Shown piece after piece: positions 1 to 64,000 of a DNA stretch of 64,000 bases. The translations under genes and the position numbers were made by a program. The notes beneath the pieces were generated by a model, which was given only the letters and a program-made list of their open reading frames with translations, made no database searches and was not told the DNA's origin. Source of the DNA: Candidatus Micrarchaeota archaeon (GTDB lineage Archaea; Micrarchaeota; Micrarchaeia; Norongarragalinales; Norongarragalinaceae); contig JACPGT010000002.1 of assembly GCA_016188965.1 (NCBI GenBank), positions 245,852-309,851 of the forward strand, given 5' to 3'. The first letter of the stretch is position 1, and the number at the start of each line of letters is the position of its first letter.

Positions 1-84
1 TTGAAATTATTCCAATAAATACTCAAGGTTTGCTAGACAGTAAACCAAGAGTATTTAGTCGGGTTACTTTCTTGGTTTACTGTA
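1..84. repeat. 84-bp repeat, copy A (may extend beyond the window edge); 83/84 identical to 56295..56378
   Basis: Direct comparison of the two stretches shows a single mismatch at pos 11 (t vs c at 56305). Contains the right arm tcaaggtttgcta (23-35) and a full hairpin acagtaaaccaaga/tcttggtttactgt (37-50/70-83). Confidence 0.9.
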
Positions 85-88
85 TACT

Positions 89-176
89 AAACCACGAAAG
101 TTTTTCGATTTATTCTCGTGGTTTGGTAGATAGCAATACGCGACTATTTCGTCGTTTTATTTTCGCGGATTGCTAT
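89..176. promoter_or_regulatory. Two further hairpins upstream of the cysteine desulfurase gene: aaaccacga/tcgtggttt (89-97/116-124) and ATAGCAATacgcg...cgcggATTGCTAT (130-176)
   Basis: Inverted repeats read directly. They are followed by the TATA-like catatatt (189-196) and the ATG at 222. Confidence 0.6.
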
Positions 177-221
177 AACGACGTTACGCATATATTGCCC
201 TTTACGCTTCATTTTGCCGTC

Positions 222-1397
222 ATGGCTGTGTTTTCTTCCCTCTTCAGCGTACCGTCTGGCCCTGCCTATTTTGATTCCGCCGCGTCCAGCCTCACGTGCA
301 AGGCCGCGTTGGAAGCGATGGCGTCGTATTACAGCCAGGACCGGGCCAACGTGCACCGGGGGGCGCATCGTTATACCCGTCAGGCGTCCGAGCGGTATGA
401 AGCCGTTTACGGCAAGCTGGCGTCATTCTTCAATGCAACGGATCAGGAATTCGCGGCCGTGCGCAACAGTACCGAGGCGCTCAACGCCGTGGCCCTGGGG
501 TTGGATTGGAAGTCGGGCGACGAAGTCGTTGTCACTGACGTTGAGCACCATTCCAACTTGCTTCCGTGGCTGCGTTTGCAGAAACAAGGCGTCAAAATCC
601 GGGTGCTTGCGGCTGACGGGCAGGGCCGTTTCCAGGCGGATGATTTATCGGAATTGCTTTCCAGGAAGACCAGATTGGTTTCGTTCACGGCGTGCAGCAA
701 CGTGTTGGGGGCGTCCGTTCCCGTGGTGGACTTGGCGAAGGCCGCGCAGGATGCCGGCGCCTTGGTATGCGTGGATGCTGCGCAGTACGTGGGCCACCAT
801 GCCGTGGATTTGAAGAAGTGGCCCGTTGACTTCCTGGCGTTTTCCGGGCACAAGTGTTTCGGTCCTACCGGCATCGGCGCACTTTTTCACCGCGAGGGCT
901 CCGGTTTGCAGCCTTGGTTCGTCGGCGGCGGCACCGTGCGAGACGTGACGTTGAAGGATTACCAATTACTGGAGCACCGCGAGCAATTCGAAGCCGGCAC
1001 CCCTGCCATTGCCGAGTGGATCGGCCTGGGCGCGGCGTTGGACGTCGTCTCGAAGATCGGCTGCGCCGCCATCGAGGAGCATGATCGCGGCTTGGCCGAA
1101 AAAATGCTTTCCATCCTACAGGAAACCGACGACGTGCAAGTCTTCGGCCCCACGTCCGCGGCGGAAAAGTCGTGCGCGCTGTTCGCTTTTTCCGTCAAGA
1201 ACGTGCCGCACCATCAAGCCGCCGTGATGTTGGATGAGTTGGGCTTTGCCGTGCGTTCGGGGCACCACTGTGCCATCCCCCTGACGCGCAAGTTGGCCGT
1301 GGAGGGAACGGTGCGGGCGTCGCTTCACGCGTACAACAACGAAAAGCAGGTCGAGGCGTTCGGCAATGCCTTGGAACAGGTGGCACAGCTTGCCTGA
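222..1397 (+). CDS. Cysteine desulfurase, class V aminotransferase (SufS/NifS/Csd family)
   Basis: Motifs HHSNLLPW, SGHKCFGPTGIGALF (PLP lysine) and RSGHHCA (catalytic Cys). The ORF-track start at 30 is a TTG inside the repeat; ATG 222 (MAVFSS...) lies about 27 nt after a TATA-like box. Confidence 0.85.
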   Translation: MAVFSSLFSVPSGPAYFDSAASSLTCKAALEAMASYYSQDRANVHRGAHRYTRQASERYEAVYGKLASFFNATDQEFAAVRNSTEALNAVALGLDWKSGDEVVVTDVEHHSNLLPWLRLQKQGVKIRVLAADGQGRFQADDLSELLSRKTRLVSFTACSNVLGASVPVVDLAKAAQDAGALVCVDAAQYVGHHAVDLKKWPVDFLAFSGHKCFGPTGIGALFHREGSGLQPWFVGGGTVRDVTLKDYQLLEHREQFEAGTPAIAEWIGLGAALDVVSKIGCAAIEEHDRGLAEKMLSILQETDDVQVFGPTSAAEKSCALFAFSVKNVPHHQAAVMLDELGFAVRSGHHCAIPLTRKLAVEGTVRASLHAYNNEKQVEAFGNALEQVAQLA

Positions 1398-1495
1398 AAC
1401 GGCGGCATTTTGATTTTTTGCGGTTTTTTTGTTTTCCGCTCTTGGCGGCAATTATTTTCGGTAATGGTTTTTCCTTGTTTGGAGTTCGGGTTTGA

Positions 1496-2425
1496 ATGGT
1501 CCTGTGTTTCGTCGCGCTGTTCGTCTTCGCCATCTTGGGCGTCTTCTCCGCCAAATACCGCGTTCTGGCCAAGGAAGCGCTCGATTGCGTGGTGCGCACC
1601 GTCACCCTGCGGCCGTGCGAGTCCAAATTGGACGAGCGGCTGCATGCCAAAATCGTGGCCAAGTTGTTGCCCATCTGGCCGGCCGGCGCGCGGGTCATCC
1701 ACAAGAACTTCCAGGCCTTCTCCTTGCTTTTGGTCGTGATTTTCTTCGGCAGCATGATTTACTCGGGCATCTCGGTGTACAATTATTGGGCGTACGGCAA
1801 CTGCAACGGGCCTAATTCGTCGGAATACTGCGTGTTTGACGCGGTCTTGGGGGCAAAAGGGCCGGCCGGTTTGAAAGCCTTGGCGCCAGGAGTCGGACCT
1901 ACGTTGGGTAATGGCTCCATCACGATGGTGGAAGCCGGGTGCTTTACGTGTCCGTTTACGAAGAAGACGCAGCCGGAACTCAAAGTCTTTTTGGCAAAGC
2001 ATCCGGAAGTCAAGCTTGAATTCCGCGCGTTTCCCATTCCATCCCACGCCAACAGTTCGGAGGCGGCGTTAGCGGCGTTCTGCGCGGACGAGCAGGGCCG
2101 ATTCTGGCCGTATCATGATTTGTTGTTCAACGGCAGCGATTACTCGCGGGAGACTTTCCTCACGTACGCCTCCGCTTCGGGTTTGAACCAATCCGCGTTT
2201 TCCGTCTGCTTGGACTCGCAACGCGTCAAGGACCGCTTGCAGAAAGACGTGGATGCCGGCAAGGCCGCCGGGATATACGGCACGCCGACTTTCTTCGTCA
2301 ACGGATCGGCCATGGTGGGCCCGCAGTCGGTGAAGCAGTTCGAAGACGGCTTGGCCGGCAAGGCGGCAGCTTTGGTGGCCGGCCAGGGCGGTTCGTGCCC
2401 GCCCCCGGACTTGGAAAAGAAATAG
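1496..2425 (+). CDS. Membrane-anchored DsbA-like thiol:disulfide oxidoreductase (thioredoxin fold, CxxC)
   Basis: Hydrophobic N-terminal segments, then CFTCPF (CxxC) and a DsbA-like C-terminal pattern (GIYGTPTFFVNG). Confidence 0.7.
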   Translation: MVLCFVALFVFAILGVFSAKYRVLAKEALDCVVRTVTLRPCESKLDERLHAKIVAKLLPIWPAGARVIHKNFQAFSLLLVVIFFGSMIYSGISVYNYWAYGNCNGPNSSEYCVFDAVLGAKGPAGLKALAPGVGPTLGNGSITMVEAGCFTCPFTKKTQPELKVFLAKHPEVKLEFRAFPIPSHANSSEAALAAFCADEQGRFWPYHDLLFNGSDYSRETFLTYASASGLNQSAFSVCLDSQRVKDRLQKDVDAGKAAGIYGTPTFFVNGSAMVGPQSVKQFEDGLAGKAAALVAGQGGSCPPPDLEKK

Positions 2426-2455
2426 TTTTCTTTGCTTTGTTTCGGCTTTTCGGGT

Positions 2456-3142
2456 CTATGTGCGGACTTTGCATTCTCCGAATCCGGCGTTGAGGTTGTC
2501 GCACGCGGCTTGGATTTCGTCCGTCTTGAGCCACTTTTGTTGCAATACCTGGGGGTCCATGACGTTGCTGTTGGGATGGAACGGCTGTAAGAACCACCGT
2601 TTGGCTGGTGCGATTTGCTTTCGGATTTCGCGCAGGTCTTCCACATCGAGGCCGGGTGCGACGGTGGTGCGGAATTCGTAGTCTACGCCTGAAAACTTGA
2701 TGATGTCGATGCTTTGGCGGATCTTGGACGGGTCCAAAAGCACGCCGGTGATTTGCGCGTACTTGGCATACGGCGCTTTGACGTCCATGGCCACGTAGTC
2801 GGCTAAATGGGCTTTGAGGATGCTTTCGAGGCGGTCCGGTTGCAGGCCGTTGGTGTCCAATTTGACGCTGAAGCCTTTTGCTTTGAGTTTTTCCATGAAC
2901 GCCGGCAAGTCGGGCCAGATGGTGGGCTCGCCGCCGGTGATGACGACGGCGTCGACGTATTTTTGTCGGTTCTCTAATTGCTGTAGGACGGTGTCTTCGT
3001 TGACGGTCGGCACGCGGCCGCAGGCCAAGTCGGCGTTGTAGCAGTAGCCGCAGCGCATGTTGCAGCTGGACAGAAAAACGATGCTGGCGACGCGGCTCGG
3101 GTAATCCACCAGTGAGGTCTTCTGAAAGCCGCCAATCTTCAT
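2456..3142 (-). CDS. nrdG: Anaerobic ribonucleoside-triphosphate reductase activating protein (radical SAM)
   Basis: CNMRCGYCYN (CxxxCxxC) near the N-terminus, about 228 aa, immediately downstream of nrdD sequences. Confidence 0.85.
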   Translation of the reverse strand: MKIGGFQKTSLVDYPSRVASIVFLSSCNMRCGYCYNADLACGRVPTVNEDTVLQQLENRQKYVDAVVITGGEPTIWPDLPAFMEKLKAKGFSVKLDTNGLQPDRLESILKAHLADYVAMDVKAPYAKYAQITGVLLDPSKIRQSIDIIKFSGVDYEFRTTVAPGLDVEDLREIRKQIAPAKRWFLQPFHPNSNVMDPQVLQQKWLKTDEIQAACDNLNAGFGECKVRT

Positions 3143-3147
3143 GGTTC

Positions 3148-3312
3148 TTACTCGCTCACGGCGATGGTGGCCGCCGTTGCGGGTTGGACGACGTATTCCT
3201 GGCGTTCGGCGAATTCGGCTTGCTTTCCTTCATTCCACTGGTCTACGGGCCTCAAATAGCCCACGACACGGCTGTACACTTCGCACCGGGTTCGCTGTTT
3301 TTCCTCTTCCAT
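3148..3312 (-). CDS. Stand-alone glycyl-radical segment of class III RNR (54 aa from the ATG; the frame is open back to 3390)
   Basis: Own translation: MEEEKQRTRCEVYSRVVGYLRPVDQWNEGKQAEFAERQEYVVQPATAATIAVSE*. RVVGY plus WN.GK is the NrdD C-terminal glycyl-radical signature. GAGGTGG lies 8 nt upstream of the ATG. The frame differs from the nrdD body. The stop is 5 nt before the nrdG start. Confidence 0.6.
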   Translation of the reverse strand: MEEEKQRTRCEVYSRVVGYLRPVDQWNEGKQAEFAERQEYVVQPATAATIAVSE

Positions 3313-3390
3313 CCCTGCCACCTCTTCATCCGTCTTCCAATCGCGTTTCGCGCCTTTTCCTTTTTTTGCTGCCTTTTTCCTCGTTGCTTT

Positions 3391-3450
3391 TCAGCAGCGG
3401 GGTTTGCAGCGGCTTTTTCCTTTCTTGGCGGTTTTCTTAGTCGGTTTCAT
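3391..3450 (-). CDS. Micro-ORF, 19 aa, Lys-rich with a Cys-containing C-terminus (MKPTKKTAKKGKSRCKPRC)
   Basis: ATG preceded by GGGAGG 8 nt upstream; TGA stop. Below the ORF-track size cutoff; found by manual translation. Confidence 0.35.
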   Translation of the reverse strand: MKPTKKTAKKGKSRCKPRC

Positions 3451-3471
3451 TCTTTCTTCCTCCCATATTTT

Positions 3472-3546
3472 TCAGCCGCAGCATCCTTTGCCGCAGCAGC
3501 CTTCTGTTTTGGCTTTCGTTTTTTTCTTGGCCGGTTTTTCCGTCAT
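3472..3546 (-). CDS. Micro-ORF, 24 aa, Lys-rich with a GCCGKGCCG C-terminus (MTEKPAKKKTKAKTEGCCGKGCCG)
   Basis: ATG preceded by GAGGGG about 10 nt upstream; TGA stop. Manual translation. Confidence 0.35.
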   Translation of the reverse strand: MTEKPAKKKTKAKTEGCCGKGCCG

Positions 3547-3566
3547 TGCCGTTTTTCCCCTCTTTT

Positions 3567-5684
3567 TCAGACCGTGCTGCACGTCGCGGCGGTTGTGCCG
3601 GCGTCGCCCGGTTTCAATTTTGCGGCGGCTTTGCTTTTCAGCCCGATGGGCATTTCGAGGTTTTCAGGCTGGGTCAATACGACGTATCCGATGTCTTCAT
3701 CGCAGCGCGGGCAGTACTCGTGCTCGCCCGCGAGGTACCCGTGCTTGGGGCAGACGCTGAACGTGGGCGTCAGCGTGAAGTACGGCAGGTGGAAGTTGTA
3801 CGCGATCTTCTTGACCATCTCGCGCGCCGTCCGCCAGTCCGAGATGCGCTCTCCGACGAATCCGTGCAGCACGGTGCCGCCGGTGTACTGCGTCTGCAGT
3901 TCGTCCTGGTGTTCCAGCGCTTCGAAGATGTCATCGGTGTGTCCGACGGGCAGGTGCGACGAGTTGGTGTAGTACGGCGCGGCGTGGCTTTCCTTGAACG
4001 CGCGGGCGTTGGCGACTTTGATGTCGGCAAAGCGCGCCGTGTCCAGGCGGGCCAGGCGGTAGGACGTGCCTTCTCCGGGCGTGGCTTCCAGGTTGTAGAT
4101 GTTGCCCGTCCGCTGCTGGTACGTGGACAGCCGCTCGCGCATGTGTTGCAGCACGCGGACGGCGAACTTCTTGCCATCCGGGTGTCCGATGTCCACGCCG
4201 AGCATGTTCTCGACAGATTCGTTCAGTCCGATGAGGCCGATGGTGGCGAAGTGGTTCTTCCAGAATTTGCCGAACGCCTGGCGGATGTCGCGCAGGTAGT
4301 ACTTCGAGTACGGGTAGAGGCCTTTTTCGGTGAATGATTCCAGCACTTCGCGTTTGAGTTCCAGGCTCTGCTGGGCCAGATCCATCAAGGCGTCGAGGCG
4401 TTCGAAGTACTCGCGCGTGTTCTTGGCCAAGAAGCCGATGCGGGGCAGGTTCAGCGTCACGACGCCGATGGAGCCGGTCAAGGGGTTGGCGCCGAAGAGG
4501 CCGCCGCCGCGCTTGCGCAGTTCGCGGTTGTCGAGCCTCAACCGGCAACACATGCTGCGGGCGTCTTCGGGCGACATGTCGGAGTTGACGAAATTCGAGA
4601 AGTACGGAACGCCGTATTTGGCCGTCATCTCGAAAATCTTCTGCAGGACCGGCGCGTCCCAGTCGAAACCCTTGGTGATGTTGTACGTCGGGATGGGGAA
4701 CGTGAATACGCGGCCGTTGGCGTCGCCTTCCATCATGACGTCGGCGAAGGCCTCGTTGAACATCTTCATCTCCGGCTCGAAATCGCCGTAGACTTCCTCG
4801 CGGAACTCGCCGCCGACGATGACCGGCTCGCCGGCCATCATCTTGGGCACCGTCAAATCCAGCGTGACGTTCGTGAACGGCGCCTGGAAGCCCACGCGGG
4901 TAGGGACGTTGATGTTGAACACGAATTCCTGCAACGCCTGCTTGACCTGGGTGTAGTCCAGGCCGTCGTAGCGGATGAACGGTGCCAAGTAGGTGTCGAA
5001 GCTGGAGAATGCCTGGGCGCCGGCGGCCTCGCCCTGCAAGGTGTAGAAGAAGTTGACGACTTGCCCCAAAGCGGTGCGGAAGTGTTTGGCCGGCTTGCTG
5101 GCGATCTTGCCGTGGACGTGGCCGAAGCCGTTCAGCAGCAGGTCCTTGAGGTCCCAACCGACGCAGTACGCGCCTAAGATGCCCAGGTCATGGATGTGAA
5201 AGTCGCCCGAGGCATGCGCTTCGGCGATGTTCGGCGGGTAGATCTTGTTCACCCAGTAGTTGGAGATGACGGCGGAGCTGATGTGGAAGTTGAGGCCTTG
5301 CAGGCTGTAGCTCATGTTGGCGTTTTCCTTGACGCGCCAGTCCGAGCGTTCCAGGTAGTTCTCGACCATGTCGGTCGAATTGAGCATGGAAAAGACGTTG
5401 CGGATGTCCTCGTGCTGCTTGCGGTAGAGGATGAATGCTTTGGCAGTCTTGGCGTGTCCTTCTTCGATGAGCACCTTCTCGACGGCATCCTGGACCTGTT
5501 CAACCGTGGGCGTGGCGCCGATTTGGGACAATTGGTCCACCACGACGCCGGCTAAGCGCTCCGCCGCGGCGCGGTCATGTCCCCCGACGGCGCGGGCGGC
5601 CTTGAAGATGGCATCCGCGATGCGGCTTTTGTCGAACGGCATGATGCGACCGTCGCGTTTCTTCACGAATTCGATTTTCCCCAT
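3567..5684 (-). CDS. nrdD: Anaerobic (class III) ribonucleoside-triphosphate reductase, catalytic body lacking the glycyl-radical motif
   Basis: Recognisable NrdD throughout (FVKKRDGRIMPFDKSRI ATP-cone-like N-terminus; ...HLPYFTLTPTFSVCPKHGYLAGEHEYCPRC zinc site). It ends in a non-homologous tail (DEDIGYVVLTQPENLEMPIGLKSKAAAKLKPGDAGTTAATCSTV*). Start chosen at ATG 5684 (GAGGGG 6 nt upstream); the ORF track extends to 5738. Confidence 0.85.
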   Translation of the reverse strand: MGKIEFVKKRDGRIMPFDKSRIADAIFKAARAVGGHDRAAAERLAGVVVDQLSQIGATPTVEQVQDAVEKVLIEEGHAKTAKAFILYRKQHEDIRNVFSMLNSTDMVENYLERSDWRVKENANMSYSLQGLNFHISSAVISNYWVNKIYPPNIAEAHASGDFHIHDLGILGAYCVGWDLKDLLLNGFGHVHGKIASKPAKHFRTALGQVVNFFYTLQGEAAGAQAFSSFDTYLAPFIRYDGLDYTQVKQALQEFVFNINVPTRVGFQAPFTNVTLDLTVPKMMAGEPVIVGGEFREEVYGDFEPEMKMFNEAFADVMMEGDANGRVFTFPIPTYNITKGFDWDAPVLQKIFEMTAKYGVPYFSNFVNSDMSPEDARSMCCRLRLDNRELRKRGGGLFGANPLTGSIGVVTLNLPRIGFLAKNTREYFERLDALMDLAQQSLELKREVLESFTEKGLYPYSKYYLRDIRQAFGKFWKNHFATIGLIGLNESVENMLGVDIGHPDGKKFAVRVLQHMRERLSTYQQRTGNIYNLEATPGEGTSYRLARLDTARFADIKVANARAFKESHAAPYYTNSSHLPVGHTDDIFEALEHQDELQTQYTGGTVLHGFVGERISDWRTAREMVKKIAYNFHLPYFTLTPTFSVCPKHGYLAGEHEYCPRCDEDIGYVVLTQPENLEMPIGLKSKAAAKLKPGDAGTTAATCSTV

Positions 5685-5912
5685 CGCGCTCCCCTCGTGC
5701 GGAAAAACCCTGCCTATTGTGTTTTTCCGGACTTTCAACTACCATATATAGGTATATAAGCGTTATCATAAACTTTCGGATAGTAACGCCGTTTTCACGT
5801 TTTTCGGCACGCGAATACGTTTCCTGACGATGGGTTCGGTCTACGCTGGGGCCGAGTTTGGGTCAAGTTGAAGGAAAAAAAGACGGAAACGGGTTTTGTG
5901 GGTCTTTCTGGG

Positions 5913-7016
5913 TTACTTGCGGCGGGCTGGCTTGCGTATGGGTTTGCCGTCCGCCGGCGCCATGTGCAGCGTGCGGATGGGAAAAGGGATGTGGATGCCT
6001 TGTTTGCGGAAGATGCGCAGGATGTTGCGCCGTAGGGAGGATGCGACGGCGAATCGCTCGCCGTAGTCCTTGACGCGCACCAAGGCGGCCAGTTCCACGG
6101 CGGAATCAAGGAATTCGTTGACCCGCACTTCCGGCTCGACACCTGCATCGGCTGCCGGAGATGATTTGACGGCTTCTTGCGCGGCCTGCATCAGGGACTT
6201 GAGCGCTTTGTCTACGTCTTCGCCGTATTCGATGCCGACTTTGACCATGACGGTGCGCGTCTCGCGGCCCTTGCTGTAGTTGACGATGACGGAGGCGGCT
6301 AATTTCTCGTTGGGGATGATGTGGATGGCGTTGGCCACGCCTTTGATGCGGGTGGAGCGCCACCCGATTTCCTCCACGGTGCCCTTGACGTCGGACTTGT
6401 CGTTGTCCAAGGCGATGATGTCGCCGCGCTGGATGGGCTTGTCCGACAGCAAATAGATGCCGGCGAAGAAGTTCTTCAGCGAGTCCTGCAATGCCAGCGC
6501 CACGGCCAGGCCGGCCACTCCGAGGCCTGCGATGAGGGGCCCGATTTCCACGCCCAATTCGCTTAAGAGGATGGCCAGGCCGGCGAAGTAGACGGCGGCC
6601 ATGATGAGCTTGCGCACGATGGGGAATATGTCGCCGACGCGGGCCTTTTCCGCGCCGACTTCGACGAGATACCATTTCATCACGGCGTTGAGGGTGCGGG
6701 CCACGGCGTGCGCTACGGCCACGATCAATGCTAAGAAGAGCAGGCCGTCCAAGTTGCGTCCGAATACCGTCAAGCCGGGGGTGACGATTTGCAGGCCGAG
6801 GTAGGCGCCCCCGATGGAAAAGAATAATTTGAGCGGTCCGCGGAGGTTTTCGAAGAGAAAATCGTCCAGCTGGGTCTTGGTCTTGGCCAGAAGCGGCCGG
6901 ATCAGCTTGTCAATGAAAACGACGATGAATTCGGCCAAGAGGATGGAGCCGATGAAAAAGCCTAGTGCCAACGCCCACTGGGCCAGGTTGATGTCGAATC
7001 CGGCGAACAGGACCAT
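5913..7016 (-). CDS. Small-conductance mechanosensitive channel (MscS family)
   Basis: N-terminal TM helices plus the MscS beta-domain pattern (PIQRGDIIALD...GTVEEIGWRSTRIK...IIPNEKL). Confidence 0.8.
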   Translation of the reverse strand: MVLFAGFDINLAQWALALGFFIGSILLAEFIVVFIDKLIRPLLAKTKTQLDDFLFENLRGPLKLFFSIGGAYLGLQIVTPGLTVFGRNLDGLLFLALIVAVAHAVARTLNAVMKWYLVEVGAEKARVGDIFPIVRKLIMAAVYFAGLAILLSELGVEIGPLIAGLGVAGLAVALALQDSLKNFFAGIYLLSDKPIQRGDIIALDNDKSDVKGTVEEIGWRSTRIKGVANAIHIIPNEKLAASVIVNYSKGRETRTVMVKVGIEYGEDVDKALKSLMQAAQEAVKSSPAADAGVEPEVRVNEFLDSAVELAALVRVKDYGERFAVASSLRRNILRIFRKQGIHIPFPIRTLHMAPADGKPIRKPARRK

Positions 7017-7098
7017 GCGGTAATTCTCCCTTTGAGGTATTACGCTGTCGGGGCTTTTATTGGTGTCCGCTGGTTTGCTTGCTCTCCGGGTTCGGGCT

Positions 7099-8049
7099 TC
7101 AAACCAGGCCGTCCAGTCCCTTTTCCAGCGTCATTTGGGGCGTGAAACCCAGTTTTTGCCGGGCCTTGGAAATGTCGAAGACGCGGTCCTCGGCCAGGAA
7201 ATCGACGTACAGTTTGAACAGCTTGCGCTTTTTTCCCGCAAGTCCCTTGAGCCAATCCAGAAGCACGAGGCCGTACGCCAGCCATACGGGCACTTTCTTG
7301 GACGGCGCTGGCACGTGCAGCTTCTTGGCCACGATGGCGTACGCCTGCTCCTGCGTCAGCTCCTCGCCGGACGTGACGATGAACGCGTCGCGATGCACGT
7401 CTTTTCGTTCCAACGCCAGCATCAGAGCCTGCGCCACGTCGTCCACATGGATCAGAGGCACCCGGTTCTTGCCGTTGCCAATGATGGGCATCTTGCCTTT
7501 TTTCACCCAGTCGACGACCATTGAGAAACCTTCGTCAAAACCCGGGCCATAGATGGCCGGCGCGCGGATCATGACGAAATCCAAGTCGCTTGCCTGCACG
7601 GCCTGCTCGGCTTCCAGCTTGGTCCGGCCGTAACCGGCCATTGGGGTAGGCGCCTGCTCTTCCGTGATGGGCAACGCTTTGGGGTGGTGGTAGATGCCGG
7701 TGGATGACATGTGGATGAAACGGCCCACGTGTTCGGCGGACGCGGCTTGGACCACGCGGCGTGTGCCTTCCACGTTGGCCGCCTTCAAGGAGTCGTACGA
7801 GGCGCGAAAATCGACGATGGCGGCGATGTGCACCACGTCTTTTCCGCGCATGGCGTCGCGCAGCACGTCTTGGCTGACGGTCGTGATGTCGCCTTGGACC
7901 AGTTCGACGTTGAGTTCCTGGAACACGTCATGCGCTTTTTGGACGTCGCGGACCAGGGCCGTGATTTTGTAGCCTTTTTCCAAGGCCAGCTGGATGAACC
8001 GCTGTCCGAGGCGTCCGGTCCCTCCGGTGACGAACAGGTTTTTACCCAT
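7099..8049 (-). CDS. NAD(P)-dependent epimerase/dehydratase (extended SDR)
   Basis: N-terminal VTGGTGRLG Rossmann motif and YGRTK (YxxxK). Confidence 0.75.
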   Translation of the reverse strand: MGKNLFVTGGTGRLGQRFIQLALEKGYKITALVRDVQKAHDVFQELNVELVQGDITTVSQDVLRDAMRGKDVVHIAAIVDFRASYDSLKAANVEGTRRVVQAASAEHVGRFIHMSSTGIYHHPKALPITEEQAPTPMAGYGRTKLEAEQAVQASDLDFVMIRAPAIYGPGFDEGFSMVVDWVKKGKMPIIGNGKNRVPLIHVDDVAQALMLALERKDVHRDAFIVTSGEELTQEQAYAIVAKKLHVPAPSKKVPVWLAYGLVLLDWLKGLAGKKRKLFKLYVDFLAEDRVFDISKARQKLGFTPQMTLEKGLDGLV

Positions 8050-8202
8050 GGGGAGTATCAGGCAAAAAAAGCCTTAATAACCATCCGTTTACAGAAGGTA
8101 GAAAGTCGCGCAATCTAGTTTCGAATTCGTTTCCTGAAACGCACCTGTTTTCAGAAGACGGGGTTTGCCGCCGATTGTCGGAATCGGCGGTTTTGCTCAA
8201 AA

Positions 8203-8222
8203 GGAGGGGAAGCTCAGCCTGA
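8203..8222 (+). other. tRNA 5'-fragment-like sequence (candidate degenerate attL)
   Basis: GGAGGGGaAGCtcAGCCTGa matches the tRNA-Leu 5' end GGAGGGGtAGCaaAGCCTGg (18631-18650) at 16/20 positions. It lies about 110 nt upstream of the integrase gene. Confidence 0.4.
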
Positions 8223-8331
8223 AAATTCCTGTTGTTGTTCCTAGACGGCGGCCGGCGGTGCAAAACCTCGGCCATTATTCCACTATTCTTGCTTTGCCAG
8301 CCGCGCGTCGATAAGCGAGGTTGGTTAGAAA

Positions 8332-8988
8332 GTGAGTCTTAGAAGCGAGCGACGCAAACGGGAAACAGGGTACACCAAGTCCATGGACGAAGGCGAAGTC
8401 CGCCGCCTTTTGTCCTGGATGCGCCGGAAAAATCGGAAGATCTACCTCGTCTGCCTTTTTCTGGCCCTCGGCCTGCGCGTGGGCGAGGCCGTGCGCCTGA
8501 ACCGCTTCAATATGGATCCGGAGTGCAGGACGGTCACGTACCAGGTCGAAAAGACCGGCAAGATCCACAGCCGCTTGATTCCATCCTGGATGGCCGCCGA
8601 GCTGCGCGACTGGATTCAAGACCTTCCATTGGGCCAGCCGTTTCTGTTTTTCGCCGAGCCGAAAAACCGCCGCTTTGGCCGTGAGCACCTGCACGTGCGC
8701 AGCATCAACGACTATTTTTCTCAAGCCCGCCGCGAGCTCGGCCTAAATCACGTCTACAAAACGCTGCATTTGGCCGACGGCCGCACCCAACGCCTGTACC
8801 GGATCACGCCGCACACGCTGCGTCATTTCGCGGTGGAATCCATTTACGAGGCGCTGGAGTATGATCTGAAAGCTACGGCTGACACCATCGGGCACTTGGA
8901 TCCAGCCACGACGCAGACGCACTACTTGAAGAACAGGCAGTTTCGAGAAAAGGAGGCGTTGCACGTGTTCGACCGACTCAAAATCTGA
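8332..8988 (+). CDS. Tyrosine recombinase/integrase, catalytic domain only (218 aa)
   Basis: GLRVGEAVRL (Arg I), ITPHTLRHFAV (HxxR) and GHLDPATTQTHYL (catalytic Tyr). GTG start with GAGGTTGG upstream; an in-frame stop immediately precedes it, so there is no N-terminal core-binding domain. Confidence 0.8.
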   Translation: MSLRSERRKRETGYTKSMDEGEVRRLLSWMRRKNRKIYLVCLFLALGLRVGEAVRLNRFNMDPECRTVTYQVEKTGKIHSRLIPSWMAAELRDWIQDLPLGQPFLFFAEPKNRRFGREHLHVRSINDYFSQARRELGLNHVYKTLHLADGRTQRLYRITPHTLRHFAVESIYEALEYDLKATADTIGHLDPATTQTHYLKNRQFREKEALHVFDRLKI

Positions 8989-9124
8989 AGGGATTCTATG
9001 CAGAGTAAAGAGTTTTTCAGACAAGTGCGGCGTTGGCTGGCCGTTCTGGATAAAGGACAGTACGAAGTGGTCGACCTGCATTTTTTCAGCAAAGGCAAGC
9101 AGGTATTTCTGCGTGGTCCGGAGG

Positions 9125-9526
9125 CTAAAGCGCGTCGATCTCGTACTCGCGTCCTGGTGCGCCGAGTTTGAGGCGGCGGTCTTCTTTCAGGCCGATGGGT
9201 ATGAGGTTGGCCGGAAAGTCCCAGCGGTTGGCCATTACGGGCGTGACGACGTGTGCGTCTCGGCCGATTGCCGGAATCTCTGCAGCGGATAAGCCCAAGG
9301 AGCGGCGCAGCAAATCCAGGCCGACCTGGGCAGTTAAACCCAAGTCTTCCCGGACCAACGGCTGAATTAAGTCTCGCGCATTGTCGTAGTGCGATCGGTC
9401 AAAAATCAAGTGGTACAATTTGAGTTCGCGTAACTGCACCCATTTGAGCTCCGGTTTTTCACCAAAAGCGGCTTCAAATTGCCGGCGTTCAAACGGCGGC
9501 ACGTCCAACGCAAAAACAAGGTGCAT
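9125..9526 (-). CDS. Hypothetical protein (provirus, last gene of the minus-strand block)
   Basis: 133-aa ORF contiguous with the upstream viral genes; no recognisable motif. Confidence 0.5.
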   Translation of the reverse strand: MHLVFALDVPPFERRQFEAAFGEKPELKWVQLRELKLYHLIFDRSHYDNARDLIQPLVREDLGLTAQVGLDLLRRSLGLSAAEIPAIGRDAHVVTPVMANRWDFPANLIPIGLKEDRRLKLGAPGREYEIDAL

Positions 9527-9529
9527 GGG

Positions 9530-9733
9530 TCAATAGACTCCTTCGTTTTGCAGGAAGCGGTCAGCTGCAAGGGCTACGGCTGCAACGAACGCGGAACCGC
9601 TATCGCCCAGGCCGAGGAATTGGCCGAGGGCGCCGCCGGCAACGAAGGCCAAGAAGCCTTTCGTGAACCGTTTTAGGACGGCATAGCGCGCAGGAGTCAG
9701 CACGTCGTTGACCGCATCCAATAGAACGCCCAT
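9530..9733 (-). CDS. Small Gly/Ala-rich membrane protein (provirus)
   Basis: ATG 9733 preceded by GGTGG; hydrophobic G/A-rich sequence. The ORF track starts at TTG 9739. Confidence 0.5.
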   Translation of the reverse strand: MGVLLDAVNDVLTPARYAVLKRFTKGFLAFVAGGALGQFLGLGDSGSAFVAAVALAADRFLQNEGVY

Positions 9734-9735
9734 GT

Positions 9736-9876
9736 TCAACCACCGACGATTTTTTGCACCAGGGGTCCCAGGACTACGAGGGCCACGGCGCCCATGATGT
9801 AGAGCGCCAGGTCAAGTTTGGTCTCGATTTTGCCGACGCGAACTCGCAAGTCCTGGAATTGTTCGCGCATACTCAT
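9736..9876 (-). CDS. 46-aa protein with a C-terminal TM helix (provirus)
   Basis: Manual translation: MSMREQFQDLRVRVGKIETKLDLALYIMGAVALVVLGPLVQKIVGG*. Its start overlaps the upstream stop. Confidence 0.45.
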   Translation of the reverse strand: MSMREQFQDLRVRVGKIETKLDLALYIMGAVALVVLGPLVQKIVGG

Positions 9877-10025
9877 GCTCCGCCACCTTTGGCCTTTTCC
9901 TGCTGGAGCTTGGCCTTCTCGGCGTCAAGCCTGGCCTGAATTTCGACGACTTTCTGCGTCTCGCCCAATTCCTGCCAGACGATTTTTTGCAAGGCCAAGC
10001 GGGCTACTTTGGGAAGGTCGACCAT
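9873..10025 (-). CDS. 50-aa coiled-coil-like protein (provirus)
   Basis: Manual translation: MVDLPKVARLALQKIVWQELGETQKVVEIQARLDAEKAKLQQEKAKGGGA*. ATGA overlap with the upstream 447-aa gene. Confidence 0.45.
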   Translation of the reverse strand: MVDLPKVARLALQKIVWQELGETQKVVEIQARLDAEKAKLQQEKAKGGGA

Positions 10026-11368
10026 CAGACAAGCACCACCGAGAATTTGGAGAGGGACGCGCCGGCTGCAAGTTGGAAGCGGATGTTGTTGTTGGACGCG
10101 CCGCCCGTCTGGGAAATTGAAAGGTATGTGTCCAACGCGTTGCTGGTGACGTATGAGCCGTTGTTGAACCGGTAGTCGAACGTGGGTGCAGTGCCGGTGT
10201 AGCTGGCTTTAACGAGCATCCCGGTGAACGAAAGGCCGTTCAAGTCGCCCAGGCTGACGATTACGTTGGTTGCGCCGCCTGCGTCCATGTTCGCATACAC
10301 GTCGTAGGTAGCCGCGTCGGACCAGGAGCCGCCGTATGATTCGTAACCGCCTCCGCTGCCGACGTTGTCCAACGCGACGCGGTAGTTGTTGTCGGAGGCC
10401 TCGGTTTCCGCGGTTTTCCACACTGCATGATATGTTCCGGCGGCCAACGTCACCGGTGAAGCAAACTCGAACACGTTTAATGCGCCGTTTACGATGCTTG
10501 CCTGGGCTACGGTTTTAGTCGCGCCGGCGTCGGCAAGGGTGCCGGATGGCAGTCCGCCGGAATCCGTTTCAATTCGCAAAGTTAGGTCTGAAGGCGTACC
10601 GGTCTGGGAAATGACGTATACTCTGAACCGGGTAATTGTGGTTTGGGCGGCCAGGGTGAATTGTTGGGCGATACGACCGTAGGTGCCGGATGAGTTTCCG
10701 ACGCCAGTGTAGGCGTCGTTGGCCACGCCGAAGTTGGTGGTGGCGACGGAGTCGTAGGCTTTGTTGGTGGAGTTGTATTGCGCGGTGGCGCTGGCCAGGG
10801 TGTTTGCGTAGCCGTTGGAGTCGGTGAAGGTGTCGGCTTTTTCGAATTGAGCGGAAAATGGGTTAATCGAGGCGTTGGCCAGCAGCGTCATGATGTCAAT
10901 GTCCTGCGCTGCGTTGATGTCGAGGAGGCGGTTGAGTTCGTTGGTGACTTCGGCGGATAGCAGGGCGCGGCTTAGAAAACCGTTTTGGAATTTTCCGCGT
11001 CCTGTCGCGTCGGCAGTGAACAATGCGGAGGGAAAAAGGTTGAGCGCCAGGAAGTCGTTGGCAAACTTTCCGCGCCCGGTGGCATCGGCGGTGAACATGC
11101 CTGCGGGAATGAGATTTAAGGCCAGGAAGTCGTTGGCAAACTTTCCGCGCCCGGTGGCATCGGCGGTGAACATGCCTGCGGGAATGAGATTTAAGGCCAG
11201 GAAGTCGTTGGCAAACTTTCCGCGTCCTGTCGCGTCGGCGGTGAAAATGCCGTTGGCGATTTTTGCCAACGTGATTCCAAGGTCTTTGACTTGCGCCACG
11301 CCGCCGGCAGTCTGCTCAAGCGTTGAGTTGTCCGGGTTGAATGTGTTGCCGGAGCTGGAAAAGCCCAT
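10025..11368 (-). CDS. Putative virion spike/receptor-binding protein with four 25-aa tandem repeats
   Basis: 447 aa. FTADATGRGKFANDFLALNLIPAGM occurs 4 times near the N-terminus, and the C-terminal half is beta-rich (T/S/G/A/V). Located in the structural module. Confidence 0.5.
   Translation of the reverse strand: MGFSSSGNTFNPDNSTLEQTAGGVAQVKDLGITLAKIANGIFTADATGRGKFANDFLALNLIPAGMFTADATGRGKFANDFLALNLIPAGMFTADATGRGKFANDFLALNLFPSALFTADATGRGKFQNGFLSRALLSAEVTNELNRLLDINAAQDIDIMTLLANASINPFSAQFEKADTFTDSNGYANTLASATAQYNSTNKAYDSVATTNFGVANDAYTGVGNSSGTYGRIAQQFTLAAQTTITRFRVYVISQTGTPSDLTLRIETDSGGLPSGTLADAGATKTVAQASIVNGALNVFEFASPVTLAAGTYHAVWKTAETEASDNNYRVALDNVGSGGGYESYGGSWSDAATYDVYANMDAGGATNVIVSLGDLNGLSFTGMLVKASYTGTAPTFDYRFNNGSYVTSNALDTYLSISQTGGASNNNIRFQLAAGASLSKFSVVLV
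10946..11245. repeat. Tandem 75-bp repeats (4 units, the two central ones nearly identical at nucleotide level) inside the spike-like gene
   Basis: gccaggaagtcgttggcaaactttccgcgcccggtggcatcggcggtgaacatgcctgcgggaatgagatttaag occurs twice consecutively, flanked by diverged copies. Confidence 0.85.
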
Positions 11369-11369
11369 G

Positions 11370-12572
11370 CTATATCAGCCCCACGGCCTTGAGGCCGGCG
11401 CGCAGCACGCCGGTGTCAAAGCCGATGCCGGCAGTGGCCAAATGGTTGATCAAATCGGCGCCGCCCATACCTGACGGAAGCGTCTTGAGGTAGTCCTCTT
11501 GGCGGTTCAGCTGGTTCAGCAGAGACGTGTCAACGACGCCGGATTCGCCGGACTTCAGTCTGCGCACCTGGTCGAACGCGATTGCAACCGGCGTGCGCGG
11601 GAAGGCGCCCAGCGCAAAGCTGCCGTCCAATAGGCGCAGCTGGGTGGTTGGAGCCGTCTGGAATGCAGTTACGGTCTGGCCCGTGCCCAAAAGAGTCGTG
11701 GTCGCCTGGTTTTCTGTAGGTCCTGCTGCAACGACGGCCACCGGCGCGGCAATCTTCGGGATGATTGGCATGATCGAATACATGCGCTCCTGCGTGGTTC
11801 CAATTGGTTCGGCGGTGCCGACTTCCCCGAAAAATCGAGTCACGGCATCCAGGCCGGCGTTGAGGGTGTCTTTGGCCGTCCAGCCAAAGGCCCAGATTAC
11901 CGGCACGCCGGCGCCCAGCTCGACATGGCGGACGAAGATGTCACCTTCGGTCTTGATGCCATCCCTGGCAATCGGTGCGGCTTTAAGCAGCATTTCTCCC
12001 AGGCCGGATTCAAAGCCTGGCGTGAGCCAGCCGCCCAGGACTAAGTAGTTGACCTTGCGGCCAGGCACGCCAAGGCCGCGTGAAATCGTCACCATGCGTG
12101 CAAATTCTGATGCCGACATGGATTCCGCGCTGATTCCGACACTCTTGAGCGCAGATTTGACGCGGGCTGCAGCCGTTTGGCTTCCGGAGTCCGTTCCGGT
12201 GACGATGGATACGGTTCCGGAGGTTTCCGCCGGCGGCTGCTTGTTGGACTCATCCCGCAAGTAGCCCGTTGCAGCATCCCAAGCACCGGCCAAAAGACCC
12301 GTTCCAGGAAGGGCGGCAAAAATGCTGCCTGCAAGCGGTGCGGGAAGCGTCGCGGCAGCCTCAGCGGCGTTGGCCAGAGGCGAAGGCGTCGGCGGCAACA
12401 CTGCCGGAGACCGAGTCGGCGAAGTGGCTGGAGGCATAGCCGCCAGGTTGGGGTTTTCCACGAGCTCGTCCTTGGACGGCTTGCTCGGCTGCGGCGCCTC
12501 CTTCTTTGGCGTCAGCAGCAATGCCAATAGGACCAAGCCGGCGCCGATGAGCACGATGTCGTTCTTTCCCAT
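11370..12572 (-). CDS. Membrane-anchored protein with a Pro-rich linker (provirus structural module)
   Basis: N-terminal TM (IVLIGAGLVLLALLL), then a P/S/T/A-rich stretch, then a globular region; no known motif. Confidence 0.5.
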   Translation of the reverse strand: MGKNDIVLIGAGLVLLALLLTPKKEAPQPSKPSKDELVENPNLAAMPPATSPTRSPAVLPPTPSPLANAAEAAATLPAPLAGSIFAALPGTGLLAGAWDAATGYLRDESNKQPPAETSGTVSIVTGTDSGSQTAAARVKSALKSVGISAESMSASEFARMVTISRGLGVPGRKVNYLVLGGWLTPGFESGLGEMLLKAAPIARDGIKTEGDIFVRHVELGAGVPVIWAFGWTAKDTLNAGLDAVTRFFGEVGTAEPIGTTQERMYSIMPIIPKIAAPVAVVAAGPTENQATTTLLGTGQTVTAFQTAPTTQLRLLDGSFALGAFPRTPVAIAFDQVRRLKSGESGVVDTSLLNQLNRQEDYLKTLPSGMGGADLINHLATAGIGFDTGVLRAGLKAVGLI

Positions 12573-12579
12573 GTTTGGT

Positions 12580-12801
12580 TCACTTGCGCGTCAGGAGCAC
12601 GAATGCAATCAGGCCCGCGCCGATGATCAGCAGGGGGCTGATGTTGAGTTTGGCGTCGCCTACTTGGACTGTGGGCTGCGGCTGCGTGATGGGCTTGACC
12701 ACTTCCTCGCCCACGACGTACGCCGCGCCGGCGATGCTGGCCCAAGTCAGGACCGTAGGGGCAGCGGCAAGAAGTCCTGCGCCTAAAATCGGAAGAACCA
12801 T
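12580..12801 (-). CDS. Small two-TM membrane protein (provirus)
   Basis: 73 aa, hydrophobic G/A/L/V-rich. Confidence 0.5.
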   Translation of the reverse strand: MVLPILGAGLLAAAPTVLTWASIAGAAYVVGEEVVKPITQPQPTVQVGDAKLNISPLLIIGAGLIAFVLLTRK

Positions 12802-12802
12802 G

Positions 12803-13174
12803 TCAGATTACCGCGTCAGCCGGCACCGTGTCGCCGGAAATCATCAACTGGACCGTGCCGCTGGAGGACGCCACCAAGGCAAGCAGCTCGATGGTTTCGT
12901 TCTGATCCAGCACGATCGGCTTTGCCGTTCGGTCGACCGTGAAGGACTGCGACAGCCTCCGGCTGGTGTTAGCCAAGAGGCTGCGGCCCTTGATCTTCAA
13001 GTCGATCTGGCCGGCAACGCTGGACCCCAAAAAATTGGAGTCCGCGTTGAGGCTGATCTCGTAGATCAAGGCTTTCTTGCCCTGGGGCACCGTGAACGTG
13101 TACTGCGAGGTCAAGGCCGTCTGGCTGACGGTAATGATCCCGGAGAGGTCCAGGAAGGGATTGGAGGCCGCCAT
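12803..13174 (-). CDS. Beta-rich 123-aa protein, candidate minor capsid/penton (single jelly-roll size)
   Basis: Position directly downstream of the candidate major capsid gene; S/T/V/I/L-rich composition with no TM. Fold not verifiable here. Confidence 0.35.
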   Translation of the reverse strand: MAASNPFLDLSGIITVSQTALTSQYTFTVPQGKKALIYEISLNADSNFLGSSVAGQIDLKIKGRSLLANTSRRLSQSFTVDRTAKPIVLDQNETIELLALVASSSGTVQLMISGDTVPADAVI

Positions 13175-13187
13175 GATTGCGACCTCC

Positions 13188-14027
13188 TCACTCCATCAGG
13201 ACCAGGAACCAGTTCACCGTGTCGGAGCCGGCGCCGTTGACGTCCAGTTGCGTGACCGGGTTGGGCACGAACGGCGTCAGCGGCAGCTTGAACCGGCCCG
13301 TCTGGTGGCCGCTCACGAAAGTGTCCTGATCCAGGGCGATCATGTCCGCCGGCGTGATGGCCGGAAGCTCGACGGTGCCGTCGCGGGTGAACGTCACGTC
13401 CGTGACGTTGCTTTCCGTGCCGACGGTGAAGCCGACCATGGCCACCTTGCGGTTCTGCGGCAGGTTGGGCCCGAAGCGGTTCGTGCCGGACACGATGCTC
13501 TGCGACAGGCGCGTGTAGCGACGCGTGTACCCCGGATCGTTCGTGGAGTAGATGCCCACGACGGTCAGCGAGACCGTGCCGCCGGTTGCGCCGGAGGCCG
13601 CCATGTCGCTGTACGGCGCAATGGTGACCTGCAGCTTGGCGTCTTGGTCTTTCTGCGAAATTTCCAGGGGGATGAAGTAGCGGCGCGTCTGGTTCGAACC
13701 GGAGGTCGTGGCCACGGACGTGTTGATGCCGTTGGCGCCGAAGACCGTTTCGATGAACGTCAAGTCGCGGCCGCGAATGTTCTGCGCGATCCAGTTGCCT
13801 TGGCGATCTTTCACGTCGATGGACTGAATGGCGTAGTCCAACGTCGCGGCAGTCGTCAGCGTGCCGGTGGTCGACTGCGTCAGGTGCAGGACCAGGCCGA
13901 CCAAGGCGCCGACGTTGGGAATCGTGACTTCGGACTGGGGGGCCGCCGAGGCGCTCATGGAAATGCTGGAGAGTGCCTGGATGGTCTGGCGCTTGAAGCG
14001 CGTCTGGATTTGGACAGCTTGTGCCAT
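13188..14027 (-). CDS. Candidate major capsid protein (279 aa, beta-rich)
   Basis: Largest non-membrane, T/V/S/G-rich ORF in the module containing the packaging ATPase. The size is compatible with small double-jelly-roll MCPs or the large MCP of two-MCP single-jelly-roll viruses. Inference only. Confidence 0.4.
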   Translation of the reverse strand: MAQAVQIQTRFKRQTIQALSSISMSASAAPQSEVTIPNVGALVGLVLHLTQSTTGTLTTAATLDYAIQSIDVKDRQGNWIAQNIRGRDLTFIETVFGANGINTSVATTSGSNQTRRYFIPLEISQKDQDAKLQVTIAPYSDMAASGATGGTVSLTVVGIYSTNDPGYTRRYTRLSQSIVSGTNRFGPNLPQNRKVAMVGFTVGTESNVTDVTFTRDGTVELPAITPADMIALDQDTFVSGHQTGRFKLPLTPFVPNPVTQLDVNGAGSDTVNWFLVLME

Positions 14028-14039
14028 GGCGATTCACCT

Positions 14040-14324
14040 TTAGGCCGAAGCCATGGCCCGCGGAATGAATCCGCCGACCAGGTTGGCGACCATGGGTCCG
14101 AAGGCCACCAAGGCGCCTGCAACGACGGCTCCCTGGCCTGCGACCTTGGCAATGCCATGATCACCCATGAACATGAGCACGGCGGCGCCCACGAGGGCCA
14201 GCGCGATGCCGGCGAGGAAGTAGTCGCCCTTGGTGAAGCCCGCCACTAGCGGGTTGACGATGTTCTGCATGAAGGCGCCGGCAAGGCCGACAGCCACGGA
14301 AGCCATCACGACGGTCAACGACAT
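14040..14324 (-). CDS. Small three-TM Gly/Ala-rich membrane protein (provirus)
   Basis: 94 aa hydrophobic protein; AAGGTGG upstream of the ATG. Confidence 0.55.
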   Translation of the reverse strand: MSLTVVMASVAVGLAGAFMQNIVNPLVAGFTKGDYFLAGIALALVGAAVLMFMGDHGIAKVAGQGAVVAGALVAFGPMVANLVGGFIPRAMASA

Positions 14325-14428
14325 ATTCCAAAACCACCTTGTGAAAATTTTTTCTGCAAGTCGGCAGAACGGCGCCGCTTAAGAGGCGGCAAGAAAAAAG
14401 GCTCTATTGAGCAGTCCGGGAGCGGCTC

Positions 14429-14593
14429 TTAGAAGCGGATTTTGCGGTATTCGTCCACTGCTTTTTTGGTGATGAAGCGCAGGAATTCAGCCAGGGTCAT
14501 GTAGCCGTTGGCGCCGGCGACTTTGCGCAGCTGCCAGACTTTCGGCACGCGCAGCGTGACTTTTTCGTGGTCGACCTCGTTAAATTTTCTCAT
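14429..14593 (-). CDS. 54-aa ribbon-helix-helix-like protein (provirus)
   Basis: MRKFNEVDHEKVTLRVPKVWQLRKVAGANGYMTLAEFLRFITKKAVDEYRKIRF* shows a beta-strand/helix/helix pattern. It is the C-terminal part of ORF 14429..14902 and overlaps the ATPase stop by 14 nt. Confidence 0.45.
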   Translation of the reverse strand: MRKFNEVDHEKVTLRVPKVWQLRKVAGANGYMTLAEFLRFITKKAVDEYRKIRF

Positions 14594-15158
14594 ACAGCTG
14601 CACGCTCCCGTCCTCGAAAAGCAAGAATCGATGGCCATCCAGATGCGGAGCCTGGTCTGCGGCTTTTCCGATGAATTCCCGCAAATAATCCACGTCGGTC
14701 GGCAGGATGGTTTTGAAAACGACGATGTGATGCGCCTGCGCCAAAGGGTTTTTGTCCAGGGCGGCAAGACGCCGGGTAACGCAGAACATGCCGACGTTGC
14801 GGTGCCGGCCCAAGTCGATGAACTGCTTGGTCTGAAAGCCGATTTTTCGAGACGGAATGACTTGGTCGGCTTCATCCACGAATAAAACGCGGTTGCCGGC
14901 ATCGAAGACCTGCTTGACGACGTGCTCGAATTCGTCCTGCGTCCTGGACGAAGGCTGGTAGACGATTTTTTCCTTGACCTGCAGGCTGGGGCGCAGCTGA
15001 TCCGGCGTCCGGACGACGTAGCCGAGGCTGCCGTGCTCGTGCATGTAGTCCCAGAGCACGAAGCGGGGCGTGGCTTTGACGACGGCGCGGAGGAAATGGC
15101 TTTTGCCGGATCCGCGCATGCCGCAGACGACGGTGTTATCGCTTCCCTGAAAACGCAT
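14580..15158 (-). CDS. Genome-packaging-type ATPase (FtsK/HerA superfamily, A32-like size)
   Basis: Walker A GMRGSGKS and Walker B VLFVDEAD; about 192 aa from ATG 15158 (MRFQGSD...). The ORF track extends to 15260. Confidence 0.7.
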   Translation of the reverse strand: MRFQGSDNTVVCGMRGSGKSHFLRAVVKATPRFVLWDYMHEHGSLGYVVRTPDQLRPSLQVKEKIVYQPSSRTQDEFEHVVKQVFDAGNRVLFVDEADQVIPSRKIGFQTKQFIDLGRHRNVGMFCVTRRLAALDKNPLAQAHHIVVFKTILPTDVDYLREFIGKAADQAPHLDGHRFLLFEDGSVQLYEKI

Positions 15159-15429
15159 CCTGCACCTGCCTTTTGGCGTTTTTAAGTTCCTGGTTGACTT
15201 TGGCCGGATCCAGCGCAGACATGTCGAGCGCGGCCACGTTGTTTTGGTGCATCCAGGCATGCAGCGGCTCCAGGACCTTCTGCTCGAAGTGCTCGCGCTT
15301 TTCCATAATCCCGGCCGCTACTCCGGATTCCGAGATCCGGATCAGGCTGCGCATGTGCGGCGGCAGAAAATCCGCGAGCGTCACGATCAAGGCGGCCAGG
15401 TCCTGGCATGCGTCATCCGAAAGCGCCAT
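15136..15429 (-). CDS. Hypothetical protein (provirus)
   Basis: 97-aa ORF, acidic and helical, embedded in the gene chain. Confidence 0.45.
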   Translation of the reverse strand: MALSDDACQDLAALIVTLADFLPPHMRSLIRISESGVAAGIMEKREHFEQKVLEPLHAWMHQNNVAALDMSALDPAKVNQELKNAKRQVQDAFSGKR

Positions 15430-15435
15430 GCCGGA

Positions 15436-15606
15436 TCACCCCAGGGAAAATTCCAAGTCGTCCTTCTGGAGTTTTTCCAGCTGCTCCAAGGCGCTTTTGA
15501 GCTGGGCTTCCAGCTCGGCGTTGCGGCGCTTTAAGTCCTGGTTTTCTCGGACGATTTCTTCAAACCGCTGCAGGTTGCGCTGCTGGGGCGTTGCTTCTTC
15601 CGGCAT
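15436..15606 (-). CDS. 56-aa coiled-coil protein (provirus)
   Basis: Manual translation: MPEEATPQQRNLQRFEEIVRENQDLKRRNAELEAQLKSALEQLEKLQKDDLEFSLG*. AGGTGG lies 6 nt upstream. Confidence 0.45.
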   Translation of the reverse strand: MPEEATPQQRNLQRFEEIVRENQDLKRRNAELEAQLKSALEQLEKLQKDDLEFSLG

Positions 15607-16219
15607 CTTTACCACCTTTGAGTTTTTGCTGCATGAGCGCCATTTTTCCGCCGACGGTTGCAGTGAGGGCGACGACCAGGACGGCCACCTCGTAATGCTC
15701 CTTGAGCAGTTCGGGCAAGTACTTTTCAGCCACGGGCTTTGACGCCTCGCCGAGCGCGTCTTTTTCGCTTTGCGTCAAGTTCCAGGTTGGCTCGCCGGTG
15801 ACGAATGCGGCAGCGCCGAAAATGGACTGCCAGACTGCCCCCAGCGTCTCGGCGCGCATCTGCAGTTGCGGCTGCGGCGTCGGACCTTGAAAGACTCCAG
15901 GAATCACGGTGCCGCCCGTCGGCGCTTGAGGTCCGGCGGTCGATTGGAGGTCTTTTTTCTCCTGGTTTACCTCTATGAGTGCACTGCCAGCTGGGGCAGC
16001 GGAAACGGTCGTTTCTGCCAGTGGTTTTTCAGCAATAGGTGCACCTGGACCGTCAGTTGCTGCTTGACCCATTGCAATTTGGATTTGTTCTTGAGTGGCC
16101 GGTCCGATGTAGCGCCCGCATTTCGGACATCGGTTTTTGGACGGATCACCCACCCAGGCATGCTGGCATTTCTCGAACGGGCAGCGGCGCCCAATCTTAA
16201 ATTTTTTCGGTCTTCCCAT
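15560..16219 (-). CDS. Zn-ribbon protein with a C-terminal TM segment (provirus)
   Basis: CPFEKC...CPKCG near the N-terminus and a hydrophobic stretch (YEVAVLVVALTATVGG) near the C-terminus. ATG 16219 has GGTGG upstream. Confidence 0.5.
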   Translation of the reverse strand: MGRPKKFKIGRRCPFEKCQHAWVGDPSKNRCPKCGRYIGPATQEQIQIAMGQAATDGPGAPIAEKPLAETTVSAAPAGSALIEVNQEKKDLQSTAGPQAPTGGTVIPGVFQGPTPQPQLQMRAETLGAVWQSIFGAAAFVTGEPTWNLTQSEKDALGEASKPVAEKYLPELLKEHYEVAVLVVALTATVGGKMALMQQKLKGGKDAGRSNAPAAQPAAV

Positions 16220-16379
16220 CAGTACCACCTACCTTGATTTTTGGAATTTGCACTGCCAAGCCCGCTGCGTGTAGGGCGGCGGCTTCGTCCTGGACGCCGT
16301 GCACGTGCGGCGTGAAATTGGAGCGCTGCAAGCCGCATTTGGCGCACGGCCACGACTTCTTTTCTTCATCCGGCACCAT
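16197..16379 (-). CDS. 60-aa protein with a CAKC motif (provirus)
   Basis: ORF-track ORF; its start follows 4 nt after the stop of the upstream Zn-ribbon ORF. Confidence 0.4.
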   Translation of the reverse strand: MVPDEEKKSWPCAKCGLQRSNFTPHVHGVQDEAAALHAAGLAVQIPKIKVGGTDGKTEKI

Positions 16380-17125
16380 GAATTCAACACCCCGCTTGGT
16401 AGCAGTCCTTGCAAAACCCGACGGAGTACGTCACGTCCGACGTCGTACCCGTCGTGAACGGCGGGCGGCTCTGATGTCGGATCATGCAGGCGTCGCGCCG
16501 GCAGTAAAAGCACTTCATCCGATTGCACCCCAAGCCGCCAGCGGCACGTCCTGGCCGCAGGCGTGGATCTTTCCGCGCACCAGTTCAAGGCAATCCGGAC
16601 AACGCCAAGGCCGCATTTTTTCACCGAGTTGTATTGCAATACACTTGCAATCATGAATTTTTTGAAAGCGAATTTTGCTTTCTTTCGAGATTTTTTTTCG
16701 ATTTTTTCTTTCGATTTCCAAACATTTTTCACACTTGCATTGAGTAGTGCATCTGTTTCCGGGTCTGCGATTGCAAGCGTCTTGCAATACACTGAAGTCA
16801 AAGAATAGGATTCGATGTATGCGTCAATTTCTTCCTTGGAAACTGGGATTTCTTCTTCTAAAATCGACAAAATTTTTTTGATACCTGCAAGGCATCGCAG
16901 GTCATCTTCCGTTGTTCCGCTTTTCTGCTCGAGCTGTTCGATGAGTTTTCGCGCGCCTCCAGTTATCTCGGATTGGGTGGCCTGGCCAAGATAGGCACGC
17001 ACTCCATACTCCATTGCATCCGTCAAGCTGATTCCGGCCGTCCTGGCACGATTTACCAGGCTCGTGGGGATCCTGGCGTTGACGGGAGTCTTAGGAATGT
17101 GCTTGCTGACGGATGTTTTCCTCAT
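16229..17125 (-). CDS. ORF with an RHH-like N-terminus; 3' extent doubtful
   Basis: The N-terminal part (IPTSLVNRARTAGISLTDAMEYGVRAYL) resembles RHH/CopG. After about residue 170 the sequence is Arg/Pro/Cys-rich and atypical of coding sequence, and it overlaps three better-looking Zn-ribbon ORFs. A frameshift or an early true stop is possible. Confidence 0.3.
   Translation of the reverse strand: MRKTSVSKHIPKTPVNARIPTSLVNRARTAGISLTDAMEYGVRAYLGQATQSEITGGARKLIEQLEQKSGTTEDDLRCLAGIKKILSILEEEIPVSKEEIDAYIESYSLTSVYCKTLAIADPETDALLNASVKNVWKSKEKIEKKSRKKAKFAFKKFMIASVLQYNSVKKCGLGVVRIALNWCAERSTPAARTCRWRLGVQSDEVLLLPARRLHDPTSEPPAVHDGYDVGRDVLRRVLQGLLPSGVLNSWCRMKKRSRGRAPNAACSAPISRRTCTASRTKPPPYTQRAWQCKFQKSR
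16384..16518 (-). CDS. 44-aa Zn-ribbon protein (provirus)
   Basis: Manual translation: MKCFYCRRDACMIRHQSRPPFTTGTTSDVTYSVGFCKDCYQAGC* (CxxC...CxxC). ATGA overlap with the upstream ORF. Confidence 0.45.
   Translation of the reverse strand: MKCFYCRRDACMIRHQSRPPFTTGTTSDVTYSVGFCKDCYQAGC
16515..16787 (-). CDS. 90-aa Cys-rich (multi-CxxC) protein (provirus)
   Basis: CKCEKC...CPDC motifs. Linked by an ATGA overlap to the next ORF. Conflicts with the long ORF 16229..17125 in another frame. Confidence 0.35.
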   Translation of the reverse strand: MQDACNRRPGNRCTTQCKCEKCLEIERKNRKKISKESKIRFQKIHDCKCIAIQLGEKMRPWRCPDCLELVRGKIHACGQDVPLAAWGAIG

Positions 17126-17223
17126 CCAGCGTTCACCAGGTCGTGGTGCTTGTCGGCGCGGTCCCGCTTGACGTACACGAACCTTCCGTTGGTCTTTTCG
17201 CGGACTTCGATGTGGGTCGTCAT
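17122..17223 (-). CDS. 33-aa basic micro-protein (provirus)
   Basis: MTTHIEVREKTNGRFVYVKRDRADKHHDLVNAG*; ATGA overlaps at both ends. Confidence 0.35.
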   Translation of the reverse strand: MTTHIEVREKTNGRFVYVKRDRADKHHDLVNAG

Positions 17224-17876
17224 TCTATCGCCTCGTAGGTGGTGTATTTCTTGGAGGCCTTTCCGGCTTCCAGGAGCGTCTTGCATGCGCGGTCCAGCTC
17301 CGCGTCTGCCGCGTTCAGTTCAAAGCGCAGCGTCTTGTACGGCGTGGGTCCTTTGTCCTGTAAGTAGGCCAGGACGCGGGACTCCAAACTGCCGGGGGTG
17401 AACGTGTGCTTGATTTTCGGAATTTTTTCGGGGTTTACCTCGGCGGATTGCGACGCCGGCGCCGTGGTGCGCATGTTCTTCCAGGCCTTTCTTCGTTCGA
17501 CGGCTTGTTCAAAGGCGTCCACGATTTTTGCCGTGTTGGGTTTATGGCGTAATCCTTGCCGGCGGCCACCTTTTTGGGTGGGGCCCAGGCGAGCCGCCGG
17601 AGTCGGCTCCACGTCTTCTTCGCGGGGGGCGATTGATTCAGCGGAGCGTGCTTTCAGGACGGCCAGGTCACGGGCTTGGGCTTCTGCCTCGGCTTCTTTC
17701 ACGTAGGCATTGATCTGATCAATTTTGTTTTCCCAGACCAACGCGGCGCGGAAGCCTTGCACGAAGCACATGACTGCGGCGTTTCCAGCGCCATGTGCGG
17801 CTTCTTCCTGGTGCGCCAGAACTTGCAGGGCGATGGCGCGGCGCAGACCTTTGTTCAGCGGCTCGTTTTCGTTCAT
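17220..17876 (-). CDS. Protein with a C-terminal winged-helix-like domain (provirus)
   Basis: From ATG 17876 (MNENEPL...). The C-terminus SRVLAYLQDKGPTPYKTLRFELNAADAELDRACKTLLEAGKASKK is wH-like. The upstream part of ORF 17220..18086 looks out of frame. Confidence 0.5.
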   Translation of the reverse strand: MNENEPLNKGLRRAIALQVLAHQEEAAHGAGNAAVMCFVQGFRAALVWENKIDQINAYVKEAEAEAQARDLAVLKARSAESIAPREEDVEPTPAARLGPTQKGGRRQGLRHKPNTAKIVDAFEQAVERRKAWKNMRTTAPASQSAEVNPEKIPKIKHTFTPGSLESRVLAYLQDKGPTPYKTLRFELNAADAELDRACKTLLEAGKASKKYTTYEAIE

Positions 17877-18076
17877 GCGCGCCGGCCTCCGGAAAAATAG
17901 AAGTCGATGTACGGCACGTCTTCCAGGGCGTCCTCGACGCTGAATTCGCGGCCGCAGTTGGGACACGTCGCGTTCTGGATCTCGGACAGCGCGCCATTTC
18001 TTGCGCACAACGACCCACCTACGGCGATTAGAAGGAGGGCGCGCCGTTTTCCGTTCAGAACGAGGGGTTCCGTCAT
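17873..18076 (-). CDS. 67-aa protein with a CPNCG Zn-binding motif (provirus)
   Basis: ORF-track ORF; ATGA overlaps with both neighbours. Confidence 0.45.
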   Translation of the reverse strand: MTEPLVLNGKRRALLLIAVGGSLCARNGALSEIQNATCPNCGREFSVEDALEDVPYIDFYFSGGRRA

Positions 18077-18231
18077 TGCGAATCAACCTGGGGCACCGGG
18101 ATCCTCCGGTATATCAAAGTCTGGCGTACCAGATCCGAAAGCGTCCTGCAGCCGACTTTCTTGGCCAGCTTCCGGAGCATCCGCTTTTCCTCCGGGTAGA
18201 ACGAAAGGGAAAGTTGGGCCGCTTTCTTCAT
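18073..18231 (-). CDS. 52-aa ribbon-helix-helix (CopG/Arc-like) protein, first gene of the provirus minus-strand operon
   Basis: Manual translation: MKKAAQLSLSFYPEEKRMLRKLAKKVGCRTLSDLVRQTLIYRRIPVPQVDSQ*. Classic RHH pattern. The TATA box ctatataag lies 21-29 nt upstream. Confidence 0.55.
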   Translation of the reverse strand: MKKAAQLSLSFYPEEKRMLRKLAKKVGCRTLSDLVRQTLIYRRIPVPQVDSQ

Positions 18232-18251
18232 AATCTTCCCAAGGAACATTA

Positions 18252-18298
18252 CTATATAAGTCTTACGTTTTCCAATTCTTACGTAAACCCTATATAGG
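18252..18298. promoter_or_regulatory. Divergent provirus promoter region: two TATA boxes flanking two TCTTACGT direct repeats
   Basis: aCTATATAAG (18252-18260), TCTTACGT (18261-18268 and 18277-18284), CTATATAGG (18290-18298). Each TATA box lies 20-40 nt from the start of one divergent gene. Confidence 0.55.
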
Positions 18299-18328
18299 TC
18301 TGTGTCCCTTTACAGTTAGGTGGTTCGC

Positions 18329-18640
18329 ATGGGTAGTGGAAATGGCCGCAATATTTTTGTTCACCAGGACATCCTGGACCGAATCAACCGCGTCTTTGAT
18401 TTGGATCGCGACTCGATTATTGGCCGCGTCTCGCGCCTGACGCCAAACGAAAAAGCCAGGATTTTGATGGAGCAGCGCCTGGAGCAGCTGGAGGCAGAGG
18501 TCCAAGTCAAGAATCTTTTAGGATCGCCGCGCTCATTCGTACCCCCGGTAAATACGCTTGCGCAGGAACTAAGTCGCGCACCGGCCAAGATTAAAAAAGG
18601 GAAGAAGTCAGCAGATTCAGGCTTAACTATGGAGGGGTAG
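18329..18640 (+). CDS. Hypothetical 103-aa protein, divergent from the provirus operon and ending inside the tRNA-Leu 5' end
   Basis: ATG 18329 with AGGTGG 6 nt upstream. The stop TAG is at 18638-18640, within GGAGGGGTAG of the tRNA. Possible lysogeny regulator (by position only). Confidence 0.45.
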   Translation: MGSGNGRNIFVHQDILDRINRVFDLDRDSIIGRVSRLTPNEKARILMEQRLEQLEAEVQVKNLLGSPRSFVPPVNTLAQELSRAPAKIKKGKKSADSGLTMEG

Positions 18641-18767
18641 CAAAGCCTGGTCAAACGCGACAGACTCAAGATCCCAGGCCCTATCCGTTAAAGAAGAAGC
18701 CTTTCGGGCTTTGGTTGGGGAATCTGTTCCCCTAGCGGGTTCGAGGGTTCAAATCCCTCCCCCTCCA
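18631..18767 (+). tRNA. tRNA-Leu(CAA) with a 51-nt intron (18671..18721) at position 37/38
   Basis: Acceptor GGAGGGG/CCCCTCC, T-arm GAGGG-TTCAAAT-CCCTC, anticodon stem ACAGA/TCTGT, loop CTCAAG|A, long variable arm. Mature length is 86 nt. The D-stem is weak (A12-C23 mismatch). Confidence 0.8.
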
Positions 18768-18775
18768 TGGTCGCC

Positions 18776-18802
18776 CCAGGGGGAAACGCTGTTTCCCCCT
18801 GG
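18776..18802. terminator. Perfect 12-bp hairpin between the convergent tRNA-Leu and a membrane protein gene
   Basis: ccagggggaaac-gct-gtttccccctgg. Confidence 0.5.
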
Positions 18803-18925
18803 CACGGCCTGCGCCTCGCCTTCTTCCCTTGCCATTTTCAGGACTAGTGAGGGATTCGGTTTTTCTTGGTGGAGCTTCTTTTCGGAAAAAGAAGGTCCGT
18901 TGCACCTCCCTCCCCCTCCACTTTT

Positions 18926-19861
18926 CTATTTCTTACCCGCGATTTTGTGCTTCACTGTTTTGGCGCGGGGTTTGGCAAGTGCTTTTTTTTCGGGTGTAGC
19001 CGTAGCCTCAGGAGATTTGGTTTGCATTTGAGTGGGTTTTCCCGCGTATTGGGACCAGAATTCGGCGGAATACAGGCCCGTCCAGGTCTGAAGCAGCATT
19101 TCGGACAGCATCCCTACGCCGATGACCAGGATGAGGTTAGGAAAACCGGCCATGCCGACTTGGCCCAACGCATATTGCGCCAGGAATATGATCAGCACGA
19201 ATCCGGCCGACTGTAGCTTGAACTTCCAGACGAATCCGAGCGCTTCTTTCACTGCCGTCCACGCGCCGGCCTTGTTTTCCGCCACCACGGCCGGTAATAT
19301 TTGGTAGGCGGCGGAAAAGCCGAACGCCGAGACGATGAGCGCGGCCAAGAACGCTACGCCCAAAATCAGTGCCAGCAGGATTCCGACGAAGGGCACGGCG
19401 GCCGATGCGATGGCCAGCACCAACAGCAAGACGCATGCCAGGAATGCGACGATGAACAAAAGCGTGGCGATGAGGTCCGCCACGACCAGCGTGCCCCATC
19501 GGTTTTTGGCGTTGGCCAGGGCGTCCGAGAGGCGCAGCTGTTTTTCCTGGCGTAGTTGTGCGGCGGCGTTCACCAGGGCGAGGCTGACCAGCGCTCGCAA
19601 GAGCATGGATGCGATGAGTACGACGATGCCGATGAGCAAAAATGGCAGGGAGGCCTGCAGCAGTTCGCCGCCGTGTTGTGTGATGAGTGCCGTGAAGTCG
19701 CCGTTGGATTCGGCAAGCTTGCGCCTCACGGTTGGAAGCAGAGTGAATGCGGCCGGAAGCAGAAGCAAGCCGGGTAGCCAGTTGATGACGGCTAGCAAAA
19801 AGACGGCCGGTTCGCGGCGCATCCAGGTCAGCGGGTTCTTCAGCGCGTTTTCAAAGCCCAT
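18926..19861 (-). CDS. Polytopic membrane protein with a Lys-rich C-terminal tail
   Basis: 311 aa with multiple hydrophobic segments; no motif recognised. Confidence 0.6.
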   Translation of the reverse strand: MGFENALKNPLTWMRREPAVFLLAVINWLPGLLLLPAAFTLLPTVRRKLAESNGDFTALITQHGGELLQASLPFLLIGIVVLIASMLLRALVSLALVNAAAQLRQEKQLRLSDALANAKNRWGTLVVADLIATLLFIVAFLACVLLLVLAIASAAVPFVGILLALILGVAFLAALIVSAFGFSAAYQILPAVVAENKAGAWTAVKEALGFVWKFKLQSAGFVLIIFLAQYALGQVGMAGFPNLILVIGVGMLSEMLLQTWTGLYSAEFWSQYAGKPTQMQTKSPEATATPEKKALAKPRAKTVKHKIAGKK

Positions 19862-19896
19862 AAGGGCTAAAAAGGCGCGGCCCGCTTTAAAGGCAT

Positions 19897-20292
19897 ATGG
19901 AAGAAGAACGGCTTCGGCGGTTGTTGCTGGCCGTGGGCGTCCTCGCGTTTTTGGGCTCGGTCGTTTCCGCGTGGCAGGCCATGCCTTTGCTTCAGGATGC
20001 CTTCTCGCCGGTGTTCACCTCGCTTTTGTGCAGTCCGGCCAACGGCACGGCCGTGTTCTCGCAGCCGACGTCGTCCAATTTCTGTAGCAAGTACGGCTCG
20101 CAGTTGGGCAAGGTCTCTTCGAACTGGTGCATGTTTTATCCGGACGCCAAAACCGGCACCTGCCAGAAGCTGGTGGATGTGCTGGAAGACCGGTCGGCGG
20201 ATTGCTTCGTCTACCGCTTGGGCAAACAGACGGATTATGCGCAGGGCGCGCCGCAAGTGAACGAGTATTGCCGCGTTCTTCAGGCGCGTTGA
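19897..20292 (+). CDS. Small secreted/anchored Cys-rich protein
   Basis: N-terminal hydrophobic segment (LLLAVGVLAFLGSVV) and 6 Cys in the mature part. Confidence 0.5.
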   Translation: MEEERLRRLLLAVGVLAFLGSVVSAWQAMPLLQDAFSPVFTSLLCSPANGTAVFSQPTSSNFCSKYGSQLGKVSSNWCMFYPDAKTGTCQKLVDVLEDRSADCFVYRLGKQTDYAQGAPQVNEYCRVLQAR

Positions 20293-20322
20293 CGGGTCCT
20301 TTGCCTTGTCGCGCCTTTCTTT

Positions 20323-20796
20323 TCAGCGGGCTTGCAGTTGCTTCATCAGTTCAGCAAATGCCTTGAGGCCTTCCTGAAGCGCGCTTTTGGCTTTTGCGTC
20401 GGCTTTGCGTTTGAGGTCGTCGGCGTCCTTGACTTGTTCGGCTTGGCGCAGGGCCAAGGCGTAGTGGCCGTAAATGTCGTGCGTGACGGTGTTGCGCACG
20501 TTCTTGAACGTCCGGATTCCTTCAAACAGCGTTTTTTCCAGTTTTTTGGCTCGGTATAGCACTTGCGCGGCCTGCCAGCCGGAAAAGTCCTGGTCCACGA
20601 TGGCGCTGACCAAGTCGTCGGCCTGCGCAAAGCGTTTATGCATGAGTCCGAAGAGGGCCTGGTCCATCATCTTGTCCAGGCGGCCGAAGGCTTCCAGGAA
20701 GTAGCCGCCGGCGGCCAGTTCCTCGATTTCGTCCGGCGCGTAGGCCAGGGCGACGGCATGCTTGCCGCCTTTCTGGGTAAATGAAACGGATGGCAT
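20323..20796 (-). CDS. Hypothetical protein (157 aa, helical)
   Basis: ORF with plausible composition; no motif recognised. Confidence 0.5.
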   Translation of the reverse strand: MPSVSFTQKGGKHAVALAYAPDEIEELAAGGYFLEAFGRLDKMMDQALFGLMHKRFAQADDLVSAIVDQDFSGWQAAQVLYRAKKLEKTLFEGIRTFKNVRNTVTHDIYGHYALALRQAEQVKDADDLKRKADAKAKSALQEGLKAFAELMKQLQAR

Positions 20797-20805
20797 AATG
20801 GTTTT

Positions 20806-21150
20806 TCACTCCTTTTGCTCGTTTTCGCCTATTATTTGGATGATTAATTGCAGTCGTTTTAGTTTCGGGTTGAACGCATGCGGCGATTGGTCCGGATGGT
20901 TGACTACGGAGACTTCGACGTTGATGGCTTGGGAACCTGGTCTGGCCGCCGTTGGTGTACGCAGCATTTGCAATACGACTCGCCGAACTGCTTCTGGACG
21001 TGATTGGCTTAAGACCTGATAGTGGATCTCGGATTGGACGTTTCCGCCGCGTATGTGAGTCACGGCGTGTTCGGGACAAATCTGTTCTTCGAATGAAAAA
21101 TTGCTTTTCAAGATGTTTCTGTGGTGGATGGACCCAAGCCAATCTGTCAT
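20806..21150 (-). CDS. Hypothetical protein translationally coupled to nucS
   Basis: ATGA overlap with the NucS stop (21147-21150). Confidence 0.5.
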   Translation of the reverse strand: MTDWLGSIHHRNILKSNFSFEEQICPEHAVTHIRGGNVQSEIHYQVLSQSRPEAVRRVVLQMLRTPTAARPGSQAINVEVSVVNHPDQSPHAFNPKLKRLQLIIQIIGENEQKE

Positions 21151-22031
21151 CGGAATTCCTCCAGCATCTTCTGCTTTTTCTGCAGGCCTTTAATCTTAGC
21201 CGACGGGTTTGAGATTTCGTAATCCAGCTTGAAGTACTCCAGGCCTTCCTGTTCCAGCATGGTCAAGGCATTCGGCGTGATTTCCGGTGCGCAAAGGATG
21301 CCGCGGACCCTGTTGGCTTTGTTTTGCGCGTTGGCGTCCGGAGTCGCCTTGGCGTCCTTGCGGTGGGACAACTGCTTGACGTACCGCACCAACTGGGTGA
21401 CGGCATCCAGGCCGGCGGTGCGGCGTTTCAATTCGATAGCAACGAGGCGTCCGTCTTTGTCCTGCGCGAGGATGTCAATGGCGCCTTTGTTGAAGTGCGA
21501 TTCGGTCTGCAACGGACGCATCCCTTTTTCGATGAGGCCGAGGTCTTGCTCCAACAAGTCGGCCAGTTGGCGTTCCGAGCCGAACAGCTTGAGGGATTCG
21601 TCGTCTTGAAGCGAGAAGTTCTGCGCGGATTGCAGGGAGTCGAAGGCGACTTCGATGACTTCCTCTTGGGGTTTCTTGCGTTCGGCTTTTACGACGAGCA
21701 ACATGGAATCCTTTTGCGGGCCATGGTTTTTGGCTCCCTCGGTTTCCGTTTTTCTTGTTTTTTCTACCTTGGCGACATCCGCGTCTTCGTCTGCCTTTCT
21801 GATTTCCGTGCTGACGATGGCGCCGGGGCCTTGGTAGTTGATGGCCGCCATCTTGGAATTCTGGTGGACCAAGAACGTGCCGTCCGGCTTGATGACCAGC
21901 AGGCGGTCGCCTTGCGAGAGTTTCGACGCGGCTCTGCCCTTGTACTTGACTTGGCAATGGCCCACCACCAGGCAAAGCTGCTGTTGGGAGATGGCGGAAT
22001 CGATGACGGTTTTGCCTTGTTCCAGGTGCAT
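21147..22031 (-). CDS. nucS: Endonuclease NucS/EndoMS (mismatch-specific), with a charged internal insertion
   Basis: N-terminal half GDRLLVIKPDGTFLVHQ, C-terminal RecB-like nuclease half DILAQDKDGRLVAIELKRR...QLVRYV and RGILCAP. Confidence 0.75.
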   Translation of the reverse strand: MHLEQGKTVIDSAISQQQLCLVVGHCQVKYKGRAASKLSQGDRLLVIKPDGTFLVHQNSKMAAINYQGPGAIVSTEIRKADEDADVAKVEKTRKTETEGAKNHGPQKDSMLLVVKAERKKPQEEVIEVAFDSLQSAQNFSLQDDESLKLFGSERQLADLLEQDLGLIEKGMRPLQTESHFNKGAIDILAQDKDGRLVAIELKRRTAGLDAVTQLVRYVKQLSHRKDAKATPDANAQNKANRVRGILCAPEITPNALTMLEQEGLEYFKLDYEISNPSAKIKGLQKKQKMLEEFR

Positions 22032-22063
22032 GGTTTACGTTTTTCGGGCTTTTGCCGCGTGGT

Positions 22064-22720
22064 TCATTTGCGTCGGAGGAATCGTACGACCCTGGGCACG
22101 TCAGGGCGTCGTTCGGGCTTTCCTTTGAGGTATTGGACTTGCCTCGGCGCGTCGAGGTTTCGGAAAAGGCATCGGATGAGTTTTTGCGCATGTCTTTCGT
22201 GCAGGTGAATGTCGGTTCTAATCTGGTTGCCGAACTCTATGTGGCCGACTTTTTGCCCTTTGTACAGGATGTTCCAACGGATTGACCTCGGGTTGTCTTT
22301 TCCGTGTCTCAGTTCGTAGCCGATTTTGCCCAGTGCTAGGTGTATGCTGCCGATGTTTGGTGCCGGCGTGTTCGGGTGGAGGCTTAATTCGACTTCCGTC
22401 GCGCTTCCTGGGCTTGCCGTGAGCTTGACGGTGGACACGAACGGGTGGTCGGCGTCGAAGTGAGCGGACATGTGACTGATGTTTCCCGATACTTTTTCCT
22501 GCCATTGGTGGATGGTCAGGCCGGGTACCGTCGGCCGTTGCCGCTCGTCCGCCGAGACTCTTTCGGAATAACGATGGGGGATGTGCTCGCCGGCGGTGGA
22601 GTTGCCGATGGTGAGCGTGCCGGGAAGTCCGCGTATCTTCCCAGGATCGTGGATTGCGGCCGTCACTTCTTCGACCCGCCGTTGGGCCAGTCGGATGCTC
22701 TTGACCAATTCCCGCGTCAT
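22064..22720 (-). CDS. Hypothetical protein translationally coupled to the AlkD-like gene
   Basis: 218-aa ORF; ATGA overlap with the upstream gene (22717-22720). Confidence 0.5.
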   Translation of the reverse strand: MTRELVKSIRLAQRRVEEVTAAIHDPGKIRGLPGTLTIGNSTAGEHIPHRYSERVSADERQRPTVPGLTIHQWQEKVSGNISHMSAHFDADHPFVSTVKLTASPGSATEVELSLHPNTPAPNIGSIHLALGKIGYELRHGKDNPRSIRWNILYKGQKVGHIEFGNQIRTDIHLHERHAQKLIRCLFRNLDAPRQVQYLKGKPERRPDVPRVVRFLRRK

Positions 22721-23586
22721 GTCCTTTTCATTCCGTTGGGCTGAAGCTCATTCAGGGCGTCGTTCGCAATAAACCTTGCGGCTTTGCTTTTGGGGTGGGT
22801 CTTCAGGATGGTTTCTGCCGTCCGAACGGCTTTCCGCTTCAGGACGGGGTTTCGTTTGCCAATCTGGCGCAGGGCCCAGTTGACGGCCTTCTTGACGAAG
22901 TTACGCTCGTCCGTAGCGTATTGGACGATGAGGGGGAAGAAGGCTTCGAATTTTTTATCCACGGCCGCCTCGGTTTTGGCGTCCGTTTTTGTTCCGGCGT
23001 GCATGGATTTTCCGGCTTTGGCGTTTTGAAGGACTTTTCCGGCTTTTTCGTGCCACGCCAGCGTGGCCATCAAGGCGAATCCGGCGCGTCGTTCGAATTC
23101 GTTTTCATGGTGGGCCCACTGGATCGCTTTTTTCCAGGCCAAGGGGTTCTTGTCAAAGAGGTTGCCGCAGGTCTGGTCGCACACGTCCCACGAGTCGAAG
23201 TCGCGCATCCAGGCGTCCATCGTTTCGGATGTGAGCTGTTCAGGCTCTCCGACCATGGATGCCAATAGCCGGGCTTCGTGGATGCCGCTTTGCCAGAGTT
23301 CCTGGGCCAAGGCGTGGTTGCGGCCCGTTTGCTTGGCCATTTGGCGGAGGACGGGCACCGGTATGCCGAGTACTTGGCCTCCGGTGATGCCGAATCGTTT
23401 CATGCCGGCGGCGTTGGCGTGGTTTTGCAGTTTTTTGAGGTTATGGATGATGGCGGCGGCTTCAAGCTTCGATTCCGCTTCGAATTCGCCTTGATCCAGT
23501 TCGTCCAATATCGCTTGGGTGTCGATATTTTTCTTGAACAACTCCGCTGCCGCATTCGCTTTTGTTCTTTCGTGGCTTGTTTTCAT
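22717..23586 (-). CDS. DNA alkylation repair protein (AlkD-like HEAT-repeat family)
   Basis: Pattern ...MKRFGITGGQVLGIPVPVLRQMAK...ELWQSGIHEARLLA...WDVCDQ typical of the DNA alkylation repair enzyme family. Confidence 0.65.
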   Translation of the reverse strand: MKTSHERTKANAAAELFKKNIDTQAILDELDQGEFEAESKLEAAAIIHNLKKLQNHANAAGMKRFGITGGQVLGIPVPVLRQMAKQTGRNHALAQELWQSGIHEARLLASMVGEPEQLTSETMDAWMRDFDSWDVCDQTCGNLFDKNPLAWKKAIQWAHHENEFERRAGFALMATLAWHEKAGKVLQNAKAGKSMHAGTKTDAKTEAAVDKKFEAFFPLIVQYATDERNFVKKAVNWALRQIGKRNPVLKRKAVRTAETILKTHPKSKAARFIANDALNELQPNGMKRT

Positions 23587-23596
23587 GTTCCCATCA

Positions 23597-24334
23597 TTAC
23601 CGTACGAATTGGATGCCTTCCCGGGTCCTTACGGCCACGGCCGGAATCAGGTTGCGCACCACCATGGCCAAGTCGGCCAAGGACTTGTGCGGCGTTTCGG
23701 GCAAGGCCTTGTAGTCGGGGTTGACCAGTTCGCCGTCGGGCACGAACTGCTGGAGGATGAACAAGTCGCAGTACTTGCGGACGTAGGAGGCGACGTTTTC
23801 AACGGCGTCCGGCGAGTCGTTCTGACCTGGCACGACCGTCATGCGGATTTCCTTGAAAACCGGGTACTCCGTGGATTCGACGAAGGCCAGCGTCTTGTAG
23901 ATCTGCATCAGCGCCAAGTCGCCTTTGATGCCCGTCATGCGGCTGTAGGCGTCAGCATCAAGCATGGTCTTGACGTCGATGCAGAGATAGTCAGTCCAAG
24001 GCAGCGCGGTGCGCACGCTTTCGGGAAAATAGCCGGACGTCTCGACTTTCGTCTTGATGCCGGCGCCCTTGAGTTGCCGGAATAGCTGGATCATGGCGTT
24101 GGCCTGTACGAACGGTTCGCCGCCCTTGATGGATACGGCTTGCGTCTGCTTGTGTTGGAAATAAGCCGCCAAGGCGTCGACCTCCTTGATTTCGCACGTC
24201 TTGGTGTGCAGCAGGTCCGGCACGTTGCAGTACCCGCAGCGCAGGGGGCAGCCGCCGAGGTAGACGATGTCCGTCATGTAGGGTTGGTATTCTTCGCGGC
24301 TGTCGGCCACTAGGCTTGCCAGTTTGAGGTGCAT
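23597..24334 (-). CDS. Radical SAM activase-like protein (PflA/NrdG-like), orphan
   Basis: GGCPLRCGYCNVPD (CxxxCxxC) and GGEP; 245 aa. No glycyl-radical enzyme gene is adjacent. Confidence 0.65.
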   Translation of the reverse strand: MHLKLASLVADSREEYQPYMTDIVYLGGCPLRCGYCNVPDLLHTKTCEIKEVDALAAYFQHKQTQAVSIKGGEPFVQANAMIQLFRQLKGAGIKTKVETSGYFPESVRTALPWTDYLCIDVKTMLDADAYSRMTGIKGDLALMQIYKTLAFVESTEYPVFKEIRMTVVPGQNDSPDAVENVASYVRKYCDLFILQQFVPDGELVNPDYKALPETPHKSLADLAMVVRNLIPAVAVRTREGIQFVR

Positions 24335-24378
24335 GGATGCAAGTAGGGGTGTCTTCGAGGTAAAAAACGCTTCGGCTC

Positions 24379-25677
24379 TTACCGGCGTCGGATGACCCAG
24401 ATGCGCGTGGGGCTGTCCGGATCCGACGTGAGGTGGCTTTCAAAGGCAAGCCGGGCGCCGTCCGGCGAGGCCGCCGGCGCGCCGTCTTCTACGGATGGTT
24501 CTAACGTTTCTTGGCGGCCTTTGTCCGCAACCAGGTCGTATGAGAAGATTTTCGCCTGGGGAAAACGTTCATCTTCCGACGAATAGACGATTTCGCGCTC
24601 CGAGGCCCAGGACGCGTCCGTACCGCCTTGCGTCGGCAAGTCGAGGGTTTCCAACGTGCCGTCCGGCTGGCGGATCGTGAGGCGGAATGGGTTTTCTTCC
24701 GCCGTGCCGGTCCGCCGCTGGAACAACACGCGTCCGTCCGCGGGGTTGAATTGCGGCAGGCGGTTATCCGCTCCGTCATCGACCAGGGGTTGGATGTTGC
24801 CTGAAAAGTCGGTGACGAAGATGGAGCTGCTTTCATTGCCGCCGCGGTGCATTTCAAAGGCGATGGCTTCGCCGTCGCTGGAAACGGACGGCTCGAAGAG
24901 TGCGTCCATTCCCTGATGCGTGATGCGAGTCCGGGTTTTTGTCTCCAATTGCGTGCACCAGATTTCGTCCGTATCCTCGACGTCAGACGCATAGCAGATT
25001 TGCTTCTTGTCCGGCGTGAACGGGTTGCCGTTGGTGTTGACGTTCTGCGCCTCGTCCTGCCAGATGACGAATTCCGTGAGGTTGTCCAGGTATACTCCCA
25101 TGATCGCCGCCGGTCCTTGGTTGTAGCCGTCGGCAAAACGCGTGAAGACCAGCGTGTCCTCGTCCAGGAAGGCGGGGTTCTGATCGCTTCCGCCGCCATC
25201 GGTCAGGCGCATGGCGCCGTCTTTGCGCAATTCACGCCCGCCGATGCTGCCGGACCCTGTTGCCACTATCGTAGTCTGGACGCGGTCCGAATCGGGCCAT
25301 TCTTCCAGCGCCGGCTGCGGACTGTTTTCGTCGGGCCACGGCGTGGCTTCCGTGATATTCTGGCTGTCGGATTCCGGCGTGTTGCAGTGGCAGGGATAGG
25401 TGCGGATTCCAATGCTGAACGTGCCGTTTTCATTGAATGGTCCGTTTCCAGGTCGGTCCGGTTGCGGCAAGTAGCAGGTTGAAGCGCTGAGGGCAGCTTT
25501 CAGGCATGCCGAGCGGTCCAGCCCCGTGGCGGCCGATGTCGTATTGAAGGTGGTGTTGGACGTGGCGTTCGTGTTGAATGGGGAAACCGGCATCTGCGTG
25601 AGGCCGAACCAGATGACGGCTGCCAACAGGAGACCGGCCATGAGGCCCAGGAGCCAGGACGATTGCGCGCGAACCAT
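24379..25677 (-). CDS. TolB-like beta-propeller (PD40 repeat) protein with an N-terminal anchor
   Basis: Start at ATG 25677 (MVRAQSSWLLGLMAGLLLAAVIW). Repeated DG..IAF... / P.F.P.DG..L.F motifs. The upstream part of the ORF track looks non-coding. Confidence 0.65.
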   Translation of the reverse strand: MVRAQSSWLLGLMAGLLLAAVIWFGLTQMPVSPFNTNATSNTTFNTTSAATGLDRSACLKAALSASTCYLPQPDRPGNGPFNENGTFSIGIRTYPCHCNTPESDSQNITEATPWPDENSPQPALEEWPDSDRVQTTIVATGSGSIGGRELRKDGAMRLTDGGGSDQNPAFLDEDTLVFTRFADGYNQGPAAIMGVYLDNLTEFVIWQDEAQNVNTNGNPFTPDKKQICYASDVEDTDEIWCTQLETKTRTRITHQGMDALFEPSVSSDGEAIAFEMHRGGNESSSIFVTDFSGNIQPLVDDGADNRLPQFNPADGRVLFQRRTGTAEENPFRLTIRQPDGTLETLDLPTQGGTDASWASEREIVYSSEDERFPQAKIFSYDLVADKGRQETLEPSVEDGAPAASPDGARLAFESHLTSDPDSPTRIWVIRRR

Positions 25678-25793
25678 GCTTCTGGCAATGGGTGGTCGTT
25701 CACTTAATCGTTTGGTGTGCGTGTGGATTCGCGCATATCCGCCGGCGGCAAACGTATATATTGGACTTCCCATATTTATTGTTCTTGGAAAAG

Positions 25794-26471
25794 GTGGTCT
25801 TATTGAAGAACGTCGCGCCGCACAGCGTGGAAAGCATCGGAGCGGAATCCGGCATCGATTTGAGCAAGTTCGGGAAACCCGCTTCGGACGAAGCGGTGGC
25901 CAAAACGGTCGAATCCCTGAAGAAGAACGGGTTTGACGTCGTCGTGCTGGATACGGCGGCGGATGCATTGGCCGAGCTGAAAAAACGCATCCCGCCCGGC
26001 GCCGAGGTGTACAACGGTTCGTCCACCACGTTGGCCGAAATCGGTTTTGTCGACTACCTCAAGAACGGAGCGCACGGCTGGAACAACCGCCACGCCGCCG
26101 TGATGGCGGAAACGGACTGGCCCAAGCAGGCGGAACTGCGGCGGTTGGCGACCACGTCAGAATACTTTCTGTCCAGCGCGCAGGCCATCACGCAGAACGG
26201 CGAAATCGCCGGCTGCGACGCCTCCGGCTCGCGCGTGGGATCTTGGCTCTTTTCAGCAAAGCATCTGGTCATCGTGGCGGGTGCGAACAAGATCGTTCCG
26301 GACATCATGGCGGCCATGGTGCGCATCGCGGAACACGCCTACCCGCTTGAGAACGTCCGGGCGCAGAAAGTGTACGGCCAAGGAAGCAAGGTGGCCAAAA
26401 TCGCGGTCCTGAATTCGGATGCGCCGGGCCGCACCGCGGTCCTTCTGGTCAAGGAAGCGCTGGGTTATTAG
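25794..26471 (+). CDS. LUD-domain (YkgG/LutC-like, DUF162) protein; start uncertain
   Basis: C-terminal pattern SSAQAITQNGEIAGCDASGSRVG...HLVIVAGANKIVPD. GTG 25794 or TTG 25803 follows the TATA-like tatata at 25755-25760. Confidence 0.5.
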   Translation: MVLLKNVAPHSVESIGAESGIDLSKFGKPASDEAVAKTVESLKKNGFDVVVLDTAADALAELKKRIPPGAEVYNGSSTTLAEIGFVDYLKNGAHGWNNRHAAVMAETDWPKQAELRRLATTSEYFLSSAQAITQNGEIAGCDASGSRVGSWLFSAKHLVIVAGANKIVPDIMAAMVRIAEHAYPLENVRAQKVYGQGSKVAKIAVLNSDAPGRTAVLLVKEALGY

Positions 26472-26489
26472 CCGGTTTTCGCAGAAGGG

Positions 26490-26987
26490 TTGCGGACTAT
26501 GTCTGAAGCTGAATTTGAAAAAGCAAAGGCCATCTTTGAGGCCGCGGGCGTTCCGTTCGAAGTACTTGAACACGAGCCGACGCGCACCAGCCAGGAGTCC
26601 GCCCAGGCGCGCGGTTCGCGTCTCTCGCAAGGCGTCAAATCCATGCTGGTCAAGTTCACCCGCAAAGGCTCGGATTTTTTCGTCATGGTCAACGTGCCGG
26701 CGGACAAGCGGCTCGATCTGAAGAAGGTCAAGGCTGTTTTGCAGGCGCAGGAGGCTCGGCTTGCGTCTGTAGCGGACGTGGTCGAGCAGACGGGTTGCGA
26801 ACTGGGCGCCGTGCCGCCGGTGGGCCACAAGAACAGGTTGGCGGTACTGGTGGATTTGAAGGTCTTCGACGAGGACGTGGTGGAGTTCAACGCGGGCCTC
26901 ACGACCAAATCCATCCGCCTCAAGTCGGCCGACTTTCGGGCCGCCCTCAAGAAGATGGGCGCGGCGGGCTTCGACTTAACGGAATGA
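26490..26987 (+). CDS. YbaK/ProX-type aminoacyl-tRNA deacylase domain protein
   Basis: Pattern VKSMLVK...FVMVNVPADKRLDLKKV...TGCELGAVPPVGH is typical of the YbaK/EbsC family. Confidence 0.7.
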   Translation: MRTMSEAEFEKAKAIFEAAGVPFEVLEHEPTRTSQESAQARGSRLSQGVKSMLVKFTRKGSDFFVMVNVPADKRLDLKKVKAVLQAQEARLASVADVVEQTGCELGAVPPVGHKNRLAVLVDLKVFDEDVVEFNAGLTTKSIRLKSADFRAALKKMGAAGFDLTE

Positions 26988-27012
26988 TTCGATTCAAAAG
27001 TCGTCCGTTGCG

Positions 27013-27624
27013 TCATGCTCTTTTCTGCTGTCGGAGGCTTTCCATCAGTGTTGAGCGTCTCCAAGCCGGGCTGCTTTCGGATGTCCTGAATCCCGCTCTC
27101 AACAGGTTCGGATACTGGATCATGCGCCAAACGTCGGGTTTGAACGGGATGGCCGACTTGAATTTTTTGAACCGGTATTTTGATATGTGAATGGTCTTGA
27201 CGTCGCCGGCCGGTCTTCCGAAACGCACGCCTTTTAGGAATCGTTTTCCGTTGGTCTCTTCTGTAAACCGGTTGTTGAACATGTTGATGGCTCCGTCCGA
27301 CGGTTCTCCTACGAACGTCAGCTTCCGATCATTTCGATGTTCTACGTATGCCCGCAGGATGGCTTCGGCGGGCGTGTGGCCTATTTCCTTGAGGAATTCA
27401 CGGTCGTTTCTGCCGTTGAAATGGAGGATGTTGTGGTCCTTGTCCAAGACGATGGCGGCAATAATCCGGTCATCTTTCAGCAATGCGACCGGACGGCCGT
27501 CGGTAAGCATGAAATCCATGTGCACTTCCGACGCGCCTTCTTTGCGATTCAGTACGGCAATCATTTGTTTCTGCTGATGGGCGGTGAGGTCGTCAAAATG
27601 ACGGTACGCGCAGCGTTCGATCAT
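27013..27624 (-). CDS. Hypothetical protein (203 aa)
   Basis: ORF with plausible composition; no motif recognised. Confidence 0.45.
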   Translation of the reverse strand: MIERCAYRHFDDLTAHQQKQMIAVLNRKEGASEVHMDFMLTDGRPVALLKDDRIIAAIVLDKDHNILHFNGRNDREFLKEIGHTPAEAILRAYVEHRNDRKLTFVGEPSDGAINMFNNRFTEETNGKRFLKGVRFGRPAGDVKTIHISKYRFKKFKSAIPFKPDVWRMIQYPNLLRAGFRTSESSPAWRRSTLMESLRQQKRA

Positions 27625-27650
27625 CGGATTCGTTGTTGGTATCGGCGCGC

Positions 27651-28739
27651 TTATTTCTTATAGATTTGGAAGACGTCTTCGTCCTGCAATACGTGGGTGA
27701 GGCCGACTTTCTGCCCCGGATGCTTGGCCGACTTTCCCCACACGAGCGCGTATTTGAACAGCGAGCGCATGTCGCGGTGGATTTGGTCGCACACGTCGGC
27801 GATGGTGGTGCCGGTCTTGACCAGCATGGGGTCGTCCTTGTCTACGCCCTTGAAGCGCGTTTTGGTGTATACGCGGATGAGTTGGAGTTTCTGGTAGATG
27901 GTCTCCTTGAGCGTCTCGAGGTTCTGCGAATTCTGCGCCGAGATGGGGATGTAGTCGAACGGCAATCCGTCCAGCTTGCCGGGCGAGGCTAAGTCCACCT
28001 TGTTGACGACGACCAGTGACGGGATGTATTTGCGGTTGCCGACCAGGACGTCAATCAGCTGGTCCACGGTTGCGTCCTGGCGGATGGTGACGGAGCCGTT
28101 GAAGATGCCGTATTCGTTGACGATGCTGGTGACGAGCCGCTCGTCCAGCTGGCTTTGTTTCTTGGTGAACGCGATGTCCAGGCCGCCGCGCAGGATGGGC
28201 TCGATCTTGATGTCTGGAGGCGGTTCGTCCAATCGGATGCCGATGCCTTCCAGCTCGCCTTTGAGGCGGTCGACGTACGTCGGGTCGAACACGTCGACGA
28301 TCAGCAATACGAGGTCGGCGTTGCGGGCCACGGCCAGGATTTCGCGTCCGCGGCCCACGCCGGTCTTGGCGCCGGCGATGATGCCCGGCAGGTCCAATAG
28401 TTGGATTTGGGCGCCTTTGTAGTGCAGGATGCCAGGGATGCACGTCAGGGTGGTGAACGCGTACGCGGCCATCTTGCTTTTGGCGCCGGTCATGGCGTTC
28501 AAAAGCGTGGATTTGCCTACTGAAGGTAAACCGATGAACACGACAGTGGCATTGCCGGCTTTCTTTACGGCAAACCCGCTGGACCCTCCGCCTTTTCCTT
28601 TGCCGCCTCCGGAGACTTGTTCCTTCTTGAGTTTAGCCAATTTGGCCTTGAGCAGGCCCAGGTGGTGTTCGGTGGCCTTGTTCTTCTGGGTCTTGGCCAT
28701 CTGGCTTTCGATTTCGGTGATTTTTTCGGTGATGCCCAT
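27651..28739 (-). CDS. Developmentally regulated GTP-binding protein (DRG/OBG-like GTPase with a TGS domain)
   Basis: Start at ATG 28739 (MGITEKI...). G1 GLPSVGKST, G3 DLPG, G4 NKVD; C-terminal TGS-like region. The upstream ORF-track extension is Arg-rich and looks non-coding. Confidence 0.85.
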   Translation of the reverse strand: MGITEKITEIESQMAKTQKNKATEHHLGLLKAKLAKLKKEQVSGGGKGKGGGSSGFAVKKAGNATVVFIGLPSVGKSTLLNAMTGAKSKMAAYAFTTLTCIPGILHYKGAQIQLLDLPGIIAGAKTGVGRGREILAVARNADLVLLIVDVFDPTYVDRLKGELEGIGIRLDEPPPDIKIEPILRGGLDIAFTKKQSQLDERLVTSIVNEYGIFNGSVTIRQDATVDQLIDVLVGNRKYIPSLVVVNKVDLASPGKLDGLPFDYIPISAQNSQNLETLKETIYQKLQLIRVYTKTRFKGVDKDDPMLVKTGTTIADVCDQIHRDMRSLFKYALVWGKSAKHPGQKVGLTHVLQDEDVFQIYKK

Positions 28740-28948
28740 GGTGTGTTGATCCTGAACGTGATCGCGTGGAATTCTTGACTTCGATTTTTTTTCGGTGTTG
28801 AAGAAGACGGCGGCGTGCGTTTTTAGCCCTTGCTTTAGCCGCCCTTGGCTTACCGTGCAGATGGTGTTCGCGCTGCCATAATACCCTGTGGATTGGGCTG
28901 CGTCAATCCGTTTTACTCCTGTGCAAGCGCGGCGTTGGCGGCTGCCGG

Positions 28949-29944
28949 TCAGATCTTGAGCCAGTAGACCGCCAAGGCCAGAAGTCCGGACAGCACGAAG
29001 AACGAAAGCATGGTCAACACCAAGGCCGGCTCGCGCATGGGTCTTTTCGAGAGGACGAAATAGCCCAGGATGTAGCGTTCGGCGCCGGACGGAGGCGACA
29101 GCGTGCCATCCGCGTGGATGACGGGGTTGTGGCAGGCTTCGCGGCGCTTGATTTTCTTGAGGCCGTAGTACAGCGTGGCGAACAATTCGTAGAACGCTGG
29201 CAGCAGGATGATGACGCCGTATTTTTCCATGTTGCCCAGGATGACGGCGACGGCCAGGCTGGCGCCGATGATGAGCGTGCCGATGTCCGCGGGAAACACC
29301 TTGGCCGGAAACCAGTTGAACTTCAGGAATGCCAGGCATGCTCCGAGCATCGCGGCCAGGATGACGGCCGACGCCGTGGCGCCCGCGCTCCAGGCGATGA
29401 CCAACAGGAATGCCGAGCATATGGCGCCGATGCCCGCTTCAAAGCCGTTGTAACCGGCGTTCATGTTGACTGCGTTGGCCGCCCCGGTCAACCCCAGCGG
29501 GATGAGGATGAACGTGTAGACCAGCCCCAGGTTGACCGCGCCTACGTAGGGCAGCACCAAGGTGGTGTCGCCGGCGGTGATGGCAATCAGCGGCAGTGCT
29601 CCGATGACCGGCAGGACGATCTTCATGCCGTGGGAAATCCGGAAGATGTCGTCGTAAAGGCCGATGATGGCCAGGATTGATACGCTGGCCACGCCGGCTA
29701 AAAGCTGGGTGAACAGCTGGAAGTCCTGGTCGATGTACGTCAGGATGAGGACGGCCGACAGGACGGCGAATGCGAATCCGAAGTAGAGGATGATGCCGCC
29801 TAAGTTGGCCACGGCGGGCCGGTCCGCTTTGTTGATGTCCGCGGCGGTGATTTTCTTCCGCTGTGCGCTTGCGATGAACCGTGGCAGCGTCGCGTAGGTG
29901 ACGATGAGGGCGACCAGAAGAACGATTCCGGGAAGCAGGGTCAT
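28949..29944 (-). CDS. UDP-GlcNAc:dolichyl-phosphate GlcNAc-1-phosphate transferase-like (GT4 MraY/WecA/AglH family)
   Basis: Polytopic protein with a family pattern resembling WecA/Alg7 (NAVNMNAGYNGFEAG, FPADIG). Confidence 0.75.
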   Translation of the reverse strand: MTLLPGIVLLVALIVTYATLPRFIASAQRKKITAADINKADRPAVANLGGIILYFGFAFAVLSAVLILTYIDQDFQLFTQLLAGVASVSILAIIGLYDDIFRISHGMKIVLPVIGALPLIAITAGDTTLVLPYVGAVNLGLVYTFILIPLGLTGAANAVNMNAGYNGFEAGIGAICSAFLLVIAWSAGATASAVILAAMLGACLAFLKFNWFPAKVFPADIGTLIIGASLAVAVILGNMEKYGVIILLPAFYELFATLYYGLKKIKRREACHNPVIHADGTLSPPSGAERYILGYFVLSKRPMREPALVLTMLSFFVLSGLLALAVYWLKI

Positions 29945-30057
29945 GGGTACTTCGTTTCTCGCGTTCTTACCGCTTTTTCAGTCCGGGCAGCTCAAACGAG
30001 CGGGTAGCCGCGTTGGGGGTTAGGCGGCCATCGTCTCGTTTTTTAACCCCGACCGGT

Positions 30058-30079
30058 AATGTAAAGTATTGTTTACATT
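30058..30079. promoter_or_regulatory. Palindrome AATGTAAA-gtattg-TTTACATT in a divergent promoter region
   Basis: Read directly. It lies 3 nt upstream of the TATA-like ttttttatagg (30083-30093) and 27 nt upstream of ATG 30106. Confidence 0.6.
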
Positions 30080-30105
30080 TGTTTTTTATAGGTGCGGTTC
30101 AGCCC

Positions 30106-30996
30106 ATGGTCAGCCCTTTGTCAAAGCCCCGCGTTTTGCTTACTGGCGGTGCCGGTTTCATCGGCCGGCACGTAGCCGCCGCCTTCGAGTCAACGCATGA
30201 CGTCCGCATTCTCGACTTGGCGGCGTCCGGCCCGGACCGAGGGGACGTGTCAAACGAGCGGGACGTGGCGCGTGCCATGCATGGCGGCGTGGACTGCGTT
30301 ATCCACTTGGCCGCTCTGGCCAGCGTGCAGAAGTCTTTGCAGGAGCCGGAAACGGCCCGCCGCTGGAACGTGGACGGGACCCGCATCGTGCTGGAGCAGG
30401 CCTTGGCTGCCGGAGTGCGCAGCGTGGTGTTCGCATCGTCCTGCGCGGTATACGGCGACGCTGCGCCTCCTCTGCAGGAGGATGTACCGGTCAGCCCGCT
30501 TTCCTTGTACGCCGAGACCAAAGTCGCCGGCGAGCAGTTGTGCCGGGCTTTTTCGCAACGCGGTTTGAATGCCTGCGTGCTGCGTCTGTTCAACGTCTAC
30601 GGTGCCGGACAGAGACCGGATTCGGATTACGCGGCGGTGATTCCGGCTTTCCTGCATGCGGCGCGCGCAGGCCGCCCCTTGACCATTTACGGCGATGGCC
30701 TTCAGAGCCGGGATTTCGTATCCGTCGACGACGTGGTGGGCGCCATCCGCAAGGCCTCCGTCTTGCCCCAGCGTTTCGGCATCTTCAACGTCGGCTCCGG
30801 CCGGCCCACGACCGTGCTGGATTTGGCCACCCAAATCAAGGCCGCCACTACGTCGGCGTCCCCCGTCGTGCATGCCGCGGCGCGGGCCAATGAAGTGCGG
30901 CAATCCTGGGCGGATACGCGGCTGGCTGAATTGGAACTGGGCTTCAAGGCAATCGTTGGCCTGGATGACGGCCTGGCCGCGTTGGCACGCCGCTGA
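30106..30996 (+). CDS. NAD-dependent epimerase/dehydratase (UDP-sugar 4-epimerase-like)
   Basis: LLTGGAGFIGRH Rossmann motif and YAETK (YxxxK). Start at ATG 30106. Confidence 0.75.
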   Translation: MVSPLSKPRVLLTGGAGFIGRHVAAAFESTHDVRILDLAASGPDRGDVSNERDVARAMHGGVDCVIHLAALASVQKSLQEPETARRWNVDGTRIVLEQALAAGVRSVVFASSCAVYGDAAPPLQEDVPVSPLSLYAETKVAGEQLCRAFSQRGLNACVLRLFNVYGAGQRPDSDYAAVIPAFLHAARAGRPLTIYGDGLQSRDFVSVDDVVGAIRKASVLPQRFGIFNVGSGRPTTVLDLATQIKAATTSASPVVHAAARANEVRQSWADTRLAELELGFKAIVGLDDGLAALARR

Positions 30997-31050
30997 ACTT
31001 CGTTTCCCTATTTTTTTGTGCTTTCGCTTTGGGCCCATGCTTTTGACAGG

Positions 31051-33906
31051 TTAGCCGCTGGCATTCGTCACGTTGCTATTCGAGGACTCCGTCGCGTTCG
31101 TTCCAGTGGCGTTGGCCGCGGGTGCGGCTGTAGGCGCCGGCGTTGCCGTCGGCGTCAGCACGCGGGCGGCGTCCGAGGGCCGTCCGGTGTACTCGAATAC
31201 CTTGACGTAACTGTTCGGCGAGCGGTAGGCCAGCTTGAATCCAGGGTACTGTTCGAAGAAAAACAGCTGGGTGAATGCGGCGTTGAACACGTTGTTGTGG
31301 AATCCGTACGGCTCGTAGTAGGGATTGATGTTGACGAAAGCGTTCTGCCCGGTGGCGAACAGGTAGCTGGTGTCTGAATCGATCGAATCAATCGGGTCGC
31401 GGCCGGCCAGCTTGTATTTGCGCGTCACGTTGCTTGCCTGTCCGTTCCCGTCGATGTAGACCATGCGGTCGTTCGTCAGGCAGTATTGCGCGCCCAGGTT
31501 GCTCTGTACCCTTGGAAGCGGCACGCCTAGGACGCTGGCCGGACAATTGCCGGCCACCTGGAGGTGTTCAAAGTAGTGTTCGACTTCGTACCTGCTCTGG
31601 CCCGGGCTGCTGACCTGCGGGATGTCTGATTGGTTCGGACAGACGCTGGAGTGCGTCTTCTGGCAGGTGCCGCTGAGGTAGACGAGCGCGCCCCATTTGC
31701 CGATGAGGTCACCGTCCACCAACACGTGCGTCGCATTGTGGAACGCCATGACCTCGTACAAGTCCTGGGGTTTGCCGTTGACGAATGCCCGCGCCACGCC
31801 TTGGTCATATCCGCCGTAGAGGTTGGATGGATTCAGGACCGTCTTGCGCTGGCCTAAAAACGTAGTCCAGTGGCCGTAGTCCCACCAGGACAGCACGCGC
31901 GTGTCCGTCGGCGTGTTGGACCGCATCCATTTGTATGTCTGGACCCAATCGGATGGAAGGCGGGAATACGTCAACTCGTTCATGCTGTTCTGCACCGTCT
32001 GCGCCTGGAGGATCGTGGCCAAGGCGGCGACCATCAGCAGGACGGCTAATGCGCCGGTGCGCACGGTCGCGGAGTTGGAAAAGACGTTGAACCATTGGTT
32101 CAGCCGCTCGATGAGCCGCTGCGTTTCACCCAACAGGTACGGGAACGCCAAGGCCAGCACGAAGGCGGTGTGCAGGAGATACTTGAGCTTGTTCGCGCCG
32201 ATGAACGCGACGGGAAACAGGACGAGCACGAACAGCAGCGTGTTCTCCGTGCGTTGTTCCTTGGGCAGGAAGAGGTACAACAGCGCGGTCGACGCCACGC
32301 TGACCACCAAAAAGCCGAAAATCTCGTTGCTGGTGAACGTCAGCAAGATCTGGGCTTGCGCTGAAGTATTCTGGCCGATGAGCGCACGGACGACGCCTTC
32401 GAAGATGCCCTTGAAGAAGAGGAGGAAAAGGCCCAAAATCAGCGTCGCCGAACCCCATTTGACATGCTTTTTCGAGAAGAGGATGACGCACGCGGACAAC
32501 AGCGGCACCAACGCGGCCAACAGCAACAATGGGGACGGAGCCAGGACGCCGAACGTCGCGGGGTAAAGCCCCGGCGAAGTCACGCCGTCTTCCGCGATGG
32601 TCTTGGCCAAGTTGTTCGTCGTCGCGGCAATCTTGGCCGTGCCCAGCACGGTGTCCGCCACGATGCCTCCGATGGGTGTGAGAGCGGCTACGATTAGCGT
32701 CAGGACGGCCACGACGCCCAACGCCTGCATGCGCCGGATGCCGGTGTGCAGGCGGTCCTTGAAGAATCCCGACGCGAAATACAGGGCCGCCGAAAAAGCC
32801 AGGCCGGCCAGCACCATGTACACTTCGCCGCTAAGAAAAGTGATGTACTGCTGGTTCTGGTAAGCGGCCATCACCATGTTGCCGAAAAGAAGGCCTGCAC
32901 CGGTCAAGCCGAAGACGGCCAACGAGCGTTTTTCGAACGAGCCGGATGCGAAGTACGTGATGCTTTGCAGGACCAAAAAAGCGACGAAGACCATGAGCGG
33001 AAAGATGAATTGCTGGCTGCCGAACATGACGGCGGCGCCCAGCACGAAACCCAGCGCGCCGAGGCGGTAGCTCTTGCGGCGCAACGCCAGCGCCAAGACG
33101 GTGAAGAACAAAAGCGCCAGGAACATGGCCCACGGCTGCTGTTCCGTCACGCCGGCGCCGAATTTCTTGATCAACTGCGGCATGAGCGCGAACGTCGCCG
33201 CGGCGGCGGCGCCCAGATACGCGTTATATTCCTCCCGCACCAGCACGAAGGCGGCAAAACAGATGAACGCGGCGACCAACGGCGGGTAGATGCCCGACAC
33301 CAGGATCATCACGTCCTGGTCGTACCCCTGCCCCGTCAGCATCTGGTGCAAAAGCGTCCAGGACCCGGTCAAGTAATGCTCCAACGGAGGCCAGTGCTGG
33401 AATTGCTGCTTGGGAAAGAACGAATCGTCGGTAAACATGGCGATGTGGCCGTTCTGGACAAGGCGCTCCGTCAGCTTCATGTAATAATACGGGTCGAATT
33501 CGTAGAACGTCGTGGTGAACGCCGGCGCGAAGCGGACGTAGAACGCGACGGCCATCATCAAGAGGACGAACGCCGCGGGCGCGTATTTCTTGGCCGACGC
33601 CCAATCCAACGCCGGCAACGCCAAGTTTAGCTCAAACTTTTTGGCTTGTGCGTAATACGCGGCGAGGCTGCCCAATAGCACTAAAGCTGCGTTGGCCAGC
33701 ACCAAGGCGGCGTTCAGTCCCCAACCGAACGCCATGTATTCGAGGAACGCCAGCATGGGCACGACGATGATGCCGGATGCCGCGCCGAGGATGGCCTTGT
33801 CCAGCCGCGAGAACTTCGTGCCGAAAAAAAGGGCAAAACCGGCCGCCACGCCGGGAAGGACGGTCACTAAGACGGCCACGGTGGCCACGAGGATATCAAA
33901 TGCCAT
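31051..33906 (-). CDS. aglB: Oligosaccharyltransferase AglB (STT3 family)
   Basis: 951 aa with a polytopic N-terminus and WWDYGHW (WWDYG motif). The C-terminal tail is rich in N-X-S/T sequons. Confidence 0.9.
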   Translation of the reverse strand: MAFDILVATVAVLVTVLPGVAAGFALFFGTKFSRLDKAILGAASGIIVVPMLAFLEYMAFGWGLNAALVLANAALVLLGSLAAYYAQAKKFELNLALPALDWASAKKYAPAAFVLLMMAVAFYVRFAPAFTTTFYEFDPYYYMKLTERLVQNGHIAMFTDDSFFPKQQFQHWPPLEHYLTGSWTLLHQMLTGQGYDQDVMILVSGIYPPLVAAFICFAAFVLVREEYNAYLGAAAAATFALMPQLIKKFGAGVTEQQPWAMFLALLFFTVLALALRRKSYRLGALGFVLGAAVMFGSQQFIFPLMVFVAFLVLQSITYFASGSFEKRSLAVFGLTGAGLLFGNMVMAAYQNQQYITFLSGEVYMVLAGLAFSAALYFASGFFKDRLHTGIRRMQALGVVAVLTLIVAALTPIGGIVADTVLGTAKIAATTNNLAKTIAEDGVTSPGLYPATFGVLAPSPLLLLAALVPLLSACVILFSKKHVKWGSATLILGLFLLFFKGIFEGVVRALIGQNTSAQAQILLTFTSNEIFGFLVVSVASTALLYLFLPKEQRTENTLLFVLVLFPVAFIGANKLKYLLHTAFVLALAFPYLLGETQRLIERLNQWFNVFSNSATVRTGALAVLLMVAALATILQAQTVQNSMNELTYSRLPSDWVQTYKWMRSNTPTDTRVLSWWDYGHWTTFLGQRKTVLNPSNLYGGYDQGVARAFVNGKPQDLYEVMAFHNATHVLVDGDLIGKWGALVYLSGTCQKTHSSVCPNQSDIPQVSSPGQSRYEVEHYFEHLQVAGNCPASVLGVPLPRVQSNLGAQYCLTNDRMVYIDGNGQASNVTRKYKLAGRDPIDSIDSDTSYLFATGQNAFVNINPYYEPYGFHNNVFNAAFTQLFFFEQYPGFKLAYRSPNSYVKVFEYTGRPSDAARVLTPTATPAPTAAPAANATGTNATESSNSNVTNASG

Positions 33907-34097
33907 GCTGAAGAATCACCGGAATCAATCGCTCGCCACGCGGACACGCGCGCTCCCCTTGGGTGCCGTGCGGCTTTAGGCGTCTATCGTACACCGACTA
34001 TAAAAGCGTGCCTTTTTTTCCCGTTTCTGCTTCGGATCGGCCTCCGTAAGGACGCGGCCTTCGGTTTTTTATACCGGCTTGCGTCCGACTAATCGTC

Positions 34098-35153
34098 ATG
34101 ATCGGCATCGTAGTCGGCACCCGGCCCGAATTGGTCAAGATGGCCCCCGTCCTCTGGCGCCTTGACGCGCGGCGCATCCCGTACGCGTTGGTGCATTCCG
34201 GCCAGCATTACGACTACAACCTGAACGCCGTCTTCTTCGAAGACCTCCACTTGCGCAAACCCGACGTGGTGCTGGACTCGATTGGAAAGACGGACGCCTC
34301 GCAGACGGCCGGCATGATGGCGGCGTTGGATCCGCACTTCGACCGCCTGGGCCTTTCCTGCGTGGTGGTGCAGGGCGACACGAACACGGTGCTGGCCGCG
34401 TCGCTTGTAGCCAAGAAGCAGCAGCGGATGCTGGCGCACGTGGAAGCCGGCGCGCGCAGTTTCGACCGCCGCATGCCGGAGGAAATCAACCGCGTGTCCG
34501 CCGACCACCTCTCGGACCTTCTCTTTGCCCCGGATGACGTCTGCCGCCAACACTTGCTTGATGAAGGCCTGCCCCAATCGCGCATCGTTTTATCGGGCAA
34601 CACGCAGTTCGAATCGCTGGCCTTCGCGGCCGATCACGCCAAGGCTCCGGCGTTCGACGTGCCGGACGACTTCATCCTGGTCACCGCCCACCGTCAGGAA
34701 ACCAACGAAAAACCGGCCTTGACGCGCCTGGTCGACTTGTTGCGCCGCTTGCCGGGCCGCAAGGTCTTCCTCGTCCATCCGCGCACGCGCCAATCCTTGC
34801 AGCGCTTCGGCCTCTGGGACGCGCTTTCGGCCATTCCCGACGTGGCGCTTCACGAACCCGTGGGCTTTTTGCAGACCGTGTGGCTCATCCGGCGAAGTTC
34901 GGCCGTTCTGACGGATTCCGGCGGCCTCCAGGTCGAAGCGGCGTTCCTCCAAAAACCCGTCATCATCCCCCGCGACGTGACGGAGTGGCCCGACTTGGTC
35001 CAACAGGGCCGCGCCGTCTTAGTCGGCCTAACGGAAAACTCCGCTTCCAAGGCGACGGCTTTCCTGGAACGCTTTTCGCCCCAGGCATTCGCAACCTCCG
35101 GCCGGGCGCCGTCCGACGTCATCGTGTCAGCGCTGACGGACGCGCTCGGATAA
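34098..35153 (+). CDS. UDP-N-acetylglucosamine 2-epimerase (WecB family), copy 1
   Basis: MIGIVVGTRPELVKMAPV...HSGQHYDYNL...GDTNTVLA...HVEAG.RSFD pattern. Confidence 0.8.
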   Translation: MIGIVVGTRPELVKMAPVLWRLDARRIPYALVHSGQHYDYNLNAVFFEDLHLRKPDVVLDSIGKTDASQTAGMMAALDPHFDRLGLSCVVVQGDTNTVLAASLVAKKQQRMLAHVEAGARSFDRRMPEEINRVSADHLSDLLFAPDDVCRQHLLDEGLPQSRIVLSGNTQFESLAFAADHAKAPAFDVPDDFILVTAHRQETNEKPALTRLVDLLRRLPGRKVFLVHPRTRQSLQRFGLWDALSAIPDVALHEPVGFLQTVWLIRRSSAVLTDSGGLQVEAAFLQKPVIIPRDVTEWPDLVQQGRAVLVGLTENSASKATAFLERFSPQAFATSGRAPSDVIVSALTDALG

Positions 35154-36260
35154 GCGTCGCATGACGCGTCCGAGTTTTTCGGACTGCTTTTCGAACGAAT
35201 ACGCCGTCTTCATCTTGCGGAGGTTGTTGCGCACCATGCGCGCCGACGCCTTCGGGTGGTCCAAGGCCCGTTGGATCTTGTCGGCCAAATCCTGCGCGTC
35301 GGCGGACTTGAAGTAATACGCGTCGGAGCCGCAGATGCGGCGGATTTCCGGCAAGTCGGAGCACACCGGCACCAATCCTGCGGCCATGTATTCGAATAAC
35401 TTGTTCGGCGCGCCGATGCGGGTGAACGCGTAGTCCTTGAACGCGACGATGCCCACGTCGGCCTTTTCCAGCGTCCGGGCCACGTGGACGTACGGCACTT
35501 GCGGCTGCAGCCGGATGCGGCCACGGCTTCTGTCCGCCGCTTGCTGCACGGCCTGCTCGTCCGTCTTGGCTCCGTATCCCATGAAGACGAACCGGAAGTC
35601 TTGGCGGTCCTTCAGGATGCTGGCCGCTTCCAGGAGCGTGTCGACGCCGTAATGCCGCGAGATGGACCCCAGGTGGAACACCGTCTTGGTCTTTTTTTCT
35701 TGTTTGCGGCCGCTGGGTCGGAAGAATTGCGTCAAGGGGCTGTTGCGCAGGATGAACGCGTCCTTTGGGTGCCCGTATTTTTCCTCCAGCATTTCCAACA
35801 ACGTCTCGCTGGGCGAGATGACGACGTCGGATTGTTTGAAGATGACGCGGTTCAGTACGTCGTCGCGCTTGCGCAACAGTTTCTGCTTCCAGGAGTCCTG
35901 CGGCGTGTCCTTGGTGAAGTAGCTCTGCGGCAAGTCGGTGTAGTCGGAAAAGACGGGTGCGCCGCTGATGCGTTTGGCCATGACTGCCGTCAGGCCACCC
36001 GTGGTCAGGAAACTCATGCACACGTCGCCTTTCTCGTAGTTGCGGCGAAAATAGGAAAGCGCCTTGCGGGCGTAGTCCGCCGCGCCGTGCGAGCCGACGT
36101 TGATGACGCCGGGCGTGGACCTGCCTTGCGGGTCTTCGTTGCTGCGGATGGCCGGCACGATGATGCGCACGTCGAAACCCGCGTCCTGTGCCGTCTGGAC
36201 CAAGCGGGCCAGGCGCTGTTCCCACTTGTAGTTGAAATGCGCGAAAAGGAATGCCTTCAT
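35127..36260 (-). CDS. Glycosyltransferase, GT4 (group 1) family
   Basis: GT-B C-terminal pattern (GAPNKLFEYMAAGLVPV). Confidence 0.7.
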   Translation of the reverse strand: MKAFLFAHFNYKWEQRLARLVQTAQDAGFDVRIIVPAIRSNEDPQGRSTPGVINVGSHGAADYARKALSYFRRNYEKGDVCMSFLTTGGLTAVMAKRISGAPVFSDYTDLPQSYFTKDTPQDSWKQKLLRKRDDVLNRVIFKQSDVVISPSETLLEMLEEKYGHPKDAFILRNSPLTQFFRPSGRKQEKKTKTVFHLGSISRHYGVDTLLEAASILKDRQDFRFVFMGYGAKTDEQAVQQAADRSRGRIRLQPQVPYVHVARTLEKADVGIVAFKDYAFTRIGAPNKLFEYMAAGLVPVCSDLPEIRRICGSDAYYFKSADAQDLADKIQRALDHPKASARMVRNNLRKMKTAYSFEKQSEKLGRVMRRLSERVRQR

Positions 36261-36298
36261 CGTTACGGGGGACGGAGGCAGGACTAAAAAACCTGATT

Positions 36299-36393
36299 AT
36301 AGCAATCCTTGAACGTACCTGACAAAATTGTCAAGGATTGCTATCTGGCAAACGGCTCGAAAGTTCGGTTCGGTCGAACTTTCGAGGTTTGCC
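36299..36393. promoter_or_regulatory. Double hairpin in a divergent intergenic region: ATAGCAATCCTTGA-N18-TCAAGGATTGCTAT, then ggcaaacggctcgaaagttcg/cgaactttcgaggtttgcc
   Basis: Inverted repeats read directly (36299-36344 and 36347-36393), followed by atataaag and ATG 36426. The architecture and outer arms match 56285-56377. Confidence 0.65.
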
Positions 36394-36425
36394 ATATAAA
36401 GCGCTTGCGCCCATTTTAGTGGTAT

Positions 36426-37847
36426 ATGTCTTTTGAGCGTCGCACTTACCTTCGGCAATCCGCCGTTTCCGTCGCCGCCCAGGTCCTCTCCGCCCTCTGT
36501 TCGCTGGCGCTAATCCCGCTCATTGCGCGCGCGCTGGGCCCCCAGGACTACGGCAGCTATTCCTTCCTCGTCCGCGTCTCCGTCGCAGTCGCGGGCATCC
36601 TGCTGTTTTCGCTCAACGACGGCGTGTGGTATTTTACATCGAAGGATCCGCGCCGTGTCGGCTCCCTCCTGGGTTCCGGACTCGTATTCCTCGCCGGCAT
36701 GTCGTTGGCCTTGTTCTTGCCTTACTTCCTGCTTTCCGAACGCTTCCTGAGCGACCTATCCTCTGACTTGCTAATCGCCATCTACTTGACGGCCATCGCC
36801 ACGGCGCTGCTGTCGTTGTTCCAATCCGTCCAGCGGGCCGTGGAACGCTTCTCCTCCTACGCGTCTTACAACTTCCTGTCCGTCGCCGGCGTGGGTGCCG
36901 CCGTGTTCTTCTCCACGTTTTTGGTGCATGACGTGGCTGCCGTCGGCCTGGTGCGCGCCGGCTCGCTTGCGTTGCTGGCCATTATCGGTCTGGTCCGCCT
37001 CCGGGCCGCATTGTCGTGGGATGCCGCCGCATTCAAAGACGCGCTTCATTACGCCGCGCCATTCGGCATGGTAGCCATCATCGGCTCGCTTTTCACCATC
37101 GGCTCGCGGTATATCCTCGCATCGAACCAACCCATCGAGCAGGTCGGATTCTTTGAATTAAGCAGCAGCATCTCCAACGCCGTGCTTCCGTTGGTTTCAG
37201 TATTCGCGCTGGTCATGGGGCCCAAATTGGTCAAGGACGTCTCGCGCATCGACGCGTATTACCGCAAGGTCGGCTCCGGCAGCATGCTGCTGGTCACCGG
37301 TTTTTCGCTTACGATGTTGTTGTTCAACGAATTCATCCTCCGCGTGCTTCTGGGCCAGGGGTTCGTGCAGCAGACGTCGCTGCCGCTCATTGTCATGCTC
37401 TTGGCGCTTCCGTTCATCGCCTTGTTCACCCTCCACGCCGCGATTTTCAGCAGTCTTGCCAAAACCAAGATGCTTGCATTTCTGCTCTTTCTCGTGGGTT
37501 TGACGGAGCTGATCCTGAACTGGCTGCTGACGCCGACGTACTCCGCCGCAGGAGCTGCGGCTGCCGTTTTCATCGGCTACGCTTTGGCGTATTCTTTTGC
37601 CGTGGCCTATCTGTGGTTCACCCACCGTCTGGACTTTGCCGCCCCCTTGCGTCAAGTCGGCCTCTTCTTGGCCGCTCTTCTGGCGTTTTATTTCGGCGGC
37701 TTCACGGCCTGGCCTGAACGCCTGGCACTTCTGGCGCTCTTCGCGCTGTTGAGCTACCTGTTGAACGCACGCTTGGTCCGCGAGATGCTGTCCGACGGCT
37801 GGCACATCCTGAGGGCCTTCTTGCGGCCCGGCTCGCGCGAGGCTTGA
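36426..37847 (+). CDS. Polysaccharide/oligosaccharide flippase (MOP/Wzx-like)
   Basis: 473 aa with about 12-14 TM segments, typical of the polysaccharide biosynthesis protein family. Confidence 0.7.
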   Translation: MSFERRTYLRQSAVSVAAQVLSALCSLALIPLIARALGPQDYGSYSFLVRVSVAVAGILLFSLNDGVWYFTSKDPRRVGSLLGSGLVFLAGMSLALFLPYFLLSERFLSDLSSDLLIAIYLTAIATALLSLFQSVQRAVERFSSYASYNFLSVAGVGAAVFFSTFLVHDVAAVGLVRAGSLALLAIIGLVRLRAALSWDAAAFKDALHYAAPFGMVAIIGSLFTIGSRYILASNQPIEQVGFFELSSSISNAVLPLVSVFALVMGPKLVKDVSRIDAYYRKVGSGSMLLVTGFSLTMLLFNEFILRVLLGQGFVQQTSLPLIVMLLALPFIALFTLHAAIFSSLAKTKMLAFLLFLVGLTELILNWLLTPTYSAAGAAAAVFIGYALAYSFAVAYLWFTHRLDFAAPLRQVGLFLAALLAFYFGGFTAWPERLALLALFALLSYLLNARLVREMLSDGWHILRAFLRPGSREA

Positions 37848-37850
37848 GCC

Positions 37851-38495
37851 ATGGTCGACCTATCGCATTTGCATCCGGATTGGGGCGACCAACTCGACGT
37901 CCGCTACTATCTGGCCGAAAAACTCTCCGCGTTGAAGGAAAAGAAAGTCCTGGACATCGGCTGCGGCAAGGGTTACCTGCTTTCCGTTATTCCGGATTCC
38001 TGTGAAAAATTCGGCATCGACATCAACCCCGAATCGCTGAACGAGGCCCGATCGCGCAACCCCTCGGCGGACATCCGCGACGTCAGCATGCTGGAACTGC
38101 CGTTTGCCGACGGCAAGTTCGACGTCGTCTACATGGCCAACACGCTGCCGCATGCCGACTTTTCCATGCCGGGCGTTCGCCAAAAAGACCAGGAAACGGC
38201 CATTTTCGAAGCGGCCCGCGTCCTCAAGAAAGGTGGCACGTTTTATTTGACCACGCCGAACAACGCCCGCTACCACTCCATCAAGGAAACCTATGAGGAG
38301 CTGGATGCCTTGCTTGCGCCTCATTTTGCCTACCAAATTCGCGGATGGAACCCGTTCCCGAACTGGCCGTATTTTGCGCCGGGCCGCGCCTTAGCCCGCG
38401 TGCCGGGCTGGTATGCCCTTCTGAAACGTCTGTGCGAAAGCGGCCGCCAAGTCCGGCGGGGAAAGTTTTTCTTCGTTCATGCCCGACGACGTTGA
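37851..38495 (+). CDS. Class I SAM-dependent methyltransferase
   Basis: Motif I VLDIGCGKGYL and post-I FDVVYMANTL. Confidence 0.75.
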   Translation: MVDLSHLHPDWGDQLDVRYYLAEKLSALKEKKVLDIGCGKGYLLSVIPDSCEKFGIDINPESLNEARSRNPSADIRDVSMLELPFADGKFDVVYMANTLPHADFSMPGVRQKDQETAIFEAARVLKKGGTFYLTTPNNARYHSIKETYEELDALLAPHFAYQIRGWNPFPNWPYFAPGRALARVPGWYALLKRLCESGRQVRRGKFFFVHARRR

Positions 38496-38537
38496 TTGCC
38501 CGGATGTTTTTTAATCGCCGGCTGTCCCAACCCCCTC

Positions 38538-39509
38538 ATGACTCCGGCCGTCGCGTCGCACGATTCTTCGTTGAAAGTACTCCAGGTTCACAACATCGCG
38601 AACGTGCCCGCGGCCATTTCGGCCGGGTTGAATCGGATTGGCGTTTCCAGCACGCTTTTGGAATACCGCGACCCGTTCCATTTTGAGGCTGCGGATTATT
38701 CGTTGGAATTGGACCGCAAGAACCTCATTGAGCTGGGGATTGCGCGCGCCAAGAACTTTGTCTGGGCCATGCGCAATTTCGACATCGTCCACCTGCATTC
38801 GGCCGCCCTTTTGCCGGCTTATCTGGAAGGTCCGCTGACTCGGCTTTTGCCGTTTGCGCGGGCCAAATTGGTGTACAGCCATTGGGGCGCGGACATCCGG
38901 CAAGGCGCGCCGCCGCTTTTGTCCCGCGTCAATTGCGCCAAGCGTTTTGTCTGTCCGGATTTGTACGACCGGGCGCCGGATGCGGAAGTGCTGCCCGTAT
39001 GCGTGGATTTGGACTATTGGAAACCCGTTTCCCGGCCGGCCCATGAGCGGCCCGTGGTGCTCCATGCTCCGACGAACCGCGCGTTCAAGAACACGGATGC
39101 CGTGCTGCGGGCGGTGGATAAGTGGCGGAAGGAAGGGCTGGATTTTGAGTTCCGGCTGGTCGAAAACGTCCCGCTGCCCCAATTGAAAGCCGAACTGGAA
39201 AATTGCGACATTTTGTTGGACCAATTCAACACGTGGTATGCCACCCTGGCATGCGAGGCCATGGCCTTGGCCAAGCCCGTGGCCGCCACGTTGCGGCCGG
39301 ATATCCGGGAACGCCATGCGCCGGATTGTCCAATCGTCAATTGTGAACCGGATGGTATTGCCGATTCGGTCCGAGACCTGATTTTGGATGCCGGTTTGCG
39401 CAATCGCGTGGGACGGCAGTCGTTGGCTTTTGCCAAGAAGCGCCATGATTGCGTGGTAGTGGCCCGCCGTTTGAAGGAAGTTTATACGGAATTGGTTGGG
39501 GCTGGCTGA
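38538..39509 (+). CDS. Glycosyltransferase-like protein (GT-B fold, C-terminal group-1 pattern); start uncertain
   Basis: VVLHAPTNRAFKNTDAVL...ILLDQF...YATLACEAMALAKPV. ATG 38538; the ORF track starts at TTG 38496. Confidence 0.5.
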   Translation: MTPAVASHDSSLKVLQVHNIANVPAAISAGLNRIGVSSTLLEYRDPFHFEAADYSLELDRKNLIELGIARAKNFVWAMRNFDIVHLHSAALLPAYLEGPLTRLLPFARAKLVYSHWGADIRQGAPPLLSRVNCAKRFVCPDLYDRAPDAEVLPVCVDLDYWKPVSRPAHERPVVLHAPTNRAFKNTDAVLRAVDKWRKEGLDFEFRLVENVPLPQLKAELENCDILLDQFNTWYATLACEAMALAKPVAATLRPDIRERHAPDCPIVNCEPDGIADSVRDLILDAGLRNRVGRQSLAFAKKRHDCVVVARRLKEVYTELVGAG

Positions 39510-39520
39510 CGGACGAGCGC

Positions 39521-40615
39521 CTAAATGGATTCGTTCGCGGCGCTGACGACGGCTTCCACTTGTTCTTGGGTCAGTTCGGGGTACATCGGTAAAGACAGTT
39601 CGGTCAGGGCGCATTGTTCGGCCACGGGGTGGCTTCCGGGTCCTTGGCCGAGGTCCGCATAGGCTTTTTGCAGGTGGACGGGGACGGGGTAGTGGATTTC
39701 CGTCTGGATTCCCTTGTCGGCCAGCCGTTTTTTGAGGCGGTCGCGTTCCTGGACCAAGATGGCGTAGAGGTGACGGGCGTGCGTCCTCCCGGCCATTTCG
39801 CGGGGCGTGCGGATGGCGTCGGCCAGGTGTTTTTCGTAATATTCGGCAATGCGGGTCCGGCGGGCGTTCCACGCGTCCAAATGTTTGAGTTTTGCCCGCA
39901 ACAAGGCGGCCTGCATGGCGTCCAGGCGGCTGTTGATGCCTTTGATTTCGTGGTAGTACCTGATTTTTTGCCCGTAATTTCTCAACATCTGCAATCGTTC
40001 ATACAACGCGTCGTCGTCGGTCGTGATGGCGCCGGCGTCGCCGAAAGCACCCAGGTTCTTGCTGGGGTAAAAACTGAAACAGCCCATTTTTCCCAAGGAC
40101 CCGGCTTTTTTGCTGCCGTATCGGGCTCCGTGGGCCTGGCAGGCGTCTTCAATGACGGGCACGCCTTTTTTTTCCGCGATTTCCAGGATGGGCGCCATGT
40201 CGGCCGTCTGGCCGTACAGGTGGACGGGCAGGATGGCCTTGGTCTTGGCCGTGAACCGCCGCTTGAGGGCTTGGGGGTCCATGTTGAAGTCATCCGGTCT
40301 TACGTCCACCAGGACGGGTTTGGCGTTGGCCATGCTGATGGCCGATATGGTGGGGACGGCCGTGTTGGGTACGGTGATGACTTCGTCGCCCGGCCCGATG
40401 CCCAAGGCGGCCAGCGCCAGGTAGATGGCTTCGGTTCCGGACGCGACGCCCACCGCATGGCGGGTGCCGCAATAGGCTGCGAATTCTTTCTCGAAGGCGT
40501 CAAGCTCAGGGCCGAAGATGAACTGTCCGCTTTCCAAGACGCGATGGACGGCGGCGTCGAACTCGGCCTGGTGCGCGCGGTACTGGATGGAAAGGTCGCC
40601 GAATTTGACGTTCAT
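39521..40615 (-). CDS. DegT/DnrJ/EryC1/StrS-family sugar aminotransferase (PLP-dependent), copy 1
   Basis: Start at ATG 40615 (MNVKFGDLSIQY). Family pattern FE.EFA.YCG...AVGV.SGT.A and SFYPSKNLGA (PLP Lys). Confidence 0.8.
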   Translation of the reverse strand: MNVKFGDLSIQYRAHQAEFDAAVHRVLESGQFIFGPELDAFEKEFAAYCGTRHAVGVASGTEAIYLALAALGIGPGDEVITVPNTAVPTISAISMANAKPVLVDVRPDDFNMDPQALKRRFTAKTKAILPVHLYGQTADMAPILEIAEKKGVPVIEDACQAHGARYGSKKAGSLGKMGCFSFYPSKNLGAFGDAGAITTDDDALYERLQMLRNYGQKIRYYHEIKGINSRLDAMQAALLRAKLKHLDAWNARRTRIAEYYEKHLADAIRTPREMAGRTHARHLYAILVQERDRLKKRLADKGIQTEIHYPVPVHLQKAYADLGQGPGSHPVAEQCALTELSLPMYPELTQEQVEAVVSAANESI

Positions 40616-40616
40616 A

Positions 40617-41249
40617 TCAGAATCCTTCCGTGTTGGTCTTTCGGATGACTTTGGCCGGCACGCCCATTGCAACCATTTGCTCGGGCACGTCGTGCGTCAC
40701 CACGGATCCGGCGCCCACGATGGCGCCTTTGCCGATGCGGACTCCGGCCAGGAGCGTGGCGTTGGCGCCGACGGCGGCGCCGGCGCATACGTGCGGCCCG
40801 GCCAGGGCTTTTGCATGTTCGGGGCTTTTTCCCATGTACGCGTCGTTGGTCGAGACGGCGTGCATGCCGATGAACGCGTCGTCTTCGACCACCATGTTGC
40901 CGGTGATGATGCAGGCGTCCATGATCTTGACGCGCTGGCCGATGCGGGCCTGGTAGTTGACCATGGTGCCCCGGCCGATGACGGAAAAGTCGCCGACTTC
41001 GCATTCTTCCCGGATGGAGGCTAAGTCGCCGATGAGCACGTTGCGCCCGATCCGGGTGCCGCAGTACAGGACGGCTGATGCGCCGATGACGCTGTTGTCG
41101 CCGATTTCAAGCGGGGGCAAATGCTCGTTGGGCTTGCGGGAGGTGTTGCCGGCGCTTTTGGGCGGCCGGCCGAGTACGGCGTTGTCGAATATGGTCACGT
41201 TGCGGCCGATGACGGTTCCGGGGTAGATGACGACGTTCTTTCCCATCAT
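40617..41249 (-). CDS. Hexapeptide-repeat (left-handed beta-helix) sugar N-acetyltransferase
   Basis: Repeated [LIV]G..[STAV].[LIV] hexads (IGRNVTIFDNAVLG, IGDNSVIGASAVL, IGRNVLIGD...). ATG 41249 overlaps the upstream stop (ATGA). Confidence 0.7.
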   Translation of the reverse strand: MMGKNVVIYPGTVIGRNVTIFDNAVLGRPPKSAGNTSRKPNEHLPPLEIGDNSVIGASAVLYCGTRIGRNVLIGDLASIREECEVGDFSVIGRGTMVNYQARIGQRVKIMDACIITGNMVVEDDAFIGMHAVSTNDAYMGKSPEHAKALAGPHVCAGAAVGANATLLAGVRIGKGAIVGAGSVVTHDVPEQMVAMGVPAKVIRKTNTEGF

Positions 41250-42244
41250 GGTTGTTTCATCCCTTTCGGTTTTTGCTTTTGCCAGTACTGGGTGCGGTTT
41301 TTGGAATAATAGGCGATGGTTTGAGCCAGGCCGTCCGTAAAGCGCGTCTTGGGCGTCCATCCGGTGGCCTTGCGTATCTTGCCGATGTCAGGGTAGAAGT
41401 CGCCGGGTTCCTGGGCTTTGCGTTCGGGGCTGTAATCGGTCCGGACCGCTCGGCCGTGTCCGGCGGCGGAGATGATTTGGTCGACGGCGTCGTGCAGCCG
41501 CACCGGTTGAGAGTTACCGACGTTGAACGTGCCTTGCGCGCCGGGCGTTTCAGCCAGGGCCATGAGGGCGTCAACGCAGTCGGCCACGTACAACACGTCG
41601 CGTTGGACGTTGCCAAAGACGGGTATCGGCTCGTCGTCCATGGCCAGCCGGATGAACCAGTTGATGACGCCGCTTGCGTTGGTGTCCATCCGCGCGCGTT
41701 CTCCGTAGACGTTGGTCAGGCGTGCGTGTACGAACGTCAGGCCGAACTGCCGGGCGTAAAGTTCCATCATCTGCAGGCTCTGCCACTTGGTCAGTTCGTA
41801 CAATCCCAACGGGTTTGGGCGTGCGTCTTCGGATACGGGAAGCCGGGTTTGCGGGCCGTATTCGCCACGGGTGCCGGTGTGGATGATTTTGGGCTTTGGG
41901 CCGGCCAGCTTTTTCCAGGCGTCCAGCAGCAAAAGCGTGCCTTGGACGTTGTCCTGGACATAGGGCACCGGGTCTTCGCGCCACGCGACGTGGTCGGTGC
42001 GTGCGGCCAGGTGGAATACGGCGTCCGTGCCGGTCATGGCGTCGGCCAGGAGGCGGGCGTCGTTGAAGTCGTGCTCGTGGACCGTGACTTTTTTGATGCC
42101 GCGGATGTTGAACCGGTTGCCGCTGCTTAAGTCGTCAATCAGGGTCAGTTCCGCACCGGAGCGGTCCAACGCGTGGGCCAGGTTCGAGCCGATGAACCCC
42201 AATCCGCCGGTGATGAGCACTTTTTTGCCGTTCCAGTATCCCAT
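41246..42244 (-). CDS. NAD-dependent nucleotide-sugar epimerase/dehydratase
   Basis: Start at ATG 42244 (MGYWNGKKVLITGGLGFIGSNL); YELTK (YxxxK). Confidence 0.75.
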   Translation of the reverse strand: MGYWNGKKVLITGGLGFIGSNLAHALDRSGAELTLIDDLSSGNRFNIRGIKKVTVHEHDFNDARLLADAMTGTDAVFHLAARTDHVAWREDPVPYVQDNVQGTLLLLDAWKKLAGPKPKIIHTGTRGEYGPQTRLPVSEDARPNPLGLYELTKWQSLQMMELYARQFGLTFVHARLTNVYGERARMDTNASGVINWFIRLAMDDEPIPVFGNVQRDVLYVADCVDALMALAETPGAQGTFNVGNSQPVRLHDAVDQIISAAGHGRAVRTDYSPERKAQEPGDFYPDIGKIRKATGWTPKTRFTDGLAQTIAYYSKNRTQYWQKQKPKGMKQP

Positions 42245-42252
42245 GGTGGTTT

Positions 42253-44130
42253 TCAAATCCGGGTTTGCGTATCGTCGCCCAGCATCAGCACGTGCTCTTC
42301 GGGCTTGGGCGATTGTCCTTTGACCTGGCTGTTTTTGCCGATGATGCTGAATCGCATCGGGCCAACGCTTTCCAGGCGGACGCCTTCCATCGTCAGTCCG
42401 TATTCGATGTGGGCGTCGTGCAGTTGGTTGCGGTTTCCCAGCGTGGTGTATGGGCCGACGAACGAGCTTTCGATGGTGCAGTGTTCTCCGATGGAGGCGG
42501 GGCCGATGATGGTGGAGTTGTTTCGGATGACCGTGCCTTGGCCAATCTGTACGCGTCCTTTGATGATGCAACCGGGTTCGACTTTTATGGAGTCCAACGT
42601 CTGGGCCGGCATTTCATCCAAAATCAGGGCGTTGGCCTTGAGGATGGAGTCGGCGTTTCCCGTATCCTCCCACCAGTCGCGGATGAGCCGGTGGCCGACG
42701 GGTTTGCGCATTTCCAGCAGTTTCTGGATGGCGTCGGTGATTTCCAGTTCGCCGCGGGCGGAGGGCCGGATGGCGCGGATGGCTTGGAACACGTCAGGAC
42801 GGAACGCGTACACGCCGATGATGCCTAAGTTGCCGTGAGGCTCCTTGGGTTTTTCATGGAGGCGGATGATGCGGCCTTGGCCGTCCAATTCCGCGATGCC
42901 GAACTTCTCCGGTTCCTTCACTTCCGTCAGCATGATCGACGCGCTGACGTCGGAGTGGATAAAGTCGATCAAAAAGTCGGTCAGGTCGTCGCGCAGCAAG
43001 TTGTCGCCCAGGTACATCAGGAACGGGGATTGGGCGAGAAATTTTTCCGCCGTCAGCACGGCATGGGCAAGTCCCGACGGCGCGTCCTGTTCGATGTAGG
43101 TGACGTGGACGTTCCAGTCGCTGCCGTCGTGAAGGCAATTGCGGATTTGGTCCTGGTTGGGCCCCACGATGACGCCGACTTCACTGATGCCGCTTTTGGC
43201 GATTTTTTCCATGATGAAATGGAGGATGGGCTTGTTGGCAATGGGGAACACCTGCTTTTGGATGGTGTTGGTAAAGGGGCGCAGGCGCGTGCCCTTACCG
43301 CCTGCCAGGATGAGTGCTTTCATGCCGCCGATGGCCTGGCGGTAGCCGTGCGCGCGGCGGGCGTCCAGGATGGCATCGATAAAGCCAAGATTGCCCTGGT
43401 AGAGAAAGTCCTGGGGCGCCTGACGGACCGCTTGTGTGACTTTTTCAAGGCTCATGCCGTATTGTTTTTCCAGCGCGTCGACGGCGTTGAATACCAGCTG
43501 GGTGCTGGAAATGGCGTAGGTGCCGGATCGCACGGTGACTGGAGGCGTGGCAATCTTGGCTTTGCTTTGGAGCAATTCTTCGACCAGGAGCGAATCGCCG
43601 GCCCAGGAGTTTTCCGGAGTGAACGTCGTCAAGGGCAAGCGGGCGGTGTCGTACAGGATGTAGGCCCCGGGCACGGGGTCGGCCAAGGTGTGGCCGGTGC
43701 GGATCCGGAGAAAGCCGTTCATCAAGTCTTCCATCGTGGTACCGTCCAGCTGGCCGCGGGTGAACAGAAAGCGGCGGCTGCGTTCGGGGATGACGGCGTC
43801 GGCTTTTCCAAGGTTTCGGCGGTAGGCTTCGGCGATTTCGGTTGCTTGGTGCTGGCGTCCGCCGTCCAAGACGATGGCGTGGGAAAACCCGTTCTGCTTC
43901 GCGTATTCGAGAATCTTCCGAGTGGGGATGCCAAGGCCCAACGGGCGGTCGCTGTAATGGATGACGGCGTCGGCGTGCGCGGCCATGCGGGGACCGGGCG
44001 GCAGGCCGCAGATGAGCAATAGCACGGTGGCCTGGGGAAACGCGGCGCGGATGTCGGCCAGCTGTTCTTCGCATTGCTCGGCGTTGTTTTCAACCTGGTA
44101 GGTACGGACGCCTATGAGGAGTTTTTGCAT
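42253..44130 (-). CDS. Fusion: N-terminal uncharacterised domain of about 250 aa plus a sugar-1-phosphate nucleotidyltransferase (RmlA-like) with a C-terminal beta-helix
   Basis: Internal MKALILAGGKGTRLRPFT (the nucleotidyltransferase G-loop) at about residue 265 of the same frame with no intervening stop. The C-terminal hexapeptide-like region resembles archaeal bifunctional nucleotidyltransferases. Start at ATG 44130. Confidence 0.65.
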   Translation of the reverse strand: MQKLLIGVRTYQVENNAEQCEEQLADIRAAFPQATVLLLICGLPPGPRMAAHADAVIHYSDRPLGLGIPTRKILEYAKQNGFSHAIVLDGGRQHQATEIAEAYRRNLGKADAVIPERSRRFLFTRGQLDGTTMEDLMNGFLRIRTGHTLADPVPGAYILYDTARLPLTTFTPENSWAGDSLLVEELLQSKAKIATPPVTVRSGTYAISSTQLVFNAVDALEKQYGMSLEKVTQAVRQAPQDFLYQGNLGFIDAILDARRAHGYRQAIGGMKALILAGGKGTRLRPFTNTIQKQVFPIANKPILHFIMEKIAKSGISEVGVIVGPNQDQIRNCLHDGSDWNVHVTYIEQDAPSGLAHAVLTAEKFLAQSPFLMYLGDNLLRDDLTDFLIDFIHSDVSASIMLTEVKEPEKFGIAELDGQGRIIRLHEKPKEPHGNLGIIGVYAFRPDVFQAIRAIRPSARGELEITDAIQKLLEMRKPVGHRLIRDWWEDTGNADSILKANALILDEMPAQTLDSIKVEPGCIIKGRVQIGQGTVIRNNSTIIGPASIGEHCTIESSFVGPYTTLGNRNQLHDAHIEYGLTMEGVRLESVGPMRFSIIGKNSQVKGQSPKPEEHVLMLGDDTQTRI

Positions 44131-45080
44131 GTGGCACACCAATTCGGGTTGTCGCGGTACCATTGGACCGTTTGCAGTATTCGTTCGGAAAAGGGCGCTT
44201 GGCTTGTCCGGAAGCCGAGCGCGCGGATTTTAGCGTCGTCCACGGCGTACCGGAAGTCATGGCCCTTGCGGTCCTGCACGTGTTCGATGCGTGCTTGGGG
44301 GTTGCCTACGGCATCCAAAATGTGTTGCACGACGTCCAGGTTGGTCCGCTCGTTCCGGCCGGCGATGTTGTACGTCTGCCCGGGCTTTCCTTTTTCCAAC
44401 ACCAAGCCGATGGCGTCGGCATTGTCTTCCACGTACACCCAATCCCGCACGTTCGTGCCGTTGCCGTACACGGGGATGGCTTTTCCGGCCAGCGCGTGGA
44501 GGATGGCTTTGGGAATGAGTTTTTCAGGGTGTTGGTACGGGCCGAAATTGTTGGTGCTGCGCGTGATGCATACCGGCAGGCCGAACGTGGTGCCGTATGC
44601 CATGCAGAGCATTTCGGCCGCGGCCTTGCTGGCCGAGTAGGGGCTGGACGGCGTCAGTTTGTCTTTTTCGGTGAATGCGCCGTGTTCGATGCTGCCGTAG
44701 ACTTCGTCGGTGGACACTTGGATGAATTTGGCGACGTTTTGCTGTTGGGCGCATTTGATGAGGTTCTGGGTGCCGACGATGTTGGTGTGGATAAAGGCGT
44801 CGGCGGAACGGATCGAGTTGTCCACGTGGCTTTCCGCGGCAAAATGGACCACGGCGTCGCAGCCTCGGATGGCTTTTTGCACCGTCTGCGGGTCGGCGAT
44901 GTCGCCGTGAACGTAGGCGTACCGTTCATCCGCTTGCACATCCTGCAGGTTGGCCGGGTTGCCCGCGTACGTGTCCAGGTCGAGGTTGACGATGCGGGCG
45001 TCGGACCGCTGGAGCGTGCGTCGGATGAAATGGCTTCCAATGAAACCTAAGCCGCCGGTTACCAGTATTTTCGAATGCAT
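44112..45080 (-). CDS. rmlB: dTDP-glucose 4,6-dehydratase
   Basis: ILVTGGLGFIGSHF, YSASKAA (YxxxK) and overall RfbB-like sequence; 322 aa. Confidence 0.85.
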   Translation of the reverse strand: MHSKILVTGGLGFIGSHFIRRTLQRSDARIVNLDLDTYAGNPANLQDVQADERYAYVHGDIADPQTVQKAIRGCDAVVHFAAESHVDNSIRSADAFIHTNIVGTQNLIKCAQQQNVAKFIQVSTDEVYGSIEHGAFTEKDKLTPSSPYSASKAAAEMLCMAYGTTFGLPVCITRSTNNFGPYQHPEKLIPKAILHALAGKAIPVYGNGTNVRDWVYVEDNADAIGLVLEKGKPGQTYNIAGRNERTNLDVVQHILDAVGNPQARIEHVQDRKGHDFRYAVDDAKIRALGFRTSQAPFSERILQTVQWYRDNPNWCATCKNSS

Positions 45081-45114
45081 GTTTAGTTCCTTCTTTCCTT
45101 TCAGTTCCTCTATT

Positions 45115-46155
45115 TTAAGCCGATGAATACGTGGCGTATTGCTTTAATTGGCCGCCCCATTTTTCTTTGAATCGGAAGATGCCTTTTTCCTTGTCCGTCT
45201 GGGGGTCGGGGTTGACGCCGTTTTGGTCGTACTGGCTGCAACCGTTTTTTTGGCCCCATTCGACGATGTGCCAGCGGATGAGGTCGCTTGCGTATATCTT
45301 GTTGTCGATGGCATATTGGCTTTGGCCGGCGCCCCATTCGTTGACATATCCGTTGAAGCACGTGATGCCCAGGCCGGCCAGGACGCGGCCGTCTTTTTCT
45401 GCCAGGAGGATGCGGCCGTACCCTTTTTTGACAAAGAAGTCGAAAAATGCGTCGTTTCCTTTTGCGGCATACTGAAGGAGTCTGTTTTTTCGGCGGCCTT
45501 CGTTGAGCAGATTGAGATATTGGTTCAAATCTTCGCGGCTTTCAGCTTCCCGGACAACGACGCCGTCCTCACGCGTGCGGTTGACCAGTTTGCGTGCCGC
45601 CTTGTCCACGTTCTGCCAGAGCGTTTCCAACGGCTGCGTCAGGTCGATAAGAAACGTGGCCCACGGTTTTGCATGCAAGCCGGTGTTTTCAAATACGGCG
45701 CCGGATTCCGGTTGCATCGGGCTGTGGCTTCCGGACAGCCGCGCGTGCGTCTTTTGGGCACGGCGGATGGCGTCTTCGACCGTGGCGCGTGCGGCTGCTG
45801 GGTCGGCATACGTGGGGCCGTAGGTGAAGCGATCTTCTCCAAACACTTTGCGGGCCAAGGGTAACGTGATGCCGGATAAGGGTTGGTCGTACAACAGCTG
45901 GAACGGCCGGGACGATTCGACGACCATGAGTTGCGCCGCGGTCTGGCCGTCTTTTTCGCAGCGGATGAACCGGGGTTTCATGCCGATGGCGCGCACGTAT
46001 CCGGCGTAGGCAGCGGATTGGTAGATGGTGCCCTGGTGGGCCTTGAGAAAATCATCCCAGCCTTGCGGAGCCTCGGTCGCCGCGTTGGTGTGTATTCCGT
46101 CCGCATTCAAGGGTGCATCACGTTTTCGTAAAAGCTTTTTTCGCGCGCCTTCCAT
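45115..46155 (-). CDS. FemAB-family / GNAT-fold aminoacyl(peptidyl)transferase-like protein; start uncertain
   Basis: Pattern WDDFL...GTIYQSAAYA...FLIDL...LWQNVDKAARKLVNR...LLAEKDGRVLAGLGITCFNGYVNEWGAGQS...GIFRFKEKWGG resembles FemX/FemAB and related lipid II glycyltransferase-like proteins. Possible starts are ATG 46155 or TTG 46110. Confidence 0.55.
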   Translation of the reverse strand: MEGARKKLLRKRDAPLNADGIHTNAATEAPQGWDDFLKAHQGTIYQSAAYAGYVRAIGMKPRFIRCEKDGQTAAQLMVVESSRPFQLLYDQPLSGITLPLARKVFGEDRFTYGPTYADPAAARATVEDAIRRAQKTHARLSGSHSPMQPESGAVFENTGLHAKPWATFLIDLTQPLETLWQNVDKAARKLVNRTREDGVVVREAESREDLNQYLNLLNEGRRKNRLLQYAAKGNDAFFDFFVKKGYGRILLAEKDGRVLAGLGITCFNGYVNEWGAGQSQYAIDNKIYASDLIRWHIVEWGQKNGCSQYDQNGVNPDPQTDKEKGIFRFKEKWGGQLKQYATYSSA

Positions 46156-47318
46156 GCCGTCAGGCTGAAGCGCTCTTCCGCCACGCGCCTTGCGGCCTTT
46201 CCCATCCGCTCCGCCTCTTCCGGCGCTTCCAACAGTTTCAGCACGGCATCGGCGCATTCCGGCACCGAGCCGGCACGCACCAATAAGCCGTTTTCGCCCG
46301 TTTTGATCGTCTCGCGGCTCCACTCGACGTCGCCGGCCACGATGGCCAATCCCGAAGACATGGCTTCAATCAGGGTAAATCCTGCCATTTGCGGTGCCAG
46401 AAATACGGCGCTTTCCGACATGAGCTTGGGCAGCTGCGTTTCGTGGTCCACCCTTCCTAGGAACTGCACGTGCTTTTCCAATTCCAGTTGCCGCACGCGT
46501 TGCCGAAGCGCGTCTTCCTCTTCGCCCCGTCCGGCGATCAGAAGCTTCGCATCCGGCTTCTTTTTCACCACGATGGCCATGGCTTCGATGGCTTCCTGCG
46601 CGCCTTTGACTTTGGAAAGTCGGCCCACGAAGAGTACCTGGTTTGCTTTGCGCGGCAGGCTGTCGGGGTGGAACTGGTGCGTGTCGACGAAATTGGGGTG
46701 GAATACCAGCCTGTCCTCGCGTGCGCCCTTGCGCACGGCGTAGTCGCGGATGTGGCCGCTGATGACCGGCACGCAATCCGCACGCTTGAGAACGAACGGC
46801 ACGATGGCGTCGACGAAGAGGTTGCGCAAGAAACGGCGGCCTTCGTCCTTCTTTGCCAAGTCCTCGTCGGTATGCACCGAAACGACCGTCTTGGCTCCCG
46901 TCAGTTTGGCCGCGATGACGGCGGCAAAGCCGCTGGTGGGCGCCATGGCGCGGATGACCTTCACGCCTTTTTTTCGCACCAGCTTCCGAAGCGTCCAGAT
47001 GTCCTTCAGCAATGCGAAGTAGTACAATAATGGATGGGCCCAGCCGTTGGACAGGATGGTCACGCCCGGCGTCGAAGGATATTGGCGGGAGTCGCGCGGC
47101 GAGACGACGAAGACGTGGTCGAACGACTGCAGGGAATTGTCGAACTGCGTCTGCAGCACGTCGAAATGGCCGACGTCGACCTGGTTCTGCAGCGGATAAT
47201 TCAGGATGATGGCCAGGTTGCTGCCTTTTGCGGCATTGGTCGCCATCGCGCTTTGGAATCCGTCCGACTCCGGTTCACTCCGGTCCGCAACGGCTTTTCG
47301 CATGGCTTCTGGCTCCAT
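46107..47318 (-). CDS. Glycosyltransferase, GT4 (group 1) family
   Basis: GT-B C-terminal pattern (FLAPQMAGFTLIEAMSSGLAIVAGD); start uncertain. Confidence 0.7.
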   Translation of the reverse strand: MEPEAMRKAVADRSEPESDGFQSAMATNAAKGSNLAIILNYPLQNQVDVGHFDVLQTQFDNSLQSFDHVFVVSPRDSRQYPSTPGVTILSNGWAHPLLYYFALLKDIWTLRKLVRKKGVKVIRAMAPTSGFAAVIAAKLTGAKTVVSVHTDEDLAKKDEGRRFLRNLFVDAIVPFVLKRADCVPVISGHIRDYAVRKGAREDRLVFHPNFVDTHQFHPDSLPRKANQVLFVGRLSKVKGAQEAIEAMAIVVKKKPDAKLLIAGRGEEEDALRQRVRQLELEKHVQFLGRVDHETQLPKLMSESAVFLAPQMAGFTLIEAMSSGLAIVAGDVEWSRETIKTGENGLLVRAGSVPECADAVLKLLEAPEEAERMGKAARRVAEERFSLTAWKAREKSFYENVMHP

Positions 47319-47324
47319 CCGGTT

Positions 47325-48617
47325 TCACGACCGCCCGATGCCGGCGAACGTGCCGCCGGCCTGCCGCACGACGTCCGCCGGAACCACGTTGACGCCGTCG
47401 ACGACTTTCTTCGTGCGCATCTTGCGCACCAGTTCGGTCCAGTCCAACTGCCTGTATTCCGCGTGGTTGGCGCAGACGATGATGCCGTCCAAACCGTCCG
47501 CCGCAGCCGGCGTGAGCGGTTCGGCGCCGAATCGGCGGATTTCCTCGTCCGTGCACAAAGGCTCGTGCGCGAAGACCTGGACGCCCCGCGATTGGAGGAT
47601 GCCAAGGATCTCGATGCCCGGACTCTTGCGGAATTCCTTCACGCCGCCTCTGAACGTCAATCCGAATACTGCCACGCGCTGGCCTTTCTTGGGGGCCAGC
47701 AAGTCGACGGTGCGGCCGGGCATGGCGTCGTTCGTTCGCCGCGCCGCCCGAAGCAGGGGCGTGTCCGTCCCGGCGTCCATCACGAAGTACGGGTAGTAGG
47801 GGATGCAGTGCCCGCCGACGCCGCAACTGGGCATGTGGATATGGCAGTACGGCTGGGTGTTGGCCGCGGCGAACGCATCCAGGGCGTCCACGCCCATGGT
47901 TCGGCAGTACGCGGCCAGTTCGTTGGCCAGGGCGATGTTGACGTCGCGATAGATGCCTTCGAAGACCTTGACGCATTCGGCCGCCTTGATGGACGGCATG
48001 CGCACCACGCCCTTGGCGTTGATGGCTCCGTACATGGCCGCGACGCGCTCAAGCGTGGGTGCGTCCGAAGCACCGATGATCTTGGGGTACTGCCTTTGGA
48101 TGTCGCGCAGGGCCGTTCCGGAACTGGTCCGCTCCGGTGCGTGGGCCAACGCCAAGGCGCCTTTTCGTCCGGCTTGCGTCGCGGCTTTTTGCGCCTCCGC
48201 TCCGATGCGCTCCGTCGCGCCCGGGGGCATGGTCGACTCGGTGATCAGCACGGCGCCTGGCTTCAGGGTGCGTCCGGCGGCGCGCGCCACGTCCAGCACG
48301 GCCTCCAAATCCGGCTCGACTTTTCCGCCGCTGTCATGGATGAGCGTGGGCACCAGGATGATGACGGCGTCGCGGTCGGACACGTCCAGGTCCGTCGTGG
48401 CCCGAAGGTTCGACCCGATATGGGCCTTGAGCAGTTCGTGCACGCCTGGCTCCTGGGGCAGCACGTCCTGTGCGGCACTGACGCGTCGGACCAAGTCGGC
48501 GTTGATGTCGATTCCCGTCACGTCGAATCCCTTGCTCGCGAAGGCACATGCCAGCGGGAGGCCCATCTTGCCGATTCCAAAGACTGCGATCTTCCGGATT
48601 CCTCGTTCCATTTTCAT
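47325..48617 (-). CDS. Nucleotide-sugar 6-dehydrogenase (UDP-GlcNAc/ManNAc dehydrogenase, WbpA/WecC-like)
   Basis: Start at ATG 48617 (MKMERGIRKIAVFGIGKMGLP). Catalytic Cys in GVGGHCIPYYP. ATGA overlap with the upstream gene. Confidence 0.8.
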   Translation of the reverse strand: MKMERGIRKIAVFGIGKMGLPLACAFASKGFDVTGIDINADLVRRVSAAQDVLPQEPGVHELLKAHIGSNLRATTDLDVSDRDAVIILVPTLIHDSGGKVEPDLEAVLDVARAAGRTLKPGAVLITESTMPPGATERIGAEAQKAATQAGRKGALALAHAPERTSSGTALRDIQRQYPKIIGASDAPTLERVAAMYGAINAKGVVRMPSIKAAECVKVFEGIYRDVNIALANELAAYCRTMGVDALDAFAAANTQPYCHIHMPSCGVGGHCIPYYPYFVMDAGTDTPLLRAARRTNDAMPGRTVDLLAPKKGQRVAVFGLTFRGGVKEFRKSPGIEILGILQSRGVQVFAHEPLCTDEEIRRFGAEPLTPAAADGLDGIIVCANHAEYRQLDWTELVRKMRTKKVVDGVNVVPADVVRQAGGTFAGIGRS

Positions 48618-49642
48618 CACGCATTTCCTGACGGCGCCGGGGTTTTTGCCGCGCCTTCGGCGTTTTCCGACCACGCCGCCACGTCTTCCGATTTGGCCAG
48701 CCAGGCGTCTTTTTCCTTCAGTAGGGCCAGGCTGCGTTCGAAGTCCTTGAGGTGGACGACGTCGCGCGGGTCGAAGTAGAAATTCAGGTACGTGCCGTAT
48801 TCTTCCGCCAAGGCGACGGATTTTCCGAACAGCCGGAAGAAGTCGCCGTCGTGCGCGTGGGCCGGCGGTTGGCTTCGGAAGCAATGCCAGCTGTCGAACA
48901 GCGGCTTGTAGTGCTCCGGACAGGCCATCATGGGAAGTTCCCAAAGCCGGTAGGCGCTTGTCGCCTGGTCTGCGCTTTCCGCATCGTGGCCGCTTTCCTT
49001 CGCGTTTTCACGTTGGCCATTGTTCCGGTTTTTTTGCGTGTCTGCCGGTTTGCCTCTCTGGTGGAAGTCCTTGCGTGCCGGGCGGTACGGCTGGCCCCAG
49101 GATTCCGTCGTGGTCATGGTCGTCGAGCTGGAATAGCGGTACCTGCGGCGTTCGAGGATGTCATAGACGCTCTGCGTGTGCAGGTTGCCGAAATGAGGCG
49201 TGCGGAAACCGGACGCCTGGTAGTCCAGCAAGTCGTGGGCGACTTTTTCAAAACCCGCGATTTCCTCCTCCTGTTCGGCTTCCGGCATCTTGTTGAAGAA
49301 GCGGTCCGGGTTGAACGTCTCGTTGTTCGGATGCGAATACGTGTGGTTGATGATCTCGTCCTTGCGTTCCAAAATCTTGCGGTGAAGCCCAGGCTCGCGT
49401 TCGACGAACTTGCCGATGCAGGCATGCGAGGCGGGCACTTCGTACGATTCCAGGAGTTCCAGCAATTCGGGGATGGCCTGCACGTCTTCCGGAAAATCGT
49501 AGTCGAACGAGATCGTCACGCAAAAACGCTTGCCCTGGGCCCAGGGTGTTCTGGTCTTTCGGCCCTTGGAAAAGTATCGCCTGAAGAGCCACGGCGCGGC
49601 CAGGCGGGCGGCACCGCGTTGCGCCTTGCGTAGGAAGTCCAT
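48617..49642 (-). CDS. Polysaccharide deacetylase (NodB homology domain) with a charged insertion
   Basis: ISFDYDF (metal-binding Asp region) and NHTYSHP (His-His motif). Confidence 0.7.
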   Translation of the reverse strand: MDFLRKAQRGAARLAAPWLFRRYFSKGRKTRTPWAQGKRFCVTISFDYDFPEDVQAIPELLELLESYEVPASHACIGKFVEREPGLHRKILERKDEIINHTYSHPNNETFNPDRFFNKMPEAEQEEEIAGFEKVAHDLLDYQASGFRTPHFGNLHTQSVYDILERRRYRYSSSTTMTTTESWGQPYRPARKDFHQRGKPADTQKNRNNGQRENAKESGHDAESADQATSAYRLWELPMMACPEHYKPLFDSWHCFRSQPPAHAHDGDFFRLFGKSVALAEEYGTYLNFYFDPRDVVHLKDFERSLALLKEKDAWLAKSEDVAAWSENAEGAAKTPAPSGNA

Positions 49643-49660
49643 CGAAATAATGAAACCGGC

Positions 49661-49727
49661 ACGTTAAATAAACTTTACATCCTTTGAGGAAACGTTAAAT
49701 AGGGGATGTAAAACAAACTTTACATCC
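49661..49727. promoter_or_regulatory. Divergent promoter: duplicated ACGTTAAATA boxes, each followed by a TTTACATCC site; full palindrome GGATGTAAA-acaaac-TTTACATCC at 49704-49727
   Basis: ACGTTAAATA at 49661-49670 and 49692-49701; TTTACATCC at 49674-49682 and 49719-49727; GGATGTAAA at 49704-49712. Confidence 0.65.
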
Positions 49728-49746
49728 GTTTCGTGTTGTTGACTGT

Positions 49747-50874
49747 ATGGCGACGGCTTTCGTGTGCATCTGCGGACCCTATCGAGCGGAGCAGCCCCGC
49801 GTTTCCAAATTGGCCGCCACTTTGGCCCGCAAGATGCCCGTGCAATTCGTCGTCACCACCGGATCGGGCCACGACGTCCACGCCGTCGGCGGCAAAAGCA
49901 AGGCGTCGTACATCCTGCACGCGGCCCGCTACCTCCGCCGCCACGCCCACGCCGGCGACGTCGTTCTGGGCTACGGCCACGGCGGTGCCCTGGCCGCCTA
50001 CGCCGGCACCCGCGGCACCGGCGCCTCGTTCTGGTACGATTATCCGGATCCCTGGAGCGGATGGTACCACTACCGCCAACCCACTGACTCGCCCAAATGG
50101 GCCGTCGGCCGCGGCCTCTTTGCCCAAGTCGAGCGCCGGCTGTACCGCGATGCCGACCTGGTCACGACCGCCAGTTTCGGCCAGATGGACTTCCTCCGCC
50201 GCCAACACGGAAAGCGCTCAGACGCGCACGTCATCCTCAATTGTCCGGATGCCGCGCAATTCCGCCGCGTCCCTTCCCCATCCCTGCCAGGCGTGCCCGA
50301 AAACGGCCGCGTCCTGATGTACCTCGGCAGCATCCTGGCCGAATACGGCTGCATGACGCTCATCCGCATGATGCCGGACATCCTGCGCCGGCAGCCCTCC
50401 GCATACCTCGTCTTTCTCGGCTCGGCCAAGGACCCCGCTTTCCTTGAATCACTCAAAGCCGAAGCCGGACGCCTGGGCGTGTCGGAACACGTGGTCTTCC
50501 TGCCGCCCGTGGACCGCAACGCCGTGCCGGCCATCCTCTCGGCCGCCGAAATCGGATTCGTCCCATTCCACGACGTGTTCTACAACCGCGTCGGAAGCCC
50601 CAACAAGCTGTTCGAATACATGGCCTGCGGCGCCGTTCCCGTCGTGTCGGACATGGATGAATTCCACCACTACCTCCGCCCCGGATCCAACGCCTTGTTC
50701 GTCCCGCCCCAGGACGCTTCGGCTTTCGCCAATGCGACCGTCGAGCTTCTGTCCGAGCCCAAACGGCTGCAAGGCATGCGGACGGCCAACGCGGAATTGG
50801 TCCGGACGCGCTACAACTGGTCCGTCCAGGAAGAACAACTACTCGGTGCACTTGCATGCTTGCCCTCGTCCTAG
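49747..50874 (+). CDS. Glycosyltransferase, GT4 (group 1) family
   Basis: GT-B C-terminal pattern (GSPNKLFEYMACGAVPVVSD). Confidence 0.75.
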   Translation: MATAFVCICGPYRAEQPRVSKLAATLARKMPVQFVVTTGSGHDVHAVGGKSKASYILHAARYLRRHAHAGDVVLGYGHGGALAAYAGTRGTGASFWYDYPDPWSGWYHYRQPTDSPKWAVGRGLFAQVERRLYRDADLVTTASFGQMDFLRRQHGKRSDAHVILNCPDAAQFRRVPSPSLPGVPENGRVLMYLGSILAEYGCMTLIRMMPDILRRQPSAYLVFLGSAKDPAFLESLKAEAGRLGVSEHVVFLPPVDRNAVPAILSAAEIGFVPFHDVFYNRVGSPNKLFEYMACGAVPVVSDMDEFHHYLRPGSNALFVPPQDASAFANATVELLSEPKRLQGMRTANAELVRTRYNWSVQEEQLLGALACLPSS

Positions 50875-51935
50875 GCACCCGCCCCGAAATCATCAAGCTG
50901 TCCCCCCTCATCCGCGAGCTTGCGGCCCGCCGCGTGCCTTTTTCGCTGATCCACACCAACCAGCACTACTCGCCGGAAATGGACGCCGTATTCTTCGAAC
51001 AACTCCGCCTCCCCGCGCCTGACTTCAACCTCGGCGCCAGCGGCGGCACGCCCAGCATGCAGACCGCCCGGATCCTGGAAGCCATCGAACCGATCCTCGC
51101 ACGCCTGACGCCTGACGCCGTCGTCGTGCAAGGCGACACCAACTCCGTGCTGGCCGCCGCCCTCTCCGCCGCCAAGGCCGGCATCCCCGTCGCGCACGTC
51201 GAAGCCGGATTGCGCAGCCACGACTTGCGCATGCCCGAGGAATACAACCGCATCCTCACCGACCACTTCAGTGCCTTTCTCTTCCCGCCAACGGCCGAGG
51301 CGGCCGCCAACCTTGAAGGCGAAGGCATCGGACGCCGCGAAGTCCTCACCGCCCAAGGACCCCGCACGCCTTGCGTCCACATCAGCGGCAACACCGTGGT
51401 GGACGCGACCATGCAAAACCTCGCATTGACCCGCAAACCTCCCACTCCTGAAAAATTCGTCCTCTTGACGGTCCACCGCGCCGAAAACGTCGACGACCCG
51501 GCCTTCCTGAAGGACCTTGCCGCCGCCCTTACGACCGTCGCCCTGCCCATCCTGGCGCCTTTGCATCCCCGCACGATGAAGAACCTCGAACGCTTCGGAC
51601 TCACGCTTCCGGTCACGGTCCTGCCGCCCCAAGGATACCTTGAATTCCTCGCCTTGGAAAAAGCCGCCCAATACGTCATCACGGACTCCGGCGGCGTCCA
51701 GGAAGAAGCCTGCACCTTAGGCATTCCCTGCGTGACGGTCCGCAAGACCACCGACCGGCCCGAGACGGTCACTGCCGGCGCCAACCTCCTGGCCGGCACC
51801 AGCCGCGAAGGCATGGCCGCCGCTTTCGCCAACGCCTCACGCATTACCCGCGGATGGAAGAACCCGTACGGAGACGGCCACGCCGCCTCCACCATCACCG
51901 ACGTCCTGATGCACCACTTACCCCAAGGAGCGTGA
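50856..51935 (+). CDS. UDP-N-acetylglucosamine 2-epimerase (WecB/WbpI-like), copy 2
   Basis: MLALVLGTRPEIIKLSPL...HTNQHYSPEMD...GDTNSVLA...HVEAGLRS. Confidence 0.8.
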   Translation: MLALVLGTRPEIIKLSPLIRELAARRVPFSLIHTNQHYSPEMDAVFFEQLRLPAPDFNLGASGGTPSMQTARILEAIEPILARLTPDAVVVQGDTNSVLAAALSAAKAGIPVAHVEAGLRSHDLRMPEEYNRILTDHFSAFLFPPTAEAAANLEGEGIGRREVLTAQGPRTPCVHISGNTVVDATMQNLALTRKPPTPEKFVLLTVHRAENVDDPAFLKDLAAALTTVALPILAPLHPRTMKNLERFGLTLPVTVLPPQGYLEFLALEKAAQYVITDSGGVQEEACTLGIPCVTVRKTTDRPETVTAGANLLAGTSREGMAAAFANASRITRGWKNPYGDGHAASTITDVLMHHLPQGA

Positions 51936-51944
51936 AACCAAGAA

Positions 51945-52553
51945 ATGGCCAACGTACGAATCCATCCGACCGCCGACGTCTCCGACAAAGCCGTCCTCGG
52001 CGACGGCACCAGCGTGTGGAACCAGGCGCAAGTCCGCGAAAACGCCCACTTGGGCAAGAATTGTATCGTGTCCAAGAACGTCTACATCGACTTTGACGTG
52101 ACCATCGGCGACCACTGCAAGATCCAGAACAACTGCTCCATCTACCACGGCGCCACGTTGGGCAACGGCGTGTTCGTCGGACCCCACTGCATCGTCACCA
52201 ACGACCGCTTCCCCCGCGCCGTCAACCCCGACGGCTCCCTCAAGGGCAACGCCGACTGGAAAGTCTACGCCACGCGCATCGAGGACGGCGCGGCCTTGGG
52301 CGCCGGCACCATCCTCGTCTGCGGCGTGACCGTCGGCAAATGGGCCATGACCGGCTCCGGCTCCGTCGTCACCAAGGACGTGCCCCCCCACGCGCTGGTC
52401 GCCGGAAACCCCGCTCGCGTCAAGGGCTTCGTCTGCGCCTGCGGCATGAAACTGAACCTGCCGGAAAAGACGGCCGACGGCGTCCAGATGACGTGCACCG
52501 GCTGCCAGAAGACCCAAACCATCCCGACAAAGGACTACGAGTTGATGAAATGA
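51945..52553 (+). CDS. Hexapeptide-repeat N-acetyltransferase (WbpD-like)
   Basis: Left-handed beta-helix hexads plus a C-terminal CACG...CTGC Zn-ribbon-like tail; the stop overlaps the next start (ATGA). Confidence 0.7.
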
Positions 52554-53623
52554 TCGGAATCGCAAAACCCATGATCGACCAAACGGATGCCGACGCCGTC
52601 CTGTCCGCACTCAAGAGCGGACAGCTGACCGGCGGGCCCATTGTGCAGCAGTTCGAGACTGACCTTGCGCAATACAGCGGTTACAAGCACGCCGTCGTCG
52701 TGTCCAGCGGAACGGCCGCGCTGCACATCGCCATGCATGCCTTAGGCATCAAAGCCGGCGACGAAGTCGTCGTTCCCGACTTCACCTTCATCGCCACGGC
52801 CAACGCGGCCCGCTACGTCGGCGCCACGCCCGTCTTTGCCGACGTCGACGCCCGCACCTTTAACCTGGATTCGGCCAGCCTGGCGTCGAAAATCACGCCC
52901 AAGACCAAAGCCATCATCCCCGTATCCCTCTACGGCCAGGCCTACGACGTGGACGCCGTGTCCGAAATCGCCCGCAAGCACGACCTGCCCGTCATTAGCG
53001 ACAACTGCCAGGCCATCGGCACCGCGTGGAACGCAAAGCGCAACCTCGGCGATGCCATGGCCACGCTTTCGTTCTATCCGACGAAGAACATGACATCCAC
53101 CGAAGGCGGCGCCATCCTCACCGACCGCGACGAATGGGCCGAAGAATGCCGCCTTTGGCGCAACATCGGACAGCGCAAACCCTACGACTACGCCCACGTC
53201 GGCTACAACTACCGCCTTAACAGCGTTTCGGCCGCCTTGGGTCTTTCGCAACTCAAACGCCTGGACGCCTTCACGCGCAAACGCCAGGAAAACGCCCGCA
53301 CTCTGAACGACTTGCTGCACGGTACGGCCGGAATCGAACTTCCCTATGCGGATGCCCGCGCCACGCACGTGTACAACCAGTACACGCTGAAAGTCGCAGG
53401 CTCAAAGCGCGACGCGCTCAAGGCCCACTTGCAACAAAGCGGCGTCGGGTCCAACGTCTACTATCCGATGCCCTTGAGCACGCTGGAGACTTTCGGCAAG
53501 ACCGCCGGAAGCCCGACGGCAAACCGGATCAGCGCCGAAGTGCTTTCCATCCCGGTGCATCCCGCACTGACGGATGACGAATTGCAGACGGTCGGCGCGG
53601 CCGTGAAAAGCTTCAAAGGGTGA
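52550..53623 (+). CDS. DegT/DnrJ/EryC1/StrS-family sugar aminotransferase (WbpE-like), copy 2
   Basis: Start at ATG 52550 ([11 protein letters not shown]...); [10 protein letters not shown] (PLP Lys). Confidence 0.8.
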
Positions 53624-53632
53624 TTTGGGCGT

Positions 53633-54622
53633 ATGGATGTATTAGTCGCCGGAGCCGGATCGATGGGCCGCAACCACTGCCGTGCCTACAGCGCCAACGC
53701 CCGCGTGGACCACGTTTTTGTGTACGAGCCGTATGCCGAATCCCGCGCCGCGCTTGAGGCCATGAACCTGGAAAAGGTGGTGTTCATCGACTCCATTGCC
53801 GACGCAAAGGCCAACGGCATCCAGGCGGCAAGCGTCGTCACGCCCACTGACACGCATTTCAGCGTGGCTTCGGACCTCGTCGGCGCCGGCATCGACGTTT
53901 TGGTCGAAAAACCCATCACCACTACTCTTGAACAAGGCCGCGAACTGGCATCCGCCGCCCACCGATCCGACGTATTAGTCATGCCCGGCCACATCGAACG
54001 GTTCAACCCCGCCGTCCGCGCCCTCAAGAAGAACATGTCCAGCCTCGGCACCATCGTCTACGCCTCCGCCCACCGCTTCGGCATCCCCACTAACCGCCGC
54101 CTGGCCGACGCTTTTTTGGACCAAGCCGTGCACGACATGGACGTGCTGTCCTACCTCACCGGCGAGGCACCCCGGGACATCCGCGCCATCAGCCAACGCA
54201 TCCTCGATGCGCACGCCAACGATTTGTGCTCGGCCATCGTGCACTACGACGGCTTCTATGCCACGATCGAGGCCAACCGCGTCACGCCCATCAAGACCCG
54301 CGAACTCATCGTGCTGGGCACCAAGGGATCCGCCCGCCTCGACTACATTTCCCAGGAATTGGTCGTGATGCATTCCGAAGCGAGCCAGACTAAGTTCAGC
54401 TCGTTCGACGAAATCCTCATGCGCGTCGGCCGCGGAACCGAAGTCCATCCCTACTTCCAAAAGGATGAACCGCTGCGCGTCGAACTGGACCACTTCCTGG
54501 CATGCTCGGAAGGCAAGGAAAAACCCCTCGTCACCGCCGAAGACGGCATCCGCGCCGTGGCCGCCGTGGCCGCCGGCATGAAATCAGCCAAAGACGGCAC
54601 CGTCGAAAAAATAGGCGCTTGA
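53633..54622 (+). CDS. Gfo/Idh/MocA-family oxidoreductase (WbpB-like)
   Basis: N-terminal Rossmann VLVAGAGSMGRNH, and EKP in VLVEKPIT. Confidence 0.7.
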   Translation: MDVLVAGAGSMGRNHCRAYSANARVDHVFVYEPYAESRAALEAMNLEKVVFIDSIADAKANGIQAASVVTPTDTHFSVASDLVGAGIDVLVEKPITTTLEQGRELASAAHRSDVLVMPGHIERFNPAVRALKKNMSSLGTIVYASAHRFGIPTNRRLADAFLDQAVHDMDVLSYLTGEAPRDIRAISQRILDAHANDLCSAIVHYDGFYATIEANRVTPIKTRELIVLGTKGSARLDYISQELVVMHSEASQTKFSSFDEILMRVGRGTEVHPYFQKDEPLRVELDHFLACSEGKEKPLVTAEDGIRAVAAVAAGMKSAKDGTVEKIGA

Positions 54623-54652
54623 ACCAAACGCCCGAAACACGCGTCGGTCCCG

Positions 54653-55345
54653 TCAGCTGCGTGCCGCGTCGCACAACACTTCGAATTGCCGCAACAAGGC
54701 CCCGCCCGTGCGCTCCACGTAGACATCCGCGCCGTCGAACGCCTCCGGATGAAACTGAGTGCCCCAAATCGGCCTGCTTGTGTGACGCACCAACTGGACT
54801 TCGGACTCTTTGAGCGCGGCATTGGCCTTTTGCCACGCCGGTTCCGGCACCGCCACGTTTTCAAGCACGGCCGGAAGGCTTTCCAACATGACTTCCTGGT
54901 TGTGGCTTTCTTCTGCAGCGAACGTCCCACCGACGTTCACGGATGGCAACAAGGCGACCGGTTTTTCCAATACCAATCGCGCCGGCATGTTGTTCTTGCG
55001 CGGCGTATCCGGTTTGATGAAATCCACCGTCGCGCCGAACGCATGGCACAACAACTGGTGGCCGAAACACGTGCCCAACACGGGCTTGGGACTGTCCAGA
55101 ATGAACCGAATTTGGTCTTTCATCCAGGATTCTTGCGGCTTTCCGATGTCCGTCACGTCGTGCGGCGAGCCGGACAGCACGAATCCGTCATATCGCCCAT
55201 AAAGCGATTGCCGGAATTCCGCTTCGCCCAATTCGCTGCGGTGCACGACATCCAACTCGGAAAACCACTTGCGAAAACGCGCCGTCCTCCTCGACGGCCC
55301 GCCTTCCGCGTCGTCAAAATTGTTGATCAGTGCCAGCTTCGCCAT
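54653..55345 (-). CDS. Class I glutamine amidotransferase
   Basis: Nucleophile elbow GTCFGHQ and a C-terminal FHPE (His/Glu region). Confidence 0.7.
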   Translation of the reverse strand: MAKLALINNFDDAEGGPSRRTARFRKWFSELDVVHRSELGEAEFRQSLYGRYDGFVLSGSPHDVTDIGKPQESWMKDQIRFILDSPKPVLGTCFGHQLLCHAFGATVDFIKPDTPRKNNMPARLVLEKPVALLPSVNVGGTFAAEESHNQEVMLESLPAVLENVAVPEPAWQKANAALKESEVQLVRHTSRPIWGTQFHPEAFDGADVYVERTGGALLRQFEVLCDAARS

Positions 55346-56276
55346 GTGCCGTCTTCTTTCTCCAATCCGTCAACAACTCTTTCCAACCTAACGCCGCGTC
55401 GACGCCGAACTCCATCACGCGCGCCAACAACATCACGGCCGCGGCCTGCGTCAAGACGATTCCCGCGGCCAGCGAGAACAAGTACGCGCCGGCGCCTTCC
55501 TGCAGGCCCAAACCGGCCAACGACAACGGCACGAACGACAGCGCCGTGACCAACGCGCTGACCAACGTGGTGGCGACGAACACTTCGGTGCCGCCAAGTC
55601 CCAACGCCATGAACACCATCATCCAACCCGTCCCGCGCAACGCCGCGCCCACCAAACTCAAGCCCACGTTGCTCAACAAGAATCCCAACGACGCTTCGGA
55701 ATCCAACGCGCTTTGGTACGCCACGGCCAACCGCGAGCCCAAAACGGGCACTTTAGGCAGCCAGCGGCCGATGCGCTGCGAGCGGAACGCCACCAAGTAG
55801 AACAACCCGGCGCCCAACGCCAGCATGACGATGCCGATGAAGACGAAAACGCCGGCGCCGATTTTGCCCGCGAAATACAAGACGGCCGTTGCCGCCAACA
55901 ACGCGCGGCCCAGGAAATCCGAGGCGAAAACCACGCCCAGCGCCTTGATGGACTTGCCGCTGTCAAAACCACTGGCCCGCAACTTCAACACCAAACTGGA
56001 GTATCCGGCTCGGCCGGGCGTAAAGTCGCTGATGAGCATGGCCGTCATGTGCTTGAAGAACAAGTCGGCCGTCCAACTCGTCTTGAGCGCCCAGGCGATG
56101 CGGAAACTGTTCAGGACGTTCATCGCGGCGTAAAACACGGCGCCCAGCAGGATGAACTCCACGCGGGCTTTGGCCAGAATGCCGCCCACCGCTTGCAGGC
56201 CGATGCCTTGCAGAAACCAATACGCCAAGGCCAACGCGACGACGACGTTGGCCGCAATGAGCAGTCGCTTGTCCAT
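55314..56276 (-). CDS. Flippase-like/LPG-synthase-TM-type membrane protein (UPF0104 family)
   Basis: 320 aa, polytopic, with the family-like motif ISDFTPGRAGY. Confidence 0.6.
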   Translation of the reverse strand: MDKRLLIAANVVVALALAYWFLQGIGLQAVGGILAKARVEFILLGAVFYAAMNVLNSFRIAWALKTSWTADLFFKHMTAMLISDFTPGRAGYSSLVLKLRASGFDSGKSIKALGVVFASDFLGRALLAATAVLYFAGKIGAGVFVFIGIVMLALGAGLFYLVAFRSQRIGRWLPKVPVLGSRLAVAYQSALDSEASLGFLLSNVGLSLVGAALRGTGWMMVFMALGLGGTEVFVATTLVSALVTALSFVPLSLAGLGLQEGAGAYLFSLAAGIVLTQAAAVMLLARVMEFGVDAALGWKELLTDWRKKTAHGEAGTDQQF

Positions 56277-56284
56277 ATGCCGTT

Positions 56285-56378
56285 ATAGCAAACCTTGAAA
56301 TTATCCCAATAAATACTCAAGGTTTGCTAGACAGTAAACCAAGAGTATTTAGTCGGGTTACTTTCTTGGTTTACTGTA
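56285..56378. repeat. Double-hairpin element; 56295..56378 is copy B of the 84-bp repeat
   Basis: ATAGCAAACCTTGA-N18-TCAAGGTTTGCTAg (56285-56330), then acagtaaaccaaga/tcttggtttactgt (56331-56344/56364-56377). The last 7 codons and the stop of the MurG-like gene lie inside it. Confidence 0.9.
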
Positions 56379-57539
56379 ACTCCGCTTTTTGCGTTTCCGG
56401 ATTAAGCCGAGCGTCGTTTCCACAACCCGCTGGGCGCCATCCGTTGATCCCAATTGTCCCGCCAGGCGTCCCGCCAGGTCGTCACGCAACTGCGGATCCC
56501 CATGCAATCGGTTGATGGCGTTGGCCAACTTCATTCCGGTCAAATCCTTCTGCCAAATGACGTTGATTGCTCCTTCTTGCTGCAGTCGGGTCGGAAGCGT
56601 CTGCTGGCCTCCCGCTCCTTCAAACGGCACGGCAATCACCGCGCGCGATTTCCCGCGTTGATCCCTGAACGCGGCGATTTCGGCCAACGTGGTCGCACCC
56701 CCGCGCATCACGATCACGTCGGCATCTTGGTAGGCCTTGGCCACGTCATCGACGTACGGCACCGCGCGGTGCCCATGTCCCGGCAGCCGTTGATATTCTG
56801 CATTCACCGCTTCGAAGTGTGGCGTTCCGGTCATGTGGGTCACGCGGATTCCTTCGTCCAAATGCGGCAACGCCGCTAAGACGGACTCATTCAATACTTT
56901 CGATCCTTGGCTGCCTCCGAAGACCCACACCGAAAAACCCGTCTTGCCCAGGGTCGCCACGGGCGTATTCGGTCGCTTTCTCACCACGGCGGCCACGTTG
57001 GTCTTTCCCCGCGGAAAGCGGTCCAAGAAAGCCGAAAACGGCGTGTACATGGCATTGACAACCCGGGACAAAAACCGGTTGGCCATCCCTGGCGCCCCGT
57101 TGGGTTCGTACGCGACGATGGGTATTCCCCGAAGTTTGGCTGCCAACGCGACGGGAATCGAGCCGTACGCGCCCGTAGTCACCACGGCATCCGTCCGATT
57201 CTTCTTCAAAAGCTGCCAGCTTCTGACCGTTGCCGGAAGCAAAGCCGCTACTGCCCGGATTTTCCCCCATGGCGTTTGCCCGGCGAACGGCTCCGCTCGG
57301 ATCAAATCGATGTCAAAACCCGCTTGAGGGACCAGGTCCTTTTCCATCCGGTCCGTCGTACCGATGAACCGGACTTCGTGGCCTTGCCGACGAAATTCGG
57401 AACCGATTTCGATGCCCGGATAAATGTGGCCCCCGGTGCCGATGGCGGCGACCACGATGCGGGCTGGCTTGACGGAGCTACGCTTCGCGGCGGACGGCCG
57501 CTCCCGGTCTAGACTTGATTTTTCAGAATACCGGTTCAT
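56358..57539 (-). CDS. MurG/Alg13-14/Agl24-like GT28 UDP-GlcNAc transferase
   Basis: Start at ATG 57539 (MNRYSEK...); GTGGHIYPG, FGGSQGS and MRGGATTLAEI motifs. Confidence 0.75.
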   Translation of the reverse strand: MNRYSEKSSLDRERPSAAKRSSVKPARIVVAAIGTGGHIYPGIEIGSEFRRQGHEVRFIGTTDRMEKDLVPQAGFDIDLIRAEPFAGQTPWGKIRAVAALLPATVRSWQLLKKNRTDAVVTTGAYGSIPVALAAKLRGIPIVAYEPNGAPGMANRFLSRVVNAMYTPFSAFLDRFPRGKTNVAAVVRKRPNTPVATLGKTGFSVWVFGGSQGSKVLNESVLAALPHLDEGIRVTHMTGTPHFEAVNAEYQRLPGHGHRAVPYVDDVAKAYQDADVIVMRGGATTLAEIAAFRDQRGKSRAVIAVPFEGAGGQQTLPTRLQQEGAINVIWQKDLTGMKLANAINRLHGDPQLRDDLAGRLAGQLGSTDGAQRVVETTLGLIRKRKKRSYSKPRK

Positions 57540-57629
57540 TCGTTTCCCAAATGAAACTTTCAACCTGCCGATATTAATGACCGCGGTTCCAACGGCCTGC
57601 TGGAACCTGAAAAACGAAGAAAAAGAAAA

Positions 57630-57724
57630 TGGACTCGGCGGGAAGTGCAACCCGGACCGCGGGAGGCTCCGCCTCCCCCAGTCCTTGGTAACCCCGACCC
57701 CTCCCCGGGTTTGCCTTGCGAATC
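57630..57724 (-). other. Degenerate tRNA-Ala 3'-portion-like sequence (not a functional tRNA)
   Basis: The minus strand ends in ...GGGTTGCACTTCCCGCCGAGTCCA, whose last 14 nt match the tRNA-Ala 3' end. It also contains TTCGCAAGGC (anticodon-loop-like). No matching 5' half, and the T-arm is imperfect. Confidence 0.5.
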
Positions 57725-57736
57725 AAAAGAAGATAG

Positions 57737-57808
57737 TGGACTCGGCGGGAATTGAACCCGCGGTCTCCGCCTTGCGAAGGCGGCGTCTTACCACTCGACT
57801 ACGAGCCC
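57737..57808 (-). tRNA. tRNA-Ala(CGC)
   Basis: Minus strand GGGCTCGTAGTCGAGTGGTAAGACGCCGCCTTCGCAAGGCGGAGACCGCGGGTTCAATTCCCGCCGAGTCCA: cloverleaf with the G3:U70 identity pair, anticodon loop TTCGCAA, 72 nt, CCA not encoded. Confidence 0.9.
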
Positions 57809-58012
57809 TTTGCGATACGCAAAGACTAACTGCTTCTTTCTTTTGGATAGGTCAGCTTTTCTTTTCTTCGCAAGAAAGAAAAGATGACCGCGTTCTTGCC
57901 ACTCGACTACGAGCCCTTTGCGATTCGCAAAGACTAATTGGTTCTTTCTTTTGGGGCGCCTTAGCTTTTCTTTCTTCCCAAGAAAGAAAAGACGGGCCTC
58001 GACTGCGAGCCC
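57791..58012. repeat. Tandem repeat (about 108/98-bp units) reiterating the tRNA-Ala 5' 18-27 nt plus upstream hairpins
   Basis: ccactcgactacgagccc at 57791 and 57899 (identical) and a degenerate copy cctcgactgcgagccc at 57997. The first two are followed by ctttgcgaWWcgcaaag hairpins and by long hairpins (57850-57889; 57965-57991). Confidence 0.85.
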
Positions 58013-58197
58013 TTTTGAGCAAAGCGTTCGGCCCATCAACGCTTTTTGCGTTGTTGGTCGCTGGACTTGGCTTTTCGCCAAGTCTTCGCGCCCTGCCGGG
58101 TACAAACGCAAGCGGTTTGGTTCCGAGGTCTTTCTTTTGGCTACTGACTCGTGGTTTGCGTTAGCCGTTGGAAAATGGGTTGTGCGTCGTGGCCGTT

Positions 58198-58950
58198 TTA
58201 AGGCTTTGGAGCATTGGCTTCGCGCACGGGCGCCAGCCAATTTTCGTTTGCCGCCTTTCCGGACGTCGTCTCCACGGTTGCTTTTTTCACTTCCTGGTAT
58301 TCCAAAAGTTCGTGCGTCGTGATGCTGCAGCCGGCTTTTTTCACGGCGAACAAGGCGGCGTGGAACGCCTTTTCCTCGTTTTTTGCGTACGCCTGGAAAA
58401 AGCCTTTTTCGAACGCGATGGCCAGCACTTCCGTCGAACGCACGCAATTCATGCCTTTGAGAAGCTTCTGGAGGCGTTCCGACGCGTCGGCGTTGACTTT
58501 GACTTTTCCGCGGTATTCCCGCTCCAAACTCTGGCGTAGCAAGGCGGAGTCCTCGATGAACAACCGCGTCGTCTTCTCATCCACCAGGATGGCCCGAGCC
58601 TGCATCTCGTCGTACGCCGCCAACGCCTCCGCTTCGCCCGCGTGCAGGATTTTTAATGGACGGCCGTTGACGGAAAACACGTTATTGGCATGTTCCAACA
58701 CCTGCCCGGTCTTCGGAGGCGCGCGCTTGGACGGCGTGCGCTCCAGTACGCCTTCCTGCAAGGCCCGTTCGATCTTGAACGCGGAAAACGCGTATTGCGC
58801 GATTTCCTCCGGCCGCTGGATCGTCTCGAATACCACTGCCGGCGGCACGAAGAACCGCGCGCCCGCCTTTTGCTTGAGGAACGCCAGCGCGTCAAGGGTC
58901 CCAGTCTCGGCCAGCGCTATGAGCGTGGAACTGTCACACACGAAGTTCAT
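58198..58950 (-). CDS. PIN-domain-like protein with a C-terminal extension
   Basis: Start at ATG 58950 (MNFVCDSSTLIALAETG..., a typical PIN N-terminal Asp motif), with a later acidic residue in ILVDEKT. ATGA overlap with the upstream gene. Confidence 0.45.
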   Translation of the reverse strand: MNFVCDSSTLIALAETGTLDALAFLKQKAGARFFVPPAVVFETIQRPEEIAQYAFSAFKIERALQEGVLERTPSKRAPPKTGQVLEHANNVFSVNGRPLKILHAGEAEALAAYDEMQARAILVDEKTTRLFIEDSALLRQSLEREYRGKVKVNADASERLQKLLKGMNCVRSTEVLAIAFEKGFFQAYAKNEEKAFHAALFAVKKAGCSITTHELLEYQEVKKATVETTSGKAANENWLAPVREANAPKP

Positions 58951-59474
58951 GCGAATAGTCCCCGCGTGCGGTCCAACCGTTTCGGAATGCTTATCGTTTC
59001 GTACTTTTCCGCGATTTTGGTGCCGCCGATGTACGACGCCGCTTCGCTCAACGGCGCTCCAGACAATTGGGCGGCCTTGGCCAACGACGCGCCGTGCGCG
59101 TACATTTGCGCCGCGGCCTTGAGCCGGCCTTTTTCCACCGTGCTCTGCGCGAAACGGCCGAATTTCTGGCTCAATTCGTGCACGCGTTCCATCAGCCGGT
59201 GGACGGTGCGCGGCGCGTCGCCGTCCTCCGTGCATTCGAACAATTCTTCTTCGACCTGCTTGACGAACTCGGCCCACTCGCGGCTTCGGCGGATGTAATG
59301 TTTCTGGGACAGCTTGTACAACGAATACGCCACGAGCGACGTTTCCAACAATTCCTCGTTCTCGTGTACCAACGCGTCGCGCGCGGCGTCGGAACCGATT
59401 TCCTTGACGGCTTCCATGTCTTTCTTGCGGACCGCGTCCAACAATCGCTCAAGCGTCTCGTTCAGGATGGCCAT
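58947..59474 (-). CDS. Hypothetical helical protein, translationally coupled to the PIN-like gene
   Basis: 175-aa ORF; no motif recognised. Confidence 0.5.
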   Translation of the reverse strand: MAILNETLERLLDAVRKKDMEAVKEIGSDAARDALVHENEELLETSLVAYSLYKLSQKHYIRRSREWAEFVKQVEEELFECTEDGDAPRTVHRLMERVHELSQKFGRFAQSTVEKGRLKAAAQMYAHGASLAKAAQLSGAPLSEAASYIGGTKIAEKYETISIPKRLDRTRGLFA

Positions 59475-59592
59475 GCAGGGCTAAATCATTGGCCGCATTT
59501 ATATCTAGTTTTTGTCCGGTTTGTAAAGCGACGGCGGACGCCACTTGCGCCGGCTTGGTCTGTTTTTGTCTAATCCGGCTCAAAACGGCTTC

Positions 59593-59711
59593 CTGCACAC
59601 AAAATACGGTCTCTGCACACAAAATCAAAGAATCAGAAGCTTAGAGGCAAATATGTGTGCAACGCCTTTGAAATCGGTAGGCTTATAAACTGTCACGATA
59701 TTATCATGACA
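59593..59711. promoter_or_regulatory. Operator-like repeats in a divergent intergenic region
   Basis: CTGCACACAAAAT twice (59593-59605, 59613-59625) and the inverted TTGCACACATAT (59651-59662). TATA-like cttataaac (59682-59690) is immediately followed by the 21-nt near-palindrome tgtcacgatattatcatgaca (59691-59711). Confidence 0.5.
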
Positions 59712-59786
59712 TGTTCGTGGTGGGGTCGCGCCGGTGGCGTGACTTTTTCGCGAATACAAGGAACCCATTGAGGAAATAAAAGCGTT

Positions 59787-60200
59787 GTGGATTTGAGTCT
59801 GATGACGGAATTCGAGCAAATCGCATCCGAATTTCGCAAGTACCAGGCCGATTTCAAGGATCCCGTCGTTTTGGGCGCTTTGATGGCTTCGCTCAAGGAA
59901 GAGCGCTCCGCGACGAATCTGATCCTCAAGGAGTTAAGCGCCAAGTTGGACCGAATTGAGTCCCGTCTGGCGACGCTGGAAGGCGCCAAGACCGAATCCC
60001 GGCCTGCCATGGTGGCGGAAGTCGACAGTGACATCATCGACTTCGTCCGCCTGCAAGGAAAGGCCTGTTCGGAAGACGTCCAAGGCAAGTTCCAGTACAA
60101 AGGCAAGAACGCGGCATCCGCACGGCTGAACAACCTGTTCCGGTTGGGCCTGCTGGAGAAACATCAAGTCGGAAAGAAAGTCTATTTCACCACGAAATAG
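59787..60200 (+). CDS. Winged-helix DNA-binding protein with an N-terminal coiled coil
   Basis: C-terminal DIIDFVRLQGKACSEDVQGKFQYKGKNAASARLNNLFRLGLLEKHQVGKKVYF (wHTH pattern). Start at GTG 59787 or ATG 59802. Confidence 0.55.
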   Translation: MDLSLMTEFEQIASEFRKYQADFKDPVVLGALMASLKEERSATNLILKELSAKLDRIESRLATLEGAKTESRPAMVAEVDSDIIDFVRLQGKACSEDVQGKFQYKGKNAASARLNNLFRLGLLEKHQVGKKVYFTTK

Positions 60201-60446
60201 ACGGTTTAAGGCAAATCGGAGCGGTCCTGAAAAAGAGCCTCTCGGAAATCACGCTAATCGGTCAACTTGCTTTAGGCAGGAAGGCCGGTTTAATCCCCAC
60301 CTACAGAAAATTTGGGTTTCCGGGTACCGAAAATTTGGTTCTGATTCTCCTCCCCCCACCCAAAAACTAGGTACCCGGACCCTCTCCCCTTTTCTTTCAC
60401 TTCGCTTGCCTTCGGCTGGTGCTTTGAATTGACGAAACCAGTTGAC

Positions 60447-61328
60447 TCACTTCTTTTCAATCGGGTTTTGTATGAGCGGAATCTTGATGTATACTTCGTT
60501 CCGGTATGGATTCGAGTTGGCTTCCAGTTCGTTGAACTCCAACCGGCCCCATTTTTTCCCGTAGTGCTTTTGCCGGGTCATCTGTTTGATTAGAAATAGT
60601 CCGGCGCCCGTGCCGGTTTCGGTATCCTTCTTGCCCGTTTCACCCCACATGTCCGCTCTTGTGAAGAAATTTTCATTTTCCCTTTGTTGGAGCACGTTCA
60701 ACCATTGCTGGCGGCGGGCCAACTTTTTTCGGATGCTTTCCATCCGTCTTCGATGGGCCGGATTGGTTTCGGAGAGGCCCGCTAGCTCCGATTCGTGTTG
60801 TTTGATAGCCGCTTCATGCACTTTGAGCTTGGCTTTGATTACGTCCAGTTCCTCATCCATCCGTTCGACTTTCCGTACTTGCCTAAGGACGCGTTCGTGG
60901 ATGTCGCGCGGAAAACCATCGCCACAATCCCAGACTTTGATGGTGAGTACCTTGGGCTGGCTTGCGGCCGCCGTCACTGGGTGGCGGACTTGCAGGATGA
61001 CGCGTACGGGTCTGCCGTCATAATTGTGCGCGTGCACCATGGCATTCGTGACTGCTTCGATGATCGCCGCGGTTGAATCGTATTGAAAGCGCTTGTTTTC
61101 GATTCCCGTTTTTGCTTCAATGTATTCGCGGAATATTGACCTAAGTGCTTCTAGGGGCTCGTAGCCCTCTTTTCCGACGAATCGGGGATGGAATTCCGGT
61201 CGCGAATCAATGTCAAAGACATGGGTCCCCGCGGCGCTGAAGTGCCGTACGCCTTCAGGAATGGGCGTCGTAGGCTTCCAATTGCCATTGCCTTCCCTGG
61301 GCTGTCCTTCACGCTCAATCGGGCTCAT
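60447..61328 (-). CDS. HATPase_c (GHKL) ATP-binding protein, anti-sigma-kinase-like, with a coiled-coil insertion
   Basis: N-box AIIEAVTNAMVHA, G1 DCGDGFP, G2 GTGAGLFLI. About 75 aa of heptad-like sequence lie between G1 and G2. Confidence 0.55.
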   Translation of the reverse strand: MSPIEREGQPREGNGNWKPTTPIPEGVRHFSAAGTHVFDIDSRPEFHPRFVGKEGYEPLEALRSIFREYIEAKTGIENKRFQYDSTAAIIEAVTNAMVHAHNYDGRPVRVILQVRHPVTAAASQPKVLTIKVWDCGDGFPRDIHERVLRQVRKVERMDEELDVIKAKLKVHEAAIKQHESELAGLSETNPAHRRRMESIRKKLARRQQWLNVLQQRENENFFTRADMWGETGKKDTETGTGAGLFLIKQMTRQKHYGKKWGRLEFNELEANSNPYRNEVYIKIPLIQNPIEKK

Positions 61329-61344
61329 GGCGTCAGCGGTCCAT

Positions 61345-62478
61345 TTAGAGGAATTCGATGTCGTCGACGTGCGTCTTGCTGGACGAAGTCGTCGTGCCGC
61401 CCATGCGCCGCGCCTGTGCTTTCGGCACCATGTCGGCCGAGCCGTGCGTCTTCTTGCCCAGCACGTACGGCGACTGGATGCCAGTGAAGATGGCGATGAC
61501 TTCGATCTTGCCGTCCATGCCCGGGTCGATGCGCGCGCCCCAGATGACCGTGGCGTTGGGATCCACTTTTTCCGTCAACATCTCGCCGATGGTGTTGCAC
61601 TCTCCCAACGTCATGTCGGGCCCGCCCGTCACGTGCAGCAGCACGCCGGTGGCGCCGGTGAAGTCAACATCCAGAAGCGCATTGTTCAGCGTGTTCTCGA
61701 CCACATCCTGCACGCGGTTGGTGCCTTTCGCCTCGCCCACGGCGATCATGCTGACGCCACCGTTGGACATGACGGCGCGCACGTCGGCGAAGTCCAAGTT
61801 GATCAACGACGGCGTGGTGATCGTTTCGGTGATGCCGCGCACGGCGCGGGCGATGATTTCATCCGACACGTTGAACGCCTGGTCAATCGGCAGATTGGGC
61901 ACGATCTGCACCAAGCGGTTGTTGTCGATGACGATGAGCGTGTCGGACTGGTTCTTCAAGTTCTCTAAACCTTGGTCGGCCTTCGCCAGGCGCGCGCGCT
62001 CAAGCGCAAACGGATACGTGACGATGGAGATGACGATGGCTCCTTTGCCTTTGGCCACTTCGGCGATGATCGGCGCCGAACCGGTGCCCGTTCCGCCGCC
62101 CATGCCGGCGGTCAGAAAAACCATGTCGGCCTTGTCCATGGCCTTATCCAGAGCTTCGCGCGAGGCGTCGGCGCACTTGGCGCCCATTTCGGGGTATCCG
62201 CCGGCGCCCAGTCCGCGCGTCAAGGACGCGCCGATGAGCATCTTCTTGACCGACTCGGAAATCGTCATCAAGTGCATCTTGTCGGTGTTGATGGCGACTA
62301 AGTCGGCGCCTTTGATGCCGGCTTTGGCCAGGCGGTTGATCGAGTTACAACCCGCTCCGCCGGTGCCGACGACCATGATGCGCGGGGTTTCGAAGAAGTC
62401 GGAGCCGCCGGACGTCTTTTCAATCGTGCTTTTGCTGCTGCCGGACGTGCGCATTGCTTCGCGGACCATGTCTTCCAT
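61345..62478 (-). CDS. ftsZ: Cell division GTPase FtsZ
   Basis: VVGTGGAGCNSINRL and the tubulin signature GMGGGTGTGSAP. Confidence 0.9.
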   Translation of the reverse strand: MEDMVREAMRTSGSSKSTIEKTSGGSDFFETPRIMVVGTGGAGCNSINRLAKAGIKGADLVAINTDKMHLMTISESVKKMLIGASLTRGLGAGGYPEMGAKCADASREALDKAMDKADMVFLTAGMGGGTGTGSAPIIAEVAKGKGAIVISIVTYPFALERARLAKADQGLENLKNQSDTLIVIDNNRLVQIVPNLPIDQAFNVSDEIIARAVRGITETITTPSLINLDFADVRAVMSNGGVSMIAVGEAKGTNRVQDVVENTLNNALLDVDFTGATGVLLHVTGGPDMTLGECNTIGEMLTEKVDPNATVIWGARIDPGMDGKIEVIAIFTGIQSPYVLGKKTHGSADMVPKAQARRMGGTTTSSSKTHVDDIEFL

Positions 62479-62654
62479 GTGAACCCCTCTTTTTTGCCTC
62501 TAAAAAATCGTCAGATTTGGTTTGGCTACATCAGCGGGCAGCTTTTTAATAAAGGTTTCTTCCTCGGCCCGCCCTCTTTTTCTAAGTGGGTTTTCGTCCG
62601 GTGGCGTGAACCCGATTGGGTTTTAAGCCTTATTAGGCAAAAGGTAACTGCAAC

Positions 62655-62939
62655 GGGCTAGTCGGAGGGTTAAGGGTCCTCTGGCAGCGCCAACCCCTTT
62701 GAGGCGGACGAAAGCCGAACGGGCGGGTGATGCGTTTGCGTCCTGGCCCGGAGACAAGGCGTTGACGTCTTGCCTTGCGTTACGTATTGCGCCGCGAACC
62801 GAGCCAGGCCGGAAGGAGCAACTCTAAGCAGAACAACGCGTGCTCGCAAGATCCAAGGCCGAGCCGGACTTCGGATCACCAGGCCGTGAACCATCCTTCC
62901 ACCGCTGGCACGCCCGTTGCACCTTTCTCACTCCGGGGC
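62655..62939 (+). ncRNA. Signal recognition particle RNA (archaeal 7S-type); ends approximate
   Basis: Conserved helix-8 core CCAGGCCGGAAGGAGCAAC (GGAA tetraloop) on the plus strand. GC-rich, about 285 nt; TATA-like ttatta lies about 20 nt upstream and a T6 run immediately follows (62940-62945). Confidence 0.7.
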
Positions 62940-62969
62940 TTTTTTAACCGCGTCCTGCCTATCTTTTCC

Positions 62970-63773
62970 ATGCGCCGCATGTTCATCGGAGTCCTACTGG
63001 CCGCCACCATGATCGCCTTCTTCCTCGGCGTCGCGTCCAACCTTTCCATCCGATCGGCCCCGTCGGAACTGGCGCTGCCCACGCCCGCCCTTTCCGATTC
63101 GTCCCTAACGCCCATCGTGACGGTCCAACCCCCGCTGGAGACCCGGATCGAGGCCGTCACACGCAAAACCGTCATCCGCCTGCCGGCCGTGGACAAGGAA
63201 GGTCAAGGCGCATTGGCCGACTTGACGGTGGAAGCCGTCACCGGAAAGGGCCGCGTCTTCATCGGTTTTGACACCAGCCCTTTGGTCAATTCCGACACGC
63301 AAGGCAGCCTGCGCATCGCGTTGGACGTCGCCCGCCGCCTGTCCAACGCCAACACCTCCGGTTGGGACGTGTTCTACACCTTTTCGACGCAGTCCGACGT
63401 CGTCGGCGGCAAGTCCGCCGGCGCGGCCGCCGCCGTCGCCACGCTTTCCGTCCTGACCGGCTCCCGCTTGCGCTCCGACACGTTGTTGACCGGTACGGTC
63501 GAGCCTGACGGCTCCATCGGCCCGGTGGGAAAAATCCTGGAAAAAGCGAAAGCCGCCAAGGCCGCAGGTTACCGCAAGTTCCTCGTGCCGTCCGGCGAGT
63601 CAAGCCAGAACGTCGTGGTGGAGGAATGCCAGCAGAAAGGCGTTCCCGGCGGCATCGTCCGCGAGTGCTCGTCCCGCACCGAAAAGCTGGACGTCGCCTC
63701 ACAGGTGCCAGGCATGGACGTAATCGAAGTCCGCGACGTACTCGAGGCGTACCGGCTCATCAAGGCGGGTTGA
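62970..63773 (+). CDS. Membrane-anchored Lon-like S16 serine protease domain protein (no AAA+ module)
   Basis: Start at ATG 62970 (MRRMFIGVLLAATMIAFFLGV). GKSAGAAAAVA (catalytic Ser) and GPVGKILEKAKAAKAAG (catalytic Lys region). The upstream ORF-track extension overlaps the SRP RNA. Confidence 0.7.
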   Translation: MRRMFIGVLLAATMIAFFLGVASNLSIRSAPSELALPTPALSDSSLTPIVTVQPPLETRIEAVTRKTVIRLPAVDKEGQGALADLTVEAVTGKGRVFIGFDTSPLVNSDTQGSLRIALDVARRLSNANTSGWDVFYTFSTQSDVVGGKSAGAAAAVATLSVLTGSRLRSDTLLTGTVEPDGSIGPVGKILEKAKAAKAAGYRKFLVPSGESSQNVVVEECQQKGVPGGIVRECSSRTEKLDVASQVPGMDVIEVRDVLEAYRLIKAG

Positions 63774-63933
63774 TGGGCGCCGACCTGTGTCGCCCCTCCG
63801 TTTCGCGTATGGCTTCTTCGTTGCCTCGTGCTTCTTTGCTTTTTCCATTTTCCGCCTCTCGAAAGAAACTTAAATCCGGCGGGCCGCAATAATCGTCCGA
63901 ACGAATAGCGTTGGCCACATCGCTGTTCCATAT

Positions 63934-64000
63934 GCGGGGGTCGCCTAGTGGCCAGGGCGGCAGGTTGCTAACCTGTTTCCGGGAAACCGGTCCGTGGGTT
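63934..64000 (+). tRNA. tRNA-Ser(GCU), truncated by the window end
   Basis: GCGGGGG acceptor, 3-bp D-stem GCC/GGC, anticodon stem-loop GCAGG-TTGCTAA-CCTGT, long variable arm CCGGgaaaCCGG. The T-arm is cut off. Confidence 0.75.

Follow-up and report, generated by a model that had tools for sequence, protein, structure and literature searches.

A probable two-chain anaerobic ribonucleotide reductase in DPANN archaea, with the glycyl-radical site encoded in a separate small gene

Split reductases and free glycyl-radical modules

In descriptions of glycyl-radical enzymes the catalytic chain bears the radical glycine at its C-terminus, and in the one-chain enzymes the glycine loop must swing out of the barrel for the activase. 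To our knowledge, GrcA is the only free glycyl-radical module, and it is a repair part. DPANN archaea, such as Nanoarchaeum equitans, are known for split genes whose separately translated halves reassemble. We did not find nrdD among the described DPANN split genes in the searchable literature, and the small piece presented here would not be a half-protein of the generic kind but a module for the radical cofactor.

The locus presented here lies in a 64-kb window (the whole stretch of Candidatus Micrarchaeota DNA that was analysed) and belongs to the same family as the one-chain NrdD with NrdG of T. maritima (4COI/4U3E), phage T4 (1H7A) and Bathyarchaeia (P0017). The ATP-cone, the barrel, the MCCR finger loop, the zinc ribbon, the RVVGY loop and the adjacent activase are common to both. 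However, in one-chain NrdD the glycine loop follows the zinc ribbon by 3-10 residues in the same chain (CPKCGANCEVYSRVVGY), whereas here a stop codon, a spacer and a new start lie between them, and the body bears an extra D-E-E-I-G-Y tail that is absent in the intact enzymes. Intact P0017 shares 70% identity with the body, and its C-terminal segment shares 66% with the small ORF to which it aligns.

GrcA/YfiD resembles the putative mini-subunit in being a small stand-alone copy of the C-terminal glycyl-radical module of an enzyme. It is activated by the activase of the parent enzyme and acts non-covalently in the body, as we propose for our locus, and it sets the precedent of a glycyl-radical module that, as a free protein, undergoes activation and complements the body of a glycyl-radical enzyme (PMC8683613). 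The two differ in size (38-73 aa for the mini-subunits and 127 aa for GrcA) and in ancestry, the mini-subunit being homologous to NrdD (PF13597) and GrcA to PFL, and the mini-subunit gene lies inside the nrdD-nrdG operon. Moreover, the partner of GrcA normally has a glycine domain of its own and is rescued once oxygen has cleaved it, while the body here never has such a domain, which would make the module obligatory. Thus, the analogy with GrcA drawn in a preliminary description of this DNA holds for the stand-alone module but not for the spare-part role, as the small protein would be the sole glycine carrier.

In Pseudomonas aeruginosa, the catalytic chain of NrdJ is divided at a single conserved site between two neighbouring genes of one operon (NrdJa/NrdJb), both of which are needed (PMC4520616), and, as here, the small piece is a C-terminal functional module. 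However, NrdJ is a class II (B12-dependent) enzyme and NrdJb has a redox-active cysteine tail, whereas in the present class III enzyme it is the radical site that is separated. A 2015 paper by RNR specialists stated that, outside viruses, no split RNR other than NrdJ was known (PMC4520616). Phage RNR genes also occur in pieces, as in T4 nrdD (sunY), which has a group I intron, Lactococcus phage 949 nrdD-a/b, Aeromonas phage phiAS4 nrdD and the 'genes in pieces' of Aeh1 nrdA, from whose separate polypeptides a functional enzyme assembles (PMC3653736, PMC3045599). The phage breaks involve mobile introns, inteins or homing endonucleases and occur at various positions in single phages; here there is no mobile element, and the break lies at one fixed structural boundary across archaeal phyla. 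For class III, the searchable literature gave no account of a split RNR in a cellular organism, and a 2026 review devoted to glycyl-radical enzymes is silent on any split enzyme of this class (PMC13450708).

Organisation of the nrdD locus

Table 1. Features of the nrdD-nrdG region (window coordinates).
Feature	Coordinates	Strand	Remarks
TATA-like boxes, TATATA twice	5745..5758	-	pattern match; upstream of nrdD
nrdD body CDS	3567..5684	-	705 aa from ATG 5684; TGA stop 3569-3567
Zinc-ribbon motif C645-P-K-H648 ... C658-P-R-C661 (CPKH-x9-CPRC)	3702..3752	-	putative metal site
44-residue body tail DEDIGYVV...AATCSTV	3570..3701	-	without counterpart in intact NrdDs
A-rich spacer, body stop to small-ORF start	3313..3566	-	254 nt
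Tiny ORF-A, MTEKPAKKKTKAKTEGCCGKGCCG then stop	3472..3546	-	GAGGGG upstream at 3562-3557
Tiny ORF-B, MKPTKKTAKKGKSRCKPRC then stop	3391..3450	-	GGGAGG upstream at 3464-3459
Shine-Dalgarno-like GAGGTGG	3318..3324	-	5 nt upstream of small-ORF ATG
Small ORF, candidate glycyl-radical mini-subunit gene	3148..3312	-	54 aa; P0121, annotated 'hypothetical protein HYV43_01775'; TAA stop 3150-3148
nrdG, radical-SAM activase	2456..3142	-	228 aa; ATG 3142, 5 nt past small-ORF stop

The nrdD body, for which an in-frame TTG at 5738 is an alternative start giving 723 aa, is 100% identical to P0001, 'ribonucleoside triphosphate reductase [Candidatus Micrarchaeota archaeon]'. It contains an ATP-cone, a catalytic barrel with an SMCCR finger-loop motif and a zinc ribbon, and scores 1046 bits with NCBIfam PRK08270 (cut-off 548) and 527 bits with TIGR02487 (cut-off 326); Pfam assigns an ATP-cone and NRDD (PF13597, E-value 1.8e-185). 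An MGCR or MCCR motif marks the NrdD finger loop bearing the catalytic cysteine (PMC9669993), and in the body this loop reads SMCCRLRLD, with C379/C380 invariant in the alignments. The zinc ribbon, whose C645, H648, C658 and C661 are likewise invariant, is the final segment homologous to intact NrdDs. The RVxGY glycyl-radical motif is absent from this chain, which stops 44 residues past the zinc ribbon. The tail opens with the clade signature C-D-E-[ED]-[IVL]-G-[YF], ends in AATCS[TA][VI] as in the closest relatives, and has an AlphaFold pLDDT below 50. All the invariant NrdD residues are kept and, judged from the alignments, the body shows the conservation of an active enzyme, the finger-loop CC, the zinc ribbon and the ATP-cone being invariant.

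The small ORF (alternative start GTG 3321) is in a different reading frame from the body. Its product reads MEEEKQRTRCEVYSRVVGYLRPVDQWNEGKQAEF..., the gene encodes the sequence MEEEKQRTRCEVYSRVVGYLRPVDQWNEGKQAEFAERQEY..., and the putative radical glycine, G18, corresponds to codon 3261-3259. The match to Pfam NRDD reaches 40.2 bits (cut-off 26.2), and that to TIGR02487 covers positions 549-580 of 581. No match to PF01228 (PFL Gly_radical) was obtained at E <= 1, PF13597 (NRDD) being the only family hit, so that by similarity the small ORF is closest to the C-termini of NrdD rather than to PFL or GrcA. Comparison of the window with loci L001, L010 and L011 gave pS of 0.7-0.8 and pN of 0.016-0.03 for this ORF (12-13 synonymous and 1-2 non-synonymous differences between orthologues), a pattern that points to strong purifying selection.

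Body and small ORF fit together along the intact enzymes. They cover positions 1-529 and 532-562, respectively, of the 562 positions of Pfam NRDD, and 4-651 and 649-683 of the 684 of PRK08270. In tblastn with intact P0017, residues 1-660 align to 5675..3702 and residues 662-705 to 3291..3172, and residues 101-609 of T. maritima NrdD (4COI) match the body while 611-644 match the small ORF, with the small-ORF glycine opposite residue 621 (RIVGY). Because the end of the body and the start of the small ORF occupy adjacent positions of intact NrdDs, the break is clean, with no part of NrdD lost; the comparison with the Thermotoga enzyme that had been proposed thus places it between residues 609 and 611. 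The preliminary description was accurate about an nrdD that is normal up to the zinc site and then runs through about 40 non-homologous residues (44 by our count) into a TGA, and about a C-terminus in another frame, with its own ATG, ending 5 nt before the nrdG start. It had correctly recognised the zinc motif and the GAGGTGG, but had placed the former at about 3690-3740 and the latter 8 nt from the ATG, positions that are corrected in Table 1.

The NrdG assignment is supported by a score of 194 bits with TIGR02495 NrdG2 (cut-off 131) and by the Pfam domains Radical_SAM and Fer4_12. The two TATA-like boxes are the only ones on the coding strand of the region, and may represent an archaeal promoter for the whole unit of nrdD body, small ORF and nrdG. 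Since neither a run of four or more T nor a terminator-like hairpin was found in the coding strand of the spacer, body and small ORF are consistent with co-transcription. The spacer is A-rich and filled with homopolymers.

The spacer also holds two conserved, Lys-rich, Cys-terminated tiny ORFs. ORF-A has no match in Pfam; its orthologue in L009, the closest relative contig (body 93% identical), is MKEKTTKKKTKAKGEGCCGKCCG, with the ribosome-binding site and start kept, an in-frame 3-nt indel and a TAA end. ORF-B, which looks like a paralogue of ORF-A, has the L009 orthologue MTPSKKTAKKSKSRCKPRC, and L001 has a single hybrid copy, MATKKTAKKSTKSKSRCGPRKC. TGA is the stop codon of the body and of both tiny ORFs, and in two cases it directly follows a Cys-rich stretch. 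The spacer is the third longest among 75 loci, whose median gap is 10 nt; hence the separation of about 400 nt noted earlier is present in the window without being the norm among relatives. The long spacer with two tiny ORFs is a lineage-specific expansion and the unusual feature of this window.

Occurrence in related archaea

Split-type loci were collected where enough downstream sequence was available, giving 75 loci plus two found by eye (L051 and L054). A scan of genome contigs yielded one close relative, and metagenomes were far more productive. The comparison of orthologous loci suggested in the preliminary description shows the same break in all 77: the body is followed in every case by a small ORF of 38-73 aa, and a radical-SAM (nrdG) ORF comes next in 67 of the 75 loci checked. 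The architecture persists down to about 60% identity, in sequences labelled as Micrarchaeota, Diapherotrites, Nanoarchaeia and Pacearchaeota and in one 'Azambacteria' MAG, and the small ORFs follow the pattern M..(K/R)T(K/R)CEVYSRVVGYLRPV.QWN.GK. Among the 120 closest homologues of the body (67-93% identity), 23 end right after CPxC-D-E-E, without RVVGY. The small proteins form a family of at least 150 clusters at 50% identity; the best 120 word-indexed matches and the best 150 cluster representatives all have 39-136 aa and the motif, and start with Met in 118 and 139 cases, respectively.

The gap between body and small ORF varies from -49 to +339 nt in the 75 loci, frame offsets 0, 1 and 2 occur in 21, 31 and 23 of them, and in 65 the 20 nt preceding the small ORF contain an SD-like 4-mer (GGAG, GAGG, AGGT or GGTG). 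These data therefore fit separate, often coupled, translation and do not fit frameshifting.

Some loci depart from the common form. In L009, the small ORF has a TAA in place of the Tyr of G-Y, plus a W-to-R change, which indicates that decay or replacement of the small gene can occur in some lineages. In L015, the split nrdD has a class I/II-type RNR gene as its neighbour, so alternative RNRs are present in some of these genomes. The spacers of L009 and L011 contain an 'insert' of about 90-110 nt that was considered as a mobile element and rejected, being unrepeated in the window or in other loci; it follows a duplicated 5' end of the small ORF and looks like a second, degenerate copy of the glycine-loop segment in tandem. 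L045 and L046 have a fused nrdD with the same linker, and in neighbour-joining trees they nest among the split forms, while the intact Bathyarchaeia clade adjoins the split Micrarchaeota clade; the deep nodes of these trees do not resolve a single from a multiple origin of the split.

Proposed two-chain enzyme and alternative readings

We consider it likely that the locus encodes a naturally two-chain, obligate class III (anaerobic) RNR, in which a glycyl-radical mini-subunit activated by NrdG acts in trans. This was one of the options of the preliminary description, and it is the one supported by comparison: by the gene architecture and synteny conserved in 77 loci of DPANN archaea, by the small ORF's own start and ribosome-binding site, and by the strong purifying selection upon it. 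The 705-aa body would provide the ATP-cone, the barrel with its double-cysteine SMCCR finger loop and the zinc ribbon, and the glycyl-radical loop would be a separate 54-aa protein with its own start codon, encoded in the same operon directly upstream of nrdG. We infer that the two chains assemble, are activated by NrdG and perform catalysis as follows. NrdG, a radical SAM enzyme, would abstract the C-alpha hydrogen of Gly18 in the mini-subunit, which would be held non-covalently in the barrel of the body, at the site of the C-terminal domain of one-chain NrdD; the glycyl radical would then give rise to a thiyl radical on a finger-loop cysteine, starting nucleotide reduction.

In AlphaFold2 models of the concatenated window body and small ORF, neither the glycine loop nor the finger loop reached a pLDDT of 50. 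For the first run, the C-termini of intact enzymes had been placed by MAFFT on the IGY tail of the body, which left the peptide without alignment support; in the second (146 rows, including 99 small proteins) residues 721-740, in the peptide part, had a pLDDT of 53-79. Low AlphaFold confidence is a known limitation for double-cysteine finger loops (PMC9669993).

The many homopolymers of the A-rich spacer and the stop at the Tyr codon of the L009 small ORF could suggest indel errors, or the decay of a once-intact nrdD that left the downstream ORF as an out-of-frame remnant. The probability of such an artefact or pseudogene is close to nil: positions 3800..3101 show 0 mismatches in 700 nt in the Logan assemblies of three different sequencing runs, and since these independent assemblies are identical the split is not an assembly error. 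Moreover, it recurs in the 77 loci down to about 60% identity, synonymous change in the small ORF is saturated with almost no amino-acid change, this ORF has its own ATG and ribosome-binding site, and the body retains every invariant NrdD residue. Thus the indel or decay option raised earlier is excluded for the window by the identical assemblies and the clade-wide conservation, and the leaning of the preliminary description towards a real feature is borne out by its reproduction in assemblies and relatives. It is very unlikely that the parts are joined into a one-chain NrdD by an intron, a programmed frameshift or bypass, or protein trans-splicing. Phage nrdD genes are indeed interrupted by group I introns and inteins (PMC3653736), the split-type relative P0005 has an intein, although elsewhere in the body, and L045/L046 indicate that fusion of the two parts through the same linker gives a viable version. 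However, Rfam gave no match at E <= 10 in 2000-7000 and none at the gathering threshold across the window, and group I/II introns or other structured RNAs in the spacer were rejected on this basis. Apart from the NRDD match, Pfam found no intein or other domain in the body tail and small ORF, and the flanks are too short for an intein, as in L017, with a 12-aa tail and a 0-nt gap. The range of gaps and the evenly spread offsets leave no fixed frame relation in the 75 loci and exclude a single recoding mechanism, no recoding signal was detected, and Met starts preceded by ribosome-binding sites are conserved in the small ORFs; an intervening element that is removed, the remaining option of the preliminary description, is thus not supported. 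Recoding of TGA, including as selenocysteine, was also rejected, for TGA terminates 23 of the 52 long ORFs in the window, more than any other stop codon, and is therefore not recoded, and ORF-A has TAA as its stop in L009.

It is unlikely, though somewhat less so, that the small protein is translated as a GrcA-like spare part or a regulator serving an intact glycyl-radical enzyme or NrdD at another locus, without being the routine radical carrier of a truncated body that itself would have another or no catalytic role. The portion of the genome examined is 64 kb, L015 shows a class I/II-type RNR gene beside the split nrdD, and the L009 small ORF appears damaged next to an intact body, all of which would accommodate such a role. 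Against it, the small ORF is nearest to NrdD C-termini with no PF01228 match, it is always wedged between the truncated body and nrdG, no second nrdD exists within the 64-kb window, and the body is conserved as an active enzyme would be.

Within the two-chain reading, a more tentative and rather doubtful extension is that the mini-subunit is an exchangeable 'radical cartridge', a free 5-7 kDa peptide activated by NrdG and replaced after oxygen damage. As oxygen destroys the glycyl radical and the chain is cut at that glycine, the peptide alone would be swapped and the 80-kDa body spared. If true, this would be an obligate, built-in form of the GrcA repair principle, suiting archaea with tiny genomes at oxic/anoxic interfaces. 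The peptide of some lineages may in addition supply reducing equivalents, via C-terminal CxC/CxxC tails or a fused thioredoxin-like domain, and in the lineage of the window the two tiny Cys-terminated ORFs might have this role.

If confirmed, the two-chain enzyme would extend to class III a layout familiar from class I RNRs, in which the radical resides on a separate subunit. The family would provide a system for studying the access of the activase to the glycine loop, and direct tests of radical-module exchange and oxygen-damage repair would become possible. The small genes, of 40-70 aa, are often annotated as 'hypothetical' or missed, and the bodies could pass for truncated pseudogenes; such misannotation could distort metabolic reconstructions of DPANN archaea.

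Layout of the split nrdD gene

It had been proposed in the preliminary description that the glycyl-radical motif of a class III RNR (NrdD) is detached from its catalytic body, and the profile, tblastn and 4COI alignments bear this out; the layout described there also stands, with corrections to minor coordinate details. The body scores 1046 bits against NCBIfam PRK08270 (cut-off 548), a class III RNR assignment far over the curated cut-offs, and contains the Pfam domains ATP-cone and NRDD. Its match ends at position 651 of 684 in PRK08270 (529 of 562 in Pfam NRDD), and exactly the absent positions are supplied by the small ORF (PRK08270 649-683, Pfam 532-562), which has a Pfam score of 40.2 bits (cut-off 26.2). 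When the intact Bathyarchaeia homologue P0017 was used in tblastn, residues 1-660 fell on 5675..3702 and residues 662-705 on 3291..3172. Similarly, in Thermotoga maritima NrdD (4COI) the body corresponds to residues 101-609 and the small ORF to 611-644, with the glycine of the latter facing residue 621 in RIVGY. Because these alignments adjoin, the break is a clean one: it falls between the zinc ribbon and the glycine loop, no part of the gene is missing, and the insertion amounts to about 410 nt. All invariant NrdD residues are present in the body, including the double-cysteine finger loop SMCCR, a motif that has been tied to enzymes capable of using formate or thiol reductants (Burnim et al., PMC9669993).

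Features of the nrdD-nrdG locus in the window
Feature	Position	Strand	Remarks
nrdD body ORF	ATG 5684 to TGA 3569-3567	minus	in-frame TTG upstream at 5738
Zinc ribbon CPKH...CPRC	3752-3702	minus	body profile match ends directly after
Body tail, 44 residues	3701-3570	minus	no counterpart in intact enzymes
ORF-A, MTEKPAKKKTKAKTEGCCGKGCCG*	3546-3472	minus	GGAGG-type site
ORF-B, MKPTKKTAKKGKSRCKPRC*	3450-3391	minus	GGAGG-type site
GAGGTGG	5 nt ahead of small-ORF ATG	minus	
Small ORF encoding MEEEKQRTRCEVYSRVVGYLRPVDQWNEGKQAEF...	ATG 3312 to TAA 3150-3148	minus	frame differs from body
nrdG	start codon 3142, 5 nt past small-ORF stop	minus	NrdG2, 194 bits vs 131

Two further features of the window concern RNA genes. 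An Rfam tRNA match over 137 nt (18631-18767, plus strand, 39.7 bits), absent from the ARAGORN output, probably marks an archaeal tRNA gene with an intron; L011, a related locus, has a tRNA match of similar length at 379-514. An SRP RNA match (Rfam RF01854) at 62653-62917 (plus strand) scores 67.1 bits, narrowly over the gathering score of 60. Since it covers the 5' end of a mechanically listed 332-aa ORF (62775-63773), that ORF may have a later start or may be spurious.

Conservation of the split among relatives

Among the 120 closest body homologues, 23 (67-93% identical) are truncated shortly past CPxC; they have the signature C-D-E-E-[IVL]-G-[YF] in common and RVVGY is absent from them. The remaining 97, mostly from Bathyarchaeia, are one chain reading CPKCGANCEVYSRVVGY. 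Loci were collected by exact-protein look-up, genome scan and metagenome scan, and the comparison of orthologous nrdD-nrdG loci suggested in the preliminary description returned the same break: a truncated body is followed by a separate small ORF in 75 loci, as well as in L051 and L054, which were found by eye. One-chain genes occur at 11 further loci, and no truncated body lacks the small ORF among loci with sufficient downstream sequence. The small ORFs of the 75 loci start with Met, encode 38-73 aa and follow the pattern M-x(2-20)-(K/R)T(K/R)-CEVYSRVVGYLRPV-x-QWN-x-GK, and in 67 of these loci a radical-SAM ORF comes next. Searches with the 54-aa protein gave short proteins only (39-91 aa) among the best 120 matches; the motif is present in every one of the top 150 representatives of 50%-identity clusters (44-136 aa), 139 of which have a Met start. 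The split is a conserved architecture and the norm in the clade, and what sets the window apart is its 254-nt spacer, the third longest of the 75.

The sources of split-type loci are labelled Micrarchaeota, Diapherotrites, Nanoarchaeia and Pacearchaeota, among others, and include one MAG labelled Candidatus Azambacteria. In this CPR-labelled MAG (GCA_016234725.1; L013/L014) the split nrdD-small-nrdG locus, whose small ORF has no SD-like site, could be due to horizontal transfer, or else to faulty binning or labelling. The Nanoarchaeia contig CAZVTI010000004.1 (L015) carries at 1-3403, directly upstream of its split nrdD, a class I/II-type RNR gene (PF00317, PF02867, TSCPD), with dUTPase and dCMP deaminase genes next, forming a compact dNTP-synthesis cluster; thus a second RNR is present in some split-type genomes. 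P0005 (1080 aa, on an 8.5 kb NCBI contig) is a split-type body ending CPKCDEEIGFVSELQKAAATGGM with an intein (PF14528) inside it, and its partner small subunit is P0136.

The apparently paralogous ORF-A and ORF-B of the window each have a Lys-rich N-terminus and a Cys-motif C-terminus, and neither has a Pfam match. In L009 (3651-3796), the 93%-identical relative, both persist together with their start, stop and ribosome-binding site; about half of the differences are synonymous and about half amino-acid-changing, in addition to one in-frame codon indel. L001 has a single hybrid copy at about 6165-6240, and more distant relatives have none.

Probable separate translation of the two parts

In the 75 loci the small-ORF ATG lies between -49 and +339 nt from the body stop (median 10), the frame offset is 0, 1 or 2 in 21, 31 and 23 of them, respectively, and 65 have an SD-like site ahead of the small ORF. 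This combination is typical of genes that are translated independently, often with coupling. A single programmed frameshift or bypass could not account for such varied gaps and frames, together with the SD-like sites. In phages, nrdD is known in pieces, but there the breaks are due to introns, inteins or homing endonucleases and lie at various positions (PMC3653736). Removal of an intervening element, one of the options in the preliminary description, is at odds with the variable gaps and frames; moreover, no intron or other RNA family matched at the locus and no intein domain is present in the split NrdD parts of the window. In some relatives, such as L017 (12-aa tail, 0-nt gap), the flanks would also be far too short to hold a split intein. 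Between body and small ORF the coding strand has neither a run of at least four T nor a terminator-like hairpin, and TATA-like boxes occur on this strand of the region upstream of nrdD only, which is consistent with one transcript.

The source is a Candidatus Micrarchaeota MAG, and indel errors had also been put forward as an explanation. This has to be abandoned, since Logan assemblies from three different sequencing runs with the locus (SRR12113422, SRR12113419 and SRR12113385) show 0 mismatches to the 700 nt of window 3800..3101. Body and small ORF are matched at 100% identity by the database proteins P0001 and P0121, respectively. Reassignment of the stop codon is ruled out, as TGA is the commonest stop among the 52 long ORFs of the window.

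Substitutions were counted over a 26-codon core of the small ORF between the window and L001, L010 and L011. There are 12-13 synonymous and 1-2 non-synonymous changes, with pS 0.7-0.8 (saturated) vs pN 0.016-0.03, indicating that the small ORF is under selection. In L009 (= L020; 3965-4111), the closest relative contig with a 93% identical body, the small ORF reads MEEKQRTKCEVYSRVVG*LRPVDQRNEGK: the Tyr that follows the radical glycine is replaced by TAA, and a W-to-R change is present. The small gene may be decaying in this lineage, or a functional copy may be located elsewhere.

Origin, variants and a proposed two-chain enzyme

Partial tandem duplications, which involve the glycine-loop segment in the 5' part of the small ORF (..RT(K/R)CEVY..), recur at the locus. 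In L011 a degenerate copy of about 108 nt is flanked by a perfect 40-nt direct repeat (5056-5095 and 5205-5245), L009 has a diverged, degenerate upstream copy (3836-3965), and the called small proteins P0138, P0139, P0146 and P0171 begin with an in-frame degenerate copy. The duplicated segment has no Rfam match and no copies elsewhere in the loci collected. As these duplications recur and MAFFT places the D-E-E-I-G-Y tail of the body on the RVVGY of intact enzymes, we speculate that the split may have begun when the 3' end was duplicated, after which a stop and a start arose in the linker. Two JGI loci (L045/L046; Ga0180732_1002456 and Ga0180015_1000302) have a one-chain nrdD with the split-clade linker (CDKENNYKEGDAESALKRTKCEVYSRVVGY) and nest among split forms in the neighbour-joining tree. 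Either the two parts were fused again in these loci or they preserve the state before the split; such trees do not resolve the number of splitting or fusion events.

At least two cysteines are found within the last 10 residues in 13 of 120 small subunits and in none of 120 large homologues. CxC/CxxC tails (..TDCAC, ..KCGCE, ..NCEEC) end 11 small subunits (P0136, P0145, P0161, P0176, P0178, P0184, P0198, P0209, P0211, P0218 and P0221), and P0297 (136 aa) is a fusion of the small subunit and a thioredoxin-like domain that contains CPNC (Pfam Thioredoxin_2, sub-threshold at E 7.9e-5). These tails and the fusion suggest that the mini-subunit may sometimes play a redox-tail role too. The body tails of L035, L072 and L075 are grouped with the Cys-tailed small subunits.

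Database entries already exist for the genes, most of them under the name "hypothetical protein" or as an "anaerobic ribonucleoside-triphosphate reductase" of 40-50 aa. No split cellular class III RNR is described in the full-text literature searched, where subscription papers are thinly covered, or in a 2026 glycyl-radical enzyme review. The operon logic is like that of the split class II RNR NrdJa/NrdJb, which its authors gave as the sole split RNR known outside viruses (Crona et al., PMC4520616). In its proposed working principle the closest system is GrcA/YfiD with cleaved PFL, but the small ORF does not belong to that family, having no PF01228 homology and a partner body with no glycine domain of its own.

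According to these data it is quite likely that the two ORFs encode an obligate two-chain class III RNR. Some points weigh against this reading: in two AlphaFold2 runs on concatenated window sequences the glycine loop and the finger loop had pLDDT <50, the small ORF of L009 is damaged, and the search for a second nrdD, which found none, covered the 64-kb window. Low pLDDT at double-cysteine finger loops is a known weakness (PMC9669993). The trans-acting mini-subunit envisaged in the preliminary description agrees with the gene architecture, translation signals and selection observed here, as well as with the conservation of the split. Its radical function, like chain assembly, activation and catalysis, we infer from the established mechanism of the family and from GrcA/YfiD, a free glycyl-radical module that can be activated and work in a body (PMC8683613). 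In such an enzyme the barrel, the zinc ribbon and the allosteric ATP-cone would come from the body. The mini-protein would dock in place of the C-terminal domain of one-chain enzymes and contribute the glycine that NrdG turns into a radical.

Follow-up and report, generated by a model that had tools for sequence, protein, structure and literature searches.

Positions 8203-18649 of the window, the whole 64-kb stretch of DNA that was analysed, form a discrete 10.4-kb insertion in the chromosome of an ultrasmall archaeon of the Micrarchaeota, and this insertion is likely the proviral form of a small dsDNA virus, temperate and of the double jelly-roll kind (PRD1/STIV/PM2, Varidnaviria). The original prediction, an integrated icosahedral virus that resembles PRD1 and STIV in lacking a tail and having an internal membrane, largely holds, given the fold of the major capsid protein (MCP), the type of the ATPase, an empty site in a related genome and the absence of portal, tail and HK97 matches from the element in Pfam and PHROG; portal and tail genes had not been visible by eye either. 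The host lineage is Micrarchaeota (DPANN) and not Euryarchaeota. The element is a new lineage within a known kind of virus, and its host phylum is barely explored for viruses; a recent survey found no proviruses in Micrarchaeota. The features of the element are listed in Table 1.

Table 1. Features of the integrated element and its borders (window coordinates)
Feature	Position	Strand	Description and basis
attL	8203..8221	+	imperfect match (16/19) to the 5'-terminal 19 nt of tRNA-Leu, GGAGGGGAAGCTCAGCCTG
Integrase	8332..8988	+	tyrosine recombinase, 218 aa, catalytic domain only; Pfam, PHROG, motifs
g133	9125..9526	-	last gene of late block; 80% identical to same-position L004 homolog
Three small ORFs (69, 46, 50 aa)	9530..10025	-	at least one with TM segment; hydropathy, 4-nt overlaps
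g447	10025..11368	-	conserved N-terminus, four 25-aa tandem repeats, variable beta-rich C-terminus
g400	11370..12572	-	N-terminal TM anchor (residues 4-22), Pro-rich linker, C-terminal domain
g73	12580..12801	-	2-TM small membrane protein; hydropathy; kept in L004, L005
g123	12803..13174	-	single jelly-roll-like beta-sandwich; candidate penton (vertex) protein
MCP	13188..14027	-	279 aa, predicted double jelly-roll; AF2 and Foldseek
g94	14040..14324	-	3-TM small membrane protein, directly upstream of MCP; hydropathy
54-aa protein	14429..14593	-	putative RHH; overlaps the end of the ATPase gene by 14 nt; L017 supports the gene model
Packaging ATPase	14580..15158	-	192 aa, FtsK/HerA-type (A32/B204-like); PDB, PHROG, Walker motifs
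g97, g59, g222	15136..16228	-	conserved block upstream of ATPase; g59 coiled coil, g222 with Zn-ribbon N-terminus and C-terminal TM
Early/regulatory block	16197..18249	-	small putative RHH/Zn-ribbon/DNA-binding-type proteins; Pfam sub-threshold matches only
ORF106	18320..18640	+	divergent from early block; homolog with 68% identity in L011
Host tRNA-Leu(CAA)	18631..18767	+	Rfam tRNA, 39.7 bits

Insertion at a tRNA-Leu gene

On either side of the insert lies a 19-nt sequence corresponding to the 5' end of the tRNA. attR consists of the first 19 nt of tRNA-Leu(CAA) (18631-18649), and attL is the sole match with up to three mismatches in the 64 kb (0 expected, 100 shuffles); it is host-derived to about GGAGGGG and element-derived beyond. 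A related Micrarchaeota genome (L009) shows collinearity to the left (window 2.4-8.07 kb) and to the right (19.1-29 kb) of the insert; in it, tRNA-Leu(CAA) adjoins the left-flank gene, an epimerase, and window 8.2-18.6 kb has no counterpart. Alignment of the junction showed that window 8060-8221 matches the intergenic region and tRNA start of L009, and that the tRNA alignment begins at window 18630, not upstream. The borders of the element follow from this junction alignment together with the unique 16/19 repeat. Measured against the empty site, the borders proposed originally, 8203 and 18650, coincide with attL and attR, and synteny with L009 breaks at exactly these predicted positions; a genome of the same lineage that lacks the segment argues against a core block fixed at this locus. 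The GC content of the element is 58.3%, that of the host 59.4%.

Every feature named in the original prediction was recovered in place, and all 25 ORFs are open. The single minus-strand block described between the integrase and tRNA-Leu contains 23 ORFs, accompanied by ORF106 on the plus strand, and the start/stop overlaps seen in it are of 4 nt at five junctions. The integrase call was borne out by Pfam PF00589 (Phage_integrase, 2.2e-14, profile positions 2-168 of 172), by PHROG 216 (8e-23) and by the motifs GLR47, H161-x-x-R164 and a C-terminal tyrosine (Y198). The tRNA-Leu(CAA), likewise called correctly according to Rfam, has an intron of ~52 nt at the canonical position 37/38 and was missed by ARAGORN in bacterial mode. 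The stop codon of ORF106 is a TAG that tRNA positions 8-10 supply; in the circle as reconstructed, the frame would continue through attP to 140 aa, with a stop 18 nt before the integrase start.

Integration would proceed from a circular episome of ~10.4 kb that recombines via the tyrosine integrase. Its attP (…ACTAT-GGAGGGG-AAGCTCAGCCTG…) would pair with the start of the tRNA-Leu(CAA) gene of the host, and the crossover would lie in or near the common GGAGGGG, so that the tRNA would stay intact.

Capsid, packaging and early genes

The AF2 model of the 279-aa protein (pLDDT 90.5, pTM 0.82) consists of two halves, each with about eight strands and one helix (H86-95, H226-236). Foldseek matched it to PRD1 P3 (2e-13, TM 0.70), the STIV MCP (7e-12, TM 0.71) and PM2 P2 (4e-11) and, in BFVD, to AMDV5_4 (6e-16, TM 0.78) as well as the Wip1 and GC1 MCPs. 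By its predicted fold the protein is a double jelly-roll MCP, of minimal size, about that of PM2 P2. The original prediction had allowed for either double or two single jelly-rolls; the former stands and the latter does not, as the 279-aa protein alone comprises two jelly-rolls. At the sequence level, Pfam, PHROG, PDB sequences, GenBank phages and IMG/VR yielded no match to the capsid family. With the MCP profile no PDB sequence was recovered even at E up to 10, and an hhalign comparison with the Pyrobaculum MCP gave a probability of 0.8%. A divergent family member gave a marginal tblastn match, located precisely at the MCP genes of Microbacterium tectiviruses.

The gene for g123 always follows directly after the MCP, distant relatives included. 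Its AF2 model is of moderate confidence (pLDDT 75) and has eight strands, and Foldseek returned jelly-roll proteins only, at TM 0.5-0.6 (Ena3A at 1e-5, phage cement proteins, and the capsids of STMV, circovirus and nodavirus). The jelly-roll proposed originally for this second beta-rich protein was upheld with moderate confidence, as a jelly-roll-like fold, and Foldseek gave no specific match to a known penton protein; the model is consistent with a penton. PRD1 P31 has 126 aa, close in size to this vertex candidate.

TM proteins are interleaved through the late block, and the TM segments described for g94 (three), g73 (two) and the Pro-rich g400 (one, N-terminal) were all recovered. g94 is kept in the related elements L004, L005 and L008. 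g400 is 44% identical to its L005 homolog, has no family match (Pfam and PHROG among the searches) and is possibly a membrane-associated structural protein. The repeats reported for g447 are four in number, with 75-nt spacing, at 10974-11258. This protein is 91% identical to its L004 counterpart over the full length, shares residues 1-138 only with L005 and 1-65 only with L007, and has no match in Pfam, PHROG or PDB; we regard it as a candidate vertex spike or receptor-binding protein. The 69-, 46- and 50-aa ORFs have homologs at the matching place in L004 and are candidate virion-membrane or egress proteins.

Both Walker motifs noted by eye, A (GMRGSGKS) and B (VLFVDEAD), are present in the 192-aa ATPase. 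Among solved structures, its closest relative is the genome-packaging NTPase B204 of STIV (E=6.5e-5), with an end-to-end alignment (query 41-219 in the numbering of the 226-aa ORF, chain 5-195 of 212); it matches PHROG 2666 (head and packaging, 8.7e-24) and is 30% identical (E=4e-17) to the ATPase of the Pyrobaculum oguniense extrachromosomal element (ECE), which adjoins an annotated MCP. The enzyme is of the B204-like viral packaging type, unlike the conjugation or partition ATPase that had been considered as an alternative. The 54-aa protein, a putative RHH protein in the original reading, has same-position homologs in L004 and L005, and g97, g59 and g222 have collinear homologs in both and partly in L008.

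The early block contains g58 (putative NikA-like RHH), g67 (CxxC), g218, g54, a putative RHH/CcdA-like gene of 147 aa, g90, g49 and g60, with gene models that agree with L017 and L011. The sole RHH match among its proteins, NikA-like at E=1e-5, lies below the Pfam threshold. A 298-aa ORF (16229-17125) is a read-through resulting from a 95-nt deletion, placed between 16721 and 16722; a sibling contig that is identical apart from this deletion has a gene of 147 aa instead.

A divergent promoter region beside attR would drive the small DNA-binding proteins as early/regulatory genes. The late block would then supply the packaging ATPase, small membrane proteins and the double jelly-roll MCP, as trimeric pseudo-hexamers. 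It would also encode a vertex protein with a jelly-roll, a protein anchored in the membrane and a spike that bears repeats and varies at its tip. The ATPase would pump DNA into a preformed, membrane-lined icosahedral shell; the virion probably has an internal membrane. We infer a temperate cycle in which virions would be produced.

Relatives and alternative readings

In metagenomes the capsid family comprises 136 cluster representatives. L008 is a circularly closed 11.2-kb contig with homologs of the MCP, g123 and the ATPase, and L001, an MCP-family contig, encodes a protein-primed PolB (pPolB). A related element (L011) occupies the same tRNA-Leu; those in L004 and L005 lie at the 3' ends of other tRNAs and have a 372-aa integrase, a serine recombinase and 12-15-nt att repeats. 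The family is mobile and its modules are shuffled; other Micrarchaeota proviruses with this capsid family have different integrases and tRNAs.

We consider it rather unlikely that the provirus is defective or has been domesticated, or that the element is an integrative plasmid of viral origin (pTN3/TKV4 type), in either case carrying capsid genes and making no virions now or ever; it would persist integrated and perhaps move by vesicles or not at all. TKV4/pTN3-type elements offer a precedent, as they encode an MCP and virion production was not shown for them (PMC12934983). An excised circle or attP junction was not found among the three other contigs with the exact MCP, all integrated forms or fragments, no replication protein was recognised in the window element by Pfam, and the 95-nt deletion disrupts one early gene. 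The three mismatches in the att repeat could point to an insertion that is old and no longer mobile; they are explained equally well if attP resembles the tRNA only in part. On the other hand, the virion-module ORFs are all intact and collinear with relatives 40-90% identical, the capsid family is also found on the closed circular and the pPolB-bearing contigs, and it is kept across the 136 clusters with no truncation pattern, all of which speaks against this reading.

It is very improbable that the segment is a core-genome island, or an integrated plasmid that is conjugative or mobilisable, with an ATPase for conjugation or partition. A generic P-loop protein could fill many roles, and the NikA-like match would suit a relaxase accessory protein (RHH); this reading is contradicted by the encoded capsid protein, the match of the ATPase to viral packaging enzymes, the empty site in syntenic L009 and the absence of relaxase, T4SS or ParA matches in Pfam and PHROG. 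Still less probable is a sphaerolipovirus-like virus with two single jelly-roll MCPs (279 aa and 123 aa), which the adjoining of two beta-rich proteins and the jelly-roll-like g123 would suit and which is contradicted by the AF2 fold of the 279-aa protein, which matches double jelly-roll MCPs from end to end with a TM of ~0.7.

Comparison with known viruses

Like the Turriviridae/STIV group (STIV, Pyrobaculum ECE, TKV4/MVV), the provirus has an archaeal host, a genome of small size and lysogeny through a tyrosine integrase at tRNA genes. The order ATPase, small ORF, double jelly-roll MCP recurs in the 16.9-kb ECE of P. oguniense TE7, and STIV itself resembles the element in its detectably homologous ATPase and its MCP fold. 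However, the MCP of the element is much smaller (279 aa versus 308-345 aa) and has no sequence-level similarity to those of the group among PDB sequences or in the Pyrobaculum comparison, MCM or another replication gene was not recognised in the window element, and the host phylum belongs to the DPANN.

Among the Tectiviridae (PRD1, PR772, Bam35/Wip1, GC1, Microbacterium tectiviruses), PRD1 P3 is the best fold match in the PDB; small membrane proteins in the late module and the pPolB of L001 are further likenesses. Unlike tectiviruses, the element has an integrase, is presumably circular when excised and lacks pPolB, no terminal inverted repeats were found in it or in L001, MCP sequence identity is ~12%, and the host is an archaeon.

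Skuldviruses and Corticoviridae (PM2) likewise have a minimal double jelly-roll MCP (~270-290 aa), an FtsK/HerA packaging ATPase and small circular genomes, with PM2 P2 as a fold match. Skuldviruses, from Asgard archaea, are archaeal viruses known from metagenomes only (bioRxiv 10.1101/2021.07.29.453957) and are predicted to be lytic, whereas the window element encodes an integrase. Topo mini-A and rolling-circle endonuclease were not detected in the element with Pfam, and the GenBank phage collection gave no capsid sequence match.

The closest structure of all is AMDV5_4 (UniProt B3GAN6) of AMDV5 (TM 0.78/0.76, rmsd 3.0 A), a protein of 289 aa compared with 279 aa; identity is only 16%, and no sequence-level link was found. 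CRISPR linked AMDV5 to I-plasma (Thermoplasmatales) rather than to ARMAN (PMC2745766). The acid-mine-drainage community from which it comes also contains ARMAN (Micrarchaeota/Parvarchaeota).

Insertion at a tRNA-Leu gene

The original prediction had described a virus-like element beside a tRNA-Leu gene, and comparison with a relative lacking the segment from 8.2 to 18.65 kb showed it to be a discrete insertion with exact borders. The epimerase gene of the left flank, searched against a set with a single genome for each species, led to this empty-site Micrarchaeota genome (L009; 78% identical). In tblastx comparisons, window positions 2.4-8.07 kb and 19.1-29 kb are collinear with L009, and no counterpart of 8.2-18.6 kb was detected there; in L009 the intron-bearing tRNA directly adjoins the epimerase gene. 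At the left border, window positions 8060-8221 align with the intergenic spacer of L009 and the first 19 nt of its tRNA, and at the right border the homology restarts exactly at 18630.

The att sites were defined from this empty-site alignment. They form a 19-nt direct repeat, GGAGGGGAAGCTCAGCCTG on the left and GGAGGGGTAGCAAAGCCTG on the right, with 16 of 19 positions identical. This is the sole pair with three or fewer mismatches within the 64 kb (0 expected in 100 shuffles), and it was not found by a seeded repeat search (seed 10, minimum length 14). Direct att repeats derived from the tRNA and an empty site in a relative, as expected of tyrosine-recombinase elements integrated at tRNA genes, are both present. 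The element uses the 5' end of the tRNA, an uncommon choice. Host sequence stops near the motif GGAGGGG common to both att copies; in the simplest reading, the crossover lies within this motif, attP mimics the tRNA only in part and the tRNA remains wholly functional. This tRNA-Leu is also the site of a related element in another genome, L011. No excised or circular form of the element was found in other assemblies, where contigs with this exact major capsid protein (MCP) are integrated or fragmentary.

The tRNA-Leu itself is real: Rfam recovered it with 39.7 bits, with anticodon CAA and an intron of about 52 nt at position 37/38, because of which ARAGORN had missed it. An intron-containing tRNA is consistent with a DPANN host. 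That the host is a DPANN archaeon follows from the MCP, which is identical to the NCBI protein HYV43_01840 of Candidatus Micrarchaeota archaeon on a 392-kb contig, and from the flanks of the window, which are syntenic with another Micrarchaeota MAG.

A second repeat was observed at this tRNA. Its last 14 nt (TCCCTCCCCCTCCA) recur 139 nt downstream (window 18754-18920), and the segment between the copies starts with a 12-bp hairpin (RNA fold -57.9 kcal/mol, z -2.6). The duplication is also seen in L011 (3986-4093), where a provirus likewise occupies tRNA-Leu; there it flanks a homologous segment of 80 nt, but in inverted orientation with respect to the tRNA. The empty-site genome has a single copy of the 14-mer. 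The duplication was probably left as a scar by a different integrative element using the tRNA 3' end, a reading that leaves the inversion without explanation.

Integrase and gene content

The gene annotated as integrase encodes a tyrosine recombinase (PF00589, 2.2e-14; PHROG 216, 8e-23) of 218 aa with the catalytic R...HxxR...Y residues in GLR47, H161-x-x-R164 and Y198. The gene is intact and starts about 110 nt downstream of attP. ORF106, the plus-strand ORF beside attR, runs through attP in the reconstructed circle, is extended to 140 aa and ends 18 nt before the integrase start in another frame; in the provirus it is ended by a TAG from tRNA positions 8-10. ORF106 is conserved in L011 with 68% identity. 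Since ORF106 in its 140-aa form spans attP and the integrase gene does not, the enzyme is not an SSV-type (type I) integrase, and it is the C-terminus of the integrase-adjacent gene that is altered by integration. A single split SSV-type integrase made up of both ORFs was ruled out by the different frames and the intervening stop.

The ORF listing and refined gene models gave 23 ORFs on the minus strand. Walker motifs, transmembrane (TM) counts, the 75-nt repeats in the 447-aa protein and ATGA-type overlaps (five of 4 nt) are present as originally described. No replication protein was recognised in the element in Pfam scans.

Features of the element and its surroundings (window coordinates)
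Feature	Position	Strand	Basis
attL	8203-8221		alignment to L009
Integrase, 218 aa	8332-8988	+	ORF listing
Minus-strand ORFs	9125-18249	-	ORF listing, refined gene models
MCP, 279 aa	13188-14027	-	
Packaging ATPase, 192 aa	14580-15158	-	
Read-through RHH/CcdA-like ORF, 298 aa	16229-17125	-	
Divergent gap, 70 nt	18250-18319		
ORF106	18320-18640	+	ORF listing
attR	18631-18649		alignment to L009
tRNA-Leu(CAA)	18631-18767		Rfam
SRP RNA	62653-62917		Rfam

The window copy differs from an otherwise 100% identical Logan contig (L017, SRR12113385) by a 95-nt deletion at 16721/16722. The deletion takes out the stop codon that ends an RHH/CcdA-like gene of 147 aa, so that the reading frame runs through to give the 298-aa ORF; it reflects either variation in the population or a difference between assemblies. 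The gap between ORF106 and the divergently oriented gene of a 58-aa protein contains two TATA-like boxes, TATATAA and CTATATAG, and is plausibly a divergent archaeal promoter region beside attR. Elsewhere in the window, Rfam calls the SRP RNA with the Bacteria_large_SRP model (67.1 bits, gathering score 60) and not with an archaeal SRP model.

Capsid, packaging and other late proteins

The MCP had no match in Pfam, PHROGs or PDB sequences, and tblastn against GenBank phages and PLSDB plasmids gave none. An alignment of 28 close homologs was used for AlphaFold2, which returned a confident model (pLDDT 90.5, pTM 0.82) with two halves, each of about eight strands and one helix. Foldseek matched this model in the PDB to PRD1 P3 (2e-13, TM 0.70), the STIV MCP (7e-12, TM 0.71/0.63) and PM2 P2 (4e-11), with further matches to PR772 and PBCV-1 Vp54. 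The best match among viral predicted structures (BFVD) was AMDV5_4 (6e-16, TM 0.78/0.76, rmsd 3.0 A), followed by the MCPs of the tectiviruses Wip1 and GC1 and the STIV coat protein. A jelly-roll fold had been suspected for this protein; according to the model it contains two consecutive eight-stranded jelly-rolls in one chain, as in the double jelly-roll lineage (Varidnaviria/Tectiliviricetes-type), and is a minimal double jelly-roll MCP. The Sphaerolipoviridae type with two single jelly-roll MCPs was ruled out, both jelly-rolls being located in the single 279-aa chain (AlphaFold2, Foldseek). For a divergent family member, a marginal tblastn match (E=0.06) coincided precisely with the MCP genes of Microbacterium tectiviruses.

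An ATPase of the FtsK/HerA superfamily (A32/B204/P9-like) is encoded 550 nt upstream of the MCP. It matches PHROG 2666 (head and packaging, 8.7e-24), and its best solved relative, matched end-to-end, is the genome-packaging NTPase B204 of STIV (6.5e-5); no match was found in GenBank phages. Its sole relative in the plasmid database is the ATPase of a 16.9-kb extrachromosomal element of Pyrobaculum oguniense (30% identity, 4e-17). That element has the same architecture as the one described here: two genes downstream of its ATPase is a gene annotated as 'putative Major Capsid Protein', and an integrase is also present. An A32-like ATPase had been expected for a virus and a plasmid-type ATPase for an integrated plasmid. 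STIV B204, PHROG 2666 and the MCP beside the Pyrobaculum ATPase identify the viral type. An integrated conjugative or mobilisable plasmid was rejected, as Pfam and PHROG searches found no relaxase, type IV secretion or partition genes and the sole match was a sub-threshold NikA-like RHH protein.

The gene directly after the MCP always encodes a 123-aa protein (g123), even in relatives sharing only the MCP, g123 and the ATPase. Its model, moderate in quality (pLDDT 75) owing to an alignment of only seven sequences, is an eight-strand sandwich that matched jelly-roll proteins only (TM 0.5-0.6), with no known penton protein among the top 50 structure matches. g123 is a candidate penton (vertex) protein, a likely but unproven assignment. 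Like the 400-aa, 447-aa and 133-aa proteins it had no Pfam or PHROG match, and the 447-aa and 400-aa proteins also matched no PDB sequence. In the 447-aa protein, the N-terminus is conserved, the C-terminus differs from one relative to the next, and there are four 25-aa repeats; this layout is usual for spike or receptor-binding proteins, and the protein is a candidate for such a role. TM segments occur in the 94-aa (three TM) and 73-aa (two TM) proteins, in the 400-aa protein as an anchor and in small ORFs of the late block. As coding potential, these proteins would fit an internal membrane. As TKV4/pTN3-type elements illustrate, an MCP gene is not proof of virions (PMC12934983).

Relatives, placement and module exchange

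An exhaustive profile search recovered 136 cluster representatives of the MCP family, 100 of them at E<1e-10 and most of 270-350 aa. Members that carry a name are called 'hypothetical'. Some lie on contigs of 9-12 kb from bins assigned to Bathyarchaeia or Thermoplasmata. Cluster look-ups, which gave one such bin each for two members, revealed no link between the family and AMDV5 or any named protein, and two members scanned against IMG/VR had no close relative there.

AMDV5, from acid mine drainage, is the nearest structural relative of the MCP; given this, AMDV5-like viruses may conceivably infect ARMAN cells, or pass between these episymbionts and their Thermoplasmatales hosts. By sequence, the MCP did not group with those of the STIV group or Turriviridae-like viruses: the family profile matched none of the PDB sequences at E up to 10, and hhalign against the MCP of the Pyrobaculum element gave a probability of 0.8%. 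Skuldviruses are marked by a Topo mini-A gene and their own type of MCP; no topoisomerase VI-A-like Pfam match occurred among the proteins scanned, and the MCP matched nothing in the GenBank phage collection, which may lack skuldvirus genomes. The Odin group has no packaging ATPase in its genome (Yutin et al., 2018; PMC5894146). The element differs in possessing one, and membership was ruled out by conservation of this ATPase across the family.

The kind of element, a temperate double jelly-roll virus of archaea, is well known; its interest lies in the host phylum Micrarchaeota and in a family that evades current detection. Little is known of the viruses of DPANN archaea, an abundant group with tiny genomes and a dependence on host cells. 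Wu, Liu and Ni (Nat Microbiol, 2024) reportedly described seven DPANN virus groups, and their abstract is said to mention tailless icosahedral DPANN viruses; partial overlap with these viruses is possible. We found no paper mentioning both Micrarchaeota and double jelly-roll in the literature searched, and in a 2026 survey (PMC13573593) none of 1,356 Micrarchaeota genomes yielded a provirus. The element shows that such proviruses exist and escape notice, as no current profile recognises their hallmark proteins. Tentatively, and with rather more doubt than confidence, we propose that the element is the first exactly bounded Micrarchaeota provirus and founds a new family-level lineage of DPANN-infecting double jelly-roll viruses, without a match in Pfam, PHROGs, IMG/VR or GenBank and swapping maintenance modules freely.

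As a provirus inside a 392-kb Micrarchaeota contig, the element provides an anchored host-virus pair, and with the profile of its MCP, viruses of this family can be sought in metagenomes from groundwater and elsewhere. The double jelly-roll lineage reaches another deep archaeal branch, which is relevant to arguments for its origin before the archaeal phyla diverged.

The relatives are maintained in different ways. L008 is a closed circle of 11,185 bp: the two ends of its contig, assembled with k=31, share an identical stretch of 30 nt; no replication gene was recognised in it. L001 carries a protein-primed PolB and has no terminal inverted repeats on a contig that may be incomplete. The Micrarchaeota proviruses L004 and L005 (about 11.5 kb) are bounded by a serine recombinase gene on one side and, on the other, by the gene of a 372-aa tyrosine integrase that overlaps a tRNA 3' end, with att repeats of 12-15 nt; L007 and L012 encode short integrases resembling that of the element. 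The virion module is constant and the maintenance module is exchanged (5'-end tyrosine integrase, serine recombinase plus tyrosine integrase, PolB or plain circle), and the element is a compact natural case of replication and integration modules swapped around a fixed virion module. Such exchange is typical of prokaryotic double jelly-roll viruses (Yutin et al.; PMC5894146).

One Micrarchaeota MAG (GCA_040960315.1) appears to hold a pair of related double jelly-roll proviruses, each on its own contig: L004 (6471-17940) at tRNA-Thr with the serine recombinase and the 372-aa integrase, and L011 at tRNA-Leu. The L011 contig stops inside the element, and sequence shared by the two proviruses may have broken its assembly. 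In L005 (14695-15217 and 17621-18322), the provirus contains a HicA toxin gene, and a MazE/PIN toxin-antitoxin pair is located just outside its integrase-tRNA end.
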